NCBI RefSeq assembly: GCF_009914755.1
Contig: NC_060927.1
DNA length: 64,000 bases
Direction: 5' to 3' (one strand)
Origin: the human T2T-CHM13v2.0 reference genome, Homo sapiens
The notes under the pieces: generated by a model
Databases searched by the model: none
Seen by the model: the letters and a program-made list of their open reading frames with translations, nothing else
What the model was told of the DNA's origin: nothing
Shown here: positions 1 to 64,000 of the stretch, one piece after another
Layout of the letters: each line of letters starts with the position of its first letter
How positions within the stretch are numbered: position 1 is the first letter of the stretch
Position numbers and translations under genes: made by a program

Positions 1-290
1 GCTCACGCCTGTAATCCGAGCACTTTGGGAGGCCGAGGTGGGCAGATCATGAGGTCAGGAGATCGAGACCATCCTGGCTAACATGGTGAAACCCCGTCTC
101 TACTAAAAATACAAAAAATTAGCTGGGAGTGGTGGTGGGTGCCTGTAGTCCCAGCTACTCAGGAGGCTGAGGCAGGAGAATGGCGTGAACCCGGGAGGCG
201 GAGCTTACAGTGAGCCGAGACCGTGCCACTGCACTACAGCCTGCGCGACAGAGTAAGACTCCGTCTCAAAAAAAAAAAAAAAAAAAAAAA
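1..290 (+). mobile_element. AluY (cut by window start)
   Basis: AluY diagnostics gagatcgagaccatcctggctaac and gaatggcgtgaacccggg; poly(A) tail. Confidence 0.95.
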
Positions 291-1410
291 GACTGTATTG
301 GCAAAGGGTAGACTGATAGATCAGTGAAATAGAATAGAAAGTCCGTAAATAAACCTACACATATGTGGCCAGTTGATTTTCAACAAAGGTGCTAAAGCAA
401 TTCAATGGAGAAATGGCCGTTTTTTTCAGCAATGCTGTGGCAACAGTTGGATATCCATATGCAATAAAATGAACCTTGATCAGTACCTCACGCCATGTGT
501 AAAAGCTCGATCTGTGTCATAGACATACATGTAAAATGAAAAACTATAAAACTTCTAGAATAAAACATAGGGGATCTTTGCAACCTTAGATTAGGCAAAG
601 ATATTTTGTACAGTACCAAGAGCATGATCCAAAAAAGAAAAATATTGAATAATTCACCAGAAAAGACATAATATGGCATATAAGCACATGCAGATGTTCC
701 ACACCATTAGTCATTAGGGAAATGCAAGTTAAAACCACACCTATTAGAATAGCTAAAATTTTTAAAACTGACAATACCAAGTGCTGGCAAGGGTGTGAAT
801 GGAGCAATTGAAATGCTCATACATTTCTGGTGGGAATGTAAAATCGTATAACCAGTTAGAAAAATCATTTGGCAGTTTCTTAGAAAGATAAACATACACT
901 TACCCAGCAATGGCCCAGCAAACTCACTCCTAGGTATTTACCCAAGAGAAATGAGAATTTATGTTTATACAAAAGCCTGTACACACTTTTTTTGTGACTT
1001 TATTCATAACTGTCCCAAACTGAAATAAATGGTGGAACATCTACACAATGGAATACTACTCAGCCATGAAAAATGGTGACCTATTGATGTGTACAACAAC
1101 ATGAGTGAATCTCAATGCATTATTGAGAAAAACCAGACTGCAAAACAGTCTGCATTATTGAGAAAAACAGAGACTACGTACTCTGTGACTCCATTTCTAG
1201 GCAAAACTTGCAAGGACACACAATAGCTGTGGTTGTCAGGGGCTGGGCTTGGGGAAGGGATGACTACACAGAGGCACAAAGGAAATTTTGGGGTAACACA
1301 GCTGCTCTGTATCTTGATTGTGGTAGTTATGTGACTGCATTTGTCAGAACTTGGAGAAATGCACCCTAAAAATGGTGAATTTTGTTGTATATAAATTATA
1401 CCTTAAAGAA
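291..1410 (+). mobile_element. Ancient L1M (L1MC/ME-like) 3' fragment
   Basis: Degenerate ORF2 end and 3'UTR (ttcaacaaaggtgctaaagcaattcaatgg; ctcctaggtatttacccaagagaaatga). Confidence 0.8.
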
Positions 1411-1551
1411 ATTAGGGAAAAAATAATCAGGCCAGTGTACATTGAAACAGATCTTTATAATTTTACCTAATAGGCTAATAGTAAGGATTATCTATGGTGT
1501 TGGTGAGGATGGGGCCCTCCCACAGGCTGCTAATAAATCTTACTGGCGTTA

Positions 1552-1885
<334 letters not shown>

Positions 1886-2480
1886 TCATAATCTGAAAGA
1901 AGTAAGTGTTAATTTGAAAAACAGGAGATGTGTGGTTATATTTGAGAGAACTTTTCTAAACTTTTAATACGAAGGAAAATCTGAAAGTTATAATCCTACA
2001 TGGAACCAACCAGGTTGTGTATTTATTGTAATTCCTAGAAAGATATACTGATTTTTTTAATACAGGAAAATAGGTTGCATACATTTTAAAACCACATGTC
2101 TAATTTAGGTGTTATGCATGGAGAACTAGCCAAAACAAACATTTCAAGAGCTAATATTTTGAATTTTGAAATTTGTTATATTAAATTTGCTATTTAAAGT
2201 TCATTTCTCTTTACTCTCAAATGAGGAAGTTAGTTTCCTGGCAAGCTTAAACATTTTAGAGAAACCTGCATAATGTATCTTCTGTTAAAGAACATACCTT
2301 GCTTGATTTTTATCCCCAGTGCCCAGAAAGCTTTGTTTCATTAAACTTTCTTTGCTTTTTGAAAGAGAACCCATTTTCTTAGCCTGCCATTTGCAGCAGG
2401 TGATTTTTATCAACTGGTGTTTTAATAGCTTGTATATTCATCTTATGTTAGCACACCTCAGCCTCACACAAAAGACTGTG

Positions 2481-2788
2481 TTTTTTGGTTTTGTTTTTTT
2501 TGTTTTTGAGACGGAGTCTCGCTCTTTCACCCAGGCTGGACTGCAGTGGCGCTGTCTTGGCTCACTGCAAGCTCTGCCTCCCGGGTTCACACCATTCTCC
2601 TGCCTCAGCCTCCTGAGTAGCTGGGATTATAGGTGCCCGCCACCGCGCCCGGCTAATTTTTTGTATTTTTAGTAGAGACAGGATTTCACTGTGTTAGCCA
2701 AGATGGTCTCGATCTCCTGACCTCGTGATCCACCCGCCTTGGCCTCCCAAAGTGCTGGGATTACAGGTGTGAGCCACCGTGCCCGGCC
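2481..2788 (-). mobile_element. AluY
   Basis: Reverse dimer; TSD caaaagactgtg. Confidence 0.95.
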
Positions 2789-5686
2789 CAAAAGACTGTG
2801 TTTTTAACATCAACTTAAGAAAACATCAAAATACTCCACTAGCTGTCAAACTAAAACGTTTAGTTGATGGACACTCCAAATTTATAAAATGCTGATTCAT
2901 ATAGGTCTCTAATCTAGTTGCATTTGACTGACTAGACAAATAGAATTGGACATTTTTAGATGTGGTGCTAAATTTAAATGTTTCTTCTTTCTAGTTCGAA
3001 GTTAACCATATAATAAGCCTAAAAATTGCATTGCATTTGTCATAATCTTGTGGGAAATTTGAAATGTGAAATCACTGCTTGAAACTAAATTTAAAAAGCC
3101 ACTCTGTATCCCTGGTGAAGCAGTTCTCCAATGGGTCCCCCCTTGGATGAGTATCCATATTGAAACTCAGCTAAGCAGCCATCAGAGGATTTGAACCAGG
3201 TCTCTCTGAAGCTTTAGGCCAGGCATGCTATTTTCATTAGGCCACACTGAAAGAAATCGCCCAAGTATGATGTTTTCGCCATCTTATCTTTCCGTTTTCA
3301 TTTGTACTTTTCCTGAGTGGTACCAACAGCAGGTTTGTAAAATGATTTTATGAAGGAATGCTGAGTTGGAAGGGTGTCTGCTGCTTGTCTGGTTTGGATT
3401 TGTGTGAATGTGTGCAGTCCCACAATATGTGATTGATAACACTTTGACTTCTTGAACTTTTTCTGTTTTAACTTGAAAAAACAAGTTTGCACAGGGCCTT
3501 AAAAAGGTGACTGAAATAAACTGCAGCTTATCTTCCCTGATTTATCCCACCACAGTCTGCTCTGAGCACTTCTTAGTCTCCTTTTCTTCTTAGCTTTGTG
3601 TATGTGTGTGTGTGTGTAGGATTGGGAATAACCACCACCTTCCTCTGTACCCTAAAACTCTGCTTTAGCTGTCTTTTGAGGGGGCCCCACAATATTTGCA
3701 GAACTCTTTTGAAAAATTTCAGGTTTTCATTCAGCAAACTTGTGTTGAGCAGGCCCTGGCTGAGTGTAGACTAGGGCCTGCTCAACAGAAGGCCCTATTC
3801 TGTGCTCAAGGAGCTCCAAGTATTGGAGGGAAATAGAATATCTGTAATCACAGCCCATTGTAATGATGCTGAAATTGTTAGGTAGCCCAGGTTTCTGAGT
3901 TGGAGGGCAGTGTGGGAAGACCTTGGGGAAGATGAGGATCATTGGAGGATTTGAAGCACATCATAGAATTGGCAGTGCCTTCTTGATCTGGAAGTCAGAG
4001 GACCCTCAGAGTAGGGAGTCTGGGATGTCTCCTAAGTTTAGACTGTACCCACCAGGGTAGATGGGGAGAAATAAACTTGGGGGAAAAAAATGATAAGCTT
4101 AGTTTTAGCAGCATTGATTTTTGAAGTCCCCAAGGGACATTTAGATGAATTAAGATCTGGGAAAGGAGTGTTTTAAAGTAGGTATCAGATGATGGCATTC
4201 GTTCTTTCTAGGGGAAAAGGAAACATTTCCCTGTTAAATAATAAAACCTTGCTTCTAACTAGAGTATCGATAAAACCAGGAATACTAGACATATCAGAAA
4301 ATAGATCTAAAAAACTTGTCCAAGTTCTTCATTCCTCTTCTGCTTCTTTCGTATGCTGTTAGTTCAGATGGTCTGACAGTTTTCTACTTTTGGAATGCTT
4401 TCTAGTCATGTTCCTTAAAACTAACCACTGATCTTGTTTTACAAGAAAGAATCTTTAGTAACCAAAGCTCTACATGATTTTGAATGCAGACAAGTAGTTC
4501 TTCTGTGTAAATAGGAATTCAGATGGATAAACATGGGCAATTAGGTTTCTCAGTGTTGTACAAAAAGCAAAGGTCTTAGGTTTTATTATAGAACTCCTGG
4601 GACCTACACACTTCTGAAACAGTACTTGCTATTCTAAGAAAGCATTGCCTTCTACATTAGTGTTAGGTCATATGTCAGTGTCTTGTGACCGTAGTTGGAA
4701 CTGAAAAGTGATTGCATAAATCCTGGCAGCTGTGAAGTGGTCTTGTAAAAGGTGCCCCTATTTTATCTGCTGTGGTTTTAGAACATTCTAGTTCTATTGC
4801 TTCTTTCATTATTTATGGCTATACTGATAAAAGAAAGCTGATAAAAGGAAAAAAATAGAGGTTTCTACCTAAAATCCTTCTTCTGGACTTCCCATTTTTA
4901 TTATTTTCTAATCCTCCTCTTTTGTTGTATAGATAATTCAGTTTAGAAATGACTTTTTAGGAAACCTCTCAGTAGTCCTGAAGTCCCCTCCCCACCCTGT
5001 TGGCATTTGCTTTTCCTCAGATGAATGATTAGCATGTTCTTTTATTCTGTTTTGTTTTCATTTTGATCTTGAACTCTACCCCAACCCTAGAAATAGCATA
5101 ATTCAGTTATATTATATAGACCTGCTGAGTGTTAGCCAGATGAGACTTCAGTGCTCATTTCTGTGACCTTATTTCCAGCTAGCTTGAAGGCAGCCAGTAA
5201 GGGGAACTTGTAACTCCCACCCTTTATATTATGAAAAACTTCATTATCTCTTTACTCCTTCCCATAGTTCCATGAGTTGGGTTTTTTTTTTTTTAAACCA
5301 AGCCAATTACATTTATTAAATATTTCCTTTTTTTCATTTTTATTAACCAAGTGCCTATAGCTGGGTCTGAAATAAAAACATACACTTCAGATAGTTGTAT
5401 CTATATGATATTTGATTCAGATGGTTGATGTTTGTTAACCCGTGGATCTTTAATATGAAGAGACAGTTCCATTAACATTTTTTGGAAATGATTATAATAA
5501 GGTCCCCTGTACATTTCGCTCCATTACACCCCCATCCCCCATTTACGGTTTCAGTGATCCCTTGCAGTCTTAGGATCTCAAGCTGAGGCTGTGGTCTATA
5601 CCTTAGGAGTTTGTAGTTTTGTTAACACGGTTTTTTTTTTTTTCTTATGGAAAAAGATAATTTAAAATATTCTCTAAAATGAATGG

Positions 5687-5859
5687 TTTTTCTTTTTTCT
5701 TAAGAGATGGGGTCTGGCTATGTTTCCCAGGCTAGAGCACAATGGCTATTCACAGATGTGGTTTAGCACACTGTGGCCTCAAATTCCTGGGTTCAAGTGA
5801 TCCTCCCACCTTAGGCTTCCTGCTAGCTGGGACTGTAGGCATGCACCACTGTGCCTGGC
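5687..5859 (-). mobile_element. FAM-like Alu monomer
   Basis: Monomer retaining the 7SL-like ggctattcacag segment. Confidence 0.7.
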
Positions 5860-6529
5860 TTAAAATGAATGTTATATTAAGACAGGTACCACTTCCCACC
5901 CCCATTTGTGGAGGAATATGGTGGATAATTTTTGTTGATGCCATTCTTAGTCCTATAATACCAGATGTCTAGTTCTGGGGACCCAAGCTCCTGAATCATC
6001 ACCTTTTTTTAAAAAAAACCTGAATTACTAAGAATAAGAAGCTTTCCCTGTTTCTTCTCTCTCCCATCTCAAACTGTGTTGGCTTTGTGCCTGCTTGAAC
6101 TTACCTACTGTCTGTTTCCCACATCTGTTTCACTAATTTCCACTGGAGCATCCTTAGTGGCTTGGGAGGCTTGTAAGGGCAAGGGCATCTCTTACTCATC
6201 TCTGTCTGCTATGCCAAGAACAGTGCCTGCCACAGATGAAGCAGGGCAGGGCAGCAGCAGCCACCTTTGAATGTTTTCTCTGTGCTGAATACTTAGCATG
6301 GATTCTGTTTTAATTCATTTAATGTCCACAGCAGCTTTACAAGAAAGTAGATTACTATTAGTACTTCCATTTTAAAGATTGGGAACACATTTTAAAATAA
6401 TTTGGTTAAAGTCGTAGCGCTCTGTTGAGTGGCCTGTTTTTATCTCTTTCCTTTGGCCCTTGGGATGAAAAAGTAAAATTATTCAAAGACAAAAGTAAAG
6501 TAAGAAGAGAAATAAAAAGTCTGGAAAAT

Positions 6530-6827
<298 letters not shown>

Positions 6828-9493
6828 TCAGTGGGAGAGTCATTTGCCCTCTCTGAAACTTAGTTACCCTGCTGTTCTTTTCTAGTTTAAATGCTTCAAA
6901 TTATGTCATTTAGCTTAGCCAACTACTTGACATAGAATTGTATTTCTAATTTTTTCAATCTTTTAGCATTTCTATATTTAGAAATTATTTGAGCCCTAAC
7001 TGAAAACTGTGGGACTGTATATTTATGTTGCTTTTCTTCTTTTTTATTATTCTAATCATGTATCACATCATAACAAGCCGAGTGTGTTAAGGGGATTGGA
7101 CAAATCATCCTGAAGAGAAAATTTCCAAATAATTGGACTTCTTGTTGTTTGTGAGGCTAATCTTTAACAGAAAAAGAAAGTTTTCTTCGGTCAAATAAGA
7201 ATGTTGGGTAATTGTTAGTTGATATTTATATTATTCATTATATTTTTAAAACATTATTTTGAATAATTGCACTATCAGATATCCAGTTTGGCATGGACAA
7301 GAGGTAAAAAACCAAACTAGTTTATGTACAGTTATAGTATGAGATAGTAGTGGAAATAATGTCATTAAACTCATTTTATAAAAGTTGATGTTTTATAGGA
7401 CTTATATGGAAAGATATGAATTTATTGTATTTCAAATACATATGTATTAGTGGTTAGGTATGATTATAAGTAGTCGCATTAAACATTGTCAATATTTGAA
7501 CAATAGAAGAAAAAGTTTTTAACTACCTGGATGTTTATTGTTTATGTATTTTCATTGTCAGCCATTTAAAATCACCCCTTTTTTTTGCTGTGGAGGGATA
7601 GCCAAGTATATATTATTTTTTAAAACTTGGTAGGTTTCCCTCCTTGGATAATGGACATAGTTGGAAAGGTGGCATTTACTTTACAGTGAATTTCTAAAAC
7701 ATAACTTTTTGTAAATGAAGTGCACATTGCAATAAAGGGAGAATAATTGTAATTGCCACTTGTTCACAGTGGTGGCTTGGGAGTTGGGACAAGTGACCCA
7801 AAATAGCAGATTTGAGTGGTACAAAGAGGAGGATTTAAGTTAAACATAAACTATATAAATTTCCTTTAAAAAATCTTAATAAGGTACTACTTCGACTGGG
7901 GTTATAAATTCGTTTCACTGGCTATTTAAAGAATAGATGTGACTAGTCGCCATTATTAAGATATGTTTGATTTTTGAATGGGGATGGCTCTCTGGATTCC
8001 AAAGTCAAGGCAAAGAAATGACAGTGAATGGAGTGGACTCCTGAGTCAGCTTGCTGTCCTAGGGCAGATAATGCATGCATTCAAAAAGCAATGTCAGACC
8101 TCTTAGGGAGACTGCAGAGCCAAGGGTTTGGACTGAATGATCCATAGGTCCCTTTCATCTTCAATTACGTAAATGTTTAATTTCAGTCTGCTTTTTTCAT
8201 CTGATTCATTAGTTTCCATCAGAGTATCCTTAGTAAAATTTATTGTACGTATTAAAAAATCACATTGTATGTAACTTTTGGGTTTCTGCCTTTGTTGCCA
8301 ATCTTTGTTTAGTTTGAACCAAGGAAAAGATATTTTATTAAGTTTTAATTATCTTGGGAAATAACATGGAACCTACATTATTTTGGGTGTTTTAAGTTTA
8401 AATGGAAACAGCAGTTGAATGTTAACAGATGTGATGACAAAGGCCATGTGGTCTGCCCTTCCATTCTCTTTTAAGCCTTTTGTGGTCTAGAATACTTCTT
8501 GAATTCGTTTCTTATTATGTGAATGTTTATATTATCATGCCTGTTCTTTAGTTTCTGGAATGAATGAATGATTTGTGATGCCTTTCCTAAGTCCTTTTCA
8601 TCTTAAAAATTTTTTTTCATCTGAACAAAAGATCATTTTCCCATATGATTGATGGGTTTGCTTTTTATTTAATGATGAAAGAGGTAAGGAGTTGTTTGTT
8701 ACTGTCAGAGTTCGTCTAATGCTAGAGTTGAGAGGTCCTTAGATGTCAGCTAGCCCAGCCTTACCATTGGTGCAGAAATGCCTTATGCAAAATTTTAGAC
8801 AGATGTTTGCCCTGCCTTTGCTGGAATACTTTTAGTGATGGATAACTCACTGCCTTTTCTGGTATTGTAACGGCTCCATTGAGTAGTTCCCCATTTTTTA
8901 GCTGAAATGTGTCTCTTAAGTAACCAAGTTTCATCCTCTGGAGTAATATATAACCAGTCTTTTTCCTGATTGACTATATTGATGGCCATGTTTCTTTCCT
9001 CCTTGAGCTTTAATTTTCTTGCGTATAAAATGACATGAGTTACATCACCTGGTTACCTCACTAGCGTTGAGGTAAAGAACAACTTGACATAATTGTGACC
9101 TTAGGCAAAATTCTTTTCCGGTCTCAGAGTATTAATATATTAGTTTTATTTCTGGTATATATTCTAATGGGAAAAATAGCAGTGTGTTGTCTGTTGGCTT
9201 GGGCACCTGGATACTTTTCAGTTGATATTATTGCTCTGTTACCAAAGGCATTAATTTGTCTCTTCATCGAACATTTATTGACCATTCACTGTGTACTAGC
9301 AATTACTGTAAAAACATTGAAGAAGATAGACACCTTCCCTGCCCTATTGGGGCTTCTTTTCCTTCATGGATGTTTGTACTTTGAGATATAAATGCTTTTG
9401 ACTGCTCAAGATAAAATAATATTGTTAGCGCACTTTTAATGTTTTTGGTTTTCTAATTAGTCCAATATTTTAAAGTATGTCTTTGATTTATAG

Positions 9494-9635
9494 ATATTTG
9501 GAGTCTGGGAGTGATCCTTTTCATGTTGGTGTGTGGGCAGCCGCCCTTTCAAGAAGCCAATGACAGTGAAACACTGACAATGATCATGGATTGCAAATAT
9601 ACAGTACCATCCCATGTGTCTAAAGAGTGTAAAGA
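9494..9635 (+). CDS. SNRK: SNRK internal coding exon (kinase subdomains IX-X)
   Basis: Acceptor tttgatttatag|AT and donor GA|gtaagt. The 142 nt translate to (D)[46 protein letters not shown](D), with the AMPK-family DIWSLGV motif. Phase is compatible with the next exon. Confidence 0.97.
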
Positions 9636-10456
9636 GTAAGTAAAACAAAGTATGTGGAAACCTTAAGGACTCAGATTAAAACCAGAAGTTTTAATTCCAT
9701 TAATATGTCAAGAAAATTTGAGAGGACTTCAAACATCCAAGCATCTGGGTTGATTTTAATTTTTGAATTTAATATTTCTGCTGTTGTTTCAGAGTGTTCG
9801 GTCGGCGGGGGTGGGGGTGGTTAGCCCCTGAATATGATCTGAAATTTAATATTAGAGTACAAAATGTATTCATCTATTTCTTATTCAAGAAATCTATTAC
9901 ATGCCTCTTCAACCTTCAGGAGTGGTGGTTATTTCACTTGAACTGAAGAAATACCATGGGAACTACCTTTCTCTGCATGAGCAAAAAGCAAGATCACCTG
10001 GAATTGTTTTAAGTTCCAGAGAAGAGTTAGGGCATTTTCTTTCCTGAATAGACCATCAACACACTATTTTAGGGTTTACATAGTATGTCTCATAATTTTC
10101 TTCACACACCTTCTGCTAATTGACTAAAGAGCTGTTTAGGTTTATGTGACTATGGGAAGCCAGCATAAAAAGTATACTCAATTATTTGGAATTTAAAGTA
10201 GTACATAGTACTATGATATGTGTAGTGAGAAATATAGTAATGGAATAGAACTGTTGGAAGTTCAGTATTGACATTTTAAGTGACATTTTTTAATGAGCTC
10301 AGCTGAGATTATAGCCACTACTTACAGGACTTTGCTGTAGAAACAGAGTTTTGAGTTTCTCCTATCAGCTGGTAAGAAGGAAATCTGATTGCCCAAGGAC
10401 TTTTTTTCTCTAAATGAAGCCCCATCTCAGGTGGATGTTTAAGAACTTAGGTATTC

Positions 10457-10880
<424 letters not shown>

Positions 10881-11188
10881 TTATTTTTATGACGTTACTG
10901 TTAACTATTCTCTACCCCAAGAAGCAGGGCAGTTGTCTGGGGGCATACGTTGTCTGCATGTTGGATGTTTGTGATGCATGTTGTAATTCAAGGAGTATTT
11001 CCACAGCTTCTACTGAAAAAGCTTATTTTTATATTGATATATATATCATTCAAATAAGTATACAATGTATATGTAGTAAAATGAGGGCCTGTGTACCCAT
11101 TATCTAGCTTAAGAAATAGAACAGTTCCTAGTATCTTAGTAGCTGTCTGTGTCTCCCTCCTAGAAGGATTATTTTTAATAATTATTGA

Positions 11189-11797
<609 letters not shown>

Positions 11798-11902
11798 TTA
11801 TTGGGACTATTTAGGTTTTTAAAATTTTTTCCTATTTCAGTTTTGCTAAGCTGTGTTTTTTAAGGGACATGTCTGCTTTATATAATTTTTCAAATGTATT
11901 AA

Positions 11903-12214
<312 letters not shown>

Positions 12215-13484
12215 TATAATATCTTTTAGTTATATTTTTTAAGTCTATAAGAAGTGTGGATATATTGTCCTTTTTAATTTCAATAGTGATAATTTGTGCC
12301 TTATCTTTTTTTTTGTCTTGATCAGTTTTGCCAGAAGTTTGTTATTTTATTAGTCTTTTTCTAAGAACTACCTTTTGCTTTTATTAACAATTATAATTTT
12401 TGTTTTATGTTTTATTAATTTTCTTTTCTCTTGTCTGTAGTATTTCGTGCCACTCACTTCCATGGGCTAATTCTGTTCTTCCTCTTTCTGTTGTTGGATA
12501 CTTAGCTCACAAATTTCCCTTTTCTGTTGTAATAATTTAAGGGTATAAATTGCCTTCTGATACCATTTTAGCTGCATCCCACTAGTTTTGATTTATAGTC
12601 CTTTTGTTATTCAGTTCTAATAAGTATTTTCTAGTTTGTGTTGATTTATTTCATGTGTGAGTTGTTTACAGGGGTGTTTTACATTTCCAAATGTATGGCG
12701 TTTTTCTAATTAGCTTTTTATTGATTTCTAACTTAATTGTGTTGTGGTCCAATAATAATAGCCTCTATGGTACCAGTGTTGTTTTTGTTTTTTTGTTTTT
12801 TCAAATTGCTGAGACTTGCTTATGGCCTAGCATAAGGTCTTTTTGTTCTGGAAAATAGTGTATATTTTCCAGTTTTGGAGTTCTGCATAAATCCTTAAGA
12901 TCAAGCTTTTTTATTATGCTGTTCAAAATTATTTGCATCCTGTATGAGTTTTTCTTTCTCCTACTGGATCTATCAGTTACTGAGGTATTCTTCCACTGTG
13001 ATGGTGGATTTGTTTTTTTTCTTGGAGCTCTGTCAGTTTTTGCTTTGAGTGTTTTGAGGTAATGTTATTAGGTGCAAACAAGTTGAAAAGTGTCGTATCT
13101 TCCCATTCTATCAATTTGTATCAATGAGGTAATGGCCCTCTTTAGTACTGCTTTTTTGCCTTAAAGTCAGTCTGTGTTGTCTAATTTCAGCCACACCAGT
13201 CTTCTGTTGGCTACCATTTGTGTGCTGTAGAGTTTTTCTTTCTTTTCTTAAACTTCCCATTGTCCTGGTTTTAAATACATCTTTTTTTAACAGGCTGGAG
13301 CCGAGTTTTTCTTTAATCCCATCTGATCATTTTTGTGTTTTAAATGGAGAGTTTATTCCATTTACATTTATTGTAGTCACTGATAGATGTAGATCTATTT
13401 ATGCCATCTTTTTATATGTTTTATGTTTGTCCTACTTCAGTTTTTTTTTTCTTTTTACCCCATTCTTTGGAGTTGATGGAGGAT

Positions 13485-13652
13485 TCCTTTCCTTTCCCTT
13501 CCCCTTCATTCTTTCTCTTTTTCTTTCTTTCTTCCCTCCCTCCCTTTCCTTCCTCCCCTCTCTCCTTCCCTTTCCTCCCCTCCTTACCCTCCCTCCACCC
13601 TCTCTCCCTTGCTCTCTCCCTCTGTCCGCCTTCCCTCCCTCTCTTTCTTTTC
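13485..13652. repeat. CT-rich low-complexity tract (expanded Alu tail)
   Basis: (CCTT)/(CCCT)-type polypyrimidine run abutting a reverse AluJ. Confidence 0.85.
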
Positions 13653-14685
<1,033 letters not shown>

Positions 14686-14906
14686 GGGCCTCATGTTTTT
14701 ATACTTAATTTAACAAAATTTATAGCTTATTCTTATTTTTTGGAGGGTGTCGGGGGAATGGTCTCACCCTGTCACCCAGGCTGGAATGCCTCAGTGCAAT
14801 CATGGCTCACTACAGCCTTGACCTCTCAGCCTCCCAAGTAGCTGGGACCACAGGTGCAAGCCACCACACCTGGCTAATTTTTTTTTTAATTTTTTTGTAG
14901 AGATGG

Positions 14907-15250
14907 TGTATTAGTCCATTTCATACTGCTACAAAGAACTGCTGGGTAATTTATAGAGGAAAGAGATTTAATTGACTTGCAGTTCAGCATGGCTGGAGAG
15001 GCCTCAGGAAACACAGTCATGGCAGAAAGTGAAGGGGAAGCAAGGCACCTTCTTCACAAGGCAGCAGGAAGGAAAAGGAACTTAGGAGAAGCTACTGAAC
15101 ACTTATAGAACCATCACTATCAGAACAGCATGGGGAAACTGCCCCCATGATTCATTTACCTCCACCTGGTGTCTCTGTTGACACATGGGGATTATGGGGA
15201 TTATAATTCAAAATTAGATTTGGGTGGGGACACAAAGCCTAATCATATCA
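14907..15250 (-). mobile_element. THE1D/MST-type MaLR LTR inserted in a reverse AluJ (14760-14906 and 15251-15363)
   Basis: Ends tgtattagtcc...aatcatatca; the Alu resumes on both sides. Confidence 0.85.
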
Positions 15251-16849
15251 GACAATGTCTGATATGTTGCCCAGGCTGGTCTGAGACTCCTGGGCTCAAG
15301 CAGTCCCTCCGCCTCAGCCTTCCAAAGTGCTGCGATGACGGGTATGAGCCACTGCGTCTGGCCTCTTTATTCTCTTCTTGAACAACACAAAATCTTTAGA
15401 ATATTTTAACTACCATCCAATATTTTAATAACTTTTCAAATGCCACAAAGTAGATATGATTATCATTCTACACAGTTAAAAATTTCATATTTACCCAGAT
15501 GCTTGACAGAAACTGTTTACCCTTCCAAGTGGAATCACACTATCCTGTCAAAATAAAATTGTTTAGAATTTGTTTGGATGAGCATATGTTGGTGATAAGC
15601 ATTCTCAGTTTTTATTTGGAATGTCTTCATGTTATTTATGCTCCTAAAAGATGGTTTCATTGAGTATAGAATTCTAGATTGACAGTTATTTTCTCTCAGC
15701 TCATGGAAGATATTATTCCACTGTTTTCTGGCATCCATTGTTGCTGTTGAGAAGTCAGCTGTCCATCTTATCATCTTCTTGTCTCCACGTAGGTGTCCTG
15801 TCTTCACTTAGGCTGCTTTAAGATTTTCTATTTATTGTGCTTAGGATGTGTTAGGCTTAGTGGTTCAAGATGTGTGCTCTTTGATGAATTTTGGAAAATT
15901 CTCAGCCATTATCTTTTCAAATACAGTTTCTTCCTCATTTTCTCATTTCCCTCACTCTGTCCTCTTCTTTTTATAAAATTGTTTTGTATTTCCTAACGCA
16001 GTCTATTGATAGTTATTTCCTTAATTTTATCTTACATTAATTCTGTGTCTTTTTAAATTTTGTTTATTGATTTTGTTTTTAGTTACACTGATTATTTTTC
16101 ATTTTTAGAAGCCCTATTTAGTTTTTTCTCAACTGCCTAGTAATTTTATGTATAGTAGCTTTATTTATAGTATAAAGTATCATCTTTAGTTCCCTGGCTA
16201 TATTATTTTCAAGATTCTCTTTCATGTCTTAAACATATTTAACACAGTTACATTTTACATCTGAAAATTTCAGTATCTGAAGTATTCGCATTCTGATTTT
16301 GCTTGTGTTTCCTAGGTCTTGCTGTTGGTACCTTGTTTCTTTTTTGTTTTTGACTGATATTCTTTGTAATATTATTTGGAGAATTATTTGAGGCTGGTTT
16401 TAAGTTACATTCCTACAGGAAGGGTGGGTGTATTTACTTCTCTACTAGTTGCCTAGGAGTGCTTCCAGCTGAAAGCACTATAAATTAACTTCTGTGTACC
16501 ACACAGATATCATTAGTTTGGAACACAGACTTGTGTGAGGACCAGCTTGTAGTTAGAAGTTCTAAGTTGTTTCTCATTTTTCATTTATCCTTACACTGAA
16601 GCTGGAGTCCTAGCTCTTTGCAAGGGCTCTAGTTGTGCTGTCTACCTTCAGTAGGCCTTACACATTATATTCTGTTATATGCACCCAACATAGCTTGTAA
16701 AGCTGAAGCAGAAACAGGCCAAAGGCCAGCTTTGTCATTCATTTCGTAAGGGTTCTGTTTTACTTCATTTTTAGTTGCTGAGTGTTACTTATTTATTCTG
16801 CTAAAATGGTGCCTTTAAATAAAATAGTTTCCTAAAAATACATTACATG

Positions 16850-17179
<330 letters not shown>

Positions 17180-17588
17180 ACATGGTATTTTAGTTGTTGT
17201 CATCAGAAGCATCATTCATTTTTTTCTGAAACAGAAGTGGGCTTGTATACTTTATTCTGTATGTCATTGCTGATCCTTGAATTTAATTCTGGTATGTCAC
17301 TAAGCCAGCAGTTAATTCAAGAACAGATGTTGATACCTATAGTTAATTCTGGATGATAGGGAGCTCTTATTTGTGCATTTGGCTTATCAGCGTACCTGGA
17401 GGTTGTGATTTTTTATTTTATGACTGCAGTGGCACTAAATTTTTATTATTCCCATCTGCCCCACTGCCACCACTAGTGCACCTAATTTAATTGATGGTAT
17501 AGGAAATCATTTTTGTTAATAAAATGATCCATCATTACTGATCCTTGCAAGCAGTTTGCTTTAACAATGGACTTACCTTCCTTTCCAG

Positions 17589-17801
17589 CCTAATCACACG
17601 GATGCTACAGAGAGATCCCAAGAGAAGGGCTTCTTTAGAAGAGATTGAAAATCATCCTTGGCTTCAGGGAGTGGACCCTTCACCAGCTACAAAGTATAAC
17701 ATTCCCCTTGTGTCATACAAAAATCTCTCGGAAGAGGAGCACAACAGCATCATTCAGCGCATGGTGCTTGGGGACATAGCGGATCGAGACGCCATTGTAG
17801 A
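17589..17801 (+). CDS. SNRK: SNRK internal coding exon (kinase subdomain XI and start of UBA)
   Basis: Acceptor cttcctttccag|C and donor GA|gtacgt. The 213 nt encode LITRMLQRDPKRRASLEEIENHPWLQG...DRDAIVE, inside ORF 17545..17841. Confidence 0.97.
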
Positions 17802-18190
17802 GTACGTCAATGCCCGTCAGTACAGAGGGCCACAGGTTTAGGATTCTTGGAATGGGCTCTCTCTACTTAACACAGCCTTTGGACACCTGTGTAATAGATA
17901 AGAGTTCCCAGTTGGCAAGAGTTGTGTCATTTATCTCTAAAGTTCTTGGCCCAGGGCCTGACACAGGTTTTTTTTGGTGTTTTGGTTTTTATGCTAGTGA
18001 ACAAGTAAGCCATTGCTGGGTGGTTTCAGTGAGTGCTGTGGCCTTTTCCCCATTCTATAGGGGTGGAATGAAACAGCTTGTTTTGTATCCCAGTATGTAC
18101 CTTATCTGTGGCACTATTCTCATTCCTCTGTCTCCTGCCGGTCCCCACAGTGATAGGGAGAACAGTACCACCTGCCTAGAGTCCTCTAAG

Positions 18191-18376
18191 TCAGGAGTTG
18201 GTAAATGCTGCTGGCCACACATTTTTATAAGTGAAGTTTTATTGGGCCACAGCCATGCCCATTCATTTAAGTATTGTCAGTGGTTGCACTGTGCTATAAT
18301 GGCAGAGTGGTTGTGGGAGAGACCACTTGGCCTACAAAGCCTGAAATATTTATTATCTGGCCCTTGAGAGCCCCTG
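18191..18376. mobile_element. MER58-like hAT-Charlie fragment
   Basis: gttttattgggccacagccatgcccattcattta...aaagcctgaaatatttattatctggccctt. Confidence 0.7.
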
Positions 18377-18416
18377 CTGCAGCCACCTGGAGCCTGCAAG
18401 TTATACAAGTTGTTAA

Positions 18417-18752
<336 letters not shown>

Positions 18753-20648
18753 CCAAAGCCAGATTTTAATAAACAGTTTGGAATCAAAGATAATACAGAG
18801 GAAAGAGGCATTTGCTTTTTTCTGATAATGATTAATTTCTATAAGAGGTCCTGACTGTAAAAACAAGGAATATTTCCACAAATTAAAGGTCAGAAGTTAT
18901 TTAATTTGTTGAATGAAACAGTTGGGTATGTTCGAAAGAGAGTATGCTCTAGGAGGCAAAAAAGGGGCTCCCATCAGGAGGGCCCTTTCAGGATTTGATC
19001 CAGTTCCCTGACTTCGGGGAAGAGAAGCCTGTTGGCTGGACCTGCAGACCCCTGCTGTGTGTCTTCGTGCCACACACATGCCCACTGGGAGGCTCTGATC
19101 CCTGAGAAGGGCAGTGTCTGTATAAAGGACACTTTAGAGTGTTTTACATTACTGGAAAGAAAGGTTTATAAAAATAAACCCAGGTTCTTAATTTTGGTTT
19201 AAGCACAATTTTCTATAAGTTTCCAAATGTATTATGGTTCTTTACAGTATTGACTCACAGCTACTTAAATGACCTAAACATGTGGTGGAGACGGGACACT
19301 TGCTGTTTCTGCTACAGACACTGACTTTTGGAATGTGTAGAAAATGATTTTTCACTTTTGAGTGGGTAAAAGGCTGTTTGTATCTCTCTGAATTGGCCTT
19401 ACGTTCTTAGCTTAAATAAATACATATATACATGTAGTAGTGTCATCTAGGACTACTTAATATAAATTCAATTATAAATCCAAAAGGTAGTGCAATTTAA
19501 ATGGTTCAGGTGACTCCAGTTTGCCAGTTTGTTGGTTTCCCGATAGCTGGGTGAGCGTCTTGCTGTCCTCTCAGCTAGCCTCACTCCGTGCTTGCTGCTC
19601 ACATCATGAGAAGCTGCTTGTTCTGAGGGTGACTCCTGAGTTCCAACACACACCTTTCTCTCACAATACATTTCCAAACCCAAGCCAACTCCTGTATTTA
19701 GTACTTGGCTGAAGAAACTAATAAGTCATTCTACCCTTGAATTTCACCTTGGATACTTCCTTTGTAATCTCATGCCTCAGCCTGCCCTGCCCCCATTAGT
19801 TGTGACCCCAGTGTACATTTTGAAAAATGGTGTCTCTTGCTTCTTTCCTAAGTGTTCATTGTGTGAGTATTTTCAGTAACTACAGAAAGTTTCTGAAAAC
19901 GTAGTTACGTATTTCCTGGCCTTGTGGAATCCGCCAAAGCCAAAGCACGCTCCTAGTATGTATGTCCTGTGACAGGTCAGCTACAAGAGAGTGGGCAGGG
20001 CTGTGGGCCTTGGTGGGCCTTGTGTCCCAGCACCGTGTCTAGCCAGACTAGGTACTCGGTGAACATTACTTTTTAAACGGATCAATGACTACATTGATTT
20101 TATTCAAAGCAATTGATGGTGACATGCTTTCAATTTCTTTAATAATTCTGTAGTGCCTAAATTGCCAGTAAATGCAGAGGGAGTATGAAAATAAAAACAT
20201 TTGCTAAGTTTTCTGACTGATATTAGTACTTCAGTGCACATTCATGTAACACAGACTTCGTCTTCATGTACTTCTAGTGGAAGCAAGTAAACCACCTGAA
20301 CAAATACAAACACTGTACACACAAATTCAAATTTTGAATAATGCGTGCACTTATTATCTTATGTGTCTAAAACTGACGTCTAACTCAGCTGCTGTTGGCA
20401 TTTTGGATTTTTCTCTCATTTACGAAAAATCTTCATAAAAATATGAACATTTTTATGCAGTTGTTTTTAGAACTTTGAGTGACCTAAATAACTACTAGTT
20501 TGGTTTTTTTCTGGTTTGCATTTTTTGCATAATTTTAAAGATTCCAGCCATTGAATTTAACTTGCTTGTACTTTTAAAAATCAATTCTGCTTCTTGTAAA
20601 AAAACCTCCTGATATGGCTGACGTTTGCTCTCACCTTGTTTTCCTCAG

Positions 20649-20783
20649 AGCCCTGGAAACCAACAGGTATAACCATATCACAGCCACATACTTCCTGCTG
20701 GCTGAAAGGATCCTGAGAGAAAAGCAAGAGAAAGAAATACAGACCAGATCTGCAAGCCCGAGCAATATCAAGGCCCAGTTTAG
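20649..20783 (+). CDS. SNRK: SNRK internal coding exon (end of UBA domain)
   Basis: Acceptor ttgttttcctcag|A and donor AG|gtgaga. The 135 nt encode [44 protein letters not shown](R). [11 protein letters not shown] is the MARK/SIK-like UBA helix 3 motif. Confidence 0.97.
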
Positions 20784-21239
20784 GTGAGAAAAAAATCTTC
20801 ACTGATTTTAGTAAGTTTAACGTTTTGAAATAGCGAACTTTTTTTTTTTTTTTTAATGCTTCCTAACTCTTTGGGGCAAGAGAGTACAAACAGTGATGAC
20901 GGCCTCATTGGAGAGGCCACACACGGGCTCTTCAGGTGTACATGAGGGTCTGGGTTCCCTCGTCACCAGGGATGCCGTCCCCTTCTGGGCTCAGTGGGGA
21001 CCGGGGCTGTGTCTGTTGGCATGGTCAGGAAAACATGTTTGGAGAAGCAGCCTCAAGCCAGAGTGTCTTGCTAGTTATTTTCATTAAATTCTTCCAAATC
21101 CAACATGTATTAATCTGTTATTTTCTTTAGTTTTTCATTCTAGGAACAAGGCTGAATTTTCCCTCAGTTATTTGAAGTAATTTTTAAAACTAAATAGAGT
21201 ATTGCTATGCCACAGTGTTCTCTCAGGATTTCCGGGATT

Positions 21240-21410
21240 GGATAGTCAACATTAGCTAGTTGATTTCTTAGCTGCTTGACCTTGGGAGGTTGCTTAACCT
21301 CTCTATGACTTAGCTACCCGATCTGTAAAACAAAAGTAACAATGCTATTTACCTCATGGGGTTGTGGAGAGGAATGATGAATTAATATATGTAAAGCACT
21401 TAGAACCAGG
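21240..21410 (+). mobile_element. MIR
   Basis: MIR core gaccttggg...cttaacctctct...atctgtaaaa...atgtaaagcacttagaac. Confidence 0.7.
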
Positions 21411-22295
21411 GCTTTGTGTGTTTGCCATCACTGCTGGGAATATTTTACCACCATTGTCTTCAATAAAGTCATGAACGTGCTGCTCCCCAAGCCTTTTCTA
21501 ACCCCCTCTCTCCTCCTCCTCCTCTCCCCCAGCCTTCCCACTTTGCTTTTCTGCCAGAGTAACTTTCCACTTAAAATCAAAGCATGGAAAGGGCTTACTT
21601 TTTTCATTATCATCATGAAATTTATTTCGAGTTTATGCACTCAGATAAAGTAACCCATGGAACTGTAGTTCGAAAACAGAAGAGTGCTGCTGATTCTGAG
21701 TAAATCTGTGTGTACCTCCAAGTATTTATGAATATATGTGTGTGAATATTATTGTGAATAATAATATTATGATTGTAAAAGATTAAGAAAGCCATTTCGA
21801 TTTTAAGTTACTTGCAGTTGGCTCGCCATGTGAACTTTGTTGCTTGGGTGGAATGGCAGAGTAGGGGGAGGAAAACATTCCCAGCTTGCCAAACAGTAAA
21901 GATTTAGAAGTCTAGTTTAACTAGAACATGAATTTAGTAACTTTATTCATATCTTGGATGCATTCCTCTGTAATAAAAACTAGGCACACTGTCTAGTGTC
22001 TGCTTAGAAGAGGACTGAACCCAGGGAGTGAGGAAATTCTTGGGGATGAGATAAACCAGAGACTGATGCTCAGAGGTTACGGTCAACCTAGTCCTGACCT
22101 GAGCTCCCTGGCAAGAAAGAGTAACCCCAAGGCAGATCATCACTACTCGCCAGGTGCACCGAGACTGGAGCTACCACCAGGCTTCTGGAAGAGAATATTT
22201 AGATTTGAACTCTCTTCTATTCAGTGAAACATACCAGAACTCAGTCTAAAGCTGATTGTATATGTGAGACCAACATTAGCTATAAAGAAATAGTA

Positions 22296-22426
22296 GGCCA
22301 GGCACAGTGGTTCAACCCTTTGGGAGGCCAAGGTGGGAAGATCCTTTGAGCCCAGGAGTTCATGACTAGCCTGGGCAACATAGACCCTGTCTCTATAAAA
22401 ATTAAAAATAAAAAAAATTTAAAAAT
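22296..22426 (+). mobile_element. FLAM/Alu left monomer
   Basis: Single Alu arm with A tail. Confidence 0.8.
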
Positions 22427-23899
22427 ACCAGAGCTTTCTGAACTGTTTTCCTTTTGCTGTCATGGAGACTCTGAAGTGGAGAAGCTATGAGCACCTTTTT
22501 TTCTATGGCACAGGGCCCACTGGCAGTGGCAGTGTCTCCTGACTTGCCTTCTCTTTGTTGTCACTGTAACGTTATCGACAAGACCCTGGACCTCCCTTGG
22601 TTCCATTGCTGGGTATGCCTTGTGGTCAGAATGACCTAGGAGGTAGAAACCTGGACTGAGTCAGGAGACTGTATTTAAAATGGCAACTAGCTGGGCAGGG
22701 ATGGAGGAAGAAGGGTCAGGCCAGTGAGAACCACAGCCACAGAGAACAGATACATGCTCTGTGGCCAGTGGGTAGTCTGGAAGAATTTGTGACAGGCCAG
22801 TTGAGATGAGTGGTTAACAGGAGACTGATATCCAGTCTCCTAGCCGGGCTGGGTGTCTTCACAAGCAGTTCGGTAGGCAGAAAGAAACAGGGATTTGGCC
22901 TGCAGGTTCTGGAGTCCAGGGGCAGGGTCCTAGACCTGGAATTGAGGGAGAACACAGGGACTCCACTAGAGAATGAAGTCCCAGATGCCATCTCAAGAAT
23001 GTAGGTATAAGATGTGGCTTAGCTGAAAGGAGTGGTGTTGGTACAGATAGGATCCTGCAGCAGTGAGGTGGTGTGGTATTGGGAGTTGTCAAATCAAGTA
23101 GCTTAAGGTTTCTTAAATTCTAGAACAGATTCTGTTTCAGATATAGTAGCACTAACTTTGTTAAAAATATGAATAATTGTAGGGCTGCCCCAGTACATTC
23201 GTATGGAAGAACATGAGGTCTGAGAGAAGGGCCTAGGCATTTAGAATTATTTCTAATTGAGAACTCTTAGGACTGACTGTGTCCGGGGCCTGTCTGCAGA
23301 CTCCGGAGACTCTTCCTCCAGCCTGCCCTGTAGAGCCGAGGACAGCACTGTTGGAACTCTCTAGGGAGGAGCCAGATAGCAGGGTAGGCATCTCATAGAC
23401 TGCACCCAGATAGTTCTGGAATGGAAAACCAAGAAGTTAACCCATAAGCAGGACGTGGCCACACAGTGTTAGTCATTGTTCGGTTATGACCACTTCAGAG
23501 AATACTGCTTCTTAGCTTCAAATTTAAATTTTTTTTTAATGACAGGTTTATTTTATTAAAGGGGAACCTGTGCAAAACAAAAGAAAACTTGCACATAGCA
23601 AGTCTAGTAGATATTCCACATACAGTGGCCACTGGTAAAATTTTGTTCCTGCTTTATTATTATAACTATATGACTATACCCCCCTGGGGAGAGAGGATAG
23701 TTGACAGTTCAGAGACGTTTATTCAGAATAGCAGCTAGAGAGCCTCATTTAAAAAATTCATCTTCTTTGGGTACCAAGCAGTATTCTTGTTACTTTGGCA
23801 ACTCCAGCTCCAGGTTGGGAGATAAAATGAAAGTTTAAATAATGGTGAATTTTGTTATTCACTACTCTTGTATGGGCATTTAAAAATATACTTATTTAA

Positions 23900-24053
23900 G
23901 GCTGGCACGGTGGTGTGCGCCTATAGTCCCAGCTATTCGAGAGGCTGAAGTGGGAGGGTTGCTTGATATCCCAGGGGGTCAAGGCTGTAGTGAGCTGCAT
24001 TCATGCCCTTGCACTCCAGCCTGAATAACAAAGAGTGAGACCCTGTCTCAAAA
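23900..24053 (+). mobile_element. FRAM/Alu right monomer
   Basis: Single Alu arm. Confidence 0.8.
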
Positions 24054-24643
24054 GCCAGATATTTATATTTAACTTAGTTTTTTTTAATTGGAGAAGAGAT
24101 TTTTATATGTTTTTGTATGATGTATACGTGTTATAACTTTTTTAAAATTCAGATCCATTAAACTGTTTCCATTTCATTTTATAAACACCAAGTTCTTACC
24201 CCATGGTAAAATCAGGAGCCCTGGAAATTTCAGGTGAATTTTATTTGTAGTAATATACCTTTATGTGATCTAAGAACCAAAGAAACAAGACGTGGTGTTC
24301 AGGTTTTGCTTTGCCAATAACCTCCATGGGCTTCTAAAAAATGTTTAGTATAAAGCTTTTGTATAGAAAAGATGGAGTAGCTCTTTGCCCTATTTTCTTT
24401 TCTGACACCTGTGATGAAGTTTTCACTTGGCCAATAAGCCACAAACTGAACCATGTTTCAAAACCACATTTGCCCTTCTGGTGGCCTTGCTGATGTTTAC
24501 AGGATGTTGAATGGGTTTGCAAGGCTGCTGCTTTTTTCTTTAAGTCTGTAGATTTTGTCCCAGTAAGTTCATTGTGATGTACTTTACTATCATCTGCATA
24601 ATGATTATATGGCTTTTTTCCCCCCAATCTATCTGTTACATAG

Positions 24644-25862
24644 GCAGTCATGGCCAACCAAAATTGATGTACCCCAGGACCTTGAGGATGACCTCACGGC
24701 CACTCCTTTGTCCCACGCGACTGTCCCTCAGTCTCCTGCTCGGGCTGCTGACAGTGTCCTCAATGGCCACAGGAGCAAAGGCCTGTGTGACTCAGCTAAG
24801 AAAGATGACCTCCCTGAGTTGGCTGGACCAGCACTCTCTACGGTGCCACCCGCAAGCTTAAAACCCACAGCCAGTGGGCGGAAGTGTCTGTTCAGGGTGG
24901 AAGAAGATGAAGAGGAAGATGAGGAGGACAAGAAACCCATGTCCCTCTCAACACAAGTGGTTTTGCGCCGGAAGCCATCTGTAACCAACCGCCTGACATC
25001 CAGGAAGAGTGCGCCCGTCCTCAACCAGATCTTTGAGGAAGGGGAATCTGACGATGAGTTTGACATGGATGAGAATCTGCCTCCCAAGTTGAGCAGGTTA
25101 AAGATGAATATAGCTTCTCCAGGTACAGTTCACAAACGCTACCACCGGAGGAAAAGTCAGGGCCGGGGCTCCAGCTGCAGTAGTTCGGAGACCAGTGATG
25201 ATGATTCTGAAAGCCGGCGGCGGCTCGATAAAGATAGCGGGTTCACCTACTCCTGGCACCGACGGGATAGCAGCGAGGGGCCCCCTGGCAGTGAGGGGGA
25301 TGGCGGGGGCCAGAGCAAGCCAAGCAATGCCAGTGGAGGGGTGGACAAGGCCAGCCCCAGTGAGAACAATGCTGGTGGGGGCAGTCCCTCCAGCGGCTCG
25401 GGTGGCAACCCCACCAATACATCGGGTACCACACGCCGCTGTGCCGGCCCCAGCAACTCCATGCAGCTGGCCTCTCGCAGTGCTGGGGAGCTCGTTGAGA
25501 GCCTCAAACTCATGAGCCTCTGCCTCGGCTCCCAGCTTCATGGGAGCACCAAGTACATTATTGATCCACAGAATGGCTTGTCATTTTCCAGTGTGAAAGT
25601 CCAAGAGAAATCTACGTGGAAAATGTGCATTAGCTCCACAGGGAATGCAGGGCAGGTCCCTGCAGTGGGCGGCATAAAGTTTTTCTCTGACCACATGGCA
25701 GATACCACCACTGAATTGGAACGGATAAAGAGCAAGAACCTGAAAAATAACGTGCTGCAGCTACCTCTGTGCGAAAAGACCATCTCTGTGAACATCCAGC
25801 GGAACCCTAAGGAGGGGCTGCTGTGCGCATCCAGCCCAGCCAGCTGTTGCCATGTCATCTGA
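24644..25862 (+). CDS. SNRK: SNRK terminal coding exon (disordered C-terminal region)
   Basis: Acceptor ctgttacatag|G; 1219 nt to TGA within ORF 24609..25862, reading QSWPTKIDVPQ...SSPASCCHVI*. Exon phases chain correctly across all four exons. Confidence 0.97.
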
Positions 25863-28445
25863 CTGTGGCCCCATCTGGCCGCTAGCACGCTTCCTGCTCA
25901 GAGCAGTGAAGACCGGCTCACTTCACTGTTCCATTTGGTTTTACTATTTTAAAGTGGGCGTTAGGAGCAATTATTTATTACCTTTCCATTTGTTCGCCTG
26001 ATGATGTGACAATGCATGGTCTTTGTGCATGCTGCTAGACACTTTTCTTTCCCAGCCGAAAAGCCTATTATGTAATTTTTACATTCATAATTTTAATGTG
26101 GATGATCAGGATTAAATCAAGATATATATCTGGAACCTCTTATAAATGGAGCACTTAGAAATTTGTTGTTCTGCACTTAACCTAGAGAGAGAAAAAATGC
26201 TTTTTCTTTGTGAAAAATCTGAATTCCTGTCCTGACCTTCTGTGATGTGGAAACCCTAGGCTCTGAGACACACTCTCTGGTGTCTGAGACAGAACCAAAG
26301 CAATAACGTTGTGATGCCCACAGGCCTGGAGCCAGCTAGCGACCTTGTGCCGCCCAGCTGTCCATGGCCCGTGCAGAGCAGAGGACAGTGAGTGTCTGCA
26401 CTGAGAACCTTAAACCACAGTTGAACATACCCACACCTGTTTGTCTTAAGCTATAGTGTAAAAACAAAGTTTGGGCTCTGAAAATTTAACTGAAAAAGAT
26501 TTCCTTGTTTTTGTAATAGGTGAGATAAAGTACTTAGATTTATAAGGCAGCTTCCCCTGTAGTGATAAATTACAAGCAGACAATCTTATTTTGTAATGTG
26601 ATGAAGTGATGATGTCTTAACTCTACTTAGAGAGTGTATGTCTGTCTAACAGAACAAAAAGATGCTCTGTGTAAATTCCTTCCTGTAGGGCACACTGCAG
26701 GATTTCCATGTAGATAGAAGAACTATAGGGCCTAGTACAGAAGGTGCACACAAATGTTGGCAAAGTCAAAACCCCATGAATTAAAACCTACTGGAATTTG
26801 GTTTTTAGGAGTTTGGTAATTAGATTATCTCTTTTGTTATTTTCATTCAGTTATATCCTTTGGCTCAGCTAGCTTTGAAATTGGCTGATGAAAAAATATA
26901 CATAAAAGGGTAAAATTCACACATACAGCAAACAAAAATGCACAAAGCCTGCTTCGTAACTTTTTTTTCTGGAATTGTTTTTCACTTTGCCTTTTTCTGC
27001 CAAAACAATAATCAAAGAACTCTTGCTTTAACCTATTCCTGTACAAAGACTGTTTTTGACCAGATAATCATCTGTTGTGGCATTCTATCTTGTAGGACAC
27101 TGTATATTGCAAATTGCTGATTATGGAAGGGGCCAGTTGCTGTTTTTTCATGCAGTGCCCTGGGAGTCTTAAAAGCAGTGCTTAGCAACATTGGTGATAG
27201 CATGTGGCTGGGACCCAGGGCCCTTCCCCACTCTTCAGCCCCGAGTCATGTGTCTGAGGTGACGGACTGAGACGCATCTGGTCCTGTAATTCAGAGAGTG
27301 GGCACATCACCAAAGAACTGCATTGCTGTGGTCACTGTTTCTTCAAGTACACACTGACTCTGCTACTTTAGGATAAATATATTTTACTCAGAACTCTGAA
27401 TTTCACAGTATACTTACTAAACTAAGTAAAAATGATACTTAAAATACTTATTTTACTTTCTAGACCTAGGCTAGATGTTTTAAGCTACAGCTCTAGTTCA
27501 TTGTGATATTTATAATTTGAAAGCTATGAGAATAGATGTGTGGGTGAAGCCATAGAACATATTTGCTTGAAATTCTTGAGCAGGGATCTTATAAAGGGCC
27601 AGAAATAAGATGTGTGGTTCACATAGATAGTGAGCGTAACATCTGTATTAAACATAGGAGAGAAGTTTATAAAGGGCATTGGCAATAAACTCTTTGTTGC
27701 AGCTGTTTTCCAAGCAGTGTAAATACTTTTTCCTGTGATTATGTATAGCCTTGGAATGGCACCTTTTAACTAACCCATATGTGTTTGGTTTCAATGGTTT
27801 TTTATATTCAGATGTATATATGGTGCTCACTTTAGGATCAGCAGTGTTGACCATTTATGCTGCATAGCTGTATTATAGCCTTATTAGTTGTGTGGTTGAC
27901 CCTTGGGGTATACAAATGTCAGTCTGAGTGGTGTCTTACTCCTTTGTTTATAAGTGAATGATTGTGCATGTTTTGTATGTCATAGTATGTCGTCACATAA
28001 AAGGGAGGGAGCGAAAAACCATTACATTAAGATAATATTGGACCAAACTACTTACTTGCTCTAAACAGTTACTTGTACCCCTTAACCTGTCTTCAAAAGT
28101 TGCATATAGTTACAGTAGTGTATAAATTAAATATTGTGGAAAAACAGTCTTGTATTTTTCTGTATGTGTGTATATATATATATAATTATGTACTTCTGGC
28201 AATTCTATCTGTATTTAAAGATGTGACAATCTTGACACCAATTTTAAGAATAGCTGTGAGACCGAATTAAAGATAATCCCTACCAAGTGAAAATTGATGT
28301 GTGTTAAGAGGGTACAGAATTATCAACTGATTTGGTCAGTTGCTTCCAATGCTGGTTGATTTCCCTCATTGTGTAAACATTGACAGGTATGTGACAAATG
28401 GGAAAAAAAATCCAAATAATAAAGTGACATATTGGTGTTCAGCAA
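25863..28445 (+). other. SNRK: SNRK 3' UTR (~2.6 kb)
   Basis: AU-rich sequence with no recognisable interspersed repeats, running from the stop codon to AATAAA 28418-28423 and followed by a GU-rich element. The 3' end is approximate. Confidence 0.85.
28418..28423 (+). terminator. SNRK distal polyadenylation signal AATAAA
   Basis: AATAAA with a CA ~20 nt downstream, then GU-rich ccgtgtcctgtgttgtattg. Confidence 0.85.
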
Positions 28446-28959
28446 TATAAACCGTGTCCTGTGTTGTATTGCTTCTCATGAGTGTAGCTTTGTGTGATCC
28501 CACCTCAGTTAGACCCAGCCTTCTCCATGCCCTGTGCCTGCACCACCAGATTTGGCTGAAAAAGTACAGTCATTATTATGTTTAAACTCATGGCTACAAA
28601 TCATAGGTGGGGCCAGGGTGCCCATTAAGTATACTTACTTTATTTCTCTATTTCATCTCCTTTCCTCACTCTGCTGGTCACCATGCTGCCTAATTGAATA
28701 AAGGGAAGCAATGAGAACTGCCACAAGTTCCCACCTCTGCCTTCCTCCCTTCCTTCATACACATTCACATGCTCTGCCCTTCCTCCTGTTACTGTGATTC
28801 CAAGGTCAGCTACTCTTACTCAGTTCTCACAACCATTACCATAATTGACTTTTACAACCCCCCCCCCCGCCCCCCGCCAAAGAAATCTTGTGCCCTTTGG
28901 CATACTTTACCTTGTCCGCAACTCCCTTTACTCCAGCCTCATGCAACCACTTCCTGTGA

Positions 28960-31780
28960 TCAATTTTCAATCCCATGTTAGAATTTGATGAATTGCTCAC
29001 TTTCTTCCTTATGAACTTCCCATCTTTCAGTATCTCACTTCTGCCTTGCTGCTCTTCACGTCCACTGGTCCTTCCTCATTCTTCCAACCTCTAAATTTGG
29101 AATGTCCCAATGTTCAATTCTGGACCCCTGCTCTATCTGCAGTGACTCCTGATCTCAGTTAGTCTAGTATCTATATGCTGATAGAAGCCCAAAATATATT
29201 TAGCCCACATACCCTGGGAACACTGGATTTCAACTATCTATTTGACTTTTCTTCTTGGATGTGTCTGTGTGTCTACAGCATCTCAATTTTTACAAGTTCA
29301 AAACCCCTAATCTTTCCCCTCAAATCCTTTTACTAGCGCACCCATCTTAATAAATATCAACTCCTAGCCTTCAATAGTTTCATTCAAGCTGAAAATCTTG
29401 GTGTCATCCACTTTTTCATCCCAACATTCAGTTTATGAGCAAATCTTAACTTGCCTTTCACAGTTGACTCCTTCTCATTGCCACCACCACTACCACTCTA
29501 GTCCATGACACTCAACTGTAAATGCCTCTTAAAGGGTTTCCCTGCATTTGCCCTTGTCTTTCTCATTTATTTTCCACTTAGCAGTATGAGAGATCATTTT
29601 AAAGGCTAAATCATACCATGTTTTGAAACGTGTTTAGTTTCCAAATATTTGGGGTTTTCCCACATAGGTTTCTATAATTTTTAGTTTAATTCTATTTTTA
29701 TCAGTGCATGCTTTCTATAGTTTAAATCTTTTGAAATTACTGAAACTTGTTTTATGGCCCAACATACGACCTATCTTGGTGAATGTTTCCTGAGTGCTTG
29801 GAAAGTGCTATTGGTGGAGTGTCCTATACATGTCAGTTCGTTCAAGTTGGTTGATAATGTTCAAGTTTTCTATATTCTTACTGATTTTCTGTCTCAATTA
29901 TTGAGAGAGGAGTGTTGAAATCTCCAACTATAGTTGTGGATTTGTCTATTTCTCCTTTTAGTTCTAGCAGTGTTATTTTAGAAAATTTGAAGCTCTGTTG
30001 TTTGGTACATAAGCATTTAAGATTGTTACGTCATATCAATGAATTGATCCCTTTCCTCATGAAATGTTCCTTCTTTATGCCTGGTAAACTATTTGTTCTG
30101 AAATCTACTTTGTGTGATAGTGATACAGTAACTCCAGCTTTTTTTTGACTTGTGAGAATATATCTTTTTCCATTCTTTACTGTTAACCTATTGTGTCTTT
30201 ATGTTTAAAGTTTGTTTTTTGCAGATATCATATAGTTCGAGCTTGCTTTCTTATCCCATCAGCAAATGTCTGTCTTTGATTGAGGGTTTAGATGTATTAC
30301 ATTTAGTGTAATTGTCAATATGGTTGAGTTTAAACCTACCTAGTTTTCTATTTGTCTCGTCTGTTCTTTTTCCCTCTTTTGCTACCTTGTTTTGGTTTAA
30401 CTGAGCACCTTTTGTTACTCCATTTTATCTCCGCTATTGGCTTATTGGCTGTAACTCTTGTTTTTCAGGGGGTGCTATAAGATTTGCAATACATGTATTT
30501 TATTATATCACAGTCTATCTTAATATATCACTTCATGTAGAATATAAAAACCTTACAACTGTATGCCTCTATTTTCCTCTTCCTGTTCCTTATACTACTG
30601 TTGTCATACATTTTATTTTTGTATATGTATAAATATTGTTTTAACTAGTTTTTAAGGGATTAAACGGGGGGGGGGAGTATTTTAGCTACATATTTGTCAT
30701 TTGCAGCACTCTTCATTTCTTTGTGTAGATCCACAGTTTGGTTTTCCTTCTGCCTGTAGAACATTCTTTAACATTTCATATAATGCAGATCTGCTGGCAT
30801 TACATTCTGTCAGCTTTTGTTTTGAAAAATTACTTTTCCTTTATGAAAGATATTATCATTGGGTATAAAAATTCTTGATTCATTTTTATTGCAATGCTGG
30901 ACACTGAATTTTGCATTGTTGAATGCTGGAATTTTTTGTATTCGTGTGAGAAGTATTGGATTTCATTTTGGACTGCAGTTATTTAAAATCATTGGATCCT
31001 TCATGTCTCACTTTTAAACTGTTAGGGCAGATCCTGAGCAGTCTTCAGTCTAGGGCTAATTTGGCCCACTACTGAGGCAATACCTCTCTAGGGACTCTAT
31101 TGAGGCTTTTCTACTCTGGCTGGTAGGAACATGAACTATTACCAGCCTTGGGTAAGTTCTGAGCATTGTTCAGCCTGCTGCTTTCCAGTGGTTCTTTCTC
31201 CAGCCTCAGGTAGTTTTCTCATAAGTACTGATCAGTACTCAACCAAAGACCACAGATTTTCTTTTGGAGCTTGCTCACTATCTGTGCAGCTCCCTCCTCT
31301 CTGCCCTGCACATTGATCTTGAACTTCAAACTACCTGCTCAACTCAACCAGACTATTTGGGCTTTCCCTCTCTGTGTTCTGGCAACTGCCTTTGGGCAGT
31401 GAGCTGGGGCATTCAACTCAGGGCTCACCTCATTTGCCTCCCTTCTCTCGGGGTGACAGCCCTATGCTGTCTGTTGCTCAATGTCTGGAAACTATTGCTC
31501 CATATATTTTGTTTGGTTTCCTAGTTGTTTAAGGCAAGAGGGTCAATCAAATTCCTCTAATTCTATCCTGGCCAGAAACAGCAGTCTAAATAGTGGGTCA
31601 CTCCCCTGCTCAAAATCCTTCCATGGCTTTCCATCTCAGATTTAAAAGTTTAATCCTTGTGTGGTGGCCCACAAGGCCCTAGTGTGTCCTCTGCCCCAGT
31701 TATCACATCTGCTCCTCTCAACTTGCTCATTCAGCTCTGGCTGCAATAACCTCCTTGCTAGTCCTTGAACAGGCCAAACA
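28960..31780. mobile_element. L2 fragments flanking an antisense L1M (~29620-31590)
   Basis: L2 motifs (ctatatgctgat, gctcaaaatccttccatggctttccatct) surround T-rich L1M sequence. Boundaries are approximate. Confidence 0.6.
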
Positions 31781-32139
31781 CAGGAGATGTCACACTTCGG
31801 GTGGTTATCAATCCATGGCCCTTCTGCCCCCTACAGCTGCTCAGCAGGGACGAGGTTTCTCAGACTTCTGGGATCTGGGGAGAGACAGATGAGAAGGGGA
31901 AATAGGATGTAGCCCTTTTTGAGCTATTAGGGCCTAAGGACATTGTGACTACCAGGGAGAGAGTCATATTTTTCAGGACGTCTGAATCCAGGACTAAGCA
32001 CTTGCTGGACACCTCACTCTGAGCAAGGTGTTACAGATTGGCAAGTCGTCAGAAGAGAAAAAAATGAATCGTGGTTCTTGCCAGTTCATAATGCCCTTGG
32101 AGAAGAAAATGGTGATTTAAATTAGCACAAGTTGATGGA

Positions 32140-32367
32140 TCAGAGGTGGTGATGTGTCTGCACAGCACCGCTATCAGGGTCAGGGAATTCGAAGAAGGGC
32201 GAAGCAGGGAGGAAGAATGCAGAGAGTGGAGAACTGAAGAGTGTGAGCAGGGCTCCAATCATCTGGAGGTCCCTGTGTGAGCCACAGGAGGTAGCAGTGG
32301 ACTTTGCTGAGACAGCATTCATTTTGCTTCTTGATTCCTTTATCCTTTTACAAGGACTCCAAGGTTT
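32140..32367 (-). CDS. Candidate distal alternative ANO10 terminal exon (75 aa, KPWSPCK...QTHHHL*)
   Basis: CCCTAAC branch point (32395-32401) and tcttttcatcttctaatccag acceptor, followed by a phase-0 open frame of 76 codons. Confidence 0.4.
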   Translation of the reverse strand, partial: KPWSPCKRIKESRSKMNAVSAKSTATSCGSHRDLQMIGALLTLFSSPLSAFFLPASPFFEFPDPDSGAVQTHHHL

Positions 32368-32586
32368 CTGGATTAGAAGATGAAAAGAGTGGGGGTTAGG
32401 GTGGGGCCACTGGTAGAAACAGTCACTAAGGGGAACACCAGCATGAAGGTGGAAACAAGACTGAGTCAATGTCCTGCTGGCAGAGCTGGCTTCATGTGTG
32501 TATGTGACCTTTATACTCATTTGGGGGGCACCACACTTAGAAGAGTCCCACACTAAGTTTGATGCTCTGCTGTTGTTTTAAAATTC

Positions 32587-36550
<3,964 letters not shown>

Positions 36551-37149
36551 TAAGATAAAATTCTTAATAATGTTTGAAAAAGGGCATTGCATTTTCATTT
36601 TGCACCTGTGGGTTCTGCACCTGGCCAAGGGATTCCTTTGTAGCTCTGTGCTCTGCAAGTATTGAGGAATGCTCTCACCCTTGAGAATGGGAGACTTTGG
36701 TGAGAGCTTAGGCCCAGAGAAGGCAGCAAAGGCCCGAGACAGAAGCCCAGGGACCACTCAAATGTGGAGGTGGGGAGTGAAGCCAGAGAGTGGGACACCA
36801 GCAGGTGAGCCTGAGAATTCTCATAAAGGCTGTGCAGCCTGTGAGCCAGAGGTCACCCTGAGGCCAAGGGGAATTTTAAAAAAACCTAGGAGTAGGTACT
36901 GTGGGGGCCTCTCTGGAAGTGTGAGGAGAGAGGTGGTTAGAACACAGGTGGGCACTCAAGAATGGAATGGAGGGTCTTGGAAATGGGAATTCTTTCCCTC
37001 TTAGCTACACTGCTCCTGCCCCTGGCTCTGCCTGGACACCTTCCCTTCCACAGCTCTCTCTAGCTCACCCATGCTGCTCTCAACCCGAAATTCTCGTTGC
37101 CTGTCCACTGACTCATGACTTGTGTGCCACGAAAAGAGTCTCAGAGGAG

Positions 37150-37903
<754 letters not shown>

Positions 37904-40900
37904 TCAGAAAAGAGTCTTGGCCAGGGATGCACTGTTTACCTGATCCTGGAGCCCACTCCTCAGGCTGCCCAGCTGGGTGGGGAGAGGTGTGAGAAGATGG
38001 CACTATCTCAACTTTGCCTTTGACCTTCTGGTAACAGAGGGCTGAGGAAAGCAATATTAAGGCAATTGACTATAGGAGTCCACTTTATACCACACTCAAG
38101 CTGTTGCATAACAGCATAACACATGTATATGCATCTTGTTACCTTTCTAACACCTGAACAAGTCAAAATTCCGTGACACATCTGGTCCTAAGAGATTGTA
38201 GGCATGTAGATGAAACTAGGTGAAGCCACTTCTTACACCTCATGATGAGGAACCATTCAGATTCAGGGGCTAAGACCTGGGCTCACAACATTTCCCAAAG
38301 AATTCCAGCTCTAGGTAGCTTCCCTGGTCTGGGTGGCCATTCCCTGGGACCAGCTGTCTGAGAGGAAATTGGAACTAGGCAAGAAGTGCCTCTCAGTCCC
38401 TAAGATGCCTTCTGTCCATTAGGAATCAATGTCATCAACATGTTTGTGCAAGAATTGCAGCAAAATCCTGCATCAGTGGACGTATTTTAGGTGGAGGCCT
38501 GCCACGTCACTGGATTCAGATTATTACTGCAAATCCCAGCCTGCATTCTTCCTTCTGTTGTGGTGCAAATGCCAGCAGCTACAGAGCCATTTATAGCTGG
38601 AGAGCAGCTCCTGCAGCAAACGGCTTACAAGGGCACCATGACCAGGCAGGCCACCCCAGTATGGTGGCAGAAGGGCGGGCAAGTCCCAGAAAACAGTCGT
38701 TTGTGCCACACTATTGCCCTCCCTGTCTTTATTGACCCCACTTGCTAGGACAAACTCTGGGTGCCAGTTTGTGGCCTTGTGTTCTGGGAAGGGGAGGTAG
38801 AGGTGACGGTGAGTTGCTCTTCAGTCTCCCTTAGGATGGAGACACCTTTGGTTTCTGTTTTCTGAGCCGGACAGTTATGTAAAGGGAGGTACATATCCAC
38901 GTATCCACGTCTACCCTACTGTTGCCCTTCTGGTTAATTTTTCAGAAATATACAGTGATTTTCCTTGTATTGAGCACACATTAATTTGATGATTTGGCCA
39001 GAAGCTCTTCACACCTCAGCTGGTTGCCCAGGCCTGGGCCTTGGGAGACTTGGGGGTGCGTTTTCCTTTCTCCCACAGAGGGTCAGCTGGCCTGGATTTA
39101 TTGAAGCTCTGCCTCCACTTCTTGCAGTGACTGCATCTATCCACCCCCTGGGCCGTGGGACTCTCCGGTGAAAACAGGAGGTAATAATGGGTGGGTGGGA
39201 ATAATACAAGGGAAGGAGCCTCATAATCCATGTGCTCTGTGCCACTGTTTTCCCCTTTCACTGAAGAAATTCACCAGCACTATAAGATCTATCGAGGAGG
39301 CCACCTTTCTTGAGCCAAATGCAATCAGCGTGATCTGTGCCACAAACTTAGGGGACAAACTTCATCAGACCTCTCTTGTCTATCATGTGAGGCCCCCACA
39401 TACCAATCAGCAGGAAGTCAAGGGTCTCCTCCCTGCTGAGTGGAGATTGCTGCCAACTCTGAATTGCCCAAGAATCTCCAAGGCTTACAGAGGATGGTGG
39501 GAGATGTCAGTCATCTAACGCCAGGTGGGGAAGAAACTGGTCTCTTGGGTCCCATACCTTGTTGCTCCTTTCTGTCCTGGATCCTGTTCAGGCCCAGGAT
39601 GCTTGTGGCTCTAGATCCCTGGCAGCCCCATAGAAGCACCCCAGACCTGCCCCCATGGTGGCAAGTTGGCAGGGAAGGAGGCTGGCTCTGCAGGGGCCTT
39701 TAGCATCAGCTGCTCTTGGGCAGAAACCAGCAAGGCTCTTTAACCTGCTGTGGTTCTCGGATTTCAGCGTGCAACAGCATCCAATGCAAGCATTGTTAAA
39801 GATACAGATTCCTGGGCCAAACCATCACCATGTGGCTTCTCAGGCCTGGGTGGTGGCACTGGGCATCTGCATGGAACAAGGTCTAGGCGATGCTCTCCCA
39901 AGGTCTGTGGCCACACTCAGAGGAACGTGAGGCCCTGTTGCTGAGCCTGGCTCCAGCCACAAGGCCTTGATTTCAGGCTCCCTGCCCACCCTGGTGCAGG
40001 CCTTGACTGGGGCCCTGGGCTAGCGAACAAGACCTCCTAACTTTGACTCCTGGAGAGTTAGGAAGCGGCTCCCCACACCCTTCCACGGTGCCTACCTGAC
40101 TGGTTCCCTTCCCAGGACCAGGAAAAGCATCTTCCTTCTCAAGTGGCTGTGGCCCATCTTGTGGTCGGGACAGAAGGGTGTTCCCAAGCCTGAGGACACA
40201 GCTCCCCTGGCTGTGTCCTGTTGGGCTTCCAGAGGTGCTGGAGGCTCCAGGTTCTGTCAGGTCCCTTGGATGGGGCGTAGAGGGCATGCAGGGAGGCCTG
40301 GAGCCTGGCAACCCTGTAGACTCAGCTACTGGCAAGAAGTTCACCAAGGCCCACACTGTCTGGCTGTTTATCAAGGCACTGGCCAGGCACTGTCCTTGCA
40401 GGGTCATGGGGTTCTTAAAACTTAGTAAGGACCAGTCTGGACCCTTCGGTCCTCAGTGTGTGGCCTTCGGCCTTCCTTCTTCCTGTTGCTACTTTTGTGC
40501 TGGAAGAAGGGCAGGAGCCACAGGGTTTGAGGCTGGGAACACGGGTCTCAGGTGCCGGGCAGAGCCTGTGTGGAAGCGGGGCTTGGCACAGATGGCAAAG
40601 GACAGATGTGGGTGGACATGGGCTGTGGAGAAATCACTTGAACCCTGCAAGCCTCAGGGTTCCTTTATTAAATGGGGACAACGTGAGGCAACAGTGACCC
40701 AGAGGGCTCTTGGCCATCCAGCTTTGCTGCAGGGCTGGTTGGCCATGAGCATTCGCTTCTTATTTGCTAGTGAAGCTGCTAAAATAAAGATTTGTTCTCA
40801 AGTCTGAGCTTTTGAGCTGCTGATGGGGAGTTTGGCAGTGTGGCCACCATGAGGGGGAAGGGTCCACCGCCTGATCCCCCTGCCCGGAGGCTGCAGCCCT

Positions 40901-41239
40901 GGGATGCTCTGGGGTTTCTGTTGGCCTCTGTGTGGGGCTTTAGTGCACTGGAGAGTGAGAGGAGCCGCCTGTGTGGAGTGGGACAGCCCTCCCCCATGGG
41001 GAGGGCACCTAGGAAATGTCACCAGCACAGGGCTCAACACGGTCTGCGCTGGTTGTGTGAAAGAGAAGAGTTGGGCTGTGAAGTGAATTGGGCCTGCGGC
41101 CAAACCCCCACTGGGGTCAAGTCCCAGTGACAATCTGTGGGACTTGGAGACAGCCTGTATCTCATGGCTTGAGGGAGGCAGGTTAGGGATGCATGCGACA
41201 GTCACGACCTCCCTGGCCACTTTTGAGGTGAGGCAGGAG

Positions 41240-42320
41240 CGCTCGGGCAGGGCTGTCTGCGCAGATACCGCAGGAGCCGCGGGGCACCTAGAGCCCGTCT
41301 GAGCAACTTGCAGGGGCGGGGGGCTCCCTGGGAACCCTTCTCCGAGGTCGCAGGTGGAACGGGCTTGCGCGTGAGAACGGGGCCTGGGCTTAACTCACTG
41401 GGGCCTCCCCCGGGTGGCCGAGGTTCTTTTCCCACGCCCTGCCCGACAGCTGCTCTCCAGCTGTCCTCCTTGGAAGCTGTCCAGTGCCGGGAGAGCTCTG
41501 GGCCTGGGATCCAAATACCTGGGTTCAGTCTCCTGTGGTTCCCTGGCGTGGGCCTCCCTCCTCTAAGCCATGAGGAGTTTGGACCCGGGTTCCGAAGCCT
41601 TTCCTACCTGCCCCTGTCCGTCCCTCAGGGGCCGCTGCAGTCTCAGCCTCCTGACTCTTGGCTGCTCTGTCTCTGGGCACTTTTCTTGGCCGGGCGCGGG
41701 GCTGGTACCTCCCAGCTCTTGGAAGCCATGGAGGAAGGCGGGCTGGAACCGTTGGGCGGGGGGCGGGGGGCGGGGGGAGTTCACCCTCTGGAGTCCTCAG
41801 GGGTGTCGGGGGAACTGGGTGGTCAAAGTGGGGAGGTTCTCTTGGGTAGGGTCACCAGGGGCCCCTAAGGCAGCACCGCCAGGGAGGGTGGGCCCGCAAG
41901 AGGCTCGTGGGGGGCGTGGTGGGGTTGGATCTGAGGCTGAGGTGAGGCCAGCAACGAGAGAACAGTGGGCGAGCCAGTGGCCAGAAGGGCTGGGGGATGA
42001 AGTGAGGTGCAGGGAAGGGGGTCCCCCAGGGTTCCAGGCGGGGACCGTGACCGCAGGGAATGGCTGTGTGAGGCCAGGGTGTGGGTGGGACGGCATCGGC
42101 CTAGATGTCTTCCTCAGTCCAACTTAGATGCGAGGGAGCTATAGAATGTGAAGCAGCAGACACGCTGTTCCTCTACCCCTACTCTTCCAACTATGCCATT
42201 GAGTCCTGAGCACCTGCGGCGTGCCAGATGGCACCCACGACAGGCCGGGGGATACAGAAGAGGAACTCGCCACAGCTCCAGCCAGCTAGAGCCTAGCAAA
42301 CCGCGGCAACCTCCCCGTCC
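41240..42320. promoter_or_regulatory. Intergenic GC/CpG-rich island-like element with GC boxes
   Basis: Locally dense CpG outside any recognisable repeat; GGGCGGGGGGCGGGGGGCGGGGGG at 41754-41777. Confidence 0.5.
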
Positions 42321-43639
42321 TGCCAATATCCCTTTTGACACAACCCAATTGGTTCCACATCCACCCTCCCCCGTGGCCTTGTGCCTGAGGTCTGGCCCCA
42401 TTGGAGGGTCCCGTTCTCCCCTGTGCAGTGACTGGCTAAGGCTTAGTTAAGTGGTGTAGTTGTGCCCAATCAGACGCTGAGGAAGGGCAGATGGGCGGCT
42501 TCTGGGAAGGGCACAGTCACAGTGCTGGGAGGAGGCTACCTGGCTCTGCGGCACTGCAGGTGGCAAGTGATTTGGTGGCTTCACGTTCCGGGAATCCAGG
42601 ACCCACTGGTTCACAACCAATTGCATTCATGCGACTGACTCCCAAAGCCGGGCTCTGGGGGATAGGGGGACACTAAGAGCTGGTGCCAAGAGCGCCATTT
42701 CAACCCTCTCCTTTCCCAGCAAACAGGCGCCCAGGCTGAAATGGAGTAAAGATCCTGGGTCTCAAGACTCAGGCCTATATTGGTGGCTGCCATTCACTGA
42801 CATTTCCAAACATGAGCCTGTTCTAGAAACTGTCTGTCAAACACTGAACAACCGCCGAATAACAAGGCCCTGGAGTGGCTCATCCCATGTAAGGGCAGGG
42901 ACAAAGCTCACTGACATGTGTCCACTCTGTAAAACAGAATGGGCTCACGGGACCAACACAAACACCCATGAAGGGGCAGACAGGGAGAGTCGGGACCTCC
43001 AAAGACAAGTGGTGCTTGAATTGGCTTGAGGAGGCTGCCCCATCTCTGAGGTGGAGGAGGGATCAAGATGCCCGACTCCTGAGGTGAGGGAAACAGGCCT
43101 CTGCCAACCAGGAAGCATGGCGGCCCTCCCCGCTCTTCACCTTCTCACCTTCTCCGGGTGGGCCAGGGCATCTGCTGCTGTCCGAGTGGAGGTGCCCACG
43201 GGTCTGTAGTGTCTTGGCTACAGCAGGACGGCCAGCGCTGGTGGGAAGGGCTGTATACGTGGGCAGCACTGGCCTACATGGCATTCTTGTGCCTGTGAAT
43301 GCAGGGCAGTCCATGGACACAGCTAGGGAGGTGGGCAGCACCACTGGGCAAGGAGGGCCCTTTTCTCTGCAAGCCCAAGCCCAGGCCAGGGCACCAGGAG
43401 TGGCTGCTGGCCCTTGGCTTGGCACCATGGGTACACCCTGCATGTGAAAGCAGCCCTAGTGTCCCTGTAGGTGGGCACCACCAGCAGCAGTTCTCAAAAA
43501 TGGCCCAGCCTTCAGCTACAAGCTTTGGTGCCTGGCCTCCAGCCAAGCCCCTCACCCTGGGCTCCTGATCTCACCGCTCCACCTTCAGTGACCTCACCAA
43601 GTGCTTCAGAAAAGGGAAGCCCATTGCGGTACCTATGTA

Positions 43640-44217
43640 GGCAGAAGGAGTCAGAGAGGTTGCCTTTAATAGCTCAGTTACTATTGTTTATGTTGATAAA
43701 GGGTCTGTTAATGTATTGCAAAAGAGAACCAGGAAAGAGGTCCAGTGTGGGAAGCACTGCCTTACTGTACCCCGCTCACTCTCAACTGAGGCTCCTGTGA
43801 TGAGCACAGTGGGCACACACCCCATCCCCAACCTGTCCACGGGTCCCTGGGCCATGGTGGGGTTGGGAGTGACACTGCTATGAGGGGAACGTGGAGAGCT
43901 GGTGGCTCACTCATGGTGAGAGGCTCAAGGGCGGCAGTGGCTCTGCAGCAAAGTTGGCAGCTGGAGCAGCGTGTGGGGCCCGGGAAGGAACTGGGAAGGA
44001 GCAGACAGGGTGGGGCTGGGGGAACTGCCAAGGATCCCGAGCCAAGCCACTGCGAAACTGAGAAGGGTGCTTGCCACATGGGAGCCACTTCGTTTGGCTA
44101 AGCATTGGGTCTGGGTTCAGGAGCCACGATGCTGCCCCGGGTACCCCCCCTGCCACCGTGGCAGGTGTGGCACAGACACAGGCCTCTGCCAACAGGGCAG
44201 CTGGGCACGCTGGGCAC
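43640..44217 (-). other. ANO10: ANO10 3' UTR
   Basis: Lies between the TGA at 44218-44220 and ATTAAA at 43665-43670 on the minus strand. The end is approximate. Confidence 0.75.
43665..43670 (-). terminator. ANO10 polyadenylation signal ATTAAA
   Basis: Plus-strand TTTAAT ~550 nt past the stop, in an AT-richer patch of GC-rich sequence. Confidence 0.7.
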
Positions 44218-44286
44218 TCAGGTTGCCTTCTCCTTCCCGCTTTCCATTGGTTCCTCCTTCAGGTTCTCGGTCACGAGCTTCATTTG
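44218..44286 (-). CDS. ANO10: ANO10 (anoctamin-10/TMEM16K) terminal coding exon
   Basis: The minus strand reads ggctcacctggtgtcctgttttctcttaacag|CAA ATG AAG..., giving QMKLVTENLKEEPMESGKEKAT*, recognised as the ANO10 C-terminus. Branch point, pyrimidine tract and AG are all present. Confidence 0.93.
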   Translation of the reverse strand, partial: QMKLVTENLKEEPMESGKEKAT

Positions 44287-44639
44287 CTGTTAAGAGAAAA
44301 CAGGACACCAGGTGAGCCACAGAAGCCTAAGTAGTGGCCGAGGCCTCTGCTCTCTGTGGAAGCCTGGCCAGCGGCTTTGACCCCAGGGAAGTGGTGACTC
44401 TGATGCTGCCTGCAGCTTCCTGCAAGTCCCTGGGTCTGACTCTGAGGAGATGGGAGACAGTTGGTGTGGTGGAAATGCAATGTCGCACTGTGTGAGCCCA
44501 GACCAGCAGGGATTTTAAGGACACTGAAATGAGAAGCAGCTGGCGTCTCCTCCTCCCTGGATGGCCAGGATGAGGGGAATAGGCGGACAGGGCCTGAGAG
44601 AGGACGGGGCACAGGCTTGGGACCAAGTGCTTGCTTTGC

Positions 44640-44790
44640 CCCTGTGCTTTGAGCGACCCTGGCAGTTTGACCTCACTGAGCCGGAGTTTCCAAATCTGCA
44701 GTGAGAGCAATAGTGCCTATTTTGCAGGGTGGCTGCAAGTATTGTTGTCCATGAAGTCCCTGGCACAGAACAGATGCCCCAAATCATCAG
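44640..44790 (+). mobile_element. MIR
   Basis: gaccctggcagtttgacctcactgagcc...agtttccaaatctgca...cctggcacag. Confidence 0.6.
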
Positions 44791-45998
44791 ATGTTTCTCA
44801 CCAGCCTTTTGTCCCTAGTACAGCCACAGGACTTACACTCACCCCTCCGCCCCCATCCTCACTGGGAACAACCCATGAAGTCTCTGTGAGGGTGACGTCA
44901 AGATAGAGGTGCCCTCCTCGAGGGCAGGATGGGAGACTTCCAGGGAGGTGTCAGAAGGGAGAGCCTGTTCCCACAAGTCAGGCAGCGACGTAGGGGACAG
45001 TTCTGCTGCTCCTACCTTCCCCTACCCCAGCCCTGAAGCTCCCAGTCACTTCGGTTTTATGGCTAGAAAACACCACTACAGCTCTGCCCTATTCGTTGAA
45101 TAAATGAATAACTATAATACTGTGGAAGTTGGCTTCAAACAGATTTTTGATAACAGTGATTCACCTATGGAAAAACAAAACTCTGAGCGCAAACATGGCT
45201 GGTACCCCCAGTACCTGGCTACTCATCTTGAGAGCCCCAAGTGCCACCCAGGGCTGGAAGCAATACCATGCTCCCTGTGGCTTTCAGTGGGAGAAGCCCC
45301 TTTCACAGACTGTCAATCAAAAGTCCTTGTCTGCTGCTTTAATTTACCCTCCTAAGGATCCTTTAGATCTGCAGTACCTCAGGAAGGTGCTCTCAACTCC
45401 TGACCATTCTCATGTTTTCTGAGCCTGGCCTGTCTCCCACAGGGCGGCTCATGATGGCTCCTGGAAGCTGAGCCCTCTGCATTTGGCTTGGGGAGGGGAC
45501 TGGCTGGCCCTTTCTTATCCAGGTCTAAGCAGGGCTTAGGAGATGGCTTTTGATGAGAAAGGGGGCTACGGAGAGTCAAGGTGACCAGTTTACCTGCGGT
45601 GGGGGTAAGAGGGTTCTTTCTGCAGGGGCCACAGCATTTCAGTAGGCCTGGAGTAGGGGGTAGACACACAAGTTAACACTGGCCCAGGGACATGCCCTGT
45701 CCAAATGACCCACCACTGCAAGATTTCTATAACCTTCATCCTGCCAGGGGGATAGAGATGGTTTAATAGTTCACAAACCTAGAAAGGCTGAACTGCTAGG
45801 CACTGTAAAAGTCTCCCCAGAGTTTTTTGCATCTGCTACCTCTTCCATTACTAACATTTCAGGTCTTCCCACAAGCCCATGCTGTTAACTACAGATATAA
45901 AATATCACCATAAATAAAAACTGTAATATTTCAGCCCAGGTTCACTGCAGACTCTTCTAGCTGTTATCATTTAATACTTGTAAGACTTTTAAAATGTC

Positions 45999-46156
45999 TT
46001 TTTTTTTTTTTTTCAAGAGCCAGGGTCTCACTTTGTTGCCCAGGCTGGAGTGCAGAGGCGTGATCACACTGCAACCTCGAACTCCTGGGCTCAAGGGATC
46101 CTCCTGCCTCAATTTCCCAAGTAGCTGGGACTACGGGCATGAGCCACTGTGTGCGG
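45999..46156 (-). mobile_element. Alu monomer (FRAM/AluJ)
   Basis: Reverse single arm with T tail. Confidence 0.8.
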
Positions 46157-49100
46157 TAAATTTAACTAAACTAAAACAATAATGAAGACAGAACATTCCC
46201 CAGCTTGTCACGGAATCTTGCAGCCACATTTCCCTGGCATTCCACATGGGGAAGAAAATCAAAATGGGAGCATCTGAGGCTCCTTTCAAGGCATGGTGGC
46301 TGGAAGCCCCGTGAGGTCAGGCACAGAAGCATCCAGCAGCTCTCTGGGAGGGGCCCCCTGCTCCACAGTAGCCAGGGATGGGCCTTCTCCTCCAAATGAC
46401 CAAACCCAATGTGACTTTTGTCTCACTTCCTGGGGCTGCTTCTGGGGTGCCCCCCACTTGTCCTTATAACTGATGTGCCCATGAGGGGCTTCTTCAGGGC
46501 CACAGCCCCTTCTCTCAGGCCCAGGGTTGGGGGCTTCACCCAAGTTCAGGGAAGGAACTCGGAACCCACTTGGCTGGGTTCCTCCCACCTGCAGTGCCTG
46601 CCTTGCTCAGGGCAGCACCTAAGAGCCTGAGGATGTCCACGAGGTCACAAGGTCATCTGCACTGAACTGCACTACTGGTGGCAAAGGTAGAAAGAATGGC
46701 CAGGGACCCTACAGTCCTCCCTTGCCTCAGGCCAGGCAGGAGCCATTTGCACATTTCTGCTCTTTCCTTCACCTGTCCTGGAGCAAGGCTTCTTTTAAAG
46801 CCATGAATGACCAAGCCTCACTGGAGTGTTCTGTGATCCCCAAGTTGGGCCACGGCCATGGGATGTCTCAAGGCCAGCTTGGCAGCCAGGGGAACAGGAG
46901 GGGACAGGAAGGCTGTGCTCCCAGGGCCTCCACAGGGCAGTGGCAGACCAGGTGGTTTCCTTCCAAGGGCACTCTCCCTCCCAGGGCCATGGTATGGAGG
47001 GGGGCTCAGCTCGACTCCCTGGGTTGCCTGTGCCCACAATCCCCAGCTGGAAGACCCTAAGCCAATGGCAGAACCAGAAATTAAAACCTGCAGCTAAAGT
47101 CCAAAGAAAAACCCAAGCGATTTGGAGGAAATGAGCTGCAACAGCCCGCTTTCCTGAGACAAGCTAAGTTGTCATGAAATCAGTGGCTGACATTCACACC
47201 TTTTCTGTGTAAATGGGGCAGGCCTCTACCTCCCTTGGCTGCAAATGGAGTCAGAGCCACAGATACTCATTACCGGCTGGCTGGCCCTAAGATGGCTTCT
47301 CTTAGGTAAACCAATTGCTATCTACCACTCATGAGTCTGCAACCCTCAGTATGGGGGTCATGCGACGTACAACAGGAATATCCCATTTGTTTTCCAGGAG
47401 GGCTGTCCTCCTGGTGAAGAGGAGGCTGAGCCCTAACCACAGCCCTGGCCCAAGAGCACTTCCCACACCCTCCCCGATGGGGAAGTGGTGAGCACTGGCA
47501 GAAGTGATGTCAGGATCACAGAATTTATGATTAGGAAGGAACCCTGAAGAACAGTCAGTCTCATGGCCACTTAAGAATCCTGAGACCTGGTTAAATGCAG
47601 GCCCTGCAGTGGACCCCAGACTCTCTGAATTTTTAACGAGCCTTCGAGTTTTTCCACTGGCCACCCCAGGCTTGCAAGTCTCTGATTTGTTGTCTGTCAC
47701 CTTTCACAAATAAGCGAGCTGGGGCCAGGAGGGGTGAAACAGATTTCTCCCAGGCCATACTGCAGGCTCTGGCTGAGTGGGCTGGGACGGTGCCTAGGCA
47801 CCAGGCTGCCTCTGGCAGCTCAGTTCTTTGGCTTCTTCTCCTTAACAAACCTGGCTGGAGGGTGGGTGGGGTGGGAGGGAGCAACAATATCCCCTTAAAA
47901 AAAACCTGGCTTCTTTGGGGATCCTTAAATTAAAATCTTCATAAAAATATAAGCAAGATAATAGAGCTGACGACTTCTCCAAAAAAGTATCAAAATGGAG
48001 ACAGAATGGAATTTTCCCCTAACTTGTGACTCATTAAAACACCCATGCTCCAAATTATTCTTTAAAAAGCACTGACTAATTTTTTGCATCATTATTAGTA
48101 ATGATTATAATAGGAACCTAATCATTAAGTGTGTTGGCCAAATGCACAGCTTGACCTGAGGAAGACTGTGTGACCAGATCCCCTTGTCTCTGTGGAGAAG
48201 TACAGAAATACTTTCTGAGAATTGCAATGCTTCCCACAGACCTGGAATGGCCATGGTGGACTCCATAGACTTGTGATAACCATGGTGGACACCACGGACC
48301 TCAAATGGCCCCTTCTCCCTCCCAGCCTTGTAGCAGAGACTCCTTCTGGCTGAGCCCACAATAAACTTTAGGATCCTTCTATTCATAGCATTCAGGGAAT
48401 CACTACCATTTGATTACATCTCCTGCTCAATTTGAAATCTACTAGCAACTACTCCATTACCCCTTCTCACCCCTGCCCCCCGTCCCAAACCAAGACCTAC
48501 AGAAGGAATCTGTCTGGGGAGCCCTTGGCTGAAGGATAGAAAATCCCATGCGTCATCAGTTACTGTTCACTAGTGGCCTCACCGTCCATGTCCTCTGAGT
48601 GCAGGGTGCAGTGGCTGGGATACAGCCAGGCTGCTGGCCACATAGGGTGTCTAGGAATGGAGTTCTCAGGCCACTTCAGCCCAGCAGCAGCACCTGGTTC
48701 CCCCGAGCCACCCCAGCCTTGGGTGTGCAGGCCTGAGATGGAGCATCATGATCACCCATTCCTACTCCCCGACCCAAAGTCTGATTTAATGCACCTAAGT
48801 GTGGCCTGGGCACAGGGACTTTTCAAAGCTCCCCAACTGATTCTAACATGCAGCTGAGGTAGAGAGCCACTGCCTGAAACGAAGCCACCCTCCAAGTCTC
48901 CCTGAGAAGGGGAATGGCGGGGAAGAAGGGAGGATCAACTTCGAGCCTCCTCCACTCAAGCTGTGCACACACCCCTTATTCACACCTTGCAACCACAAGC
49001 AAGGGCTTCTCTACAGGTGTCACTGACATGGCCCTGGGGACTCACAAGGCTAGGCAGCTTATTGAGGACATGCAGCTAGAGTCAGGGCAAAAATCAAGCA

Positions 49101-49379
49101 ACAGCCTGACAATTCAGACAAAAAAGGACAGTGGGGCTTCTGAAGCACCTATTTTCACAGACTTTTTATTTGTTATCTCTATTGAAAAGTTTACCTCAGT
49201 GTTCTGAAAATATCATAATATAATGATTAAAAAGTCCAAGCCTGTCTGGGCTTGGTGGTGCCATAAGGCTCTAAACAGCCACGACAGCAGTGAGTAGAGG
49301 GGCAGGAAGGTGCTTGCAGCAGCCTGTCAGGCGGTCCTGGAGGGAGTTACATCCACCTCTCCCTCTGATTGTTGCTTCA

Positions 49380-50125
49380 TTTTAACACTTGACAAAATGT
49401 AAAAATGTAAGACTTGCAGGCAACCACAAGTGCCAGTGCTCCAGCTCCCACCTCCCACCCCAGCCAGCCTTTCTCCCAGTCATCCCCATCTCAGGAAGCA
49501 GTGCCACCACCAGCCAGCATCTCAGACCATGGAACTTCGGCCATCTCTGCGGATGCCTGCTCCCCCGGCCCAGCCCCTCTACCTGTCACACACGCACTGC
49601 TCCTGCCTCCCTCCTCAAGGCTGTGCCCCTGCCTGCACTGAGACGGCACCCCAGACCATCCCACTCTTGTCTCAAGGCAGCCCAAGCAGGGTTTTAAACG
49701 GGGGGCTGTAGTATGCCACTCCAAGGTCCCTACCATGCTGGGGACTACAGTTCACCCCTTCTTGTCTCTCATCCTTGTCCCCTGCTGCCCCGCAATCCAA
49801 CCTTGGTTCTGCTCCAGCCACCAGCTCCCTCCACCCAGGCTTGCCTGCCCTGCCTGAGCTTTGCTGGCAACTCCTTTCTGCCACTCAGTCCTCAGCCTGT
49901 CTCCTCCTCATCCCTCTATTTCCTCCTCCCCCGTCACCATCCCATCCCTCTATTTCAATTGCTGCACTCCTCGCATTACCATCTGGTTTATTCATTGTTT
50001 GCAGATTTTTTTTCTGTCTTAAATGTTCTATCCTACCTGGTATGTGGTCTCCAGAGAGCAGGGCCATGACTAGACCCCAGGACCTATGACAGTGCCTGGC
50101 ACTGAGTTGGTGCTCCATGAATACC
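49380..50125 (+). mobile_element. L2 3' region
   Basis: Ends in gagagcaggg...acagtgcctggcactgagttggtgctccatgaata, a typical L2 3' terminus. The 5' boundary is approximate. Confidence 0.6.
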
Positions 50126-50156
50126 GTGGAAGAGGGACCAGCTTGCAGCTTGCAGC
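50037..50156 (-). CDS. ANO10: Probable alternative ANO10 3' exon encoding AASCKLVPLPRYSWSTNSVPGTVIGPGV* (coding 50070-50156)
   Basis: Minus-strand acceptor tttctctggctgctactgcag|GCT, stop TAG at 50070-50072 and donor CAG|gtagga at 50037/50036. The peptide agrees with my unverified recollection of a shorter ANO10 isoform C-terminus. Confidence 0.6.
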
Positions 50157-52146
50157 CTGCAGTAGCAGCCAGAGAAATTCTAATTTAGCCAGTAACCTCA
50201 GTGTAATTCCGATGAACTTGTGAAGCCTCTTTTTTTCATGCGTATGAAAGAGAAAAGCCTCTTTTCTCATGTAACACATATTCAAGTTCTTGAAGTCAGC
50301 ATCACTCTCTGGCCCACAAATTGGCCAATCCCATGTATGGGATCACAGAAAACACACCAGTAGGATGGGCTTTATGTCAGAAGCACCGGGTTTCAGGGTT
50401 CCCAGCAGCTACCTGCCCTGGTAACAATGCAGATTTGGGTCCCAGCCTAAGGTTTTGACTCAGAAGCTGGGTGAGGGGTGGGTGGCAGAAATCATGGCTA
50501 GCAAGCTCAAGCTGGGTGAGGGTCAGGGGTGGAGTGACGGGCGAGTGTGACAGAAATCATGATTAGCAAGCTCAGATGTGGCTCTGGTGAAGCGGAAGGT
50601 GGTCTGCAGTTACAGCTGTGTGGGAGGAGCACGGTGCCAAATTATCAGCTTGGTCCCAGCTAGAAACAAAGACTCCGCCAAGAAAATCAAATCCCCATTC
50701 CAGAAAGGCTCCCGCTCACACAACAGGAGACATGTGAGGGAGTCTATGACACAGGCCATTAACTGCATGAGCTAACCGTGGGGTGGGTGGATGTCAGTTC
50801 AAAAGGGGAAACAAAGGTGTAATGTCTGTTTCTCAAATGATCTTTTGAGCCCTGCTTTCTCTGCACATCTGGGTTTCAGAGCAAAATTTCCCAAAACAGA
50901 AGTTAAAGGACTTTGAAAGGAGATATTTTGAGACTGCAAATTACTTCCCATGGAGAGTGAGGTGCCTATAGAAGCCAGAGGCTGGCTTTCCAGCCATCCC
51001 CAGGCACACACTCATTCTGACCGCTTCTGGAACAGGAAGCTAGTCATGTCTGATTAACTACAGCCACCTCCCAAATCTGGGAGTTGGAATCCTCACATAC
51101 CAACCAACGCTACAGGCCATGAGGTTCCACAGGTGGCCAGAAAGAGCTGGATGCTAACACAAAATGACCAAGCAAAACTGACCCACCTCCCTGGGTCTGG
51201 GAAATGTCGTCAGAGGCAGCAAGCCCTCATCAGGGCTGCTCATCGCCTCTGTCCTTTCATGTTCTATCAGTGGACACTGATATTTTCTCCAAGTTATGGA
51301 TACCCCAAATATACACGAAATCACCTAGTAACTAAACCAAGAGATCCTTCTGCAGAACCCCCAGGCTTCAGCATGGAGTGGACGCACCCATCTAGATGGT
51401 TCCTCCAGGCTGTGGGGCTCAGGTCCATGGGTCTGGGCATCAGTCCTATGCTTCCTAGGGTTCCCTGTGCCAGGTTCATGCCAATCTTGGCTACTTAACT
51501 CCCCATTTCCTGCATTTCTAATTGCTCTTGTACAGCAAAACCTCTTTTTAACCTCCTTTGTTGATATAACTTTTAATGTCTGTTATATTACCTGTGTGTA
51601 ATTTAAATTCATAGTGCCCAACACTTACATCACATTGCACGCCAGGCACTGTTCTAAACACTATGCACATTTGATTTACTCCTCATAACCACCCTATGAG
51701 AGACATACCATTATGATTTTAAAGAAAAAACAGAGGCACATAAAGGTTGAGAAACTTGCACCAGGTTATAGCAGGTTTGAGCCCAGGCCGTCTGGCTCCA
51801 GAGCTGGCTCCTAACCTACAGGCTGCCCGGCCCCTACCCTGATGTTGGATCTAGACGTTTCATTTTTGTACTATAATAATATCACCCAACTATCCACTGG
51901 GGTCACCTGTGCTTTGAGATTCAGATTCAACTGGATCACACTTCTAATCCATGAGATCTTGCGAGTATCTCTGAATTATTGGTGTGGATCCAATTTTGTC
52001 TTGTCACACCTGGCTCAGATTTTCTGCTTCTGCTAAATCTCTGAAACCATGGCAGCCTGGCTCCAGATACACCAGGTTAACCCTATCTTGATCTGTATGC
52101 ACACATTTTAGCAAGATATTAAAGAGTGCTTAAAACTTTAAGAACT

Positions 52147-52812
<666 letters not shown>

Positions 52813-52907
52813 TTAAAGAAAGGCTTCCAAAGGGAACAAGAATAAGAAAATGTGGAAACCACAGTGAGACAGTTGGCAAAATCACAAACGCTAGAGCAGC
52901 TGAAACT

Positions 52908-53384
52908 CAGATGCGGAGACACTTCCTTTAAACACAAATGATTTAGACCAGGTCTCCTACTCTCCTAGCTAAAAGAGGCAGGTGAATCCTTGAAGTCACA
53001 ACTTCCTCAGAATCCTCAGGCAGGACTCCCTGGACTCCAGAGTCAGAGAGAGCAACAGGACAGTTTATTCCCCCCTTGTCCATGGCAAGCCACAGGAGCC
53101 TGGGGGAGAAGGTGTCTTCCTAGAACAGAAGCTCCTTGGGGGATGTATTTAATGCCATATAATATTTTTTGTTTGTTCATTTTTGTTTGTTTTTACAACT
53201 TTGTCACATTCAATATTTTTAATAAGTAAAAAACAGGCATGTGCTTTAAATATTATCCAACTTATTACCAACTGCACCCCATTAAAAGGTGTGACCTGGA
53301 GGAAAGAGAATGGAAGGAGCCCCTTGGTGGTTCATTGCTGTGTGTGCCCCAGATGTGTTCTGATGGCCTCTTGTCACCAACTGG
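52908..53384. repeat. Inverted repeat, left arm (uninterrupted)
   Basis: Its reverse complement matches 63224-63539 (outer part) and 56470-56639 (inner part). Confidence 0.95.
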
Positions 53385-54398
53385 CTGGTGATGGAGAGCT
53401 GCTGAAGAGCACCTCCAACAAAGAGCATGGCAAGAACCAGAAACCTCGATCTGCAAGGGACTGCAGTTTACTAAACACATAAAAGGGAGCAGAAACATTA
53501 ATAAATTATTCAGGAACAAGAAAGGTTAAAATAAGCCATATCTCCTCCACTGGATGAAGAGAAAAAGCTAGTAACAGATGTTGCTTAAAAGGCTGAATTG
53601 AATGGACGGTTTTTTGAAACATCCTGATATGAGCATGGAGAACAGTGGGCTGGGGGTGTCCTGGGGACATCAACCAAGGGGACTAGAGCAGTGGCCTGAG
53701 GCTGAGACAGGGGCAGTATTTTGACACTTGTAAAGTAGAGGTATAATTATAAATAAAAAGAATCAAAGTCCCTAACATCAAAAGCAAACTATGACTAATC
53801 TTAAAGAAGTAATATAATTATATACGAAAGCTACAATTACTTCTGGAATGACCATCAACTATGTGTGTTATGGCAACATAGGTAAGAGGGCAACAAAGTG
53901 AGGAAGACATGGGAATGATGTTCCCAGATGGGAGGACCAAAAAGACAATGAAGGTGACACCAATTCTGAGAAAGGGGGAAATTTTCATATTTTTGCAAAT
54001 AATAATGTAAAAATAACATGTAATCAGTTTGCCTCCAAATCACAGGGCAAAGAATGAAGTTTCTTTTTAAAATGACTTTGGCATGGCTCCTTTCTAGTTT
54101 CACTGTAACTAGATCTACAGGTGTGATGTTATTTTGCAAACAGAAATGCGAAGAGGAGATCTTCCACCCAGGTTCTGCTGTAATATGGCAGTGAGCTGTT
54201 TCAGATGCCAGCGAGGTCTACAATCTTCTTGTGTATTATCCTCAGCCCCATGATACTGACACATTCAGTGATGTTACTAGGACATTGTCCCAATTGTTCA
54301 GGTCATCTAGATGACCAAGAGCATCTGGTCTGGAGGAGACATTTCCTGGACAAGACTTACATAGCATGACTTCTTTTTTAAAACAATATTTAAATTAC

Positions 54399-54693
54399 TT
54401 TTTTTTTGAGACAGGGTTTCACTCTGTCACCTAGGCTGGAGTGGAGTGCAGTGGCACAATCACAGCTCACTGCAGCCTGGACCTTCCGGGATCAGGTGAT
54501 CCTCCCACCTCAGCCTTCTGAGTAGCTGGGAGGCTGGAGTGTGCCACTACACCCAGCTAATTTTTTGCATATTTTGTAGAGATGGGGTTTCACCATGTTG
54601 CCCAGGCTTGTCTTGAACTCCTGGTTCAAGTGATCTGCCTGCCTCGGCCTTCCAAAGCACTGGGATTACAGGTGTGAGCCCCCGCACAGGGCC
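54399..54693 (-). mobile_element. AluJ
   Basis: Reverse dimer with AluJ-type divergence. Confidence 0.9.
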
Positions 54694-56469
54694 CACAGCA
54701 TCACTTCTTCAGGAAGGCTCTCCCTCCTCCTTGCCTGGGAGGAAGGGTGCCAAGTCCTTCAGGAATAACTACTTTCTGGTCTGGAAGCCCTTGGAGCCAA
54801 GGAGGGCGGCAGCATTGTTCTTTCACAAGCCAGAGAACCCCCTATGTTGTCATACAGGTCACCTGGGGCCCTTGGGAGATAAGACCCAGAGAGGTCTGTG
54901 ACCATCCAAGGCCAAGATGACCATCTAGCCAGCCCTCATCTTTGATCTGAGGTTCCATGTTGATAGCTAGAGAGCCAGGGCTCAGGTTCAGGCCAGAAGA
55001 GGAGGCGTGGCCAGGCCAGTGGACACCAAGCACAAGTGGCTGTTCCAAAGAAACCCCCGCAGGCTCCTTCAGTGAAAGCCATGGCTAGGTGACATTTACA
55101 GATCCAGGAATTGAAGCCTTGACAGTTTGGTTAGATCAAGGAATGACACAAAAGTTTAAAAGCCCAAAGAATAGGAATAAACACTCTAGAAATCAAAGAG
55201 TCTCTAAAAGGACCCTGAACTGGGGTGGCACAGTGGTGGCCATCTGAGAAAAGATGCCTTGGTGATCAGAGGTAATCCAGTGTCCAGCCTCCCACTGCAG
55301 TCCCGACTCATGGAGTATGAGGGGACACAATTTCACTGTCGCATGAGAAAGAAACTCAGTTTAGAAAGTTAAAGGATGAAGTAAGAGCCTACTAAATGAA
55401 ATGCAGGAGACAGTCCACTGCCCACATCAGTTTCAACACAACTTAGTAAATATTACTCTTAACTATAAAGGGAGAACAACCTTTAATCTAAGAAAACACT
55501 GCCAGTGGCCACAAGGAAAGTGAAAGTGGGATGAGTAGGAGCAGCTGCCAAAGGGTGAGCTCCTTCTCTGCCCAGAAAAGCTCTGCACCCACTTTCTGCA
55601 CACCTAGGAAGGTAAAGGAGGCACCCAGGCATCAAAGGACCCCTGGTGGTGGCAGAGGGGATTGGTTCCATTCTTAAGAAACACTAAGGCCATCACCAAG
55701 GTGAAAACAGATCCTTATGAAATGCAGCCACAACTGCAGACCGCAGAGAAAGTATAAATGTTTCCCATCACCTTTACAATCTTTCCCAGGGCAGTTTTCC
55801 CCACATCTGAACACTGTATGGCCCTTTGATAAATGCAAATATCTATATCTTCTATAATGTCATTTAAAATTTCAATATTACTATTATGAGTAAAACAAAA
55901 TTGATAATTACAACATTATGATTTTTAAAACTCTATATCCCCTCACTGTACAAGAGATTACCATGTACCCTTCCCCCCAGAGCAGGGCCCTGTTCCTGGC
56001 CAGTTGAGAAGGGCTACCCCTGGGTGATGACGGCTGTGAGTCATCAGAATTGCAGGCACTAGGCACCCCTTCTATAGAGCCTGGGTAAAGCTGGAGCCAG
56101 GGATGGTTGACTTGACTATGCTTGATTTTTGTGTAGGAACAACACAGTAAGTGTTAGGCAGGGATTCTAGCCTTTATTCACTTGACATCATTTTCCCTCA
56201 GAAAAGTTAATTTTTACTCATTCCCACCTAGAAACCTCAACAAGCAGGATTAATTACTGCTTCTTCCCAACACCTTTCATTTCACTTTAATTTTCCATTA
56301 CCTATATCCCTTCCTGAGTGGCAGTCCCTGTAACCAATACTGATCACTAAATACAGGTTGATGAAAACATCATTGAACATTCCTCACTGCTATGCTACAG
56401 GATCCTGAGCACACACGGCAGCCAGTCAATATTTTCGCAAATCTAGAACTCAAGTGACACAATGCTGTC

Positions 56470-56639
56470 CCAGTTGGTGACAAAAGGCCATCAAAACACA
56501 TCTTGGGATACATACAGCACTGAACTACCAACAGACTGTCTTTCTTTTTCCTCCAGGTTACATATTTTAATCGGGTACTGTTAGTAATTAATTGGATAAT
56601 ATTTAAAGCATATGTCTTTTATTAAAAATATTGAATGTG
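56470..56639. repeat. Inverted repeat, right arm inner part (5' of L1)
   Basis: Reverse complement of 53205-53384, ~80% identity by eye (shared blocks tgctttaaatattatccaa and ttgtcaccaactgg). Confidence 0.9.
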
Positions 56640-58160
56640 CTTTTGCAATTGGAGAACTTAGAAGAAGTGAGGAGTGAGCCCTGAACCTGAAAATGGCAAA
56701 TAGAAGGAAGGACTAACTTGCAGCTTCCACTCAGGCAAACAGAGCAGTGTGTGGGGGCCCACATCGTGAACTTTTGCTCCAAGAACTACTGCAGGAACAT
56801 ACCAGGAAAGCCAAGAGAATCCACAGACCCTTTAAAGGAGATGGACTGCCTCCAGGCTCTGTGGGACAGCCAGGAACTGTGAGTCTGCTTGCTTTCTCAG
56901 CTGGGAGGCATGTAGCCTAGAGAAAGTTCTCAGCCCTGGAAATAAACTCAGCGCTGTTGTGGGGGCACGGTGGGAGGGAGACTGGCCTTTTGGGCTGTGG
57001 GCTGCATAGGAGCTGGGTGAGGGCTGTGGCTGCCAGCTTTCCCCAACTTCCCTGATGACCTGTGTGATACAGCAGAGGCAAGGTTGTTTAACACCCCCAA
57101 AAGATCACACTAGCTCACCAGCAATGGATCCAAACCAAGATCAAATCTCTGAATTGCCAGAAAAAGAATTCAGAAGGTTGACTATTAAGCCAATCAAGGA
57201 GGCACCAGAGAAAGGCGAAGTCCAACTTAAATAAATAAAAAACAAAATGATGCAGGATATGAATGGAAAAATCTCCAGTGAAATAGATAGCATAAATAAA
57301 AAACCATCACAACTTCTGGAAATTAAGGATGCACTTAGAGAACTGCAAAATGCACTGGAAGTCTCAGCAACAGAATCGAACCAACAGAAGACAGAATTTC
57401 AGAGCTCAAAGACAAGGCTTTCAAATTAACCCCATCTGACAAAGAAAAAGAATTTAAAAAAATTAACAAAGCCTCCGAGAAGTTTGGGATTATGTTAAAC
57501 AACCAAACCTAAGAATAATTGGTGTTCTCAAGGAAGAAGAGAAATCTAAAAGTTTGGAAAACATATTTGAGGGAATAATTGAGGAAAACTTCTCCAGCAT
57601 TGCTAGAAATCTAACATCCAAATACAAGAAGCTCAAAGAACACCTGGGAAATACATCACAAAAAGATTATCACTTAGGGACATAGTCATCAGGCTATCTA
57701 AGGTCAAGATGAAGGAAAGAATCTTAAGAGCTGGGAGGCAAATACATCAGGTAACCTACAAAGGAACCTATCAGATTAACCTATCAGATTAACAGCAGAT
57801 TTCTCATCAGAAACCCTACAAGCTAGAAGGGATTGGGGTCCTATCTTTAGCCTCCTTAAACAAAACAATTGGCCAAGAATTTTGTGTCTACCGAAACTAA
57901 GCTTCATAAATGAAGGAAAGATACAGTCTTTTTCAGACAAACAAATGCTGAGAGAATTCGCCACTACCAAGCCAGCACTATAAAAACTGCTAAAAGGAGC
58001 TCTAAATCTTGAAACAAATCCTCAAAATACACCAAAATAGAACCTCCTTAAAGTATAAATCTCACAGGACCTATAAAACACCACCACAATGAAAAAAACA
58101 AGGCATTCAGGCAACAAATAGCATGTTGAATAGAATAGTACCTCACATCTCAATACTAAC

Positions 58161-58526
58161 TGTATTAATCCGTTCTCACGCTGCTATGAAGAAGTGCCCA
58201 AGACTGGATAATTTACAAAGAAAAGAGGTTTAATTAACTCACATTTACGCATGGCTCAGGAAACATACAATCATGGCGGAAGGGGAAGCAAATACGTCCT
58301 TCTTCACATGGTGGCAGGAGAGAGAAGCGCCGAGCAAAGGGGTACAAGCCCCTTATAAAACCATCAGATCTCATGAGAACTCACCCGCCACCATGAGAAG
58401 AACAGCATGAGGGTAACCGCCCCCATGATTAAAACAGCTCCCACTGGGCCCTCCCATGACACATGGGGATTATGGAAACTACAATTCAAGATGAGATCTG
58501 GGCCAGGACATGGTCAACCCATGTCA
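58161..58526 (-). mobile_element. THE1-type MaLR solo LTR inside the L1
   Basis: Ends tgtatta...atgtca, typical THE1 body, 5-bp TSD ctaac/ctaat. Confidence 0.9.
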
Positions 58527-59545
58527 CTAATGTTGAATGTAAATGGCCTAAATGCTTCACTTAAAAGATACAGAATGGCAGAAGGGAAAAGAATTCACCA
58601 ACCAAGTATCTGCTGCTGCCTTCAGGAGACTCACCTGACACATAAGAACTCACATAAACTTAAGGTAAAGGGGTGGAAAAAGATATTCCATGAAAATGGA
58701 CACCAAAAGCAAGCAGGAGTAGCCAGTCTTATATCAGACAAAACAAACTTTAAAACAACAACAGTTAAAAAGGACAAACAGGGACATGATATAATGATAA
58801 AAGAAATAGTCCAACCAGAAAATATCACAATCTTAAATATATATGCACCTAACACTAGAGCTCCCAAATTTATAAAACAATTACTCCTAGACCTAAGAAA
58901 TGAAATAGACAGCAACACGATAATAGTGGGGGACTTCAATACTCCACTGACAGCACTAGACAGGTCATTAAGACAGAAAGTCAACAAAGAAACAACAGAC
59001 TTAAACTATACCCTAGAACAAATGGACTTAACAGATATTTACAGAACATTCTACTCACAACTGCAGAATATACATTCTACTCATAAGCACATGGAACATT
59101 CTCCAAGATAGACCATACAACGGGCCACAAAACAAGTCTCAACAAATATAAGAAAATCGAAATTATGGCAAGTACTCTCTCAGACCACAGTGGAATAAAA
59201 CTGGAAATCAACTCCAAAAGAAACCCTTGAAACCCTGCAAATACATGGAAATTAAATAGCCTGCTCCCAAATGATCATTGGGTCAACAATGAAATCAAGA
59301 TGGAAATTAAAAAATTATTTGAACTGAATAATAGTGACACGACCTATCAAAACCTCTGGGATACAGCAAAGGCAGTGCGGATACAGCAAAGGTGGTGCTA
59401 AGAAGAACATTCATGGCATTAAATGCCTACGTCACAAAGTCTGAAAGAGCACAAATAGACAATCTAAGGTCACATCTCAAGGAGCTAGACAAACAAGAAC
59501 AAACCAAACCCAAACCCAACAGAAGAAAAGAAATAACCAAGATCA

Positions 59546-59942
<397 letters not shown>

Positions 59943-60479
59943 CTAATGGATTAAGAAGAGAGAAGATCCAAATAAGCTTAATTAGAAACGAAACGGGAGA
60001 TATTACAACCAATACCAAAGAAATACAAAAGATCATTCAGGCTACTATGAACACCTTTATGTGCATAAACTAGGAAACCTAGAGGAGACAGGTAAATTCC
60101 TGGAAATATACAACCCTCCTAGTTTAAACGAGGGAGAAATAGAAACTCTGAACAGACCAATAACAAGCAGTGAGATTGAAATGGTAATTAAAATGTTACC
60201 AACAAAAAAAAGAATCCAGGACTAGATGGATTCACAGCTGAATTCTATCAGACATTCAAAGAACTGGTAACAATCCTATTGACATTATTCCAAAAGATAG
60301 AGAAGGAGGGAATCCTCCCTAAATCATTCTATGAAGCCAGTATCATCCTAAGACCAAAACCAGGAAAGGACATAAAAAAAGAAAACTACAGACCAATATC
60401 CCTGATGAACATAGATGCAAAAATCCTCAACAAAATAGTAGCTAACGGAATACAACAGCATATCAAAAAGATAATCCAT

Positions 60480-60783
60480 GGCCGGGTGCGGTGGCTCATG
60501 TCTGTAATCCCAGCACTTTGGGAGGCCAAGGCGGGCAGATCACGAGGTCAGGAGATCCAGACCATCCTGGCTAACATGGTGAAACACTGTCTCTACTAAA
60601 AATACAAAAAAATTAGCTGGGCGTGGTGGCAGGTGCCTGTAGTCCCAGCTACTTAGGAGGCTGACACAGGAGAATGGCGTGAACATGGGAGGCAGAGCTT
60701 GCAGTGAGCCGAGACTGTGCCACTGCACTCCAGCCTGGGCAACAGAGCGAGACTCTGTCTCAAAAAAAAAAAAAAAAAAAAAA
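60480..60783 (+). mobile_element. Alu (AluY/Sc-like) inside L1 ORF2
   Basis: Full dimer with A tail; TSD aaaaagataatcca/aaaaagatactcca. Confidence 0.92.
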
Positions 60784-60805
60784 GATACTCCACCATGATC
60801 AAGTG

Positions 60806-60984
60806 GGTTCCATACCAGGGATGCAGGGATGGTTTAACATCTGCAAGTCAATAAATGTGATATACCACATAAACCAAATAAAAAACAAAAATCCCTGGTT
60901 TCATACCTGGGATGCAGGGATGATTTAACATTCACAAGTCAATAAATGTGATACACCACATAAACAGAATTAAAAACAAAAATC
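60806..60984 (+). repeat. 91-bp-period tandem duplication in L1 ORF2
   Basis: ggttccataccagggatgcaggga...aaacaaaaatc at 60806 recurs, diverged, at 60897. Confidence 0.9.
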
Positions 60985-63223
60985 ACATGATCATCTCAGT
61001 AGATGCAGAAAAAACATTTGACAAAATCCAGCGTCACTTTATTATTAAAACCCTCAGCAAAATCAGCATAGAAGGGACATACCCTAAGGTAATAAAAGCC
61101 ATCCATGACAAACCACAGCCAACATTTTACTGAAAAGGGAAAAGTTGAAGGCATTACCCCTGGAACAAGACAAGGATGCCCACTTTCACTATTTCTATTC
61201 AGCATAGTACTGGAAGTCCTAGCCAGAGCAATCAGACAAGAGAAAGAAAGAAAGGGCATCCAAATCGGTAAAGAGGAAATCAAACTGCTGCTGTTTGCTG
61301 ATGACACGATCATATACCTAAAAAACCCTAAAGACTCATCCAAAAAGTTCCTAGAACTGGTACATGAATTCGGCAAAGTTTCCAGATACAAAATTAATGT
61401 ACACAAATCAGTAGCCCTGCTATATACCAACAGCGACCAAGCTGAGAATCAAATCAAGAACTCAACTTCTTTTAAAATAGCTTCAAAAAAAAAAAGAAAA
61501 GTAAAATACTTAGGAATATACCTAACCAAGGAGGTGAAAGACCTCTACAAGGAAAACTACAAAACACTGCTGAAAGAAATCACAGATGACACAAACAAAT
61601 GGAAACACATCCCATGCTCATGGATGGGTAGAATCAATATTGTGAAAATGACCATACCACCAAAAGCAATCTACAAATTCAATGCAATTTCCATCAAAAT
61701 AGTACCATCATTCTTCACAGAACTACAAAAAACAATCCTAAAATTCATATGGAATGAAAAAAGAGCCTGCATAGCCAAAGCAAGACTAAGCAAAAAGAAC
61801 AAATCTTGAGGCATACATTACCCGACTTCAAACTATAAGGCCATCGTCACCAAAACAGCATGGTACTGGCATAAAAACAAGCATATAGACCAATCAAATA
61901 GAACACAGAATCCAGAAATAAAGCCAAATACTTACAGTCAACTGATTTTCGACAAAGCAAACAAAAACAAAGTGGGGAAGGACACCTTATTCAACAAATG
62001 GTGGTCGGATAATTGGTTAGCCACATGTAGAAGAATGAGACTGGATCTTCATCTCTCACTTTATACAAAAATCAACTCAAGATTAATCAAAGACTTAAAT
62101 CTAAGACCTGAAACCATAAAGATTCTAGAAGATAACATCAGAAAAACCCTTCTAGACACTAGCTTAGGCAAAGACTTCATGACCAAGAACCCAAAAGCAA
62201 ATGCAACAAAAATAAAGATAAATAGATGGGACTTAATTAAACTAAAAAGCTTCTGCACAGCAAAAGAAACAATCAGCAGAGTTAACAGACAACCCACAGA
62301 GTGGGAGAAAATCTTCATAATCTATATATACAACCAACAAAGGACTAATATCCAGAATCTACAAAGAATTCAAATCAGCAAGAAAAAAAACAATCCCATC
62401 AAAAAGTAGGCTAAGGACATGAACAGACAATTCTCAAAATAAGATGTACAAATGGACAACAAGCATATGAAAAAATGCTCAACATCATTAATGATCAGGG
62501 AAATGCAAACCAAAACCACAATGCAATATCTCCTACAAGAATGGCCATAATCAAAAAATAAAAAGTAATAAATGTTGGCATGAATACAGTGAAAAGGGAA
62601 TACTTTTACACTGTTGGTGGGAATGTAAACTAGTACAACCACTATAGAAAACAGTGTGGAGATTCCTTAAATAACTAAAAATAGATCCACCCCAATCCAG
62701 CAATCCCACTACTAGGTATCTCCCCAGAGGAAAAGAAATTATTATACGAAAAAGATACTTGTAAATGCATGTTTATAGCAGCACAATTTGCAACTGCATA
62801 AATATGGAACCAGCCCAAATGCCCATCAACCAACGAGTGGATAAAGAAAATGTGGTGTATATACCATGGAATACTACTCAGCCATAAAAAGAAACGAAAT
62901 AATGGCATCCGCAGCGACCTGGATGGAACTGGAGACCACTGGAGACATTAAGTAAGGTAACTCAGGAATGGAAAACCAAACATTGTATGTCCTCACTCAT
63001 AACTGGGAGCTAAACTATGAGGAGGCAAAGGTGTAAGAATGACTTTGGGGACATGGGGGAAAGGATGGGGGGGAAGGATGGGAGGGGAGTGAGGGATAAA
63101 AGACTACACATTGGGTACAGTGTAGTGCTCAGGTGATGGGTGCACTAAAATCTCAGTAATTACCACTAAAGAACTTATTTATGTAACCAAACACCACCTG
63201 TCCCCCAAAAACATATTGAAATA

Positions 63224-63539
63224 AAAAAAATTAAATGTGACAAAGTTCTAAAACAAACAATACAACCAACCAAACAAAAATATTATACAACATTAAATTC
63301 ATCCCCCAAGGAGCTTCTGTTCTAGGAAGACACCCTTCTCCCCCAGGCTCCTGTGGCTTGCCATGGACAAGGGGGGAATAAACTGTCCTGTTGCTCTCTC
63401 TGACTCTGGAGTCCAGGGAGTCCTGCCTGAGGATTCTGAGGAAGTTGTGATTTCAAGGATTCACCTGCCTCTTTTTAGCTAGGAGAGTAGGAGACCTGGT
63501 TTAAATCATTTTTGTTTGAAGGAAGTGCCTCTGCTTCTG
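63224..63539. repeat. Inverted repeat, right arm outer part (3' of L1)
   Basis: Reverse complement of 52908-53220. The core 63300-63500 has only 3 differences from 52947-53145. Confidence 0.95.
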
Positions 63540-63589
63540 GCTGATGGCCACTCCTCTCTTCCTGAAAGCAATCTGAGATAAAATACTTT

Positions 63590-63733
63590 AAAAAGAAGGA
63601 AGGAAAGAAGAAAGGAGGGAGAGGAGCAAGGAAGCAAAAGAGAAAGCAAGAAGGAAGGAAGAAGGAAGGGAAATAAAGAGGAAGAAAGGAGGAAAGGGGA
63701 AGGGGAAGGGAAAGGAAAGGGAAGGAAGGAAAG
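63590..63733. repeat. GA-rich polypurine tract
   Basis: (GAAG)/(GGAAA)-type run, almost pure purine. Confidence 0.9.
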
Positions 63734-63960
63734 ACATCTTGATAACTGAGGGAGTCTTGGCTTTGCATATGGAGCCAGCAACACCTGATCTGAGAAACTT
63801 AAATGTCCCCTCAAAATAGAGAAAAAGGGGACCTCACTGTGTGCTGGGTCTCTGCAGGTGGGCTCATTCTCATGCAAAGGTTTCTCTTCCTTGGTAGGAA
63901 TTCAGGCTGCTCCATGGTGTCTGAGAAAACGGGCTTTTTGAAAGTTGTGTGTAGGTGTGT

Positions 63961-63962
<2 letters not shown>

Positions 63963-64000
<38 letters not shown>
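63963..64000. repeat. (TG)n microsatellite running off the window
   Basis: At least 18 uninterrupted TG units. Confidence 0.95.

What the first reader, a model, noticed from the sequence alone, without database searches (positions are those of the whole stretch)
52908..63539. Ancient inverted repeat with a recently homogenised ~200-bp core bracketing a 10-kb L1-containing segment of the last ANO10 intron
Seen: 52947-53145 is the reverse complement of 63300-63500 with only 3 differences (two 1-bp homopolymer indels and one G/A), including ~117 bp of perfect identity. Homology continues on both sides at only ~75-85% with sharp boundaries. The arms are not Alu or L1. The repeat predates the heavily decayed L1PB-type element inserted in it, so neutral decay should have left the whole arm at ~80%. 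Inference: the core was recently overwritten by intrachromatid gene conversion, with or without recurrent NAHR inversion of the ~10.1-kb spacer, which would flip the L1 relative to ANO10. Alternatively the identity is selectively maintained.
Basis: partly seen in the sequence, partly recalled or inferred. Interest (0 to 1): 0.85.

Follow-up and report, generated by a model that had tools for sequence, protein, structure and literature searches.

The report
Old inverted repeat with gene-converted core
Two short mirror-image DNA copies in the last intron of the human ANO10 gene are old and decayed except for a 200-base stretch kept almost identical, most likely by one copy overwriting the other, an ordinary and well-known process.

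Summary
52947-53145 is the reverse complement of 63300-63500 with 3 differences; 117 bases are perfect, the longest exact repeat in the window.

The anatomy needs one correction. Each arm is about 480 bp, not 320. The right arm is split by a plus-strand L1 (56640-63220) with a 19-bp target-site duplication. Its inner piece lies at 56470-56639. Before the L1 arrived the spacer was 3.1 kb.

The arms are single-locus in the genome. Outside the core they differ by K2P 0.156, or 0.078 per arm. That matches the L1's own post-insertion divergence of about 0.087. The core is at 0.005.

Best reading (about 0.75): non-allelic gene conversion between the arms. The 199-bp tract fits the published mean tract length of 250 bp. 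The decisive test, ortholog trees, could not be run here.

A published table carries a DGV inversion call, hg38 chr3:43375564-43386094, 10,531 bp. It maps onto this repeat. No other callset I could search has it, so inversion is suggested, not shown.

This is a new instance of a known process. Interest is low to moderate.

The parts
52908..52946 (+). Left arm, outer flank (diverged)
   Evidence: 6 mismatches in 39 columns vs 63539-63501; K2P 0.175
52947..53145 (+). Left arm, homogenised core (199 bp)
   Evidence: 3 differences vs the reverse complement of 63300-63500; K2P 0.005; 117 bp perfect at 52996-53112; GC 54%, no CpG
53146..53223 (+). Left arm, inner T-rich low-complexity flank (diverged); 53205-53223 is the unoccupied L1 target site
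   Evidence: About 15 differences in about 80 columns, K2P 0.145, GC 18%. 53205-53223 matches both target-site duplication copies
53224..53384 (+). Left arm, inner part B (diverged)
   Evidence: 53205-53384 vs 56639-56470: 79% identity, E=2e-38; K2P 0.159
53385..56469 (.). Original 3.1-kb spacer, single-copy. Holds one Alu (about 54393-54693) and the RefSeq silencer 55485-55779
   Evidence: No homology between the spacer halves above shuffles. Genome search finds only self. No Pfam hit in any stop-to-stop frame tested from this region. The silencer comes from the hub annotation
56470..56639 (-). Right arm, inner part B', cut off from the rest of the arm by the L1; 56621-56639 is the 5' target-site duplication copy
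   Evidence: The reverse complement of 56621-56639 equals 53205-53223 at 19 of 19 positions
56640..63220 (+). Near full-length, decayed L1 inserted inside the right arm, with two Alus inside it (about 59539-59840 and 60479-60783)
   Evidence: Pfam hits for L1 ORF1, endonuclease and RT in 4 of 7 plus-strand frame pieces. The 3' A-rich tail ends at the target-site duplication. Nearest genomic copies are 80-85% identical, terminal branch about 0.087.
63221..63299 (-). Right arm, inner flank of A'; 63221-63239 is the 3' target-site duplication copy
   Evidence: The reverse complement of 63221-63239 matches 53205-53223 at 16 of 19 positions; alignment
63300..63500 (-). Right arm, homogenised core (201 bp)
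63501..63539 (-). Right arm, outer flank (diverged)
   Evidence: No homology beyond it above shuffles

Best explanation
An inverted duplication specific to this locus arose in what is now the last ANO10 intron, before a now-decayed L1 inserted into its right arm. The arms were about 480 bp and the spacer 3.1 kb.

Outside a 199-bp core, the arms have drifted apart at the neutral rate for about as long as the L1 has been there. The core has been overwritten from one arm to the other by non-allelic gene conversion, either within one chromatid or between sister chromatids. This is the non-crossover outcome of recombination between the arms. The last event was recent relative to the age of the repeat: about 3% of the flank divergence, with a Poisson upper bound near 18%.

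I think the core is most likely the remnant of continuous concerted evolution, not a one-off event between sequences that were already 84% alike. It is the only stretch still long and complex enough to pair. On the inner side it is bounded by an indel-prone T-rich tract and the L1 break. On the outer side it ends 39 bp short of the end of homology, where heteroduplex cannot extend.

Crossover resolution of the same intermediates would invert the 10.5-kb segment between the cores.

Shown: the anatomy, the order of events, the divergence contrast, single-locus status, and the existence of a database inversion call.
Inferred: conversion as the cause, continuity over time, and the reality of the inversion.
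For: 1. The repeat predates the L1. The left-arm site 53205-53223 matches both sides of the L1, 19 of 19 and 16 of 19 positions, i.e. a target-site duplication.
2. Non-core K2P is 0.156 over 265 sites, 0.078 per arm. The L1's terminal branch, estimated against 8 related copies, is about 0.087. The core is 0.005, 1 substitution in 199 sites.
3. The contrast is not chance: Fisher p=2e-7, binomial 7e-16.
4. The remaining differences look young and neutral: two homopolymer indels and one transition.
5. The 199-bp tract fits the published estimate of a mean tract of 250 bp (CI 63-1000). The same paper reports that conversion slows as copies diverge, until they 'escape' (10.1101/135152, passages).
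6. No sign of function in the arms. No Rfam match reaches threshold. No Pfam hit in any of the 13 stop-to-stop frames tested in the arms and spacer. The hub table annotates no functional element in the arms. The core has no CpG.
7. The arms are not a dispersed repeat family. Three of three genome searches find only self and partner, whereas the L1 3' end gives 15,723 candidates.
8. A DGV inversion call, hg38 chr3:43375564-43386094, 10,531 bp, maps to window positions about 52876-63406. The mapping uses the ANO10 3' end as anchor, offset 15,312. If real, it shows the arms still recombine.
Against: No ortholog or population sequence could be examined. The signature that defines conversion, paralogs clustering within species for the core only, is therefore untested.

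At the published average rate, 2.5e-7 per site per generation, the equilibrium divergence is about 4.5%. A core at 0.5% needs either a lucky recent event or a locally higher rate.

Recombination between sequences about 16% diverged is strongly suppressed (recalled knowledge). A single late event is therefore unlikely, and the continuity model is my inference.

The arms hold no exact PRDM9 13-mer, only two 1-mismatch sites in the core.

The inversion call appears only under 'dgv' in the table searched. It is absent from the T2T callset supplement (text held may be cut) and from the 2026 ultralong-read supplement. Near-identical cores can also mislead short-read callers.
Confidence: 0.75

Rival explanations
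1. Both cores are kept by purifying selection. Either each is a functional element, or they are selected as a pair because they form a roughly 200-bp double-stranded RNA stem in the ANO10 pre-mRNA, looping out 10 kb of intron.
For: Both arms lie in the same intron and would be co-transcribed. The predicted core duplex is -431.5 kcal/mol, with one A-C mismatch and two single-base bulges. Core GC of 54% stands out from its flanks.
Against: This needs near-absolute constraint at 198 of 199 sites in two paralogs over about 0.16 substitutions per site of neutral time. Yet two indels are tolerated. No Rfam family matches, no ORF or Pfam hit, and no RefSeq functional element lies in the arms (hub table). 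The core has no CpG and looks like ordinary intronic sequence. Selection for pairing alone would not keep the two copies identical without conversion.
Confidence: 0.07
2. A single replication-based template switch (MMBIR/FoSTeS type), or one homeologous repair of a double-strand break, copied 200 bp from one arm to the other once. There is no ongoing exchange and no inversion.
For: One contiguous tract with sharp ends. A 145-bp tract that is at least 97% purine, prone to unusual DNA structure, lies 51 bp outside the right arm and could stall forks or break. The inversion is absent from the long-read callsets I could search.
Against: It cannot be told apart from conversion in one genome. It would have had to start between arms already about 16% diverged, which is disfavoured (recalled knowledge). 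If the DGV inversion call is real, exchange between the arms is not a one-off.
Confidence: 0.1
3. The near-identity is an assembly or polishing artefact of T2T-CHM13.
For: None from any call.
Against: The arms (about 320 bp) and the whole 10.6-kb structure are shorter than typical long reads, so they should be spanned (inference). An hg38-based inversion call of matching size and place implies the same repeat in hg38. The three remaining differences show the arms were not collapsed onto each other.
Confidence: 0.02
4. On the origin of the repeat only: the arms are the long terminal inverted repeats of an ancient DNA transposon, or two insertions of one repeat family in opposite orientation.
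For: Both arms begin with CAG at their outer ends, as many hAT and Tigger ends do (recalled).
Against: There are no other copies in the genome, although a family of this age would be easy to find. By my reading, no convincing target-site duplication flanks the outer ends: the 8 bases on either side match at 1 of 8, or 5 of 8 after a 1-base shift. No transposase domain in any of the 13 frames tested in the arms and spacer. This would not explain the core anyway.
Confidence: 0.06

Closest known systems
Non-allelic (interlocus) gene conversion between small duplicates in human introns (Harpak et al., 10.1101/135152)
   Same: Short tracts, mean 250 bp, erase divergence between nearby paralogs. Conversion slows as the copies diverge until they escape. 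The estimates were made on neutral intronic sequence (passages).
   Different: Here the duplicate is a non-genic inverted repeat of about 480 bp, and only one 199-bp patch remains. The primate divergence patterns used in that paper to call tracts could not be examined here.
Human polymorphic inversions mediated by inverted repeats via NAHR (Giner-Delgado et al. 2019, PMC6748972; Aguado et al. 2014, PMC3961182)
   Same: Inverted repeats at both ends of an invertible segment. Recurrence and gene conversion between the repeats are discussed (passages of PMC6748972; PMC3961182 seen only in the search listing).
   Different: The validated set has repeats more than 90% identical and 654 bp to 24.2 kb long. 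Here the alignable outer arm is 320 bp at 92%, with only about 200 bp of high identity. The inversion rests on one unattributed DGV row.
Arm-to-arm gene conversion in large Y and X chromosome palindromes
   Same: Conversion within one chromosome between inverted arms keeps them near-identical, with rare inversion of the spacer. A reference to Hallast et al. 2013 was seen in the passages; the rest is recalled.
   Different: Those arms are kilobases to megabases long, more than 99% identical throughout, and carry genes. Here most of the arm has escaped and only a small non-coding core persists.
Inversions by recombination between inverted Alu or L1 copies (recalled, not checked in any call)
   Same: Inverted homology of about 300 bp can mediate inversions of kilobases.
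   Different: The arms here are not transposable elements and occur only at this locus.

Membership tests
Non-allelic gene conversion tract | Paralogous copies whose flanking sequence shows an older divergence | tested here: met
   Non-core K2P 0.156 over 265 sites. The repeat predates the L1, shown by the target-site duplication
Non-allelic gene conversion tract | One contiguous tract of much lower divergence, tens to about 1000 bp long, with abrupt ends | tested here: met
   199 bp with K2P 0.005. The first flank differences fall at 52946 and 53146. Fisher p=2e-7
Non-allelic gene conversion tract | Phylogenetic discordance: within the tract, paralogs of one species cluster together; outside it, orthologs cluster | not testable with these tools
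   No primate genomes are held; the own genome 'has no relatives here'
Non-allelic gene conversion tract | GC-biased outcome | tested here: inconclusive
   Core GC is 54% against 38%, 18% and 45% in the non-core parts. Without an outgroup the direction of change is unknown
Inverted-repeat-mediated (NAHR) polymorphic inversion | Inverted repeats spanning both breakpoints | tested here: met
   The DGV call maps to window positions about 52876-63406; the arms lie at 52908-53223 and 63221-63539. The mapping uses one anchor and may be off by tens of bases
Inverted-repeat-mediated (NAHR) polymorphic inversion | Both orientations observed in people by a method that spans the repeats | tested here: inconclusive
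   One 'dgv' row with no study given. No matching row from gnomAD v4, 1KGP, Ebert or Porubsky in the same table. 0 hits in two other callset supplements
Segmental duplication | At least 1 kb at 90% identity or more | tested here: not met
   The arms are about 480 bp. Only 320 bp reach 92% identity
DNA transposon with terminal inverted repeats | Target-site duplication at the outer ends, a transposase remnant, and other copies in the genome | tested here: not met
   No convincing flanking duplication (my reading). No Pfam hit in any of 13 frames tested. Only this locus in the genome

The most novel reading that the evidence does not exclude
The 200-bp core is a self-sustaining recombination module. 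It has stayed in concerted evolution for as long as the L1 has been there (tens of millions of years on my recalled rates), while the rest of the repeat escaped. It still flips a 10.5-kb ANO10 intron segment in living people; that segment holds an L1 and a RefSeq silencer. This would make it one of the shortest non-transposon repeats known to drive a human inversion. The flipped allele would place the L1 in sense orientation within ANO10, a recessive ataxia gene.
Probability: 0.2. Interest if true: 0.55.

Novelty: new member of a known kind. Interest (0 to 1): 0.3.

Why it matters
It is a clean, internally dated example of how gene conversion can keep a small patch of an old repeat young. The L1 inside the arm supplies a clock on the spot.

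If the database inversion is real, about 200 bp of identity is enough for inversion by homologous recombination in humans. That is below the 654 bp to 24.2 kb range of repeats in the validated set.

The invertible segment lies in ANO10, the gene for recessive spinocerebellar ataxia 10 (gene label). It contains a RefSeq silencer and a full-length L1 that is currently antisense to the gene. The flipped allele could in principle affect the transcript; this is inference and was not tested.

Nothing here changes what is known about the mechanism.

Tried and rejected
- **RNA families.** The left side and spacer (52700-56700) gave 4 matches, all inside the Alu at 54406-54690. The right side (63100-64000) gave 2 matches far below threshold, 16.8 and 16.4 bits against gathering scores of 50 and 45. 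I treat these as chance.
- **Coding potential.** No Pfam hit in any of 13 stop-to-stop frames from the arms and spacer.
- **Dispersed repeat family.** Rejected; three genome searches found only self and partner.
- **Larger palindrome.** Rejected. The local score between the spacer halves was 15 against a shuffled maximum of 16. The outer flanks scored 10 against 14.
- **PRDM9 hotspot motif** (13-mer recalled from memory). 0 exact sites in the three arm pieces, and 2 sites with one mismatch in the core. Not informative.
- **Transposon target-site duplication at the outer ends.** Not convincing (my reading).
- **A first whole-window BLAST with a 94% identity filter** printed nothing, because the single alignment covering arm and flanks averages 92%. 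I replaced it with an exact-word scan.
- **Literature.** 0 papers hold ANO10 + inversion + inverted repeat. 25 papers hold ANO10 + inversion; of the 15 listed, none concerns this locus by its title. The coordinate strings gave 0 hits and 1 irrelevant hit.
- **Closed or unavailable sources.**
  - The earlier-findings tool was not open.
  - PMC9563103 and PMC7415573 are not held.
  - The paper reader closed, before I could look in the 1000 Genomes phase 3 supplements. The study behind the DGV row is therefore unknown, and those supplements may bear on the inversion claim.
Full report

Yes. The repeat finder reports arms 52971-53112 and 63334-63475 at 99% complementarity, flanked by weaker collinear pieces. 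BLAST joins them into one inverted match, 52908-53223 vs 63539-63221, at 91.9% over 320 columns, E=5e-127.

My alignment has 321 columns and 24 differences. Only 3 differences fall in the core, 52947-53145 vs 63500-63300:
- an A-run indel at 63476;
- a G/A difference at 52995/63451;
- a G-run indel at 63335.

The other 21 fall in the 120 flank columns: 6 in the outer 39 bp and 15 in the inner stretch of about 80 columns.

The contrast is not chance. Fisher's test gives p=2e-7. The probability of 3 or fewer differences in 201 columns at 20% divergence is 7e-16. The perfect stretch, 52996-53112, is 117 bp. It is the longest exact repeat of either orientation in the whole window; the next is a 55-bp Alu-Alu match.

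**2. Anatomy, with one correction**

The left arm does not stop at 53223. 53205-53384 matches 56639-56470 in inverted orientation at 79% identity, E=2e-38.

Between 56640 and 63220 lies a plus-strand L1.
- Of 7 plus-strand frame pieces, 4 hit L1 ORF1, endonuclease or reverse transcriptase in Pfam.
- Two Alus sit inside it.
- Its A-rich 3' end abuts the right arm at 63221.

The left-arm site 53205-53223 matches the reverse complement of 56621-56639 at 19 of 19 positions. It matches the reverse complement of 63221-63239 at 16 of 19. That is the target-site duplication of an L1 that inserted into the right arm.

So the original structure was two arms of about 480 bp, 52908-53384 and 56470-56639 plus 63221-63539, around a 3.1-kb spacer (53385-56469). 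The repeat is older than the L1. No homology above shuffled controls exists deeper in the spacer or outside the arms.

**3. What the arms are**

Genome searches with the arm, the inner arm plus left spacer, and the right spacer each return only the query itself and its partner arm. The same tool finds 15,723 candidates for the L1 3' end. A repeat family of this age would have been found, so this is a local inverted duplication specific to this locus.

There is no sign of function in the arms.
- No Rfam match reaches threshold.
- No Pfam domain in any of 13 stop-to-stop frames from the arms and spacer.
- No convincing transposon-type duplication at the outer ends (my reading).

By the hub's annotation, the whole structure lies in the last intron of the selected ANO10 transcript. 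The L1 is antisense to the gene. The only RefSeq functional element inside is a silencer at 55485-55779, in the spacer.

**4. Dating from inside the locus**

| Segment | Sites compared | K2P distance between arms |
|---|---|---|
| Outer flank | 39 | 0.175 |
| Inner T-rich flank | 76 | 0.145 |
| Part B | 169 | 0.159 |
| All non-core | 265 | 0.156 (0.078 per arm) |
| Core | 199 | 0.005 (one substitution) |

Eight related L1 3' ends were fetched, the top eight of the 40 candidates scored. They give a mean distance of 0.155 to the window's copy and 0.137 among themselves. Under a star-like history, the window copy's terminal branch is about 0.087. This is rough and depends on the star assumption.

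The non-core parts of the arms have therefore diverged for about as long as the L1 has been in place. Either the duplication happened shortly before the insertion, or the whole arm was still being homogenised until about then.

At the non-core rate, about 28 substitutions were expected in the core. One is seen. That is about 3% of the flank divergence, with a Poisson upper bound near 18%. Translating this into years needs a rate from memory. With flanks of roughly 50-60 million years, the last homogenisation would be roughly 2 million years ago, at most about 10. I did not test the 'L1PB' subfamily label.

**5. Mechanism**

The pattern is what non-allelic gene conversion leaves: a single sharp-edged tract of very low divergence inside old paralogs.

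The published estimate for human intronic duplicates is a mean tract of 250 bp (CI 63-1000) at 2.5e-7 per site per generation. Conversion slows as copies diverge, until they escape (10.1101/135152, abstract and passages). The 199-bp core fits that tract length.

I favour continuous concerted evolution of a shrinking core over a single late event, because exchange between sequences already about 16% diverged is strongly disfavoured (recalled knowledge, not checked). The boundaries make sense under this view.
- The inner edge coincides with an 18%-GC, T-rich, indel-prone tract, and just beyond it the L1 break.
- The outer edge lies 39 bp from the end of homology.

Against this reading:
- The published average rate predicts an equilibrium divergence near 4.5%. 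A core at 0.5% needs a recent event or a locally higher rate.
- The arms hold no exact PRDM9 motif.
- The defining phylogenetic test could not be run, because no primate genomes are available here.

**6. The inversion part**

Supplementary file 2 of PMC12229492 compiles inversions from gnomAD v4, DGV (release 2020-02-25), 1KGP, Ebert et al. and Porubsky et al. (passages). It has one row, 3_43375564_43386094: 10,531 bp, dataset 'dgv', intragenic in ANO10.

The same table gives the ANO10 start as hg38 43365848, which corresponds to window position 43160. The offset is therefore 15,312. The call maps to window positions about 52876-63406, against arms at 52908-53223 and 63221-63539. The size lies between the inner (9,997 bp) and outer (10,632 bp) spans of the repeat. 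The mapping rests on one anchor and may be off by tens of bases.

This is an independent hint that the arms recombine. It is weak, for these reasons:
- The source study is not given. The paper's own table lists 22 DGV sources.
- No row starting 43374-43376 or ending 43385-43387 comes from the other four datasets.
- The gnomAD rows for ANO10 on the one page I read lie elsewhere in the gene.
- The T2T-based callset supplement has no entry at chr3 43.37-43.40 Mb (170,342 characters held, possibly cut; the callset is on CHM13 v1.0).
- The 2026 ultralong-read study of repeat-flanked inversions has 0 hits for ANO10 or these coordinates in 4.4 million characters of supplements.
- Near-identical 200-bp cores could also produce false inversion signals from short reads (inference).

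I put the chance that the inversion truly segregates at a little under one half.

**7. Rivals**

- **Selection on both cores.** The arms would form a roughly 200-bp RNA stem in the pre-mRNA (-431.5 kcal/mol). But identity at 198 of 199 sites in two paralogs over this time span would need ultraconserved-level constraint. No annotation or model supports that, and the remaining differences include two indels.
- **One-off template switch.** This cannot be separated from conversion in a single genome. A 145-bp purine tract lies 51 bp outside the right arm and could stall forks or break.
- **Assembly artefact.** Very unlikely.

**8. Comparison with what is known, and novelty**

The process is known: interlocus gene conversion, concerted evolution of inverted repeats, and inversion by recombination between inverted repeats.

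The locus is not a segmental duplication, because it is too short. It is not a transposon. It falls below the repeat lengths in the validated human inversion set, 654 bp to 24.2 kb (PMC6748972, passage). No paper I could search discusses this locus.

It is a new, neatly dated member of a known kind.

**Verdict.** Gene conversion is the best explanation, at about 0.75. Inversion is suggested but unproven. Interest is 0.3.

Noticed in passing
window 63590-63734: A 145-bp tract that is at least 97% purine on the plus strand, a degenerate GAAG/GGAA repeat, lies 51 bp outside the right arm. Such tracts can form unusual DNA structures and might seed breaks that start exchange; this is speculation.
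   Followed up: partly
window 53205-53223 vs 56621-56639: The unoccupied L1 target site in the left arm and the 5' target-site duplication copy are identical at 19 of 19 positions, although the surrounding arm part B is only 76-79% identical. Probably chance.
   Followed up: no
window 52995 / 63451: In the ANO10-sense RNA, the single substitution between the cores would give an A-C mismatch in an otherwise near-perfect stem of about 200 bp. This is my reading. That A-C mismatches are favoured ADAR editing sites is recalled, not checked. No editing data were examined.
   Followed up: no
window 60806-61008: A 91-bp unit is tandemly duplicated, about 2 copies at 82-88% match, inside the L1 just after the second internal Alu.
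   Followed up: no
window 52132-52763: Two Alus in tandem, about 81% identical to each other, end about 145 bp before the left arm. An inverted Alu lies in the spacer at about 54393-54693. Together these give further, weaker inverted pairs around the same segment.
   Followed up: no
window 55485-55779: The RefSeq-annotated silencer (hub table) lies inside the segment that would be flipped by an inversion between the arms.
   Followed up: no
window 63946-64000: A (TG)n microsatellite of about 27 copies runs to the end of the window.
   Followed up: no
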